Shown here in pieces: positions 1-51,100 of a DNA stretch of 51,100 bases (position 1 is its first letter; the number at the start of each line of letters is the position of its first letter). The notes under the pieces are model-generated. The model did not search any database and had not been told where the DNA came from. It saw only the letters and a program-made list of their open reading frames with translations. The stretch spans positions 1-51,100 of the forward strand of contig MU626400.1 in the NCBI GenBank assembly GCA_025603075.1, in the 5' to 3' direction. The position numbers were made by a program, and so were the translations under genes. Source of the DNA: Neoconidiobolus thromboides FSU 785 (Eukaryota > Fungi > Entomophthoromycota).

Positions 1-4
1 ATGA

Positions 5-103
5 TATAAGTAATATAATATAAATAATATAATATAAGTAATATAATATAAATAATATAATATAATATAAATAATATAATATAAATAATATAATATAAGT
101 AAT
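5..103. repeat. AT-rich minisatellite (28-bp unit ATAAGTAATATAATATAAATAATATAAT and partial units)
   Basis: Two full 28-bp units from position 5, followed by truncated units built from AATAT. May extend beyond the window start. Confidence 0.75.
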
Positions 104-126
104 GGAATAAAAAAACATCCCCATTT
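97..126 (+). mobile_element. MITE-A partial copy (right end only)
   Basis: AAGTAATGGAATAAAAAAACATCCCCATTT matches the right end of the ~105-bp dispersed element (AAGTAATGAAACCAAAAAAACATCCCCATAT). Confidence 0.6.
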
Positions 127-1187
127 GATATCCTACTTATTTACTTAGCAGTTATTAAAATTATTAAGTTTTTGTTATTTTTGTAAGATAAGCTGAGGTT
201 GATCTTTTGATTTTTGTAATTTCTATAAACTCTATAACTTTAATTAGAGTTATATTACTCTTTATTTATTTATTAAATACTGGATAACAATGTAACTTAT
301 TATTATAATTAATAAAATCTAAATACTTTTTGATACCTTGTATTTTTATTATTATTTTTATATTATTGTTTTTTATACTTTTTAAAGATTATATCTGTTT
401 TTTACTATCAACAATTAAATTATTAATTTTATTATTATTAATTATTTTTAAATAATCATATTGATTTTTACTTATATTGAATATAAAACTTTTAAATATA
501 ATTGAATTTTCAAACCAATTTGGATATTCATACAATTTTAAAGTATCCATAATAATTGACAAGTAACTTTGGTGGTAAAATTATGATAAGAAACAAATCT
601 CACACTATTATTTCAAATGAAATATTTTTTATAATTTAATAAGTTAAATGGATTTCAAAAAGTGATATAAAGAAGATTAATATCAAAGTTAATAATAACT
701 TTAGCGACATATATATTAAGTATGAATATAAAATATAGCAAAATTAAGGCTTATTATACTCATACAAAGTACATGAGCAATTAGACCTCCTCCTCTAGAT
801 TCCTCTTTATTGAGATTTATTTATTACTGATTCTGAAATAAACTTTACTTTTAAGCTCTACTGATTATGTTGATTTAGTTAACTTAACCTAAAGTATTAT
901 TTTCGCCTTAAATTCATCTAAGAAGGCTTTAAAACTTCTGGTTTTCGTTGGCCAAGCATTATGGTTACCTTGTCTTATCTTATACTACCTTACAAGTTGG
1001 TATATCACTGGGATTAAGGACTTTGAAGTCCTTGTGACTTTCATTTACGAATCTATCAGCCAAATCACCTAATGATTTTAAATTTTACACTTGTAGACAT
1101 GTTTTAAATTCATGAAAATAAAGTATATACGATTTATTTGGGTATAAAATAGCAAGGCATAAGTAACACAGTAACCAAAGTTTAGAC

Positions 1188-1487
1188 TTAGTATCCCCCT
1201 CCTCCCCCTCCCCCTCCATCACCACAACCCCCACTATCTCCACCACCGTTCCAATCTGAATAACCACCACTATTTCCAGCCCAAAAACCATCACCTCCTC
1301 CATTACCAGTAGAATAACAGCAACTAGTATTGGTAGTTTCATTATTTACGCTACTACTGTTATTTGATGATATACAATAAAAATCCCAAAAAGAAATATC
1401 AGTATTTTTATTGTCATTTGAAGTATCTTTAGTTTTGTTTTGTCTATCCATACGTTGCTTATCAGGCTCAGTAGTTATAGGATCCAT
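1188..1487 (-). CDS. Small protein with IxxEPx4M motif and Gly-rich (GGGxGG, Cys-containing) tail; divergent member of the Cys-rich array
   Basis: 99-aa ATG ORF. ITTEPDKQRMD matches the family motif; tail is CCYSTGNGGGDG...GGCGDGGGGGGGGY. Confidence 0.65.
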   Translation of the reverse strand: MDPITTEPDKQRMDRQNKTKDTSNDNKNTDISFWDFYCISSNNSSSVNNETTNTSCCYSTGNGGGDGFWAGNSGGYSDWNGGGDSGGCGDGGGGGGGGY

Positions 1488-1626
1488 TGAGTTTGTTTTG
1501 CAATGTTTTTTTGTATTTTTTGAGATATTTTATACTTGGATTTTAAAATGCGGCCAATTTAATGCTATTTCTTAGCTTCTATTAAGAATGCTGTCAATTT
1601 ACAAATTTATAAGGAATTAATCAAGC

Positions 1627-1733
1627 ATATGGGGATGTATTTTTGTGTTTAAAGATTTTCCTAACAATTTTTCCGCTCAAATAGGGCTTAAAAAATGGAA
1701 GAAGTAATGAAAACAAAAAAGACATCCACATAT
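1627..1733 (+). mobile_element. MITE-A copy
   Basis: ATATGGGGATGTATTTTTGTGTTT...CTCAAATAGGGCTTAAAAAATGGAA...ACATCCACATAT; terminal inverted repeats. Confidence 0.85.
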
Positions 1734-2182
1734 TTTGTTTTTTATAGTCACTTTATGCATGAGTTGAACTACTGGTTATAATGAGATTGATTTTATAATT
1801 TATTATAATACGTTGATTTTTTTAATATTCTATTTATCGATAGTTATCTTGTTTTGTTTTCATGCTAATTAGAATATCAAGTTTATAGTTTGTTAATAAA
1901 AAATAGATAATATAATATTATGGATTTAAGGCTTAAATTCAATCATAGAATGTAATCATTTGTTTCCATATGAAAAATTCTAAATCATTCAATTTTATTT
2001 AAGCCTATTTTAATTCATTATAATCACTATAAATTTTTTTAAATAGAGATTGAAATACTTCAATTTAATATTGTTATGTATAAATTTTTTTACAATAACA
2101 GCTAATATTTTTATCCTCAAAATATATTTAAAAATTAAAATCCAAAATTAAAATACCAATTAGTATTGAAAATAAAAATACT

Positions 2183-2286
2183 ATATGGGGATGTGTTTTT
2201 TCGTTTAGGAATTTTATTAACAATCTTTCCACTCAAATAGCGCTTAAAAATGGAAAACGTAATGAAGACAAAAAACATCTTCATAT
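2183..2286 (+). mobile_element. MITE-A copy
   Basis: (T)ATATGGGGATGT...CTCAAATAGCGCTTAAAAATGG...ACATCTTCATAT(A); TA on both flanks. Confidence 0.85.
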
Positions 2287-2374
2287 AGATTTGTAATAAA
2301 AACAGAATATCTGTCCTTTCAGTTATGATAATTTAGAAATAAAACTTTATCTACTCAATAATGTCCACTTTCAC

Positions 2375-3148
2375 TTAACCTTCATAGTTGTCACTATCAT
2401 TGTTCGCTTTTATATGACTATAACGTGAAAGTCCATTATGGTTATAATTATTTGATACTATATCATCATAACTAGGGGGTTCTTCATGGCTATGGGTATT
2501 ATCTCTGCAGCTTATTAAATGATTTTGAGAATCATATTTATTATGATAACCTTGATCATAATAGTCTCGAATATGCATCAATCTAATACTTGAATCATTT
2601 GTTATGTTATTGTTATCCCTATATTTAGTATCTTTATTTTTTAATGAATTAGAGCAAACAATAAAAGGTCTATTATTATTATCTATATTTGTTATTTTTG
2701 CTTGATTTTTTGCTTGATTACTATTGCTGCTTTCTGAACTATTTAACTTGTCTTTATATTCATAATAAACATTCATTCGTTCTTTTAATTTTTCTTCAGG
2801 AGTTTTTACCTTTGAAGCACTTTTGTTCTCATTTATAATCAACAATTTATTTTTGTTACTGTCATTGTAATCATACAATCGATATTCATTATTTTTAGTT
2901 TCTTTAAAACTTAATATTGTATTGCTAATGCTTTTACCAAAATGCAAATCCCGATATTCATAATAATAGGTTGGAGCAACTGGGGTTGAGTCTGAGGTTG
3001 GGATGGAGGTATATTTTACATTAATTTTACTTTGGTCTGTATCTTTAAATATATGTAATATTGAATTAACAGCTGAGTTTACTTTAAGTTTAAGTTCTTT
3101 ATTAGACTTGCTTTTTCCACTAGATACATTTTTATACTTTTCAAACAT
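2375..3148 (-). CDS. Hypothetical hydrophilic N/K/S-rich protein with C-terminal PPSY motif
   Basis: 257-aa ATG ORF, too long to be chance in this AT-rich DNA. No recognised domain; contains EEPPSYDD. Confidence 0.65.
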   Translation of the reverse strand: MFEKYKNVSSGKSKSNKELKLKVNSAVNSILHIFKDTDQSKINVKYTSIPTSDSTPVAPTYYYEYRDLHFGKSISNTILSFKETKNNEYRLYDYNDSNKNKLLIINENKSASKVKTPEEKLKERMNVYYEYKDKLNSSESSNSNQAKNQAKITNIDNNNRPFIVCSNSLKNKDTKYRDNNNITNDSSIRLMHIRDYYDQGYHNKYDSQNHLISCRDNTHSHEEPPSYDDIVSNNYNHNGLSRYSHIKANNDSDNYEG

Positions 3149-3736
3149 TATTAGTGTATTATATTAAAAAAAGAAATAATTTTTTATAAAGTTGTTTAGC
3201 TCCTTTTTATATTGAATTGATTACTATTACTTTAATTTATTCTTATTTCTCCCTTTCATATATTTATAGTCACCTTTTGAAAAACACAATCAAACTTTTA
3301 TGATTAATTGATTTGCTTTTCTAAAAAATTCAAGGCTAAAAACTCTCTCGTGATTATTTACACCAAAAGTTATCTTTTTTCTTGATCTACTTTGTGTATA
3401 ATTGATTTATCATATATGATATGAAGGTAATAAATATAATACAAATATTTTTATGGGTTTACTTAAATTGTAACTCAATTTTAATGTTTTATTAAATTAT
3501 TATTTTCAACTTTATTAAAATTATATAATATCAAATTTCTATATATTAAGATATTTTTACGTTATAGTTCTAATACACTTTTCGATTCCTAATTAAATGA
3601 TTTAAGCGTTATGACACTATGAATGTAATAAAAAGAATAATGGTTCAATAAATATTATCAATAGCTTAAAACACAGTAATAAATATTAACAAAACAATTA
3701 AATTAATTGAAAAAATATAATGTTTTTAGAGCTGTT

Positions 3737-3839
3737 TATGGGAGTATTTTTTTTGACTTCATCACTTTTTCCATCTTTTAACTGCTATTTGAGTGGAGAA
3801 ATTGTTAGTGAAATTCTTAAACACAAAATACGTCCCCAT
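3737..3839 (-). mobile_element. MITE-A copy
   Basis: Reverse-orientation match: TATGGGAGT...GCTATTTGAGTGG...AAATTCTTAAACACAAAATACGTCCCCAT. Confidence 0.85.
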
Positions 3840-5137
3840 CTGTTATCGATCACAATAGTTCCAAATTTAATAATACTATTTATACATAATATAATATATT
3901 GGATTTTATAATGATTGTTTCAATAAAAAACATCTTGTTTGTTATCTACATTTTTATCTGTTAATAAACATGTCTAATATGATAAAGAGTATGTATTAAA
4001 AATCAATAATATTAAGTTGATATAAATTCTACTTTTAAAACTAACAGTATAAATAAATGTACTTTTAATCCCATTCAACTGATTTATACCCTATTTCAGG
4101 TATTACCTCAATTACTATTAGATTTGATACAACTGATACTTTTTAATGTTAAATGAAAAGTATGTTAAATCCTTCTAATGTGAGTTCATTTGATATCAGC
4201 TATCAGCTATAATTAGCTCTTTGAGATATACTCAAAGACCAATGTAGATAATACTGTTGATATAGTTGGCAATAAGATTGACTTTGTTGATATATTTATT
4301 AATTATTATTGATTTATAGATCGTTATGTTATTACATTAATATTGTTCCCTATAAGTATGATAGTAATACTTCAGTTTACTAATTTATTAAAGATGAAAT
4401 AATATCTTTTCATTTAAGGTTTTAGTCAATTACTAAAATAAGCCAAATTTAAAAGGTAAATATAGAAAAGTGATATAGTTGAAACTATATAATTGAGTTT
4501 GTTCTTGTATTCACTTTAATTCTATTTATAAATAGCTATATCATAAATTATATCATATTGCATTAATAAAGCATTTAGTGTCTAAAAATTTATCAAAAAA
4601 TAAAGCATCAATTTTCTAAGAACCAGATTGCTGATAGCTTCATTATATCTACTCTTCTTTACTCTTAGATTGCGTTGTACAAATTATGATTTGACTCTAT
4701 AAAATTCAATTTACTTAAGTTTAAAGCAATCAATATCAAATTGATCAATTTTTCAATTTTTCATTAATTATCCTCTTTTCCTTTCTCTTCCTCCGCTAGC
4801 ACTCATACTACCTACCTTTCACTTTTTTAAACTTTTACTTACCTCCAACAATAAATAACTTGAAAGTTTAATCTCTTTAAAACCTTTTAAAAAAAACAAA
4901 GCATTAAAACGTCAGTGATTATAACTACTCACAAATGAATGTCATTAACATAAAATAAGCCACTTTATAACTTTAAAAGAACAAGGACAAATCCAACTTA
5001 AAATTATCTAAATTTAACTCTTATTATTATTAATAGAATAATATAATTAATTTTAGAACTTGAACAATCAACTTATAAGAAAGTATAAATAGCTTTAAAT
5101 AGATCCCAAGATTGATATTAAAAACTGCACAAAAAAT

Positions 5138-5575
5138 ATGGAAAAAGAAAGTATTCCGAATCCGCCTAATTACGATAAAACACAAAAGGTTCAACAATCA
5201 ACTCACTTTATGATCAATTCTACAGATAACTCTAAAGATATCATAAAAAATCAACCAATTTCCATGCAAATGGACCATATGAATTCAAGTTATAATACTC
5301 AACTTAATAAAAAGGAACAGGATATAAGGGAGAATTTAAATTCAACAAATTATTGTGCTTCTGGTTTATTTACTTGTCCAAGTAACAATGGGTCGCATTC
5401 TTGCTGTATAATCCCTTATTGCGATTGTAGTAGTTGCGGAAATTGTGATGATTGTTGTAGTGGTTGTGGTGATTGTGGTGATTGTTGTAGTGGTTGTGGT
5501 GATTGTTGTAGTGGTTGTGGTGATTGGGGAGAATGTGTAGTTTCATTTTTGAGTTGTTTTATTTGTGCTTGTTAG
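5138..5575 (+). CDS. Small Cys-rich-tail protein (CYSTM-like architecture) with PPNY motif and CCSGCGD repeats
   Basis: 145-aa ATG ORF. NPPNY, IKNQPISMQMD, Cys-dense C-terminal half ending in hydrophobic VVSFLSCFICAC. Confidence 0.85.
   Translation: MEKESIPNPPNYDKTQKVQQSTHFMINSTDNSKDIIKNQPISMQMDHMNSSYNTQLNKKEQDIRENLNSTNYCASGLFTCPSNNGSHSCCIIPYCDCSSCGNCDDCCSGCGDCGDCCSGCGDCCSGCGDWGECVVSFLSCFICAC
5450..5526 (+). repeat. Coding tandem repeat GATTGTTGTAGTGGTTGTGGT x3 (DCCSGCG)
   Basis: Exact 21-bp units at 5450, 5480 and 5501, with a 9-bp partial unit at 5471. Confidence 0.9.
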
Positions 5576-6316
5576 ATTGAATTTAAAAATCAGTTTGTTT
5601 GATCATATCTTATACAACACATGATTTGCTTAATATTTATTACAAAAAAACATAATTAATTGAATATTAAGATAAATCTACGCTGTTTTATGAGTTGGAT
5701 TAAGATTTTGATTCTAAAAAAAGTTGGTTTATTGATTATAATATAATTGCTATCTTGTTAATAATTTATTATTTATATAAGCATAAAAACAAATAAACAG
5801 ATTTTGTTAAATAGATTCTGAAGCATTTAATTTGAAATATTTCTATCAAAATTAAAATGTTATTTATGTGAATAAAAATAAAAGTATTTATAGTTAAAAA
5901 GTTAAACAAAATGATTTTTTAAGAGATAATAAACTAATAATTATATAGCAGTAACTAGACTTTTATTCTAATCCTTTAAAAACAACCTATTCTTTAACGA
6001 AAACTTAAATAAATACTGGTAAAAATTCTTGCAAGTATAGCATTTTCAGTCAATTATGGTTCTCTAAATCTCAACAGACTTGACTTTTATTTTAACATCA
6101 ATAATCGGCAAAAGTAATGAAAGAATTGAAACTTCAAAATTTTGTTCACTTTCATTGAAATTACTTTTGAAAAAAACATCTTATTGAAATTCTTTTCTTA
6201 AGACTCAGTCATGGTGAATTAGAAATACTACGTTCAGAAATTTAAAAAAATTTGTAATAGAATTTTAACAAATTTATTCATTAAAATCTATTATCTTATT
6301 TTATTTATAAATAGTA

Positions 6317-6422
6317 TTTAGGGGTGTATTTTTGTGTTTAAGAATTTTACTAGCAAACTTTCTGCTTAAATAGCGCCTAAAAGATGAAAAGAAGCAATGA
6401 AGCCAGAAAAAAATCCCCATAT
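6317..6422 (+). mobile_element. MITE-A copy
   Basis: GGGGTGTATTTTTGTGTTTAAGAATTTT...TAGCGCCTAAAAGATG...AATCCCCATAT. Confidence 0.8.
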
Positions 6423-6621
6423 ATAATATCCTGGTTTTTTGTATTATATATTCTTAAAACTTAGTATTAAATAAAGGAAAATATAATTAAATTATTATAA
6501 TGTTACATAAAATGAAGATAGAATATCATCCAATCTTTTTACAATTTATAAATAACTGCGGATAAATAATGTTCTATTTTTATAAAAGATATCTGAATAA
6601 TTTTCTAGAAGAACATTAGAC

Positions 6622-6710
6622 AGGGGCATTTCTATAGTTTCATCGTTTTTTGGATTTTTTAAGTGCTATTTGAGTGGAAAAATTATTAGTAAAATTAAAA
6701 AATTATTCCT
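6622..6710 (-). mobile_element. MITE-A degenerate copy
   Basis: Core AAGTGCTATTTGAGTGGAAAAATTATTAGTAAAATT is retained; termini are decayed. Confidence 0.65.
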
Positions 6711-6859
6711 AGATAGTGGAGTAAATTTCCAATACCCAAGTTTAGCCCTAAATTCATGAATAGTAGAAAAAATTCATCTTACACAAATACCTTGATTTCA
6801 AATAAAAAAGTACAAAAAGCGATTAATGAACATTAAACTTGGTTAAAAAAACATTCAAA

Positions 6860-7213
6860 ATGCAAAAAGGCAATAATTCAAATCCTCCCAGTTATAATGA
6901 AGTGACAGCAATTAAAGATCCAGAACAAGCTAAAATGAGTACTACAAGCAATACTCTAGATATAATAAATGCTCAACCAATTACTATGGAAATGAACTAT
7001 ATGAATTCAAATAAGGGGATGCAATTTAACAAAGGTACTGAAAGCTCGACAAATAATCCAAATTCAACAGATCAATATGTTTCTGGCTATACTACAAGAT
7101 CAAGTAATGTAAGTTCGTGTAATTGTTGCTCGAATGCCACAAGCATTTATGGTTGTATGGCTTTTGGACATTCTATAGGCCTTCTTTTAGGCCTTTGTTT
7201 TTTATGTTGTTAG
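6860..7213 (+). CDS. Small Cys-rich-tail protein, array member with PPSY motif
   Basis: First ATG is at 6860 (the track start at 6839 is TTG). NPPSY, INAQPITMEMN, tail CNCC...LLLGLCFLCC. Confidence 0.85.
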   Translation: MQKGNNSNPPSYNEVTAIKDPEQAKMSTTSNTLDIINAQPITMEMNYMNSNKGMQFNKGTESSTNNPNSTDQYVSGYTTRSSNVSSCNCCSNATSIYGCMAFGHSIGLLLGLCFLCC

Positions 7214-7614
7214 AATTTAAATCTAAATACCATTTTCTTCAATTGTATATTATACATAACCAAATTTACGCGTTGTTATAAAAACTATGTAATCAATTCA
7301 ACATTGAAATAAAACTATGATGATGTTTTAGTTTATAATCGAATTTACATTTAATACAAAACTATATGGATTGTTATTAGTTATAATTGACTGTATCATT
7401 GTTATTTTTTATTCAAGTAATGAAGATCAAATAACTTGATTTCAAATACTTTTCTTTTAGTGTACCAAGCGTTGGCTCTTTTTAGCTAAAGTTCCAATTG
7501 TATGTTTATTTTATTACATAGTTTTACTCATTAACCTTTTGAGTATTTCAGGTATTTTCATATATATAGAAAACAATCAAGTTCTTTCCTAAGTTGTTTG
7601 GGTTTGTTTAGTAG

Positions 7615-7880
7615 TTAAAACTTGACAATGTTAAATTAAAAAGTATCGATTATCCCATTTCTATATATATTTAATATGGTTATCAATGTATCAAAGTACC
7701 ATTATACTATATTTATGTATTATAACCAAACTGTTCCTTACGATTAACTACTTTTATGAAAGTCAACTTTTGTGAAGAACACGTTTTTACTCTTTAAAGA
7801 CTATTTATTGACTTGCGAGATTGATGGGCCCAATAAAAATGCTTAGTATTGAGTCACATCCTAACTTCAAAAAAATTTAA
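7615..7880 (+). mobile_element. Possible heavily decayed non-LTR (LINE) reverse transcriptase relic
   Basis: One frame with stops reads K..D...IDY-PISI ... TFMKVNFCEEHVFTL*RLFID, then NFKK.FN after a shift. This resembles YRPISL / GF...DHIFTL / DFKKAFD, with plausible spacing. Confidence 0.3.
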
Positions 7881-8243
7881 TATTTCTTCATGTACAATAA
7901 TTTATTTAAGAAATTCAAAAAACATTTTAAAAATAGATAAGATGGGGAGCTAGATGATATTCTATAGACAGTTATCTTGGTTCTTTAATAGGAATTCCAA
8001 TATGAAAGCTTTAGAAATAATATTTAAACGGTGTATAAATTATTGGAGATACTCGCGTACTAAAAAATTAAATGAAAATAACACATTTAAAGTTAATCAC
8101 TAGCATTCAATACTTTGTCCTACACTATTTATAAATCGAATACATGATCACTTATTTCAGTTTACATAGTTCAAACATTAAACATCCAAAACAGTACAAT
8201 CTTAAAATAAACAACGCAATAGTTTATCGTTTAAAAATACACC

Positions 8244-8345
8244 ATTAGGGGCTGTTTTTTTAGTTTGATTATTTTTCCATTTTTAAGTGCTATTTGAGTG
8301 GAAAAATTGTAATAAAATTCTTAAACAGAAAAATTCATCCTCATT
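8244..8345 (-). mobile_element. MITE-A copy
   Basis: TTTTTCCATTTTTAAGTGCTATTTGAGTGGAAAAATTG...AAATTCTTAAACAG...CATCCTCAT. Confidence 0.8.
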
Positions 8346-8610
8346 ATAATGTTAAAAAAATTAAAAAATGTATCAACCAAGGCTTCTGTTAGCTACAAAT
8401 ACCTAAAAGATAAAATTTATCTTATTAATGTATAAAATCAACATTTATAAAGATTTAGAAAAAAACTGAATAATTATTTAGCTTAGTTTTCTAAATTTGA
8501 CTAGTTAAGTAAAATATATCAATTAGTCTTATAAAAGCACAACTAATTCAAAAAAGAAGATTATAGAAAGGAACTAAAAGACATAAAGATTAGCTTACAA
8601 TACATAAAAA

Positions 8611-8802
8611 ATAAAAAAGACATTATCTTAAATCTTTCCAATTACAATAAAATAGCTAAAATAAACGTCCAGATCAATCCAAGTTCAACATTGCAAATTT
8701 TCCAGATATACCAAAAGCTCAACCAATAGCTACAAAAATGAACTATATAATTCTGAATGGTGTATAGATGCTCCTTTAACTATTTGCATCTATGTCTGCT
8801 GA
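8611..8802 (+). pseudogene. Decayed member of the Cys-rich array
   Basis: Start codon lost. Frameshifted pieces KDIILNLSNY / PDQSK / DIPKAQPIATKMNY align to the paralogs, and a shortened Cys tail (WC...ICIYVC*) lies in another frame. Confidence 0.75.
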
Positions 8803-9360
8803 AATTCAAATTTTAACATTATCTTTACCAGCTACATGTTACATAATGAGTAGTCTATCTAACACATTACTATAAAAACTATATAAGGACCTTCTTTTTA
8901 TTTCAGTGTTTTTGATAGTTTTCTGAATTTTACGATGATGAGAATAAAAAAGAATGAGCCAAGAGACATCTTCATATAACTAATTATACATTGAAATAAG
9001 ATAATGTTTTTTGTAGTTGTAGGAGTGCATATGTATTAAATGAGTCATCAACTGTAACTTTATAGTATTATTAATTAGATTTTTGTACAATCAATAAAGG
9101 GAAGTACTAATTTTGTTAAATGGGCCTTTAAATAACCCCTTTTAATTCATTAAGTATTAGTTTTTTATTATAATATAATTATAGCTTAAAACAACCATAT
9201 AACTTTAATCGATTAAATCTTTAAAAGTTCTATAAATTTCTTAATTTTAAATAAAATTATTTTTATTGTGTCAAATCAATACGATTTTCGGCTATATTAT
9301 CATTAGATTCAGGTTTAATTATTATACTTAGACTCTTAAATGTAGTATCAACATAGTATT

Positions 9361-9457
9361 ATATGGGAATGTATTTTTACATTTAAGAATTTTGCTAACA
9401 AATTTTCCACTTAAATAGCGCTTAAAAAATGAAAAAAGTGGTAAAATCAAAACATCC
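9361..9457 (+). mobile_element. MITE-A copy (right terminus clipped)
   Basis: ATATGGGAATGTATTTTT...TTAAATAGCGCTTAAAAAATG...AAAACATCC. Confidence 0.8.
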
Positions 9458-10191
9458 AGGTATACTATTTGGATAGTATCTTATGATTGTCTACGTCATA
9501 AAACTTAAACCTGTTTGTTTTTATTGTTTTCCTAAACTACTCACTTATTAAATTTCTTATTTAGATTATTGTGATGAGATATTCTAGCAATTTTATCCAA
9601 AAAAATTTCACTCAACAATGCTTAAATAATAGAAAAATAGTGAATTCAAAAGTCATTTCTATGAAATTTAAAATTTGATAGCCAAGACTAAATTATTTAA
9701 TTATATATTAATTTTATACCTTGACATTTTAGTCAGTATTTAATCAATAAATTTAATATAGTCCAATAAACATTCAAAAACAGATTTAACTATACTATTT
9801 GCGACAATGTTATTATTTAATCTTGTTCGAGTATTAAGAAAATATAAAAAATTCAAACATTCAAATAGTTTTTTTCAAGTTACAAAATTAGACTTTAAAC
9901 ATTAAATAAAGAACGTACTGCTATAATATTATAAAAAATGTTAAGCTATATAAAACTTTTATTGGTTATGAATGTCCATTTTGTAGCAATATTTATTTAT
10001 ATAGATTGAAGTTCTAGTATATTAAACTAGAAGAACATTAATTAAATAAATACAATTCTAATTTACAAATTTAGCTACCATTTTATTAGCATAATAAATT
10101 GATTGGTATTATAAAAAGATAATAAATTAAAAGTGATAACTATAAAAAACAACTATCTGACATCAAAGCTAACTCAAAATTCAGATAAAAG

Positions 10192-10557
10192 ATGGAAAAT
10201 ATTAGCTCTAATTCTCCAAACTACAGTGAAAAATTATTGATTAAACAGCCAGAACAAGCTAGGACGAGCTGGACAAACAGTTATTTAGATACAATAAAAG
10301 CTCAACCAAGCACCATAGAAATGAATTATACGACCCCAATTTCGAATTACGATGATAAAAGCCAAACTACTAGAAGCGAAAAAGGTTTAGAGAATGAATC
10401 AAGCTCAACAGGTCATTGTAGCTCTAATTCCCTCGAAGATTCAAGCAATAAAGGACCTTGCCTTTGTTTCCTTATTCCTTTTTATGATTGTGGGGGGTGT
10501 ATAGGCTGTGGGGAATGTATGCTTTGTCTTTTAACTCTTTGTGGTTGTAGTTGTTAA
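10192..10557 (+). CDS. Small Cys-rich-tail protein, array member
   Basis: 121-aa ATG ORF. NSPNY, IKQPEQAR, IKAQPSTIEMN, tail CLCFLIPFYDCGGCIGCGECMLCLLTLCGCSC. Confidence 0.85.
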   Translation: MENISSNSPNYSEKLLIKQPEQARTSWTNSYLDTIKAQPSTIEMNYTTPISNYDDKSQTTRSEKGLENESSSTGHCSSNSLEDSSNKGPCLCFLIPFYDCGGCIGCGECMLCLLTLCGCSC

Positions 10558-10645
10558 AACTTAACATCAGTATTTTATACAACTACATAAAATAACGCTT
10601 TTAATTTATTATAAAAGTTACAAAATTAATTTGATATTAAAATAA

Positions 10646-10752
10646 ATATGGGAGTGTTTTTTTTGACTTCATTATTTTTTCCATTTTCTAAGCACTATTT
10701 AAGCGGAAAATTTGTTAGTAAAATTCTTAAACACAAAAATACATCCCCATAT
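10646..10752 (-). mobile_element. MITE-A copy
   Basis: ATATGGGAGTGTTTTTTT...ACACAAAAATACATCCCCATAT. Confidence 0.9.
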
Positions 10753-10786
10753 ACTATATTTCATGGATTTGAATTTTCAATTCAAT

Positions 10787-10890
10787 ATATGGGAATGTTT
10801 TTTTATTTCATTATTTTTCTATTTTTTAAGCGCTATTTGAGTGGAAAGATTGTTAGTGAAATTCTTGAACATAAAAAAGCATCCCTATAT
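10787..10890 (-). mobile_element. MITE-A copy (tandem with the previous copy, 34-bp gap)
   Basis: (T)ATATGGGAATG...AAGCGCTATTTGAGTGG...CATCCCTATAT(A). Confidence 0.85.
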
Positions 10891-11079
10891 AGAGTTATAT
10901 GGGTTACTATTAATTATAATTCCTAAGGATATTGCTAGTTTGTTATTTGTTAGCTTATAAAAAAGGGGATCATTTTGCTAAATGAATTTTTACATGCCTT
11001 ATTAACATATCAAAGCTGGCTTTTTCATTAAAAACTAGAGTCTAATTTCCATATATGTAATTTGTTTTAACTGTATTAC

Positions 11080-11482
11080 TAGGTATTCCCAGAAATAATT
11101 TTTTTTGACAAATCTTAACTATAAAGGCTGTGGGAATTAGTAAAAATTGATTCTTGACAAAAATTCCAATATTTATAGCTAAAATAAATTTCAACTAAAA
11201 CAAACTTTAGGCTAAAAAAAAGTGAATTTGGTTTTAACTTTTTTCTTAAAGATAACTTAAACGGTGTCTTGTTATTAATAATAAGAAACTAAAACTTAAA
11301 ATATCCCATTTAATTAATAAAAAAATAAGTAGAACACTTTCAATTTAAAATGTCAGCTAAAACTGTTTATCAAAAGTTAATTTTCTATTAAAATTTTTTA
11401 TAAAATTAGATTTTTTCCATAGCTAATAGCTTGCTTGCTATCATTTTTAACTAAAAAAGAAAATTATTTCTGAGAATACCTA
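11080..11482. mobile_element. MITE-B: ~400-bp non-coding element with ~20-bp TIRs, bounded by TA
   Basis: Left end TA-GGTATTCCCAGAAATAATTT; right end reverse complement TA-GGTATTCTCAGAAATAATTT (1 mismatch). No ORF inside. Confidence 0.65.
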
Positions 11483-12011
11483 ATGTAAAAATTATAATTT
11501 AGTTTTTTATTTGATCTACTTTAATAGTTAAACCTTGGCCATATTAAATTGGTAAGACTTTCGTTTGCTCTATAGCTCTTTATTATTTAAGATAGTTTTT
11601 CAACTTATTTAAGTGCCGCTTCCATATAACTATATATTCTATTACAAGTCTCTTATGAAAAGCATCATTTTTATAAAATTGTAGTTTTTATCAACCAAAA
11701 TAAATTCATTTGGTTCTAAAATCAAATAAATGCGATTGTCTTAAGCTTCTCAACTTATTTGCATAATTTGCAATAAACTATTAGGAAATAAACAAACTAA
11801 GATATTTGTTTACTTGATTTAGAATCAAAACCAAAGTAAATTAAACTATCAATTAAGAACAGTAATTTATTAAATAAAACTAAAAGCTAGGAAATATGTA
11901 CAAACAAAATTATATAAATAAATGAAATGTAAAGTTGATTTTTTATTTAATACAATAGTCATTCAAGGATACAATTTAACTTTTATAAAACAGTAGTAAA
12001 ACAAAAAAGAA

Positions 12012-12260
12012 ATGGTGCAACGAGAAAATGATAGCTCAATTCCCACTACTGCTATAGATGTACAACCACAAGAAACAAACATGCATAAAAATACTGAGGA
12101 CACAGCGATAAGAACCAACCCTTTTGATAGAAGGGATTTATTAGACTCTCCATTTTGTTGCTTGTGTAACTGTGTTAGAACTGTTTATTATAAGATTCAT
12201 GGCTGTTGTGCTATATGCTGTGTTGCAAATATATTATTTTGTTGTGGTGATGATAATTAA
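12012..12260 (+). CDS. Small Cys-rich-tail protein, divergent array member
   Basis: 82-aa ATG ORF. IDVQPQETNM motif; tail CCLCNC...GCCAICCVANILFCCG. Confidence 0.75.
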   Translation: MVQRENDSSIPTTAIDVQPQETNMHKNTEDTAIRTNPFDRRDLLDSPFCCLCNCVRTVYYKIHGCCAICCVANILFCCGDDN

Positions 12261-12437
12261 TAAGGGACACAATTTTATTTTAATAAAAATGATTTCAATC
12301 AAGAATTTTGTGAATTGAGTGTATTTTGTTTATTTATTATAATTTTTAATTTTTAAAACCATATATTCTATATTAAAAGTTTATTCAATCCATATAAAAA
12401 TAAGAGAAGAATATATTTCTATTCTATAAATACCAAC

Positions 12438-15400
12438 TTAATGATCCTTCATTTTAAGTGGATCAATGATTTGACCCTTCTTAGTTATAACCTTTGGCTT
12501 AATTCTTTTAGAGTAAGTTGTAGCTGGATTCCATTCTTTACCAATAGGATTCTTTAATCCCATTTCATATTGCTGCACACTTTGATAAGGGAAAGGTAGA
12601 TTTCTTACAGTATATTTCAACAGCTAAAATAGTTTAATGATCAGTAAATTGAAGTTATAATTTTTACCTTTGGGTTCTTATTCTCGTTTATAATCACATT
12701 ATTTAAATCTTTATCTTTACGTTGGTCTTTATTGACTCCTTTTTTAACAACTTTTATTAAGTTTTTCTTGATTTTGAACTCTTTAAGCTGATCCTCATTC
12801 ATCTTTTTACTAGTCAATCCTCCCCAAGTTCCCCATCCTGGTAAATAAGCATCATTGGTTTTATCTCCTTGTTCTTCGATTGCTTTTTCTTTCTCTTGTT
12901 CAAATTCCTAAAAAAATTAACATAATGTTATACCATTAAAATAGAAATTACTGTTATCACATGATCATCAGCAAATGCCATTTCAACCAACTCTTTTTGG
13001 GTAAACACGGTGTCTTTTTCAACTGGAATCATATCAACATCTCCATGGACATTAACTTCTTCGCCTTCAGACCCTTAATTAATGCTTACTAAATAGAAAT
13101 AAATTTATAAATTATTTTTACCTTCATTTTGATTATGTTCCAAAGTTAAGGCTAAATCGATATTCACTTCTTGGCTTTTATTATCCCCAAGTTTGGCCTT
13201 TTTGATTTTGTTGCTATTTTTTTGCGCTTTATCAACTACATTATTCTTGGTTATATTTCTCTTCTTCTTAGCAAAAGCTTCATTGTCTTGTAGCCATGGA
13301 TTCTCTTGTTCTGAAGTGTTATTTTTGTCTGTATTTTCTATCTTCTTATTATTAAATGTAGTAGCAGTTTCTTTTGGCTTTTCTTCCTATTATTTTGATA
13401 TTAATAAAAATTCTAGTTAAAAATTTTAACTAAAAATCTAATATTACCCTGGAAATTTTTTCAGGCTCATTAATCGAATTAATACTATTAACTTTGCTTT
13501 TTCCTATCTAAAAAATAACATATATTAACAATTTCAAAATTGTGCGATTAACTATCTACCTTTTCATTACCACCAAAAGCCATACGACCTTTGTTTCCTT
13601 CAACTAGATTATCTGCTTCTTCCGTATCAACTGTATCATGAATATAGTTACCAAATTCATCAGTTTGTAACAGTAATATGTCCCTTTTAGCCTCCTCTGC
13701 CATCTTTTCAAGCTCTTGCTGCTTTTTGGCCATTGCCGTTTGCATAAACTTCATGCCCATCACCCCTTTAGATATAGCGCCTTCTGGCTCTTGAATTAAT
13801 TTATCTAGTTTTTGTATATCTCCTTCGTACTCTTCCCCGCTATAATCATCATCTTCCCCTTCATCACTACTATTAGCCTCTCCTTTTATTTTCTTGGTCA
13901 ATCTTTCATGCTCTTTTAGTTGCTCTTGGATAGCTAATTGACTCTATAAAAAAGCATAAGTATACAAAAACTATAGAGCAAATGTTTTACCTCTTTATGA
14001 TTGGAGTTCTGGTTCAATAATGATTTGGCCCATTTACTAGTATTTTTATGTTTCAATGTCATTCTTTCCTAAAAAAGATTAATAAAAATAAAATACAAAC
14101 TAATTCTAAAATTACTCTAGCCCTTGCAACTTCTGCATCGTAATCATCTTCGTCCATTTCTCCATTTAATTCTCTCTCCAACTGTTCAGCCTTCTCTCTT
14201 TCTTTTTTATGTACTCGACGATAACTTAAAAAATATTAAATCAGTGTTCAAGAAGAATATGGTCCAAACTACCTTTTGCTCTTAATTTTAGAAACACGTT
14301 TAGCTTTTGCTTCATTTCTAAACATAAGTTCTCGAAGCTTTTTTAATTCTTTTTGCCTTTTAAGCGCCTAACAATAGATTAATTTGAAGACTAGAACGGT
14401 AATATTTTTTACTTCTTCTGGGTTTAAATGGACCATTTCAAGCTCTTCTTTCTCTTTGATTTTATTTTCATGGACTTTGCTAACATTTAAGATTTCTTGG
14501 ATCTCTTTCTCCATTTCAGTTTCCAGCTATTTAAATCATGAGCAACTATATATAAGCTAATATTTTTATAATTTACTTTAATAGGTGCCGATATACTGCC
14601 GGTAGTAGCTGTATCGATTGCAGGTTTAGAAAAATCAATATGGTCTGCCTAAAAAGTATAATTATCAATAACAATTTAAAAAAACATTTTTATATTTACA
14701 GTTCTATTGGCGGTAATAACTGGTTCCCAAACAGATATTCTATCTTTAGCTTCTAATAATGCAGCTTTACGCTCAATACGATCTTGTAATCTTTTAGCTA
14801 ATGGGGCCTTTAACTTTGATTGCTTAATTTTGCTAACCATTTTAGCTGCTTTTTTTTCCAAACTAACAAATTCTCCTTGATCTTGAACCGGAGCTAATAA
14901 GTCTTCTATGTTTAACTTATTACTTGCTATTAAATAAGATTAATTTAAAGAATATACGGCATTTGATTTATGAATTACTGTTTAATGCAGATCCGAGGTT
15001 GAATTCATTTTCTTTATAGTTCTCTTTTTTTTCACTTAGATATTTTTGTACTCTATTTTTAGGCATTGAATCTAAAAGCTTTTCCAAATTATCTAATTTG
15101 TTATTGTCCTCAGTCTCATTTTCTTCATTTTCTTCATCTTCAGAGAATGAGTAATCTTCGATATCTCCTTCACTATCTGATTGGGCCATCAGTTCTTTTG
15201 CATCAAAACTATTTTGTACATTTTCTACATTTTCTACTTTAGTTGTTTTTTTATCTTCACCAAGCATTTCTGAAAGATCAACAAAGCCCTCTCCAGCCAA
15301 CTCTTCTTCAACGTCAGAATATCTCAATTCTTCTTCTTCTTTCTTCTTACTTCTAACTCCTGCAGTAACTTCATCTCCATCGCCATAAGCTTCATCGGAA

Positions 15401-15552
15401 TCAATTTCTTCATCGTCGTCACTTTTTATGAAATCAACATGGTACCTCATATCTTCAACATGATCTAAGCTCTTTTGTTTGATTTTAACATCCTCTACTT
15501 CGAATGCATTTAAAGCTTTCTTCTTTGTATTTCTTTTCTTAATCTTTGCCAT
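12438..15552 (-). CDS. UTP14: U3 snoRNA-associated protein Utp14 (SSU processome), ~13 exons
   Basis: Acidic N-terminus and conserved blocks (MGMKFMQ, GWGTWGG, LPFPY..YE..LKNPIGKEWN...IKPKVITKKGQIIDPL). About 12 GT-AG introns of 44-61 nt join the track fragments (e.g. 14927-14978, 12624-12667). Confidence 0.93.
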
Positions 15553-16046
15553 TTTCTATTCTCTATTTATTAAAACACTTTAAATTCAATCCCCACTATT
15601 AGTTAAATTTGCTTTTTGAGGTTATACCCAATCATTTGTTCGCTTTAACCCTGTATTTTAAATATTGTAGTTTGAATTAAAGCTATATTGTAGATTGTAT
15701 ATTTAAACTTTTGCTATTCAATTCAATTCAATATACACAATAGACAAAGATCACATATTATTTCGAAACACTATATAAATTCATGCTATCATCTTAAGTT
15801 TTGATAAGCTATACGCTTATTTTAAATAACATTTGTAAATCTCAACTTTTGTTCAATTTTATTAAGTCCAAAATTCGAAATAGCTATTAGCTAAATTTCA
15901 AAAAAACGTTGCAGGATTTTGCTTTCAAGTTTTGATTCGAAATCCTTATCAAAAATAAATTGCAAAAAACTACGAAAATGATAAGAAATTAAAGGGATAA
16001 GAAAAATATTAAAAATCCATTTTTTAAAAATTTAATAATTTATATA

Positions 16047-16604
16047 ATGGCATCTTTTTTTACTAGAGCAGGTTTTGAAGCATTTTTAAATCACCCTGCT
16101 GGTAAACATATAACAACAATTTATTGGTCTATAACTAATTTATTATAAAGGTCCTAGAACTGTACATTTTTGGGCTCCAGCTTTTAAATGGGTAAATCTT
16201 TTAATAACCATTTATTCAGATTTAACTTTGAATCTAGGGCTTAGTCATTGCCGGTTTAGGAGATCTCAGTAGACCAGTTGAAAAGGTTAGTGTTTCACAA
16301 ACTTGCGGTAAATTTCATTTAATAAATATAGTTAGTAAGGTTTAATTCTTTTTTAAAAGCTTTGGCAGCAACTGGAATAATTTGGAGTCGTTATTCATTA
16401 GTCATCAAGCCAAAAAATTGGTCATTATTCTCAGTTAATATGTTTGTAGCTGGCACCGGATTATATCAATTATATAGAGTTTACACGTATGTCATATGTT
16501 AAGTTGTTTATTATTAATATCTAATTATATTTAGTCATAAAGGATTAAAGGAAGTTGATTCGGTTCCAGAAATTACTACTACTCCAAAGCAAGAGAAAAA
16601 TTAA
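16047..16604 (+). CDS. MPC2: Mitochondrial pyruvate carrier subunit 2 (5 exons)
   Basis: Manual splicing gives MASFFTRAGFEAFLNHPAGPRTVHFWAPAFKWGLVIAGLGDLSRPVEKVSVSQTCALAATGIIWSRYSLVIKPKNWSLFSVNMFV..., matching the MPC2 signature GP.TVHFWAP..KWGLV.AG..D..RP. Confidence 0.92.
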
Positions 16605-17105
16605 ATCTAACAAGAATTACATTTTTGCAATGTTCATTTATGTATTTATTTGTCATACGATAATAATTATTTAGAAGGAATATTGAAATTGAAGTTAATT
16701 ACATAGTTTGTAAAAACAATAAATCTGATTGACTTATAAGATTAAAATACCTTATTAATTTTTTGGATCATGGCTATAGCTAGATATTTATAATATTTAT
16801 TTAATTTAGTCAGCTTAGAATTAAGTTTATAAATAAGATAGACTTCTGAGAAATTCAAATTATACTGCTTTATTTGTTGTATATTACTATTAAATATATT
16901 AAACCCAATCTAAATAACGTATTTCAAATCTACAGCAATGATTTAATAGTAATTTATTAGAATATGGACAATCATATATACAAAAAAAGATTAGATGTCA
17001 ATATTCAGATAATTTAAACATCAATTTCAATAAAAAATTATTTTTTGGGTACAAATATTTTTATAGTTAATAAGCTCAATAATTCCTGATTTGATATTTT
17101 TTATT

Positions 17106-18241
17106 TTATAATTTTTCATCAAAAGCATCTTCTACCCCCCACATATCATCAAATGTGAATAATCGCATACCACGATTAACACCATTAATTCGCCTCAAGG
17201 ACATAGAGTCCAACTCTACGATTTGAAGATTTAGTAACTGACGCTTTGGGTTATTTGATCGTGGAACAACTATTAAGTAGATAAACAATAAAGCTTTAAC
17301 TAACTAAAAGTATACCTGAGGTTCCTCTTTGAATGGCCCAGCTTAAAATGACCTGACTTGGTGTAATGTGGTATTTTTTAGAAATATCTAAAATCTATTC
17401 CTGTTATTTTTAATAGTTTAAATTAAACTGATTAGTTACTATAGGATCATACAGAGGAGCTGGCTCAATGGTTCTCCCTAGTGGTGAATACCCAGTAATT
17501 AATATTTCATTTTTTTTGCAATACTCCACTAACCCTTCTTGAGACAAATATGGATGAAGCTCTACTTGATTGACTGCAGGCTTAATAGTACAATGGCTCA
17601 GTAAATAATCTAACTTTTTTATACTAAAGTTCGATACCCCGATGCTTCTAACTTTTCCTGATTTCACCAATTTCTATAGAAATTTAAAACTTTAAATAGT
17701 AGGTCAATAACAACTATTACCTCTAACTCGTGCCATGTGCTCATGATATCAAAATCTTTGATAACCTCAGGGGGAGTAGATTGAGGGTGCTTAAATGCAT
17801 AAGGGAAGTGTATCAAATACAAATCCAAGTAATCAGTACCCAGATTTTTCAAAGTTTTTTGCAAAGCTGGTACAACTCTTTCTGGTATCAAATCAGTACT
17901 CCATAGTTTACTAGTAATAAAGAGCTCCTCTCTTTTTACCCCACTTTGTTTAATTGCTTCTCCAATATGTTCTTCAGTTTTATCTATCGATCTTATTAAA
18001 AATCTACAAAAAAGAGACTATTATCTTACACATAGCTGCTGTATCAATTGCTTTATACCCAAGTTTTATAGCATTTTTTATTGCTTCTACATTAGCATTG
18101 AAATCCCCGGTTTCTAATGTTCATAAATAAATGGTTAAAATGAGAATATAAAGTCCTCCTACCTGTTCCTAACCCTATTGCAGGCATTTTATAACCGCTA
18201 TTTAATTGAAATTCTTTATTGCATATACTAATCTCACTCAT
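17106..18241 (-). CDS. Aldo-keto reductase (GCY1/YPR1/AKR1-like), multi-exon
   Basis: MPAIGLGT, IDTAAMY (catalytic D and Y; the Y codon is split by an intron), TSKLW (K), DLYLIHFP (H), SIGVSNF, VNQVELHPYL, GYSPLG. Confidence 0.92.
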
Positions 18242-19084
18242 TTTTTGTTTTTTCTTATCTACTCCCTATTGTTCATTTATATATTACCGTACTTCATATT
18301 ATGTTATAACTTTTACCCGTAATTATTTAATTTCAAATTAAATCATTTGACTGTCACAAAGTTTAATTCAAAAATAGGCTAACCAGGATACCGTTTATAA
18401 ACGGTGGATGTATAAAGTCAAATAAACTTCAGTAAATAAATAAAACTTATATTATATGACTAAAATTTATTTAGATACATATAGTTTTAATATTTGGTAT
18501 TTAATCTCCATATCTTTGGAAGCATTAATCGATTGATCTTGAAAATATCGATAATGATATAAGTATTTTTTGATTATTAAAGCTGATATTATTTTAAATT
18601 GTAGCTCTGAAACTTATTTGATTCAAGAATAATATTGATAAATTATTGGAGATGTTACATCAATTTTGTAAAGATAATTTTACTTTTAAATAATGCGAAG
18701 TTGTCGGGACTAAATTTTACCATGGGGATATTTGAAATCTTTTATAAATTACTGCCTTGCAATAATATTGCTGTAACTAAAAAAGAGTTAACTAAATAAA
18801 AAAACTTATAAGCTATCTTTTATAAGCGATAAATAATGAAAAAAATATGAATTTATGAATTAATGCTATAGTAAAGGAATAAACACAAAGTCGGCTTAGT
18901 TTAATATAACATGAAACTTATTGATTTGTTATAGACAAATATTAAATCGTTTTCAACAGTTTTTTCTTTGGCTTCTAATAAATTAAATTAATAATACAAT
19001 ATTAAGAATATTATAGCTTTTTATTTTTTGTAAAAAACTTATAGATTTATAGCATTTATTGTTAAAGATCCAATAAAAATTGAT

Positions 19085-20282
19085 TTACAAATCAACACTT
19101 TTTAGAGCTTCAGCAGTATTTCTATCTCCTTTTACTTGGATCTGCTCAATTAATACACGAATCTGTTTATTTTCGTCTTCGCTTAACTTGATATTACCCG
19201 ACTCCACGTTTTCCTCCAAATATTTAATTCTTCTAGTGCCAGGAATGGGGATAATGTCATTTCCCTAATAAATTTCAATATAGAAGTTGTAAATTTTAAA
19301 AATGATCCAAGTTTACCTGCTTCAATACCCACGACAAGCATAACTGCGAAGCTTTTATATTCTTCTGAGTAGCTATCTGTTCCAATTTGTTAACAATTTG
19401 CAAATTATGGTCGAGGTTTTGTTCATTATAACGTGGATAATGAGTGACTCTCGAATCATTTTTATCTAAAGAAGTCAAATCCAATTTTCCTGTTAAGAAA
19501 CCTCGACCTAATGGTGAATAAGCTATAACTGTTACTCCTAACTCTCTACATGCTTCTAACAATCCGTTTTTCTCAATAAATGTTTCCCATGGACTTTAAG
19601 ATAAAATTTAATTATTAGCTTAAACAGTGAATTATCATAATTACCTGTATTCTACCTGTACAGCAGCAATAGGATGAATTTTGTATGCTTTTCTTAATGT
19701 TTCTGCACTACACTCGGATAATCCAAGGTATTTTATTTTACCTTTTTTAATCAGCTCTGTCATAGCTTCAACCGTTTCTTCAATTGGACTATAAGTTTAT
19801 TAAAATAAAATAAATAGACTAATAAAGAACATACGTATTTGGATCTACTCTATGCTGATAATATAAATCGATGCAGCTAATACCTAACCGTTTTAAGCTG
19901 GCATCACAGCTTTGTTTTACAAATTCTTTGTCACCTCGTATTTTGAATGCCTTAGTCTCTGGATTATAATCAATCCCGAATTTGGTACATAAGAAAATTT
20001 CATTTCTACGATTCTTTAGTACTTTAGATAATAGCTTTTCATTTTCTCCAGCTCCATACATGTCCTAACAGAATGTTAGTAATCGTTTGCTTTTTAAATT
20101 TGATCATAATTTACAGAAGTATCCCAAAATGTACAACCAAGGTCAAGTGCTCGGTTTAATACTTTAATATTCTCCCCTTGGTCACTAGACCCATAAAAAG
20201 CACTCATTCCCATACATCCTAACCCAATGCTGGAAACTTGAGGCCCGTTTTTCCCTAATTGTCGAGTTGGTAGTTTATTCAT
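19085..20282 (-). CDS. Aldo-keto reductase (AKR13/YakC-like), multi-exon
   Basis: [61 protein letters not shown]. Stop at 19085-19087. Confidence 0.92.
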
Positions 20283-21400
20283 TGTTTATGTTTCTTTTGG
20301 TTTCGATAACTCTTAACTATCCTCTTTGCTCCTTTTTATACTTTTACATAATTCTTAAGGTATCATTTAATACCAACTGTCGTTAATAATTTGATTCATT
20401 AATAGTTTTTGATCTCAGTTTTAAGTCCGATTTTGATATCAATTTATGACTAACTTGGTAAAAGTTTAATTTCTTTAATTTATTATTCAAGTTTTATAAG
20501 AGATGAATGCTCAATAGAACAAATATAGTAATGGAGATTCGCCGCGTAGAAGTAAGCATTTTATAACTATAGTGAATATATGTACCAATAGGAAAGCTAC
20601 ATAAAATTCATCGAATTGAAGGTAAGTATAAAAAAAAAGTACTTTTTACAGTTGTAAATAAAAAGAAAAATAAGTAGATTAGGTTAAATCCAAGGCACAA
20701 TTATCCTCCGAGACGTGATTATTTCAAAAATTATAAATTAACTATCAGCAATATGAAAATAATGTTGTTCTATTTGAATTTAAAGCTAGTTATCTAGATT
20801 TGTAGCTCTAAGCCTAATCAAAGTTAGAGAAAATTATTTAAATTTTAGCCAAGTCTTTATATTCAACCACATATCTATTGAACTGACAATAGCTTGAAAG
20901 AACTTATTGTAAACTTGTTTACCCAGCCTTAAAGTTTCAGTTTTATCATTCAAACTCAATACCGCCTTTCTGTGCAAAACACATAGGCATCTCTTAAATC
21001 CAAAGATAGGCTTAAAAGGAATTAAATAGGTTGTATTGTTAGCTGTAAGACAAGAAATAGTCTAAGAAATTTTCAGAAAGAAACTCCTATTCTTTTTTAA
21101 AATTGTTTAGTTAAATGTGTATGAATAAAGGTTTTTAATAAGATAAGCTTTCCATTCATATATACAAATTTTGAGTAGGACAGGACTAAATTGGTATCCA
21201 AAAATTAGTTACACTATTTTCAGTAAACAACCTAGATAAATGTCCAATAAAATACTAGAAATTATTTTAAATTTAAAGCTCAGTAAAAGCGGTAGTAACC
21301 AATCAAAATGATATTAGACTTTATTAAGAGTTTTAAACTTTTTGCGAAATACTTCTTTTTTATTTAATTTACAAAGTATATTGTTAAATAAAAATACAAC

Positions 21401-21431
21401 CCTGTCCTGCCGCGGCCTTCCACTTACGTCA
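21401..21431 (+). promoter_or_regulatory. GC-rich promoter patch with CCGCGG and CRE-like TTACGTCA
   Basis: Isolated GC-rich stretch ~110 bp upstream of the ATG at 21543. TTACGTCA resembles ATF/CREB-type bZIP sites. Confidence 0.3.
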
Positions 21432-21542
21432 AACATAAAAATCATTATAAATAAAATATAATACGAAAAAACAAAACTTGAAACCATTTTTGAACAACTT
21501 TAATTGTTAAATTTAAATAAACCTTTTAATAAAAAAGTTAAA

Positions 21543-24168
21543 ATGGACAACCAACAAGACTTAAATAATAAAAACAACCCTACCCACTCAGGATGGGTTC
21601 AAGAACCGCAAGCTGCTCAAGCTTATGCGGATCCAAATTATTACTATTATCAACAAAATTATCCTGGATATGAAGCTGCTTATGCTGAATATTATAATTA
21701 TTATCAACATTATCCTCAAAACTTTAATTATCAAGCTCCTCCCCCTCCTTCATATCCAAATCAACAATACCAACAGCAAGTGTTTCAACCTAATTTTTTT
21801 CCACCTCCACCGATGCCTCGAGCTAATCGACCAGCTCAAGCTACAAATAACAATCCAGGGGTTCCACCACCACCGCCGCCAGCTAATGACATTCCGCCAC
21901 CGCCACCAGAAGAAGATAAATTAAATGGGAATGTAAGTTGGAATCAAACATCAAAAGGAGAAAATTCAACGAAGGGATTTAAGAAATATGGAAGTGTAAA
22001 ATATGAGTATACTGAAAATTCAGGTTCAAAGTTTAAAGAGAATAAATTTAACAGAAAAACCAAGTTTAATGCTAAAGTTAAAGGGTTTCATAGTCCAACT
22101 AGTAGTACTATTATGAATGGGCCGTATAAGAAATTTAGCGAAATTAGTATTAGCGATAGTGGTTTAGCGAACACGTAAGAGTCATATATATTTTTGTTTC
22201 TTATAAATAACCTTTAAAGAAATGATACTTTTGAAGAAAATACCAACCTTATTGGAGGTAACTTTTTTGAAAAAAAAAAAGCAATTTATTCATTTTTATA
22301 GTCACTGAAAATGAAACGATATCTTTAGATGGTAGTAAAAACCCAAAAAATAATAATATTGGTAAGTTCATTTGTAACTTGTTAATATATTATGTACTAA
22401 TTTTTTTTATTTAGATAGCAAGAAGTAAATTTTAATTGGTTTAAGTTATCTACTTAACTTTACATTTATTAGCGATGAAGAGCTACCTGATTACGTGAGG
22501 TATTTTATAATAGCATTATTATTTTAACAAGTATTTATAATCTTATAGGGCATGGGTACAGAAAATATATGAAGCATATCCTAATGCAAAAAGTAATGGC
22601 ACTGCACAACAGATCATATATGGTGCTATCAATAAAGTGTACCAAACGAATAGCATATGGAGCGTCAATTGGAGCAAAAAGCCAATACCAAAGTAAAACT
22701 AACTCCATTTGATAATACAACAAATTTAATATAACCCATAGGGCAATTGTAAAATTATTTGCAAATGTGCAAGTAATTACTGGTAAAAAAGCAGGGTATA
22801 TCATTTTTTTAATAATTGATTAAATTTGTTTATCAAATTTGTTTAGAAAAGCTAAAAGCAAAAGGCAAAAAAGTCCTAGTCCACCTATTATTGAGAATGT
22901 CAGCCATGAAGAGCTACAAAAAAGACTAATGAGACAAGCGAGATTTGCCCAACCTTTAGAGCCTGAAACTTTACCACCTCCTCCTACAGTTGCAACAGAA
23001 CAGGTAGATATATTGATTAAAATTTGCTGAGGGGATCCTAATTTTTAAAATAGCATATGATGGACGTTATTGATTGGGATAAAGACACAGTTATTGGAAC
23101 ATGTACTAACCTCGAGAAGAATTATTTCAGACTTACTAGTGTAAAATTTAATAAATATGTGAAAACCATTTTACCTATATGTTTTTATAGGCACCTGATC
23201 CATCCAAAATACGTCCAGTAGAGGTATTGAAAAAGACATTGAAACTTTTAGTTAAAAAATGGGAAGAAAATAAAGATTATACGTATATTTGTGATCAATT
23301 TCAATCAGTTCGTCAGGATTTAACAGTAAAGTATTTTGAATTATAAAAATTAATTTAATTAAATTATTTAGGTACAAAGAATTAAAAATAACTTTACTGT
23401 TTATGTTTATGAAACTTTTTCAAGAATTGCATTAGAAAAGGTAAATATTTTCTTATTATTATTAGAGTGTATTTATTTAATGTTATTATTAGAACGATAT
23501 AGGAGAGTTTAATAAATGTCAATCCCAATTAAAAGATCTCTATGAATATGGGATTGAAGGAAATGAAAACGAATTTATTTGTTATAGAATGCTCTATTTT
23601 ATATATACTAGGAGCTCAGCAGGTAATTAAAACAATGAACTAATGATAAACAAATATTAATATTATAATAGAAATCAAAAAAATGATATCAAACTTAACT
23701 GAACAGCAAGAAAAAGATGAAAATATAGCCTTTTCATTAAAAGTACTTCGAGCACTTAATACTTCTGAATTTTATACCTTTTTTAGGCTATATAATAGTG
23801 CTACCCAATATTGTAAAATTATCATATCTTTCTTTTTAGAAAGAGAACGATATAAGGCAATGGATATTATATGCATGGCGTAAATATTTATATTTTTTAA
23901 AGTTATAATTACAAATATTAACTTTTTAATTAACAGCTATCTCCCCGATGTCACTTTAGATTATGTAAAAGATATAATGGGCTTTTTAGATGAAGATGAA
24001 TGTATTAATTTTTTAAAAAGTTGTGGAATAACATTGTTTCAATGCCCAAAAGCTTTACAGAATGGTAATCAAAATGTTTATAGGTTTCAAACAAAACCAG
24101 TTAGAAGTATGGTAAAAGCTAGGTTAAATAAACTTTCTAAGGTCGATATTAAAGGACAGCTTAATTGA
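21543..24168 (+). CDS. THP3: SAC3/GANP/THP3-domain protein (THP3/LENG8-like), multi-exon, with Y/Q/P-rich N-terminus
   Basis: Spliced core reads IGTCTNLEKNYFRLTSAPDPSKIRP...[52 protein letters not shown]. First ATG is 21543. Confidence 0.85.
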
Positions 24169-24496
24169 GTTTGTATAAGGTTTAAAGTTGACTGGTACTC
24201 AAGGAAGTCAATGGTTTATATACTATTTTTTAAAATAAAAGGATATATATTTTTTATTGAATGGGATCCCAGTTTATCAAGTTCAAGTTTTATTTATTTA
24301 TAATGACTCTATTTTTGAAGTGTTGTTAAAATAATAAGTTTATTGGTAACTCAAAAAAGCTGGAATTCGACATTATAAATAGTAACTATTTAAAAATCTA
24401 TCATTTATGTAAAAAAAATTAAGTGAGCATTTTTTTTAAAAATTAAAATTCAACTTGTTTACATCTATAAAAATGTAACATAAGTAAACTTACATT

Positions 24497-24598
24497 ATAT
24501 GGGGATGTATTTTTGTTCAATAATTTCACTAACAATGTTCCGCTCAAATAGCACTTAAAAGGTGAAAAAGGTAATGAAACCAAAAAACATCCCCATAT
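24497..24598 (+). mobile_element. MITE-A copy
   Basis: (T)ATATGGGGATGT...ACATCCCCATAT(A), perfect termini. Confidence 0.9.
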
Positions 24599-24653
24599 AA
24601 TTAAAATCAGTGGCAAAGGTAATAAAGTGTAGCACCAAATTATTTTTACTTTC

Positions 24654-24759
24654 AAATGGGGATGTATTTTTGTATTTAAGAATTTTACTGACAATTTTTC
24701 CACATAAATAGCACCTAAAAAATGGAAAAATAATGAAACTAAAAAAAACAGCCTCAAAT
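24654..24759 (+). mobile_element. MITE-A copy (tandem with the previous copy, 55-bp gap)
   Basis: AAATGGGGATGTATTTTTGTATTTAAGAATTTT...GCACCTAAAAAATGGAAAAATAATGAAAC. Confidence 0.85.
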
Positions 24760-25527
24760 AGTGTTTATTTTTACATACTCAATTATTTAGTATTGTAACC
24801 AATAACTATTGTTTTTTTTCTCCAAAAAGCAAGATTAGCGTTATACCCTTGTAAAAGTGCTTTAAGTTTTACTAGTTAAAATTGTAAATTTATTTGTAGA
24901 ATAAACTCCACTTCATATCAAAAAAGGAGTTATTGAAAAGTTATACTTTTACTGTTTTAATAAAAATAAAAAACTAATCATATAAAGTTAATATAATAAA
25001 ATCTCACTTAAATATCAAATTTAAAACTAAATTCTAGTTTAAAAATTCTAACTAGAATTTCATTACATGTGTTGATTCTATGCTTATCTTTAACTACTTA
25101 CAGCTGCATATGTTCAAACGTACAATGTCTTACTCTAATTTACTTTAGACATAGATTGAGCATTTTCATTTCATGTTTACTGATTTGTGCACATGATTTT
25201 TTATATTTAGCAAATACCGAATTGATAATACTCAATCCATTTTTAAGTGAATTAGGGTTAAACAATGCATATTTGAATTTTAAGAGTCTCTTTGTGTAAT
25301 TCATAAACAAGATGATATTGATATTGAAAATTGGAATCTATAAAGTTAAGTTTGATACTGGGAATTTATAAAGCTTTTTCATGGCTGAAAATCGTGGGTA
25401 AAAAGAACTGATAGATTTATAAAAATTAAGCAGAAATGAAATTTATAGGAGAATTTTAGTTCTACAATAGGGAGAGATTTATAATATTTTATTAGTACTT
25501 TATGGGTAATTTGGAGGCGAAATTAAT

Positions 25528-25631
25528 AAATGGGGATATATTTTTTTTAAGAATTTTACTAACAAGTTTTCCACTCAAATAGCGCTTAAAAGATGAAAAA
25601 AATAATGAAGCCGAAAAAAACGCTCCCAAAC
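25528..25631 (+). mobile_element. MITE-A copy
   Basis: AAATGGGGAT...AAGAATTTTACTAAC...CTCAAATAGCGCTTAAAAGATG...GCTCCCAAAC. Confidence 0.85.
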
Positions 25632-25859
25632 ATTAAAATTAATATAAAATGTATTTTATTATTGTTAATATAAATATAAAAAGTAGAGATATAAAAAATA
25701 AAGATTTAAATAGCAATATTTAACATATGACATATTCAATTTATAGATAAAGATATTAAAAAAGCTATAACAATTCATTAAACCAAAATTATAATTCAAA
25801 CAACCTAAAAAATAATGTTATCTTTTTTAATTCCTATACAAAAATAATCCAAATGAATA

Positions 25860-27431
25860 TTATAATAATAAAGTAACTTGATTTTGATCTAAATCATGAG
25901 TAGAAGTAGTGGAATAAAAAGAAGATCTTGATCTTAAAGAAGTTTGGTCCATTGTACGATTATTATTACGGTTTGTTACAGATATATGATCATAAGAACG
26001 TAAACTTTGACGATCAATTAATTGTTCATGGAATGTAGAATTTGAATTAATCTGAGTTGTTAAACCAGAAGATGAGTATTGTTGTTGTTGATTATTAACT
26101 GAGTTTATAGATCTTAATGAATTATCTCTTGACAATTGATGTAAAGAAGATAAATTAGAATTTGATCTAGAATGATCACAAGAATAATCTAATTGGGATG
26201 TTTTATAATCTGGTAAATTAATGGGAGGCACATTAATTTCATTATTTAAATATTTATCGGAAATAATAGAATTTGATTTTAATTGAAATTCAGAAAATGG
26301 CAACTGGTCTGTAATAGATATACTACCGTTTGATGGTTGATGATGATGGGACATTGCTAATTCTGGTGGTACTAATACTAGTCCATTATGTAAAAAAGAA
26401 TGGGATGTTTTACTTAATCTAAATCCTTCATTTTCATTATTCTGTTGATTTTTAATTAAGAATTTATAAACTATTTTAGACATGAATTTAGAAAATCTAG
26501 TTGATTCTCCAAGTTCTCCTTTAGTTAATGGCTTTAAATAATACTTTCTTATCATAAATGTTTTAAAATCTTTCCAAATCTCTGGTAAAGCCGGATCAAA
26601 TAAAAATACAACTGCGTTTAATATACCAGCTGAATAAGAAGGCACATAATAAATATATCTCTCTAATAATGTTTTTTTACCATTAATTAAACTTAAATTA
26701 GCTGCAATTACATAAGGAGATTGAGTTAAGACTGGTATCAAGGGGTAAAAAATAAGTCTACGGACTACTTGTTCTACTCTAGATTGTATACTATCACTTA
26801 TACGATCTACTGTTGGTGAAGCTCCACCTTGTTGTAAAGTAGCAATATCATCGTGAAAACGAGTTAATTTTAAAACTACTTTAATAATAGTAATACTACA
26901 ATAAAGTACACCAACTACTTCCCAAATTCCAATCATTATCCAAAAGAAAATTAAATTATAAGGCAATTGTACTAAAGGAAATATAGTACATGAATCCATA
27001 GCGATAGCAATGACAGTAAATGGTACAATAATAATAAAAGCAGCTAAAAAGGAAGTGGTTACATAAAATTTCTCTGTTAATCTAGGATTATGCTGTTGTT
27101 TTACAAACACCATTTGTAAATTAAAAGCCATACAAACAGTTAAAAAAATTAAGGTTAAGTTACTTATATAACCTACTGCATTAATTATATTACACTCTAA
27201 TATCCTTTTTACGGGATCCACACTTAGATAAGACATACAACAAAATATAGCATCAGCAAATGCTATCCACATACTTAATCGAAACGATAATCGTTTAGCT
27301 GCATTACAATTATAATAACTACTCAATGTGACTACACTCATTACAAAAATCGCCCCCACCAAAGAAACACTATTGACTGTGTTTAATACTAAATCAAATG
27401 TTATCTCTTCTACTTTTGAAGTCTCAGACAT
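25860..27431 (-). CDS. Seven-transmembrane receptor, cAMP-receptor-like/Git3-like GPCR; single exon
   Basis: 523-aa ORF with seven hydrophobic segments, Cys in ECL1 (ILECN) and ECL2 (DSC), RRLIFYPLI at TM6, GILNAVVFLFDP at TM7, and a long Ser/Gln/Asn-rich tail. Confidence 0.85.
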   Translation of the reverse strand: MSETSKVEEITFDLVLNTVNSVSLVGAIFVMSVVTLSSYYNCNAAKRLSFRLSMWIAFADAIFCCMSYLSVDPVKRILECNIINAVGYISNLTLIFLTVCMAFNLQMVFVKQQHNPRLTEKFYVTTSFLAAFIIIVPFTVIAIAMDSCTIFPLVQLPYNLIFFWIMIGIWEVVGVLYCSITIIKVVLKLTRFHDDIATLQQGGASPTVDRISDSIQSRVEQVVRRLIFYPLIPVLTQSPYVIAANLSLINGKKTLLERYIYYVPSYSAGILNAVVFLFDPALPEIWKDFKTFMIRKYYLKPLTKGELGESTRFSKFMSKIVYKFLIKNQQNNENEGFRLSKTSHSFLHNGLVLVPPELAMSHHHQPSNGSISITDQLPFSEFQLKSNSIISDKYLNNEINVPPINLPDYKTSQLDYSCDHSRSNSNLSSLHQLSRDNSLRSINSVNNQQQQYSSSGLTTQINSNSTFHEQLIDRQSLRSYDHISVTNRNNNRTMDQTSLRSRSSFYSTTSTHDLDQNQVTLLL

Positions 27432-28879
27432 GCTTGTTAATATATTCTAAAATTTAGATGTTGATAGTTGTTGTTAATAAATTGCACCAGCAATTCGAAT
27501 ATTTTTTTAATATAACTAAAGAATATAAAATTAGTGAGTTATAGTTCTAATGATAAATTTAATAAACACTTACATTTTAAAAAATATTTAAAAAAAAAGA
27601 AAAAGTTTTAATAAATTAAAAGGTAAAGAGAGAGATAATAATTATAAAAAAATAAAAGAAATTTAATAAAAAAGAGACATAAAATTTTATTACTAAGGCA
27701 ACAAAAATCTACTGATAAAATTTAGGGTGGGTGTTGTTTACTTGATTCCTTAAACGTAGTTAATGAGTGGAGGTTAATTGTCATAAGTTATCTTTTTTTA
27801 TAACCGTTAAATTTAAAACTTAAAATAAATCTATTGATAGCTCCTTTTTATAAATTATAGTAATAATTATTCAATAGTATTGTTAATTTTGTAATTCATA
27901 TTATTATAGTATAATATAATAATAACAGTTATAAGAATATTAAGAATATTATTATTACTATTTCATTATTATTATCTCAAATCCTAAACATCAATAAATT
28001 TTAGTTACTAAAAATGTTTAACTCAAACTTGAGCTGTTTCTAGAAATAGAATTTCCCCACTTTACGAGGCGTTAATATCCAAATGTTCATATTTTAAAAA
28101 AAATTAATGTTCATTTTATCTCGTGGTAGTCAATTATTATTATTTTATAACAGAAAATTAGTTGCATATAACAAAAGATAATATTTTTGGTTTTATTATT
28201 GTATTTATAATAAAGGTTTCTTGATAAGGGCAGGAATACGGGGGTTTAGAATTCTTTTTATTAGCCTTGTGTAGAACATAGTTGCTTTTATAATAGAGAT
28301 TAACGATTTTATTTTATCTCTGAAGATTTTATCTTTTAAATACTATGGAAATTATAAAATTTTATTATTATAAATAAACTATGATATACAGTTTTAATCC
28401 ATATTATTTAACATAAATAGAGTACGTTTATATACATCAATTCATTAATTAATAACCAGCTTATCAATAAAAAGGGGTATAAATATAAATAACTTATTTA
28501 ATCCTCAACAAAAGCTTAAATAGATTGAAATATAAATAAAATAAAAGAATAACAAAGGGATAATAAAATTTCGAAAACTTACTAAATTTATTCCAATGTT
28601 TTGATTATTAATTTTTTAATAATCTTGTTTTTGATTAAACTTTTTTAGCCATTTTTGACTTCCCCTTAAAACTTAATATTCACTTGTTTTATTATTTTAA
28701 AAATAGAATACAAAATACTAATTTTAATTACATTACAACTTTATAAAACCATTTAAATATATTCACTAAAATAATAATCTAAACATTTCCACTGTTAACA
28801 AGGACAAAATGATTATAAACCAAAAAACCGCAACAGTGTATCTTTATTTGTTATAATTAATTATCTTAGCTCTCTCATA

Positions 28880-30568
28880 CTAAAGCTCTTTTAAGGTTGA
28901 AAAGGCTTTGGCTTTTTTACAAGTTAAACAACGACATGCTTTAAGTTTAAAACCATATGAATTAAATATATGATAATAATAACAAGTCAAACAAAATCTT
29001 CTTAATAGTGGTAGATAAACCAAACTGATATTATTGCAATTTAATTGATTACTCGTTTTCAATGAACAAAAGGAAAATTCAGAATAATCAATAAATACTT
29101 TAGCATCCAAATATTGAGAATATGTGCTTAAATTATTATCTTCTTTATTCACGACAACCCTTTTACATACTTCACAATGACCACTATTCTTCATTAGCTT
29201 CACTAACCTAGGAGACATATACTTCTTGACTTCATTTAATTGAGAATATGTGATTTTATTAATAGCTAATTCAAATAATGTTAGTGGATATGTTTTAATT
29301 GCTTTTGGATCAATTTTTTTTAAAAAATTCACTTTCTTTTCAAATGATAAAAAATTACGATTTGTTTTATCACAGCCTGTTATCAATTGTAAATTTTTAC
29401 TACTTAATAAGCTTGGGCTTATTGTTTTGATTTTGTTACCATCTAAAAATAATCCCAATAGGCCGCTGAATTTCGTTAAACTAAAATAGGGGTCAGGGAT
29501 ATCTATTATTAATGTTTTTAAATATATATATTTATTATTATTGTTATATACCTTTAAGTTTATTAAAAGATAGATTGATGTATTGCACATTCTTTATATC
29601 ATATAAATTTATATTTAAGGTATCAAACTTCGAATAATATTGTAGTATTAATTCAAAATCATACATTTCACACATTAATTTTTTAAGTCCCATATTACTT
29701 AAGTTCAATACGTAATTGGGGCTAACTAATAAATATTCCTCTATTCTTAACCAAAATGTATTGTTTAATTTATCAAATGGTAGCTTTATCTATTAGCATT
29801 AACATGAATAAAAAATGAGATTATAATAATGTTTATTCTTACCGATTTATAAAACTTAATACTTTCTTTTTCTCTTTTTATGATTTCATCAACTTCTTGA
29901 TTTAATTGTTGAATTATTTTAGCTTCTTTACTATTATTGCTGTCATCTTCCATACCTACCCTATCTTTACAACTAATTATTTGTAAGTTTAAAAGCAGTC
30001 GAATTAAAGCTGGTTTTAAAGGTCCAGAAAAAGTAATTAAGGGACATTTTTTTATCCAGTTTGAGATGTATAAGAAACCTAATTACATTTAATATAAAAA
30101 GAAATTGATAGTAAAAACAAAAATATACTTTGATATAAATTATTCCAACCAATTATTCCTTCACTAGAAGTCCAACAGTTTATTATATTTTCCCATAAGA
30201 TAATAATTTTTCGATGAATTATCCTTTTTTTTAACCCATTCTTTTTGATAAATTCTTCTTGTCTTTCCGCAATCAATATTTGTTGTTGTTTTAATTTGAG
30301 TTGTAAAACTTGATAAATACTGATTAATTTGTTTACTGTATTAAATTGTTAAATAAACTTACTTATTTTAGCTTGTTTTTTTCTACTATTGAAAGAAGTT
30401 TCTTCCTCGGAACTTTAAGTTTTATCAAGATTAATAACTAAACAAATTAAAGAGATGAAATATTTACTCCGATGTAGTCTCTTCACTTGATGATTCATCA
30501 CTATTTAACCAGTTTTTAGTATTAAAGTAAGGATTACGTAAATTTTGTCTTTGAAAATATTGATTCAT
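28880..30568 (-). CDS. LRR protein with BC-box-like motif and C-terminal Cys cluster (LRRC58/LRRC28-like), ~6 exons
   Basis: Splicing links track ORFs 30079-30276 and 28880-29590 and exposes LRRs VLNLSNMGLKKL, INLSFNKLKDIP and LFLDGNKIKTI, then PLTLFELAINKI, GHCEVC, FIDY..FC, LPLLRRFCLTC. The 5' exon model is less certain. Confidence 0.7.
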
Positions 30569-30709
30569 TGATTTTAATCTTAATTTTTTAAGAGAGAGAA
30601 TAGAGATTTCAATAAACTCTCGTTTTAAAAATGAGCTTTAAAATCTAAGCTAAATTTCAAGTCAATCGAATTTACTACTTTTATTATTTTTACAAATAAA
30701 AAATTTAAA

Positions 30710-31748
30710 ATGATGAAAGGGAATTTTTTATCAAAATTAATAAAAACTGGACCCAAAATCAATTTATCAAAATTAGCAAGTGCTCGATGGACACGTACAA
30801 CATCATCAAAAACCAATAGCAATATCACGATTAATGCTGAAGAAGTTGAAAAATTTGGAGCTATGAGTGCAGAATGGTGGTCACCTTATGGAAACTTTAA
30901 ATTATTACATCAAATGAATTTGCCTCGAGTAGAATACATTTTAAACAATTTAAAAACGATCAATAATTTAGAAGATCAAGTATCTATTAGAGATAAGTTA
31001 CCTTTAAAGGGTTTGAAAATTTTAGATGTAGGGTGTGGGGGTGGGTTATTAAGTGAGGTAAATTAAAATATTTCAAATTTATTGATTTTTTCTAATAAAT
31101 TGAAAAACAGTCATTAGCTAGATTAGGGGCCAAAGTCACTGGAGTTGATGCTTCAGAAAAAAATATCGCTATTGCCAACTTACATAAATTAAAAGACCCT
31201 TTATTGAATGATACTCCGGATAGATTAACTTATTATAGCAAAACAAGTCGTAAGTTTTTATGCAATGAAATTAAAAAATGATCCCATGAATTCATCTAAT
31301 TTATTTAGATCAATTATTAGAGGAGAAGGGAGAGGGCTATTTTGATCATGTATGTTCCTTTGAAGTCATTGAACACGTCAATAGTCCCCAAGATTTTATG
31401 AATTCATTAAGTCAATTAGTCAAAAAAGATGGAAAAATATTTTTGTCTACAATCAATAGAAATGCCTTATCTCACTTCTTAACTATTTTTATGGCGGAAT
31501 ATTTTTTAAAATTAACTCCAATCGGTACCCACGATTATAATAAGTATGTTACTCCTAATGAATTAGCTGGATTTATCAGGCAATCGGGACTAGAGCTGAA
31601 TAACGTTACTAGTATTCACTATAACCCATTAAAAAATGCTTGGTTAACAGGAAATTCTATCTTTCCTGCCCAGCCTAATAGTGATTTAATGGATCTCATA
31701 AATACTCAGTTTCCTGTCAATTATTTAGCGATAGCTACTAAAAATTAA
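30710..31748 (+). CDS. COQ3: Ubiquinone biosynthesis O-methyltransferase Coq3 (3 exons)
   Basis: Basic mitochondrial presequence, EVEKF..MSAEWW, LHQMNLPRVEYI, ILDVGCGGGLLSE|SLARLGA.VTGVDAS, FEVIEHV, TINR...AEY.LKL.P.GTH.Y. Introns at 31058-31110 and 31250-31308. Confidence 0.95.
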
Positions 31749-32109
31749 ATGTTTATTGAAAGATAAGTTGGTTTTTTATCTGCTTGGTTTTTTGTCTTTA
31801 TTATTTTTTAATACTATTATAATTTAAGATTACACTAATTAACACCATTAATATTTAAATGTATGTTTGCTTTATAAAAACAATTAGATAGTGCTTTTTT
31901 GCTAGAGTCTTGACTAATAGAGTTTTTTAAACTTTAGGTTATAATGGACAACAAATTATGACCAATTTTGCAATAATCAGCTAAAACTAAAAATTTAATC
32001 ACTACTCTAGAACTAAATGTTTCCCTTTTTGTTTCATATCCAAATCTTACAAAAAACAAACAGACAGGACCTTAACAAGCTAAAAGGTAGTATCACTTAA
32101 AATCATGTT

Positions 32110-33361
32110 ATGATGAGTAAACGAGGAAAAAATCCCAATTTCGTGATAGAAATAAGTGAACAGTATTCCAAAAAACTGAGGCATAGCGGTGCGTTAGCAT
32201 CTGACGATATCAATAGTGAGTCAAACGGACTTTATACGAACTAGTAGTTGAACAAGGAAGCCTTATAGATGGAGCAGCAAAGCTTCCATCAACTAATATG
32301 ATGTAGCCCATATTATTCTTTACGAAAAAAGGGTTTAGAAAGGACATCATATTAGAAGACATAAGACAGATGCAAATGAAATAGATGAACAAAAAAGAGA
32401 TGGACTCAGAAAAAATATATAAAAAGAAACCAACAAACACAAAAAACAAGTAAAAGATCTTATTGCCTTTTGGAAAGGAACTAAAACAATCGATGAAACT
32501 AAAAATAGCTTAATAAAATAGTAATTGAATAACAGATGAGCATAAAAAAGCAGCAAAATTCTTATCTGTAAATTATAGCAATGCATTAGATGCTATTTTG
32601 AGTGAAGCTGATACAACAAAAGGTGTAACAAATGCTAAAAAAAAGGGTACAAACACAAAATGAATTGCATAAGTAAATGCAGGTCAAAGTATGTAAGCAA
32701 ATGGAAGATGAGATAAACAAGCAAAAAGAAAAAAAAACGCTGTTTTTTAATAACTTTTGGAAAGTAACTGTGGTAAACAATGGTAATACAGATGGTTTAA
32801 TTAAATTAACAATACAGAAAAAAATGAATATAAATGAAGCAGTAAAAGAGTTATCTATTAATTGTTATTGTGCAGAATATCTAACTTGTCAAGAGAGACA
32901 GAGATTAGAAAAAGTTTTAAGAAAAGCAAATATGGAAGCGCATGAAAAAATCATCCTAGAAGTAGAAATCATATTGAAAAAGATCGTTCCATAAAAGCTA
33001 ACTCGTGTTTCTAATGAGACGAAAAAGAGCTTAATTAAATTGGTAGCTGAAGGTAAAACGAATATAAGGGAAGCAGTAGAACATTTATCTATCAAATATA
33101 GCAGTACAGAAGGAATCATCCAAAAACAAAGGAATGAATTTGAAAAGATTGTAAATGCAAAGAAACAGGTACAAAGAGTTGCGGTGAACTAACTAAAGAC
33201 GAAACTGAGAGACAAAGAAATTTGATATAATAAACCCTAGTATAATAAGTAATGAGGGTGAAAAGGCATTATTTATGTTAGTAAACAAGAAAGGAAAATC
33301 CATAAAAAAAGCAGTTGGGCCTGTATCTATTAAATATAGCAGTGAAATACAGATGTCTTGA
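32110..33361 (+). pseudogene. Decayed ORF made of five tandem helix-turn-helix-like modules (transposase-type HTH)
   Basis: The module ~SNETKKSLIKLV.E..MSIKEA.K.LSI.YS.A..I recurs at ~32210, 32490, 32775, 33008 and 33245, interrupted by stops and frameshifts. Confidence 0.6.
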
Positions 33362-33833
33362 AGAAGTAAACTAAAATCAACTAAGGCTGGAGCTGAAAAT
33401 AAAGATAATGAAAGTAGTGTTCAAGGACTCAATAAAACTGTTATGTAAAAAAACAGAATAAAATCCACTAGAACTATTCACCATGTAGTAAAGGAACCAG
33501 CACCATTTAGCAAAACTTTGTTAATCTTTGTAGTTTATCAAATACTACCCATAAACAACCATCACAGTATCTTCTCGGAATTTATACTAATGTAAAAATT
33601 ATCATTTCAATATCCTCTATAATTATATTATAACTATCATTTATGAGTATTTCGGTATCCTTTATAAACTTGCAACCTTTAAAGCAACTTTATCTTTAAC
33701 TTGTATTTATTAATATTTTAATTTAAAATAAACTAAATTGCTTATGATATAAATAGAATTTTAGTTTTAATTTAGGAAAATATATAAAATATTACACTGT
33801 ATTAAGGATTTTGATTTTGATTTTGATTTTATT

Positions 33834-36800
33834 TTAACTTTGATCCTCAATAGTAAAACGCTTTTGGGCCATATGCTTCAAATTTTCAAAGTCCCCAGAC
33901 TCCTGACACATTGCTCTAAACAAGCTATCTTCTTGTTGAATCAAATTAGCTGGGTCATCAAATTCTTTAATTATACCATGGTCTAATAAAATGTTAATAA
34001 AATACTATTATAGTATATTCATAAATTTGGTTACCCATAATGACTACTTTATCAAAATCAATGATGGATCTCAACCGATGAGCAATACACAACAGAGTGG
34101 ACTGGTAAAACTCTTGACGAATGGTTTTTTGGATTTTAATATCTGTAGAATAGTCAACTGAAGCAGTAGCTATGAAAAATAGTTTTATAATCAAAATCAA
34201 AATCAACAACTTTACTAGTACCTTCATCCATAATAATAACCTTTGATTGCTTTAGTAATGCACGCGCAAGGGATAATAATTGGCGCTGTCCTTGTGAAAA
34301 ATTTTGCCCATTTTCTGTAACTATTTGATCTAAGCTTTTAATTATATCACTAGTTTCGTACGAAGCAAGATCAGTAGTAGACTCTGTTTCAATCAAATGT
34401 GCTCTTCTTAATGAATTCCAAAGCTGTTGATCATCGTATTGATTAAAGGGGTCTAAATTTGATCTTATAGTACCAGAAAATAGGGTAGCATCTTGCGGAA
34501 TAATAGTAAGATTGGAACGTAGATCAAATAAACCTATTTTATGGATATCAATATCATCAATGTGAATTGAGCCGCTTTCTGGATCAATAAACCTAAAAAA
34601 GGCCAAGGCCAATGTAGATTTTCCAGCTCCTATTACTTGGTTGGTATGTTCATATATTGATTAAAGATGTACATTACCTGTTCTCCCAACTATCCCTATC
34701 TTTTCTCCTCCTTTTATACTTAGTGATATTCCTTTAATCACTGGACCACAGTCTAATGAATAGCTTAAAACTAGGTCTTTAATTTCTATTTTTCCTTCAG
34801 TCGGCCACTTAAGATGATATTAACTAATAAATACACTTAAGTGACTATCTTATCTTACCTTGGGCGGGGGACAACTAGAAGGTATTTTTCTAGGAGGTTC
34901 AGGTGGTATATCAAGGTACTCTTGTATTCGTTCAATAGAATTCATTTCAATTTCAATGTTTGAATAGAACCGAGCAACCCACTAGGAATATTATTAAATA
35001 AATTAAAATTACAAACGATAAAACAAGTACCAAAGTATGCGAAGAAAAGTTCAATGCGTAAGTTAAAATTAAGCCAATTAAGGCAGCATTAAGTTGTTCG
35101 TTAAACAATAATAGTAACACACCACTAATAAAAGTAACAATCCCACCGATAAGATCCAACCGGATAGAAAGCCAGTTATTAGCGGCACAGAAATAAAAAA
35201 AGCTCTTTATGTTATCATCAACCTTTTCATACATCAAAGTTTCGAATCTATCAATCTGCTCATAAGCTCGGATTGTTGTTACTCCTTGTAGCGTTTCACC
35301 ACTTTGGGAGTATATAGGAGAGTTAGTGGTTGATTCAATTCGTTTAATTTCTCTAGAGCTACCAACATAGAATTGGACAATACAATAAACCATTGGTATA
35401 ATAACCAAAGTTGCTATCAGAAATTGTGGAAGTGTAAAAGCAATTAAAACAAGTATAGATATTGCTGCGAGGATCTCATAGACTATTACACCTCCAGAAT
35501 CCATAATTTCTTGATCTATACTTTCAATATCTTTTGAAAATCGATTAACGAGTCTGCCTATAGGTGTAATTTCAAAAAATCGGATTGGAGCATGTAATAC
35601 ACTATTTAATAGGGAGTCATGAAACATACGCGATGCTTTTATGGATCCCCAGTATTGATAAGTGACTTGTATTCCAATAATAAACACACTTAAAATGGAA
35701 AGAATTAAATATGTGTTTATATAATAATCAATAGCATCAGTTGATTTTGACAAGATCATAGATCCTTCTGGTAAACTTTTGAAAAAGTTAAAATTACTCC
35801 TTAATATTTGATTTATGAATAATTTATATAATGATAAATAACTTATATCATTCAATTTCAATGTGTTATCATTAGGTATCTTATCTCCAGAGTCAGCCCA
35901 AATTTTAATCCACCAATCAAGGGTTACAGCCAAAGCTTGATAACTAACGTAAAATAAAAGGAGACCTAACCAATAACTGTATCCACCAGAGGCTTTAAAA
36001 TATGAATAATAAATTGAGCTTTTCACTGCACCTTTTTCTCTCTTTTCTTCTAATACTAATTTGTTATTACTTGTAACTTCTGGATCTGGAGGTAAATAAG
36101 TATTACTATTGGAATGTGGGGTAGCTTGATAGGATTTAGCTACGCCACTTTCCTCAGTATATGGGCTTTTAATCATATTTAACTGCTCTTTGATAGCTTG
36201 AGTTTTTTCCACCTCTTTGCAGGATCCATCAGCTACTAACTTGCCTTGACCGTTTAAAACTACTACATAATCTGCATGATAAAAAGTCAGCCCAACGTTA
36301 TGAGTTACGAGGATCCTAGTTCTACCCTTCATTATCTTCCCCATTAGACAGTTGTGAAAAACGAATTTAGCTGTATGGGAATCTAGAGCTGATAAACAAT
36401 CATCCATAATTATATGAGCAGCTTTACTGTATACTGCTCGTGCTAATGAAATTCGCTGCTTTTGACCACCTGATAAAGTGATCCCTTTTTCTCCAACTTC
36501 AGTGAGATCACTATATTTAAATGAATTAAAATCTGATAAAAGTGCACATACTTTGACAACTTCTTGATAACGAGCTTCATTATATGGCTCTCCAAATAGA
36601 ATGTTATTTCTGATAGTATCTTGCTGTATCCAAGCGGATTGTATTACATAAGCAATGCCTCCATTTGAATCGAAGTCTTTGTTACAACTTGTTGGTTTTA
36701 TAACCGATTTTTTTGGCAGATAAATAGAGCCTTCGGTGAGTGTCATTTCACCAAGTAAACCTAAAAGTAAAGAAGTTTTACCACAACCCGTAGGTCCAAC

Positions 36801-38926
36801 AATTATGCTTAATTTATTTAGTGGAAATGATAAGTTTAAGTTCGAAAGTTTAAATTGACTTCCTGCCTCATCTGAGCCCCATTGGATGGTAGCATCTTTA
36901 AACCCAATTACCGGGTCATATGGACTTTCTGAGCTTTTTAATAGTTGATCTTTTTCAGTTTCAGGCTCCTTTAGAAACTGATCAATCCTTTCAAAAGATA
37001 TTTTTGCCTGTAAAATCATACTGATCACTTGTGGAAGTTGATCGATAGGATCTCTTAAGGACTTAAAGATTAAAATTGACGTAAAAGCAATTGTGGGCGT
37101 TAATGTATTTCCAGCCAATTTTGTATAGGCATAAAAAGTACCAATGGTGATCAACGTGGGACAAAAAAGCCATAGAGTATGGATTAACGCTATAAGTTTC
37201 ATTCTTCCAATAAGGGCATTTAACTCAGCTGTTCTTGCAGAGTTTATACGACTTTGAAATTGTGCTTCCCAAGCAAAAAACTTTATTATTCGGATCCCTT
37301 GAAGCAACTCATTAACTATATCCATCCTTTTGTCACTACATGTCATTAGCTGAGATTGCATCTCTTCCCATCTTAGTCCCAGTACATAGTTGATTGGTAT
37401 TGCTATGAAAGTAAGGGACAGTCCAATCATTGCAGGCCATCCTAGAATTTGATAAAGATACCAAGAGGAAAGTAAGATTTGAATAGGAATCGAGTACAAA
37501 AAATGCAAAAAACTACATGTCTCAGAAGCTTCCTTGGCATCGACAGACATAAGATTAATAACTTTGCCAGAGTTCGAAAAGTCGGGATCGTCTCTCTGGC
37601 TTGAAACATCTTTTCTTTTTAAAGTTTTTGAATACACTTTACCAATAATTATGGACTTCACTCGGATCCCTATCCTACGACCATAAAATAGTGATTGGGA
37701 ATCCATAATAGTTTTAAAAGTAGCTACAAAGAATAAACAAGCGACGATATAAAATCCATATTCTTTGTAACCTAAATCGAATGGGACTTTTTTACTCGAA
37801 TTTTCCATCAGTCTCAGAAATTCGTGTAGAAGCAGTGGACTTAAGAAATTCAACCCAATAGTCAATATGGTAAATATCATTTGCAAAAACAATTCTTTTT
37901 TAAAGTTATAAAAGATTCTGTAGGCAAAGGACCATTTATCAGTGATCTTTAAAAAGTTCTGCAATAAACTAGAGGCCTTTTCGTTCTCTCTAAGAGACCA
38001 AATGCCATTTGGTTCAATTAAGTTGTTATAGCCATATTTCATAAGTGGATTCATCCACGAAAAAGTAGCTATTGAGAGTAAAGATTCATAAGGTTCAGGC
38101 GATGGATAGCTCCTGCTCTTTATTGCTACTTTATTAAACTCAGCTAGATTAATGTTCATCAGAAATGAATATAAACTCAAAATGAGTTCAATAAAACAAT
38201 ATATCGATTGTAAAGTGAGAGCTACACTTAATGGAATTGGAAGATTGGTTGAATAAAGTATTTTTCTTAGTTTAAAGCAATCAACTATAAATGATAGTAA
38301 GTAAAACCCTCTTAAATAATTTAAATAAACAAAGCTTTGATTTAAGTATGCTAACAGAACAGCATAGCACCAAAAGAAAACTGATGATATGCTTTCGTAA
38401 AATATTGGTGAGCGTTGCGGATTATCCTTAAAAAACATGAATAAAGTATTTGATGATAATATAATAACATGTAATAGAGAAATCCATATTAGTTTTTGAT
38501 TATGCTCTTTTGGGGTAGTGATATAGACACTTGGATACTCTGGTTTTATAATATTACTGGTCTCGACTGGACGACTATCAATATCTAAAGTTCCATAGTT
38601 TAAATTGGTATCGTTTAAAGGTTGGGTTTCATTTGAATTGAGAGATGTATGTAAATGCTCTCTATTAATTCTGCGATATATTTTTTTAAATAGGATCACT
38701 AGCAAAGATCCTAAAACATAAATTGGGACCAGACCTAAGTTAAAAACACTTGAAAATAAAATGAATAAAATAGGAAAGAATATAACTTACATAAAAAAAA
38801 TACGATCAATAAATGAACTGTATTCGCTTAATGGCTGATATAAAATTAGACCTTGATAACTTTTAAAATAAAGAAACTTACCCATATCTCCAAAGCAGAA
38901 ATTAAACCTTTGGAATCGAAAGTCAT
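33834..38926 (-). CDS. ABCC (MRP/Ybt1/Ycf1-like) full-size ABC transporter with N-terminal extension
   Basis: NBD1 has GPTGCGKT / LSGGQKQR / IIMDD. NBD2 has GRTGAGKS / FSQGQRQL / DEATASVD after splicing. Two TMDs (RFSKDI.SID). Probable ATG at 38926, stop at 33834. Confidence 0.93.
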
Positions 38927-39581
38927 TTTTATAAACGAGGGCGGATAAAGTTACTTTACAATGCTATTTATAGCGTGAGTTAGTTGTTTTTGCGCAGTAT
39001 CTTTTAATCATACATTAAATTATTATTTTTTATAAATGAAGTATAAGCTATAAAATGATGCAAATGTAATTGGGAGGAGCATTTATTGATAATAGAATAT
39101 TGTTATAAAATGACTTTTAAGTCGATTTGGTATGACTGGTATTGATAGAGATAACAGGGTTTTTATTAGTAAATATATAATCTGGTTTGATTAAAGTCAG
39201 TAGATTGGAAATGTACATATTAAAGAAAACATATAAAAGAACAGGTGTTTTATTCTTTTGTATTGCAGTAAACAATTTTGTTTCTTATTAACACCTCTAA
39301 TTAAATACTAATAGTTTTTTAAAGTTAGTTTACTTTTTGACAATAATTTCGCAATATGAAAAATCTGATGGTACAGCTGTCTCTGCTTAAAAGCAGAAAG
39401 CCGCGATATAATTATTATAGCTCTTTTGTGAAATGTTAGTGATAATTTTTACAGTTTAATTATTTATCTGGTTGATTTTTTAAAATTTGATCCTTGTATT
39501 TCATCTAAATTATAGCAAAATTTTTATTTCAATATCAACTATTAAGGATTTTGTAAAAGACCTACAATAACTATATTTAAT

Positions 39582-39686
39582 ATTTGGGGATGTTTTTTTT
39601 GATTTCATTATTTTTCCATTTTTTCACCGCTATTTGAGTAGAAAGATTGTAGTGAAATTCTTAAATAAAAAAGTACATCTCCATTT
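39582..39686 (-). mobile_element. MITE-A copy
   Basis: TTGGGGATGTTTTTTTT...CGCTATTTGAGTAG...AAATTCTTAAAT...ACATCTCCATTT. Confidence 0.85.
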
Positions 39687-39799
39687 AACAAGTAGATTTG
39701 TATCTTTTGTAATATGTAATATCGAGGTATCCCAAACTGATTTCATTTTTTTATCTAACTTTAAAGATTTTAAAACTTTGCTTAAGATTTTACAATAAC

Positions 39800-39906
39800 A
39801 AATGAGAATGTACTTTTGTATTTAAGAATTTTACTAACAATTTTTCTATTAAAATAGCGCTTAAAAGATAGAAAAAACAATGAAATCAAAAAAAACACCC
39901 CTAAAT
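39800..39906 (+). mobile_element. MITE-A copy
   Basis: AAATGAGAATGT...TTTAAGAATTTTACTAAC...ATAGCGCTTAAAAGAT...ACACCCCTAAAT. Confidence 0.85.
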
Positions 39907-40173
39907 CTTAAAAAGCAAATTTCCACAGTTTTAAATTATTTTGTTGCAGTAAATATGTTAACAGAATTTCTATTAAATTTAATAGAAATTGTCGGATTAG
40001 CAAGGCTTTTACTAATATAATCTACATATCAGTATTAATCAAAACTGTAGTATATAGATGAATACATACTCCTGTAAAGCTTTATTAGAAAATATTTATT
40101 ACTGACTATTTTGTAACTAATATTGCAGATTTACTGTTAAATGAATTGTTTTAATATTATAATTGTATTATTA

Positions 40174-40280
40174 ATATGGGGGTGTTTTTTTTGGCTTCAT
40201 TGTTTTTTCCATCTTTTAAGCATCATTTGAGTGGAAAAATTGCTAGTGAAATTCTCAAACACAAAAATACATTCTCATTT
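40174..40280 (-). mobile_element. MITE-A copy
   Basis: ATATGGGGGTGT...TTTGAGTGGAAAAATTG...ACATTCTCATTT. Confidence 0.85.
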
Positions 40281-40626
40281 ATTAATTTAGTTATTAGTAA
40301 CCTAAGCAATAATAATATTCAATAATTGATTTTTATTATTTAATAACTATCTAATAAATATTAAGGCTTTTAAATTTTCAGTTATTTTCGTGAAATAAGC
40401 TAGGGTTAATTTTTAATTTTTGCAAACTTTATAACTTTAATTAAAATTATATATTAGGTTTTTTTATCTATCAGATACTAGATAATACTTGGGAAACCTG
40501 GTACTCAGTAGTTGGAGTCAAAAGCAGTTCCTGCTTGATCGACGAGCTGTAAGTCGAAAGGTCTTGATTTATGTAACTAAGATAAACTTGAGTTATGAAG
40601 AATAGCACATAATAGGATACAAATTA

Positions 40627-40963
40627 TGTAAGACAAATATAATAGACAATGCTAATGTAAAATCTACGTAAAACGCTATTAAGAAAATTTAATGACTTTA
40701 TTAAGTGTATGAGATATGAGATATCAGGGGAATAATTCAGTTAAAAATCCTCGAGTTACTGTATTTTGAAATCTCTTTTATACTCTAACAAGTATGGATA
40801 TTAATATGACAAGATAGTGCCCTTCGGAATCACATGACACAAATTCTCATAGCAGATCAAAATAGAAGGCTCGAGATTGATTATGCCTGAATTCGAAAAC
40901 ATGATGACTTAAGGGATTGTTATATTATAATCAATCATAAAGCTGACAAAGCGATATTTTACA
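40627..40963 (-). mobile_element. Possible solo-LTR-like relic
   Basis: Bounded by TGTAA...TTACA; TATAAAAG then AATAAA ~75 nt later on the minus strand; visibly richer in GC than the flanks. No target-site duplication found. Confidence 0.2.
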
Positions 40964-41018
40964 CAATGTGATTTATTATCACATAAACGCTTTTTAATAT
41001 TTATATTTTTTAAAAATT

Positions 41019-41126
41019 ATATGGAGATCTATTTTTTATTTGAAAATTTTACTAACAATCTTTCTATTTAAATAGCATTTAAAAGATGGAAAAAGTATAA
41101 GGTCCAAAAAATACACATCTTTATAT
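41019..41126 (+). mobile_element. MITE-A copy (degenerate)
   Basis: ATATGGAGAT...AATTTTACTAACAATC...AAATAGCATTTAAAAGATGGAAAAAG...CATCTTTATAT. Confidence 0.75.
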
Positions 41127-41328
41127 TAATAAATAAGCTAAATTGATGAAACAAATATTTAAATCATGTATAGTAAATAATATAATCAATAAATTTTATA
41201 TACTAAAGCTTTACATTTAAAACATTGCTAAGTCAATTTTCAAATATATACATTTTAGTTAAAAATGGTATACAATGCTTTATTTTAACTAATGCATAAA
41301 AGTAAATGTTTTACTTAATCTGTAGACT

Positions 41329-41433
41329 ATATGGGGGTATTTTTTTTAACTTTGTTACTTTTTCATCTTTCAAGTGCTATTTGAGTGGGAAAACTATTAG
41401 CAAAATTCTTAAACACAAAATACATCCCCATAT
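41329..41433 (-). mobile_element. MITE-A copy
   Basis: (T)ATATGGGGGT...AAGTGCTATTTGAGTGG...ACATCCCCATAT(A). Confidence 0.9.
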
Positions 41434-41515
41434 ATTTAGCTAATTAAAAAAATAGCATTGATGCAAAATCAAATTTAAATTTTCTTTGTTGACATTAATA
41501 ATAAGTGACTAAATG

Positions 41516-41587
41516 TTCTTCATGGTCCAGTGGTTAGGATTTTCCGCTTTCACCGGAACGGCCGGGGTTCGATTCCCCGTGAGGAAG
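41516..41587 (+). tRNA. tRNA-Glu (anticodon TTC), intronless
   Basis: Acceptor stem TTCTTCA/TGAGGAA, D arm TGGTCCAGTGGTTAGGA, anticodon arm TTCCG-CTTTCAC-CGGAA, T arm CGGGG-TTCGATT-CCCCG; T8 Pol III terminator at 41601. Confidence 0.97.
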
Positions 41588-42129
41588 TATTTGTAATGAA
41601 TTTTTTTTGTTTTTTTCCATACATTTAGTCATTTTAGGTATGTATATTTAATTTGCATGATTAATTTAATCTTAAGTTCTTTTTAATTTGTATTTATCTA
41701 TAATTGAATACAAATATTATGTAGTATTATATGGTACCAGGTTATATTTGATACTAGTTAGATCGATCGGTATTTAAGTGATATGACAATTCATTAATGA
41801 AGCTAATAACTTACATAAGATGAATAAGTATTTTAGCTTTGTTAAATAGTCAAAAATAGAAAAATAAAATATACAGTTTTATAGACCATTTTTAGTTTGT
41901 TTTATTTAAAAATGTAAAGTAATATATAAAGGGAGCTCTATATGGGTGAATTGCTTCCTAATCCCCATTGAACTTTTAGAAACAAGGGTTAATTTTTTTA
42001 ATTTGATATTAATTTAAGGTGATTAAGATTTTAGTTTACTGTTACTTAAAAGCTTAATAAACTAGAATTTTAATTAGTTGATATTTAAAAAATGAAGTTC
42101 AAATATTTGTATATATTTATTCTAATTAT

Positions 42130-42234
42130 ATATGAGGATGTTTTTTTGGGTTCTACTTTTTTCCATCCTTTAAGCACTATTTGAGCGGAAATTTTATTAG
42201 TAAAATTCTTAAACATAAAAATACATCCTCATAT
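42130..42234 (-). mobile_element. MITE-A copy
   Basis: (T)ATATGAGGATGT...ACATCCTCATAT(A): perfect variant TIRs with TA flanks. Confidence 0.9.
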
Positions 42235-42564
42235 ATTATTACGTTTTGTTAAGAAAATTTATTTTCATAAAAATTTGATTAAGCATGTAATTGATATTCT
42301 ACGATTACTGTATTCATCAATTATTACTTATAATATTATAAAATATCAACCCTATAGTAAGAGCTAATTCAATAATAACACAATAATAACCATCACAACA
42401 GTATTCTTAATTACCATTTAAAAATCAACTATATAACCCATTTTATTTTATACATCAATGAGTCAACGCAGCTATTAAAAATGACTAAAAGTAGCCACTT
42501 AAAATTTTCAAAAAAATCAAATGGCTTTCAAAATCAGAGTACAATTTAACAACTTTATTTTTTA

Positions 42565-45500
42565 ATGAATTTATCGTTCACCACAATAACGCGAAAAAAT
42601 GGGAGTATACCAACCACAATTCAAGGCTTTGAAGATTTATTTAATTTATTAGAATCCACATGTTATGATATGGAATTAGATAAGAAATCCAAATCCTTTT
42701 TATGTCAAGATATCATTAAAGAGTTTACCGCATTATTAATACAAAATGATAGTTATAAACAAGAGTTGGCGAAAACAGATGGGTATGCAAGATTATGTGT
42801 AGCCATTTTGGATATTGAAGGTACGCTATCTGAAGATATATTTGAAAGTTTATTTGGTATGTTAACAGATTGTTTAAGTTATGACCAAGAACATAAAGTA
42901 ATTACTAATAAATATGTTATCGCTGTGTTAATGGATCTGTTTTCTATCATGGATTATCAATTACAATTAGTTTTAATTGAAAGGATGATTAATTTTGCTA
43001 TTTACAGTGATTTTAATAAATGGGTATTATGTAATTCTTCCATTACTTCAAAATTATTAAAGTCACCAATACCAACTCAAGTTTCTACAGAATATGTCAA
43101 GAAAACAATGAATTTGTTGGAAATATTAGGTTCTTATTCAGTCACTATTTCGGATGTCCGGATACTTTTAAAATCACTATGTTTTGATGTTTTGAGTGAA
43201 GATTTGGCAAATTCAATTACCTCAAATGAAGAAATCAATGAAAAAAAATTAAGTGAAGTATCAAGCGAATATTTGGCATCTCATCAAGTCGATTTATTAG
43301 AAATGCTATTTAAAATTGCCCAAAAAAGAGAAGATTTAGCTTTTTTTCAATTTAAAGGGTTAGGTTCTGGTATTATTATCAACGGTTTCCATACTTTTCC
43401 AAAATCAGGTTATTCTTTTTTTACTTGGATTAGACTAGAATCGAATAGTATCGTTATTAAAGATGAATCCAACTTAAACGATGGTAACAATAAGCAAACT
43501 TTATTTTGTTTTTTAGATAAAAAAGGTTCAGGGATTATTACTTTTTTTCAAAAAGAAAATTTAATATTCCAATTGATAAGTAATTTTGAAACAATTCAAG
43601 AGATTCAACTAGACTTTAAATTTGCTTATAAAAGATGGTATTTTATTTCGATTAGTCATACTTATCCAGAGTTTACTTGGGGTTTTGGACAACCTGAAAT
43701 TAATTTTTATATAAATGATCAATGTTATTATCAAACTCAATTAAAATATCACATGTTGGATCATTCAACAATGAAATGTATTATAGGAGCAACACTAGAT
43801 TCAAGTTATTTTACAAATAATACAACAGAAGATATAACAGAAAATCATTTAATTAATTCATTTCAAGGACAAATAGCAACAATCTATTTTGCTAATGGAA
43901 AAATAAAACAAAATCAGTTAGATGCTATTTACAAATTAGGTAAACAAAACTCATCGATTTTTATGAGTATAGAAACCAAAGGTATATTAACAGCTTCTAA
44001 TTCTCAATTACCATTATATATTGATTTAAATTTATTTAATCAATTAATATTTGTATTTAATCCCAAAGCCTCTCGAAGTAATTTATGTTTTAATATAGTA
44101 ACTTATAATAATCCGAATTTACCACCAACAATAGAAGGTAGTGAATTAAATGCAATAATTAAAAGAGTAGAAAAATGTAACACATTAAGCTTACAAAATG
44201 CCATTTATGCTTTAGGTGGTGTCGAAATTTTATTTCCAATGCTATTAAAATTAGATGCTTTAGAAGAGCAATCGAATAGTTATGGCCCATTAGATTCTCA
44301 AAATAATTATTTTAGTAAAAAAGGAGCAGGAAATTCATTTTTTACTTTACTTGGGGCAATATTAAATAATCATTTAGAAAACCAACAATTTATGTTAGAT
44401 AATAACAGTGCTTTAATTATATCAATTTTATTACAACAAATTCACCCTAAACACTTAAACGTATCTTTATACCAATCATTAGTATCATTAGTATCTATTA
44501 TACAAATTAATTTACAATTAGAAAGTTTAATATTTTCAAGTATATTATTTAATTTAAGGATTTGGATGTATGCTAGTTTCGAATGTCAAGGATATATATT
44601 AGAATTAATTAAAAATTTAACGGAAAGTCGAAAACAATATTTTAGTGAAAAATTTGGCATTCAATTTTTTTTAGACTTATTACAAAAATGTTATTATTAT
44701 TTACCTAATTCTTTTTCAATGCCAGAACAACATTTGAACTCCAAAATTAATCGACCACAAAAGACAACTCAATTATATCAATTAAGATCAATATTAATTG
44801 ATATTATTATGTCATTTCTAAAAAGAAAATGTACTAATGAAGATATATTCATTATATCACGTCATTTAATTGATACTAACGATTTACATCATTGTTCTGA
44901 ATTTTTAAATGCAATATTTGATTTAATTCAAAGTGAATTTGGGTTATCTTTTTTAAAGCAATTTTTATTAAGTAAAGGATATGAAACACTATGTAAATTA
45001 TTAATGAAAAAAGATAATAAAATAAGATCTTTAGTTTATGATATATTAACTTATTTTTGTTGTCACCCAGTTATACCCGAAAAATGGAAAAATAAAATTC
45101 AATTTGGTGATTTAATTTCATTATTATTTTCATTTGATCAAAAAACAACAGTAGATTTAATGTTTTATCAATCGCTGTTAAAGTTTTCAATTGAATCTCA
45201 TGATAATTTAGAGTTATTAAATATCAATAATAATAATGATAATAATAATAATGATAATAATAATAATAAAGAAAAAAAACAACAACGACAACAAGAAACA
45301 AAACATATTCATTTAAAAGTAATTAATTACAAAGTATTAATTTCTTTTATTAAATTATTGAGTATTCCTAATACAAATGAAAAATTAATTGAAATTATAT
45401 TTAATGATTTTATTACTCTTTGTAAATCTTCAATAGAATTATGTCATCAATTTCAATCCTCCGAAGGTTTTTTGTTATCCATGTTTCATATTATTACTTG

Positions 45501-48500
45501 TTCATTAAATGATGTTCAATCAGAGACGCCAATATCAATTAATAATAATAGTAATTTAGATCAATCTTATACAACTGAATCAAATGTATCTTATTATCCT
45601 AAAGTAACTAAGTCAGTAGAAGTAGCTGTTAATTTTTTATGCGTAATAATAGAAAATACATTAGGAAGTAATAATAATTATACACTGGGTTATTCTACAT
45701 TTAGAGATATAATTTATTTATTATGGAGTTCGCCAGCTATATCAAGTACTAATTTAAGTTATTTAATGAATTATAAGGTAGATGATTATTTTTCATATAA
45801 ATTTAATGAATATAATTATCGAAATCCACCAATGTTATTTATTGTTCAATATTTTTTAACTGAACTTTGTTTAAAATTGACTCGATTTTTAGTATCTGAT
45901 TATTCAAACGAATTTAAAGTTACCGAATTATGGATTGTAAGTTATTTGACTAGTTAATAATTATAATTAATAATTAAAATAATTTTATTATTTATTCAGG
46001 AAAATATATTAAATATAATATCTGTAATCGATACTATTATGTTTCATCATAGAGAATTAGAAGATACTATATTAAGTCGATTATGGCAAAATTTAAAAAG
46101 AGAATCTGGAGCTAGTGATTCAGCTTCTTCTAGAATATCCGATGAAAAAAATAATATTGAAGCTTTAAAAAGATTAACAGGTAAAATTTCAATAATAAGA
46201 ATAACGAATAGCAATAATAAAATAATAATAATAATCTAGATCCCAATTTATCTTTATTAGATTCGATAGAAGCGGATGATTTAATATATCAATTACCTAA
46301 TAACCCATGGGAAGAGAGTTTAGAATTAACAATATCATTTTTAAATTTTTTAGATCAAATGGATCAATTTTTAAGTCAATTTAATAATCAATATAAAAAG
46401 GAACGTCATAGTTTTTATGACAAAATATATACATCTAATAAAAATCCATGTAAATTAATGTTAAAAATATTAATTTCTGGATTTTCAATGGCAAATACTA
46501 AAATTATTGGTATAATCAAATCTCATTTTTTATTATTTTTTGAAAATCATCATCCTTCTTCACTATCTAAAGACAAATTAGATACTTTCACTTGTCCTTA
46601 TGCTTTTATTAGCTATGATTTGATTTTCCCTATGTTTGGTTATTTACATGAAGCTTTTATGTAAGTTATTATTTATAGTTAATTAATTAACTAACTTTAT
46701 AATATCATTTTATAGTAAAATAAAAGAAGAAAACTACTCAGATAATCCAGATGGTATTGCGCAACATAATATAACACCATTATATTTAACCTTATTAAAA
46801 ATTAGTTGGGATATTATTAAAGGGTATGAAATAAGTGAAAAAGGAATTAAAATGGAATTTGAATTATGGGAAAATAATTATTTATTATTCTCCCAATTTT
46901 GTACATCTAAAGTATGGATTGAAGTATATGATGAATATTTTTTTCCAACGACTAAAAATTTTGAAGAAGAGAATTTTAAGATATTAAGCTTTAAAGCCAA
47001 AAAGGTATCTCAAAACATCAATTTAATTATTAAAAAGTTACGTAAACAAGTAAATGAAGAAGAAGTGGAATGTAAAAGATTAAATGAGTTTATTTTTAAT
47101 GCTATCAATTATCAATCTAATTTTGAAAAACAACGAATTGCCGGTATGGAAATTGAAAAAAAAGCAATTGATCATAGAATTACTAAATTATGGTTAATTA
47201 AATTACAAGAAATGACAAGAGAACATGGTATGTTTTTAAATCAATATAATAATCAATTAAATAATAATAATAATAATTTAACTTGTAATGAATTTCAAAC
47301 ATATTGGAAATTAGATTTTACTGAAAATTATCAACGAATGAGAAGAAGATTAATATTTAATCATGAATTTAATAATCATCAAGATGCAAGTGCAAAAAGA
47401 GATAAAACACCAATGAAAGAAATAAAATCATTTCCACAATGGAAAAGGTCAAGTATTGCTAATTATTTAAAGAAAGCTACTTCGAGAGCAGAACGTATAA
47501 AAGAACATATTAATTCGATAGAAAATTCAATAGATAAACAAATGGATATGAATGAATTTGTATTATTAACAGAAGACGTTTCAGAAGATTCGGATTGGAA
47601 TATAATTTATGAAAAAGACTATAAAAAATCAATGAATTTCGACAATAATAATAATAATAATAATGTTAAAGAAAAAATAATTATTGAATTTGATTGTAGT
47701 TTAATATTCTTATTAGCTTCAATTCAAGGTAAATTAAAATTAACGACTAGTCACTTGTATTTTTTAATTGATCGTAATTGGATAATTGAAGAATTGAACA
47801 ATCCACATACAACAGCAACAATTGATTGGGATATTATTAGAGATCGTAAATGGCATTTATTAGAACTTCGAGAAATTCATTATCGAAAACATTTATTACA
47901 ACAATCAGCATTAGAATTCTTTTTTATGGATCAAACTAGTTATTTTTTTAATTTTATTAATATTGAAAATAGAAATCTATTTTATCATCATTTAAAACAA
48001 TTGCCGTTACCTAATTTAATAAGATCTTACGTTACTACCCCAAGTGAAACTATTAAAAAATTAAAAGTTACAGAAAAATGGCAAAAACATGAAATTAGTA
48101 ATTTTGAATATTTAATGCAATTAAATTCAATATCTGGAAGATCCTATAATGATTTGACCCAATATTTTGTGTTTCCTTGGATTTTGACTAATTATACAAC
48201 AGATACAATTGATTTAAAAGATAGTAAAAATTATCGAGATTTAAGTAAACCTATTGGTGCATTAGATGATATGAAATTAAAACAAAGTATACAAATGTAT
48301 AATGAATTTGAAGATCCTAATAATATAATTAAAAAATTTCATTATGGAACACATTATTCAAGTGCAGGTGGAGTAGCTTTTTATTTATTAAGGTTAGAGC
48401 CGTTTACTTCAATTCATATTGCTTTACAATCAGGTAAATTCGATCATCCAGATCGACAATTTCTATCTTTGAATTCATGTTGGAATTCTTGTTTAAAAGG

Positions 48501-50381
48501 ACAAGGAGATGTTAAAGAATTAATACCAGAGTTTTTTTATTTACCTGAATTTTTAAAAAATTCAAATCGATTTGATTTAGGTCAAACTCAATCAGGTGTT
48601 CGAGTAGATGATGTAAGTTTACCCCCATGGGCTTATTCACCCGAACATTTCATAAAAATTCATCGTGAAGCGTTAGAATCGGATTATGTTAGTCAAAATT
48701 TACATCATTGGATTGATTTAATTTTTGGCTATAAACAAACTGGTGAAGAAGCTATTAAAGCTTATAATACTTTTTATTATTTAACTTATGAAGGAGCTAT
48801 TGATTTAGATTCTATTAAAGATTTAAATCAAAGAAAAAGTATGGAATCTCAAATTTATTATTTTGGTCAAACACCTTCGAAAATATTTAATTCACCACAT
48901 CCACAGCGATATTTTAAAAATAATAGGTTAAGTATACCTAATAAAATATACGATAAAGATCCCAACATTTGGGATAATAAATTTCAAGGTTATAAAACTT
49001 ATCTATTTAAATTGCCTTGTCAAACATTTGCTTATTTAGCTATTACATCCAATCAAAAAGGAAACAATATCAATTCATTGACTTCTAACTATTTAAAAAA
49101 TAATCAACGCCATATTATTACTATTGATAAATTAGGTACTCTAGGTTATCATCGATTATTGATTCATGAACCCAATGATAATACGATATTAGATGATATT
49201 GCGCCCTTTTCACTAGAAATTAATCAAACGTGGAAAGGAAGATTTATAATACCATCTCCATTTGCCCATAATATTAAATTAACAAGTAAATTATTTTTAT
49301 TATCGTCCGATGGGCAATATTTATTTTCTTGTGGTCATTGGGACAATTGTATTAAATTAATTCATATACCAAGTGAAAAAATAGTAGCGTCTATGGAAGC
49401 TCATAAAGATATAATTACTTGTTGTGCAATGAGTGAAAATTATCAATGGTTAGTAACAGGTTCAAAAGCCTCTAGTGTCTTCTCGTGGTGTTTAGAAGAT
49501 AATAGTAAAGGAAATAAAGGTAGTGCAAATATATTAAAAAGAAGACAAACTAGAATGAGAAGTAATTCAAATGAACTGGGACCGAAACAAATTAATAATA
49601 ATAATAATAATAATAATGGTAGTGGATTATTGAATAGTCACTGTAAACCTCAATTAGCTTTTTATGGTCACAATGATACGGTGACTTGTTTAGCTGTTAA
49701 TTATGAGCATGATTTATTAGTTAGTGGATCTAAGGTTTGTTTTTCACTTTTATTTTATTGCAGTCTAAAACAATATTGTTCATTAGGATGGTACTTGTAT
49801 TATACATTCTTTAAGAACTGGTTTGTTTTTAAGATCATTATCACCTCATTTTAATTTAACAGGAAATATCAATATTCAATTTGTATTAATTAATTCAGAA
49901 GCATTAATTATTGTGTTTTCGGAGGTGCAAGTAAGTATCTTTTAAGCTAAACCTATTATTATTTCTATATATTGGAAGATCAATGAATAGATATTAATAA
50001 TTTTTTACTTTTATTTAGAATACACATTATATTCATGTATATACAATTAACGGTAGTTTATTATGTTCAATTGAACTAGAAAATCAGATCAATGATGTTA
50101 AATTGGCACCGGATAATCAGTTTTTGTTTGTAGTTAATGAAGCAGCGAAGTTTGAGATCTTCCATGTATTCAGGTAATTTTTAATAGTTTTTTTGATACT
50201 TTAATAATTTCTAAATAATTAATAATTAATAACTAACTATATTTAATTTATTTTTAGTTTAAAACGTGTATTAGCTTTAGATTTACCCTTGGTTCCAACT
50301 ACTATTTGGTTTGAACCTAAATTCAATTTGTTTATTTTAGGTTGTTCAGATGGTAAGTTGTTGTCCATTGATTTTCAATAA
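42565..50381 (+). CDS. BEACH-domain protein, neurobeachin-like (NBEAL-type: ConA-like domain, PH, BEACH, WD40), ~7 exons
   Basis: GYSFFTWIRLE..KRWYFISISH (ConA-like), [101 protein letters not shown], WD repeats. GT-AG introns join the track fragments; stop at 50379-50381. Confidence 0.93.
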
Positions 50382-50560
50382 ACTTAACAGTTTTGTTGTA
50401 TATTATTTAATAAATTAAATTAAATTAAATTGATTTTATTTGGTGTCTTGATTTTGATAGAATATAAATAAACTTCGAGTAAAAAGTTATTCATTTCATA
50501 ATAAAATAGAACTTCGTTTGAATTCATTTCATTTCTACTGAAATGAAAATAAAAAGTAAT

Positions 50561-50664
50561 ATATCGGGTTTTTTTTTGGCTTCATCGCTTTCTCGATCTT
50601 TTGAGCGCTATTTGAGAGGAAAAACTATTAGAAAAATTCTCAAACACAGAATACATCCCCATAT
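50561..50664 (-). mobile_element. MITE-A copy adjacent to the transposase 3' end
   Basis: (T)ATATCGGGTT...GAGCGCTATTTGAG...ACATCCCCATAT(A). Confidence 0.85.
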
Positions 50665-50700
50665 AATTAAAACAAGTATAATCATTATTCTAATAAAATA

Positions 50701-51100
50701 TTAAATAGACTTCAGTTGATTGTCTGGTAACATAAATCCATTAATAGGCTCACCATTCAAACATAATTGATTAAAAGAATTAGCTTTGTCAATAAACAGT
50801 TGAATTTTTTCTTGTTCAGTATTTCGAACAATTCCATTTTCAATTAAATAAATCAATTGTTCTCTAGTTTTAAATGCTTGATCTTTAATATACTTATATA
50901 TTTCATTAAAAAAATATTCGATTGGATTCATAAAAATTGAATAAGGTGGGTAAAAAATTAATTCAATATTATATTGATTTAAACTGTTTTGGAATTCCAG
51001 TTGATTCGGACCAAAGCCATGAAAAGATGAATTATCTAAATAAACAATGCAATTTTTGAATTTCATTAAATTTTCATCAAAAAACTGGACCATTTTTTCA
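50701..51100 (-). mobile_element. IS630-Tc1-mariner (DDE_3) transposase C-terminal part, truncated by the window edge
   Basis: IVYLDNSSFH...IELIFYPPYSIFMNPIEYFF matches the D-N..H / PPYSP.LNPIE catalytic motifs. The frame is open to the window end. Confidence 0.85.

Follow-up and report, generated by a model that had tools for sequence, protein, structure and literature searches.

A tandem array of small, fast-evolving proteins with Cys-rich tails and PPxY motifs in the fungus Neoconidiobolus thromboides FSU 785

Alignments within a 51,100-nucleotide stretch of Neoconidiobolus thromboides FSU 785 (contig MU626400.1 of assembly GCA_025603075.1, here called the window) show that local duplication and divergence in this one AT-rich fungus produced a tandem array whose units recur about every 1.7 kb. 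The array comprises three clear paralogs (g2, g3 and g4), one dead half-copy and two far-diverged members on its flanks (g1 and g5; Table 1). By analogy with CYSTM/CYSPD proteins, the family may work through an S-acylated Cys tail for membrane attachment and a PPxY motif docking Rsp5, a reading to which we give a probability of roughly 0.45.

Table 1. Positions of the array genes, their motifs and associated elements in the window.
Feature	Positions	Strand	Description	Basis
g1	1188..1487	-	99-aa ORF, motif at very start (MDPITTEPDKQRMD); publicly annotated
g1 motif	1449-1478	-	ITTEPDKQRM	six-frame regular-expression scan
g2	5138..5575	+	145-aa core member; PPNY at 5162-5173; 22 Cys; ends ...SCFICAC
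g2 motif	5243-5272	+	IKNQPISMQM	six-frame regular-expression scan
g2 tail repeat	5425..5541	+	in-frame tandem repeat coding CSGCGD(C); periods 9, 21 and 30 nt; repeat family D1	TRF
g3	6860..7213	+	117-aa core member; PPSY at 6884-6895; ends ...GLLLGLCFLCC; publicly annotated
g3 motif	6965-6994	+	INAQPITMEM	six-frame regular-expression scan
Conserved 3′-flank element	7287..7319	+	about 75 nt past the stop; copies at 5650-5682 and 8974-9006; repeat family D10
Dead 5′ half-copy	8611..8764	+	core-HMM match, E 7e-4	DNA alignment, regional identities
Dead-copy motif	8711-8740	+	PKAQPIATKM	six-frame regular-expression scan
g4	10192..10557	+	121-aa core member; SPNY at 10213-10224; publicly annotated
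g4 motif	10294-10323	+	IKAQPSTIEM	six-frame regular-expression scan
g5	12012..12260	+	82-aa peripheral member without PPxY; four CC pairs in tail; ends ...FCCGDDN; publicly annotated
g5 motif	12054-12083	+	IDVQPQETNM	six-frame regular-expression scan

Results

The core members match each other in pairwise BLASTP at E values of 1e-10 to 1e-16 (g2 with g3, 1e-16), and the core units can be aligned as DNA over their whole length, promoter and 3′ flank included. The conserved element in the 3′ flank lies where the g3 RNA contigs stop on their 3′ side (7319-7321), and the poly(A) site of the repeat unit probably falls in this region. One of the motif carriers had been called a pseudogene from the sequence, and rightly so: the dead copy, the lone unit without a start codon (ATA stands in its place), is also frameshifted ahead of the motif, where alignment with the other units shows a 1-nt gap, and runs into an early stop eight codons past it. 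LSNY replaces its PPxY, and beyond about position 8750 its DNA identity to the other units is at background.

The proposal of a tandem family thus described holds for g2, g3, g4 and the dead copy, which are alignably homologous, but does not extend in the same way to g1 and g5, for which neither the core HMM nor DNA alignment gave a match. These two outer genes share with the core just the motif, the build and the position. BLASTP aligns g1 with g2 in the register of the motif (E 7.6e-4), and g1 is a peripheral member of the array. At the DNA level, comparison of g1 or g5 with the core gave no support for a link (z at most 1.8), nor did comparison of the Gly-rich tail of g1 with the Cys repeat of g2; the sole DNA-level signal for the outer genes joins the head of g1 to that of g5 (z 3.2). 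A further six-frame match of the core HMM, at 269-388 (-), was rejected as I/K/N low complexity. In the public annotation g2 is absent, an antisense 58-aa ORF (5370-5546) being called in its place, and the gene model calls for correction.

We evaluated the motif by scanning the six-frame translation of the window. The pattern I-x-x-[QE]-P-x4-M occurs five times in 48,888 residues, where shuffling the residues leads one to expect 0.18 occurrences. None of the five lies outside g1-g5, and a regular-expression scan located every one of the six instances listed by the sequence-only reading, that of the dead copy included. The exact spacing claimed for the motif was confirmed, but within this young paralog family it is the block conserved best, not an element that recurs independently. 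The reported N-terminal NPPNY, NPPSY and NSPNY were also found, as a [PL]PxY element within residues 8-12 of the predicted disordered head (PPNY at residues 9-12 of g2, PPSY at residues 9-12 of g3 and SPNY at residues 8-11 of g4). In the RNA of another strain, a T>C difference at 10213 (S8P) makes the SPNY of g4 read PPNY, which we take as a sign that PPxY is ancestral. The motif PPxY is absent from g1 and g5, and a search upstream of these two genes found no remnant of it.

Cys-dense fragments (at least 6 Cys per 30-residue window) make up 5 of the 1,323 stop-to-stop fragments, and four of these are g2-g5. The Cys-rich C-termini attributed to most of the family are a property of g2-g5, with 7-22 Cys per protein in runs never longer than two, but not of g1, which has 4 Cys in total and a Gly-rich (GGGD-like) tail in place of a Cys tail. 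The g2 tail is enlarged by its CSGCGD-type repeat and carries 15 Cys within the last 45 residues at CxxC/CxC spacing, the g4 tail has 10 Cys and ends in ...CLLTLCGCSC, and g3 has only 7 Cys, within a hydrophobic stretch. In g2-g5 the Cys-rich hydrophobic stretch reaches the C-terminus or lies at most five residues from it; the most hydrophobic 19-residue Kyte-Doolittle window (1.4-2.0) abuts the C-terminus in g2, g3 and g4 and spans residues 62-80 of 82 in g5. The heads are rich in N, S and T and low in Pro and Gln (5-9% each), and the absence of a signal peptide noted earlier stands, since the N-termini are polar. The products of the intact genes (82-145 aa) are predicted to be disordered: an AlphaFold2 model from the core alignment showed no fold (mean pLDDT 43, pTM 0.10), and the atlas models of g3, g4 and g5 had pLDDT values of 0.45-0.51.

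The intact genes are intronless and their transcripts short. Gene-sized, colinear and unspliced RNA contigs were obtained for g3 (6845-7321, 6848-7295 and 6875-7319, in three runs), g4 (10121-10580, at low depth) and g5 (11887-12303, in four runs), while the intergenic DNA is silent; depth past g3 is zero at 7464-8227, as it is over the dead copy in runs X5, X7 and X8. Transcripts of g1 and g2 were judged from word shares: 0.35-0.52 of the sampled words from the g1 region (1050-1600) were found in RNA runs, as were 0.28-0.45 of those from region 5000-7300, where g3 accounts for only about 0.20, and from these shares we infer that g2 is expressed. The sequence-only reading had named a lack of transcripts as evidence against itself; by contigs and word shares, the genes are transcribed.

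Searches for relatives led back to the array. An exhaustive HMMER profile search of 1.84 billion protein representatives returned g3 and g4 themselves only, with no bridging sequences; word-index searches of a 5.8-billion-protein collection, queried with g3, with g5 and with the five-sequence alignment, brought up no proteins other than those of the window; and degenerate-pattern scans of metagenome contigs and viral contigs gave no relatives. The suggested check against Pfam was negative: at E≤10 whole proteins matched no family, CYSTM (PF12734) included, and tails and motif-to-end pieces gave no CYSTM match at the same threshold, at which HMMER filters may hide very weak matches. A language-model feature search placed g3, g4 and g5 (3/3 members queried) closest, among the named atlas clusters, to CYSTM ones, at scores of 0.76-0.89, a range often reached by shuffled proteins, and such matches count as leads only. 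The nearest atlas clusters of g5 and g4 are shared, and LITAF/CDIP1 and BRI3 stand lower down the feature lists. A giant-virus cluster heads the lists for g4 and g5. The best reading is that the family, known from one genome, is species-restricted and fast-evolving.

This isolation bears on an alternative that we consider unlikely, though a serious one, in which the genes are fast-evolving orphans: young, weakly constrained transcribed ORFs of a birth-and-death array, without a specific conserved role, which share the motif and PPxY by descent and not as functional docking sites. Weak constraint is indeed what the dN/dS of 0.46-0.86 among paralogs points to, together with the coding differences between strains, 4/5 of which are non-synonymous. 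A dN/dS near 1 had been named beforehand as grounds for abandoning the proposal; at a near-saturated dS of about 0.7-1.1, the observed values neither reach that level nor clearly escape it, and in linker and tail they rise to 0.99. Coding DNA outside the motif is conserved no better (44-61% identity) than the 3′ flank (61-68% among g2, g3 and g4), one unit is dead already and expression of g4 is low. Against such an origin without function, the frames are still open at this dS, pN is lowest in the motif block (0.13-0.30), and g1 and g5 retain the motif with different codons although the remainder of both genes is unalignable. Orphan status also leaves aside that three features co-occur here which in CYSTM/CYSPD proteins are known to work in concert.

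Discussion

CYSTM/CYSPD proteins include Cpp1/Ybr016w, Ydl012c, Cpp2/Ydr210w and Cpp3/Ydr034w-b of yeast, Uvi15 of S. pombe, PCC1 and CDT1 of plants and human CYSTM1. CYSTM proteins are defined by a size below 150 aa and a module at the extreme C-terminus, a helix containing 5-6 Cys, 3-4 of them in a row, followed by a conserved acidic residue; a short conserved element is joined to this module by a variable linker (PMC2804304). In yeast they are membrane-bound via palmitoylation and degraded in an Rsp5-dependent manner, and Ydl012c has a PPXY and binds Rsp5 (PMC10840359). Because PPxY, a palmitoylated Cys-rich C-terminal domain and Rsp5 dependence have already been described together in yeast CYSTM/CYSPD proteins (PMC10840359), the array is not a new system, and to call it a candidate for one was an overstatement.

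On the mechanism that we favour, the polar N/S/T-rich head would be cytosolic, and the extreme C-terminal Cys-rich hydrophobic segment (ending in CC, CxC or CC-G-D-D) would be S-acylated, possibly partly membrane-inserted, and would tether the protein to a membrane. The PPxY of the core members (residues 9-12) would dock WW domains of an Rsp5/Nedd4-type ligase, and the protein would either be turned over as its substrate or recruit it. Within the head, strong constraint would be limited to the element D-x-I-x-x-Q-P-x4-M-N-Y, in the simplest case another short motif by which a second partner docks, and linker and tail would evolve at about the rate of flanking non-coding DNA. We count in favour of this mechanism that motif and Cys tails are confined to the array and much too frequent for chance. 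Against it we count that g1 and g5 lack PPxY, that g1 lacks a Cys tail, that the dead copy preserves the motif block equally well, that Pfam gave no CYSTM match, that the hallmark Cys patch is missing and a terminal acidic residue is found in g5 only, that the atlas scores overlap those of shuffled proteins, and that dN/dS and strain differences point to weak constraint.

The mechanism draws on a likeness to CYSTM/CYSPD proteins in small size (here 82-145 aa), in a Cys-rich hydrophobic C-terminal module, in part in the predicted disordered polar head without signal peptide, in the presence of PPxY in some members (Ydl012c) and in a putative link to Rsp5; those proteins are often multi-copy and stress-linked. 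Two other groups invite comparison. The PY-motif adaptors of Rsp5/Nedd4 (yeast Bsd2, Tre1/2 and Ear1/Ssh4; mammalian NDFIP1/2) are small membrane-associated proteins that have their cytosolic PPxY in a disordered region, as the core members would. These adaptors possess SPRY domains or genuine transmembrane helices and, as a rule, more than one or two PY motifs, whereas the core members of the array have one PPxY each, no cargo-binding domain and no transmembrane helix besides the Cys tail. LITAF/CDIP1 and BRI3 follow the same two-part logic, a Pro-rich or PPxY head with a Cys-rich membrane-associating C-terminus. In LITAF, a defined zinc-ribbon (CxxC...HxCxxC) has a loop inserted in the membrane; the array proteins show neither this pattern nor a Pfam match.

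It is rather unlikely that these are metal-binding (metallothionein- or CDT1-like) stress proteins, in which the tail thiols, especially those of the g2 CSGCGD repeats, would act as chelators of Cd, Cu, Zn or Mn at a membrane or close to it. The g2 tail, a tandem CxxC/CxC repeat with about 33% Cys that arose by in-frame expansion, is the only one that fits; tolerance of Cd and Cu is conferred by the plant CYSTM protein CDT1, and yeast members have a tie to Mn (PMC2804304; PMC10217909). However, the other members are far poorer in Cys and end hydrophobically (g3 sets its few Cys in a hydrophobic stretch), the long head with its linear motifs is free of Cys, and no Pfam metallothionein was matched, the best hit being an insignificant MSSP (E 0.41). 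Metal binding would leave both PPxY and the internal motif unexplained.

Still more doubtful is true homology, that is, that the proteins are very diverged members of the CYSTM superfamily and not mere analogs. Size and extreme C-terminal Cys-rich hydrophobic module fit, and so in part do the predicted disordered head and the order of short conserved element, variable linker and Cys module (PMC2804304); CYSTM supplied the nearest named atlas clusters for three members, and the CC-G-D-D end of g5 resembles a Cys patch with its acidic residue. The CYSTM-type build seen at the outset is in this sense borne out by architecture and feature search, but not by the Pfam model or the hallmark patch: PF12734 was not matched at E≤10, the profile search yielded no bridging sequences, and a run of 3-4 consecutive Cys is missing from the array proteins. 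A terminal acidic residue is present in g5 only, whereas g2, g3 and g4 end in Cys; the heads are N/S/T-rich as opposed to P/Q-rich; and the spacing is longer, with a core linker of about 45 residues against 35-40 for an entire CYSTM module. Moreover, I-x-x-Q-P-x4-M-N-Y is not described for CYSTM, and the array family is confined to one genome.

That the array consists of non-coding transcripts or annotation artefacts is hardly credible: the ORFs are small, without homologs and disordered in models, but the intact frames of 82-145 codons lie in DNA of 25% GC, where a 117-codon frame would be open by chance with a probability of about 2e-5 (base-composition estimate), the three paralogous frames stay open because their indels are in-frame, by threes, the proteins match one another at E values down to 1e-16, and the dead copy displays what lost constraint looks like.

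The array opens no long-standing question, and specialists in fungal small proteins will find little here to surprise them. As a long shot, D-x-I-x-x-Q-P-x4-M-N-Y could be an undescribed short linear docking motif and the array a lineage-specific, rapidly diversifying set of S-acylated tethers joining Rsp5 (through PPxY) to a second partner (through the motif). If so, these would be new-born ubiquitin-ligase adaptors, and turnover within the array would follow shifts in stress or in the host environment. Should the mechanism of S-acylated tail and PPxY docking hold, the array would be a natural case of a CYSTM/CYSPD-like protein, pairing a lipid-anchoring Cys tail with ligase docking, that was born, or diverged past recognition, in a single fungal lineage. 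It would then also provide a small panel of paralogs, some having PPxY and some not, with tails that are Cys-rich, Gly-rich or, in one case, repeat-expanded, for dissecting the roles of these proteins part by part.

The tandem array and its shared motif

Scanning all six reading frames for the motif recovered all six places claimed in the sequence-only reading: one in each of the five intact small genes of the tandem array (g1-g5) and one in a start-less unit between g3 and g4. Among 48,888 six-frame residues, I-x-x-[QE]-P-x4-M has five matches, each of them inside g1-g5, where shuffling predicts 0.18. Of 1,323 stop-to-stop fragments, just five contain a Cys-dense stretch (at least six Cys in a 30-residue window), and g2-g5 make up four of these. 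The tails of g2-g5 are Cys-dense and hydrophobic as claimed, with the most hydrophobic 19-residue window at the C-terminal end, but g1 has a Gly-rich tail and four Cys in all. The tail of g2 carries an in-frame repeat expansion with periods of 9, 21 and 30 nt. At residues 8-12, g2, g3 and g4 have PPNY, PPSY and SPNY, respectively. The heads, polar and rich in N, S and T, contain no hydrophobic stretch at the N-terminus, in agreement with the supposed lack of a signal peptide.

Features of the array and its scaffold
Feature	Position	Strand	Remarks
Motif in g1	1449-1478	-	pattern scan, six-frame translation
Motif in g2	5243-5272		pattern scan, six-frame translation
Motif in g3	6965-6994		pattern scan, six-frame translation
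Motif in start-less unit	8711-8740		pattern scan, six-frame translation
Motif in g4	10294-10323		pattern scan, six-frame translation
Motif in g5	12054-12083		pattern scan, six-frame translation
MITE-like repeat copies	1619-1745, 2158-2289, 3737-3828, 6311-6425, 6612-6709, 8236-8344, 9357-9467, 10634-10760, 10779-10915	both	occupy array spacers
Tc1/mariner-type DDE_3 transposase, C-terminal part	50701-51093	-	Pfam E 6e-9; at scaffold end

At the sequence level, g2, g3 and g4 (hereafter the core) are unmistakable paralogs (pairwise BLASTP E 1e-10 to 1e-16, 30-40% identity across ~90 residues). Their DNA can be aligned over whole units, from the upstream region to a 3'-flank element ~75 nt past the stop, and the units are spaced 1.5-1.8 kb from start to start. 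g1 lies inverted at the left end of the array, and g5 follows on the same strand one period rightward. Neither is found by a profile HMM of the core members or resembles the core at the DNA level; they are counted as members because of the motif, overall build and position. For g5 a chance resemblance is very unlikely, because it combines two independently rare features and does so where the next unit of the array would lie. The case for g1 is weaker, being based on its motif (residues 4-13) and on a BLASTP match to g2 in motif register (E 7.6e-4). Directly past the g1 stop, the +1 frame (1085-1190, minus strand) encodes a short hydrophobic, Cys-containing stretch rich in L/W/C/Y, like the g3 and g4 tails. 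A change of frame close to the G-rich 3' end may have cost g1 a tail of this kind, unless the stretch is a chance product of T-rich DNA.

Transcription and coding status

RNA-library contigs, which come from two sources with different labels, are colinear and joint-free on g3 (6845-7321), g4 (10121-10580, low depth) and g5 (11887-12303), and three RNA-labelled runs (X5, X7 and X8) have zero depth over the intergenic stretches and the start-less unit. The fourth run, X6, alone has additional long contigs at 6700-8277 and 8425-9049 that cross intergenic DNA and this unit, so its library may hold read-through transcripts or DNA carry-over. g2 is probably also transcribed, since 0.28-0.45 of the sampled words from 5000-7300 are present in the RNA runs, of which the g3 transcript explains ~0.20; for the g1 region the share is 0.35-0.52.

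The public annotation includes g1, g3, g4 and g5 and omits g2, placing at its locus a 58-aa His/Asn-rich ORF (5370-5546, minus strand) antisense to the g2 Cys repeat. This ORF is a repeat artefact; the true gene is the plus-strand ORF (5138-5575), as its homology to g3 and g4 shows. Open frames, indels in multiples of three and the in-frame g2 tail repeat argue that the family as a whole is coding, in contrast to the start-less unit.

The start position of this unit reads ATA, its PPxY is replaced by LSNY, its alignment to the other units has a 1-nt gap before the motif, and a stop comes eight codons past the motif. Identity in its 3' half is at background; the unit is a dead 5' half-copy. Its motif block (8698-8749) has 77% DNA identity to g3 and is kept as well as in the live genes; either the 3' half was swapped in a single event, or the motif block may also be kept for a DNA-level reason.

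Evolutionary rates and strain differences

Core pairs give dN/dS values of 0.46-0.86 at dS 0.7-1.1 (Nei-Gojobori), which neither amount to the ratio near 1 that would speak against the sequence-only reading nor clearly escape it. By region, the values are 0.20-0.80 for the motif block, 0.44-0.99 for the linker and 0.36-0.99 for the tail. The motif block is the best-kept DNA segment (65-79% identity), and the coding sequence outside it (44-61%) is no better kept than the 3' flank (61-68%). Five coding sites (7015, 10213, 10279, 12084 and 12152) distinguish the RNA contigs of the other source from the reference; four of the changes are non-synonymous (K52N in g3, S8P and S30G in g4, H25Y in g5), the fifth being a synonymous change in g5. 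Rates, identities and strain differences together argue that the family is weakly constrained, bar a few short elements. Since S8P (10213 T>C) turns NSPNY of g4 into NPPNY, with a canonical PPNY, PPxY is ancestral in all three core genes.

Search for relatives

Apart from the window's own proteins, nothing emerged from word-index searches of a 5.8-billion-cluster collection or from an exhaustive HMMER profile search over 1.84 billion representatives, and pattern scans of metagenome and viral contigs found no relatives. The proposed check for a known family such as CYSTM gave no assignment, with zero Pfam families at E<=10 whether whole proteins, tails or pieces from the motif to the end were queried. 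The AlphaFold2 model built from the core alignment had a pLDDT of 43 and a pTM of 0.10, meaning that the core proteins are predicted to be disordered. The sole outside signal came from a language-model feature search, whose scores are by the method's own calibration leads, not proof: the common nearest clusters of g4 and g5 were an unnamed giant-virus cluster (0.89 and 0.84) and then a basidiomycete CYSTM cluster (0.86 and 0.83). PF12734-bearing clusters led among the named ones for g3, g4 and g5.

Scaffold setting

The window is the complete 51,100-base scaffold MU626400.1 (assembly GCA_025603075.1), with a GC content of 22-35%. The remaining genes are typical of eukaryotes: Utp14, which flanks the array on its right, an ABC transporter, a BEACH/WD40 protein and the Tc1-type DDE transposase remnant. 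The MITE-like repeat has a summed depth of 1,300-11,500 in RNA-library contigs, many of which continue into unrelated sequence; the repeat is therefore abundant across the genome and forms part of many transcripts. A 224-aa P/Q/Y-rich ORF (21504-22178, plus strand), with PPPPSY, long Pro runs and no Pfam match, encodes a further PPxY-bearing disordered protein. Between g1 and g2, an annotated 257-aa N/S/K-rich ORF (2375-3148, minus strand), also without a Pfam match, has PPSY 30 residues before its C-terminus as its sole likeness to the g1-g5 family.

Discussion

CYSTM proteins are defined as small, with a polar, disordered head, a short conserved element attached by a variable linker, and a Cys-rich C-terminal helix that contains a patch of 3-4 consecutive Cys and is followed by an acidic residue (PMC2804304). 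Yeast members attach to the plasma membrane via palmitoylation of the Cys-rich segment, not a transmembrane helix, and undergo Rsp5-dependent degradation; Ydl012c has a PPXY and binds Rsp5 (PMC10840359). The g1-g5 family shares the two-part build and the pairing of PPxY with a Cys tail. However, it has no Pfam profile match, no Cys patch and, except in g5, no acidic residue after the tail, and it should not be classified as CYSTM.

From the shared build and pairing we infer a shared working principle. By analogy, an S-acylated tail would anchor the disordered cytosolic head, the anchored head would engage Rsp5, and the conserved motif block (D-x-I-x-x-Q-P-x4-M-N-Y) would serve as an additional docking motif. 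Metal chelation, above all by the repeat-expanded g2 tail, is a possible alternative, as is a birth-and-death orphan family with little function. The sequence-only reading, which saw a candidate new system of Rsp5 adaptors or metal-binding stress proteins, holds as an observation and in part as an interpretation. The label of a candidate new system is unwarranted, because the proposed logic has already been described in print for CYSTM/CYSPD proteins. The novelty lies in a species-restricted, fast-evolving variant carrying its own conserved motif.
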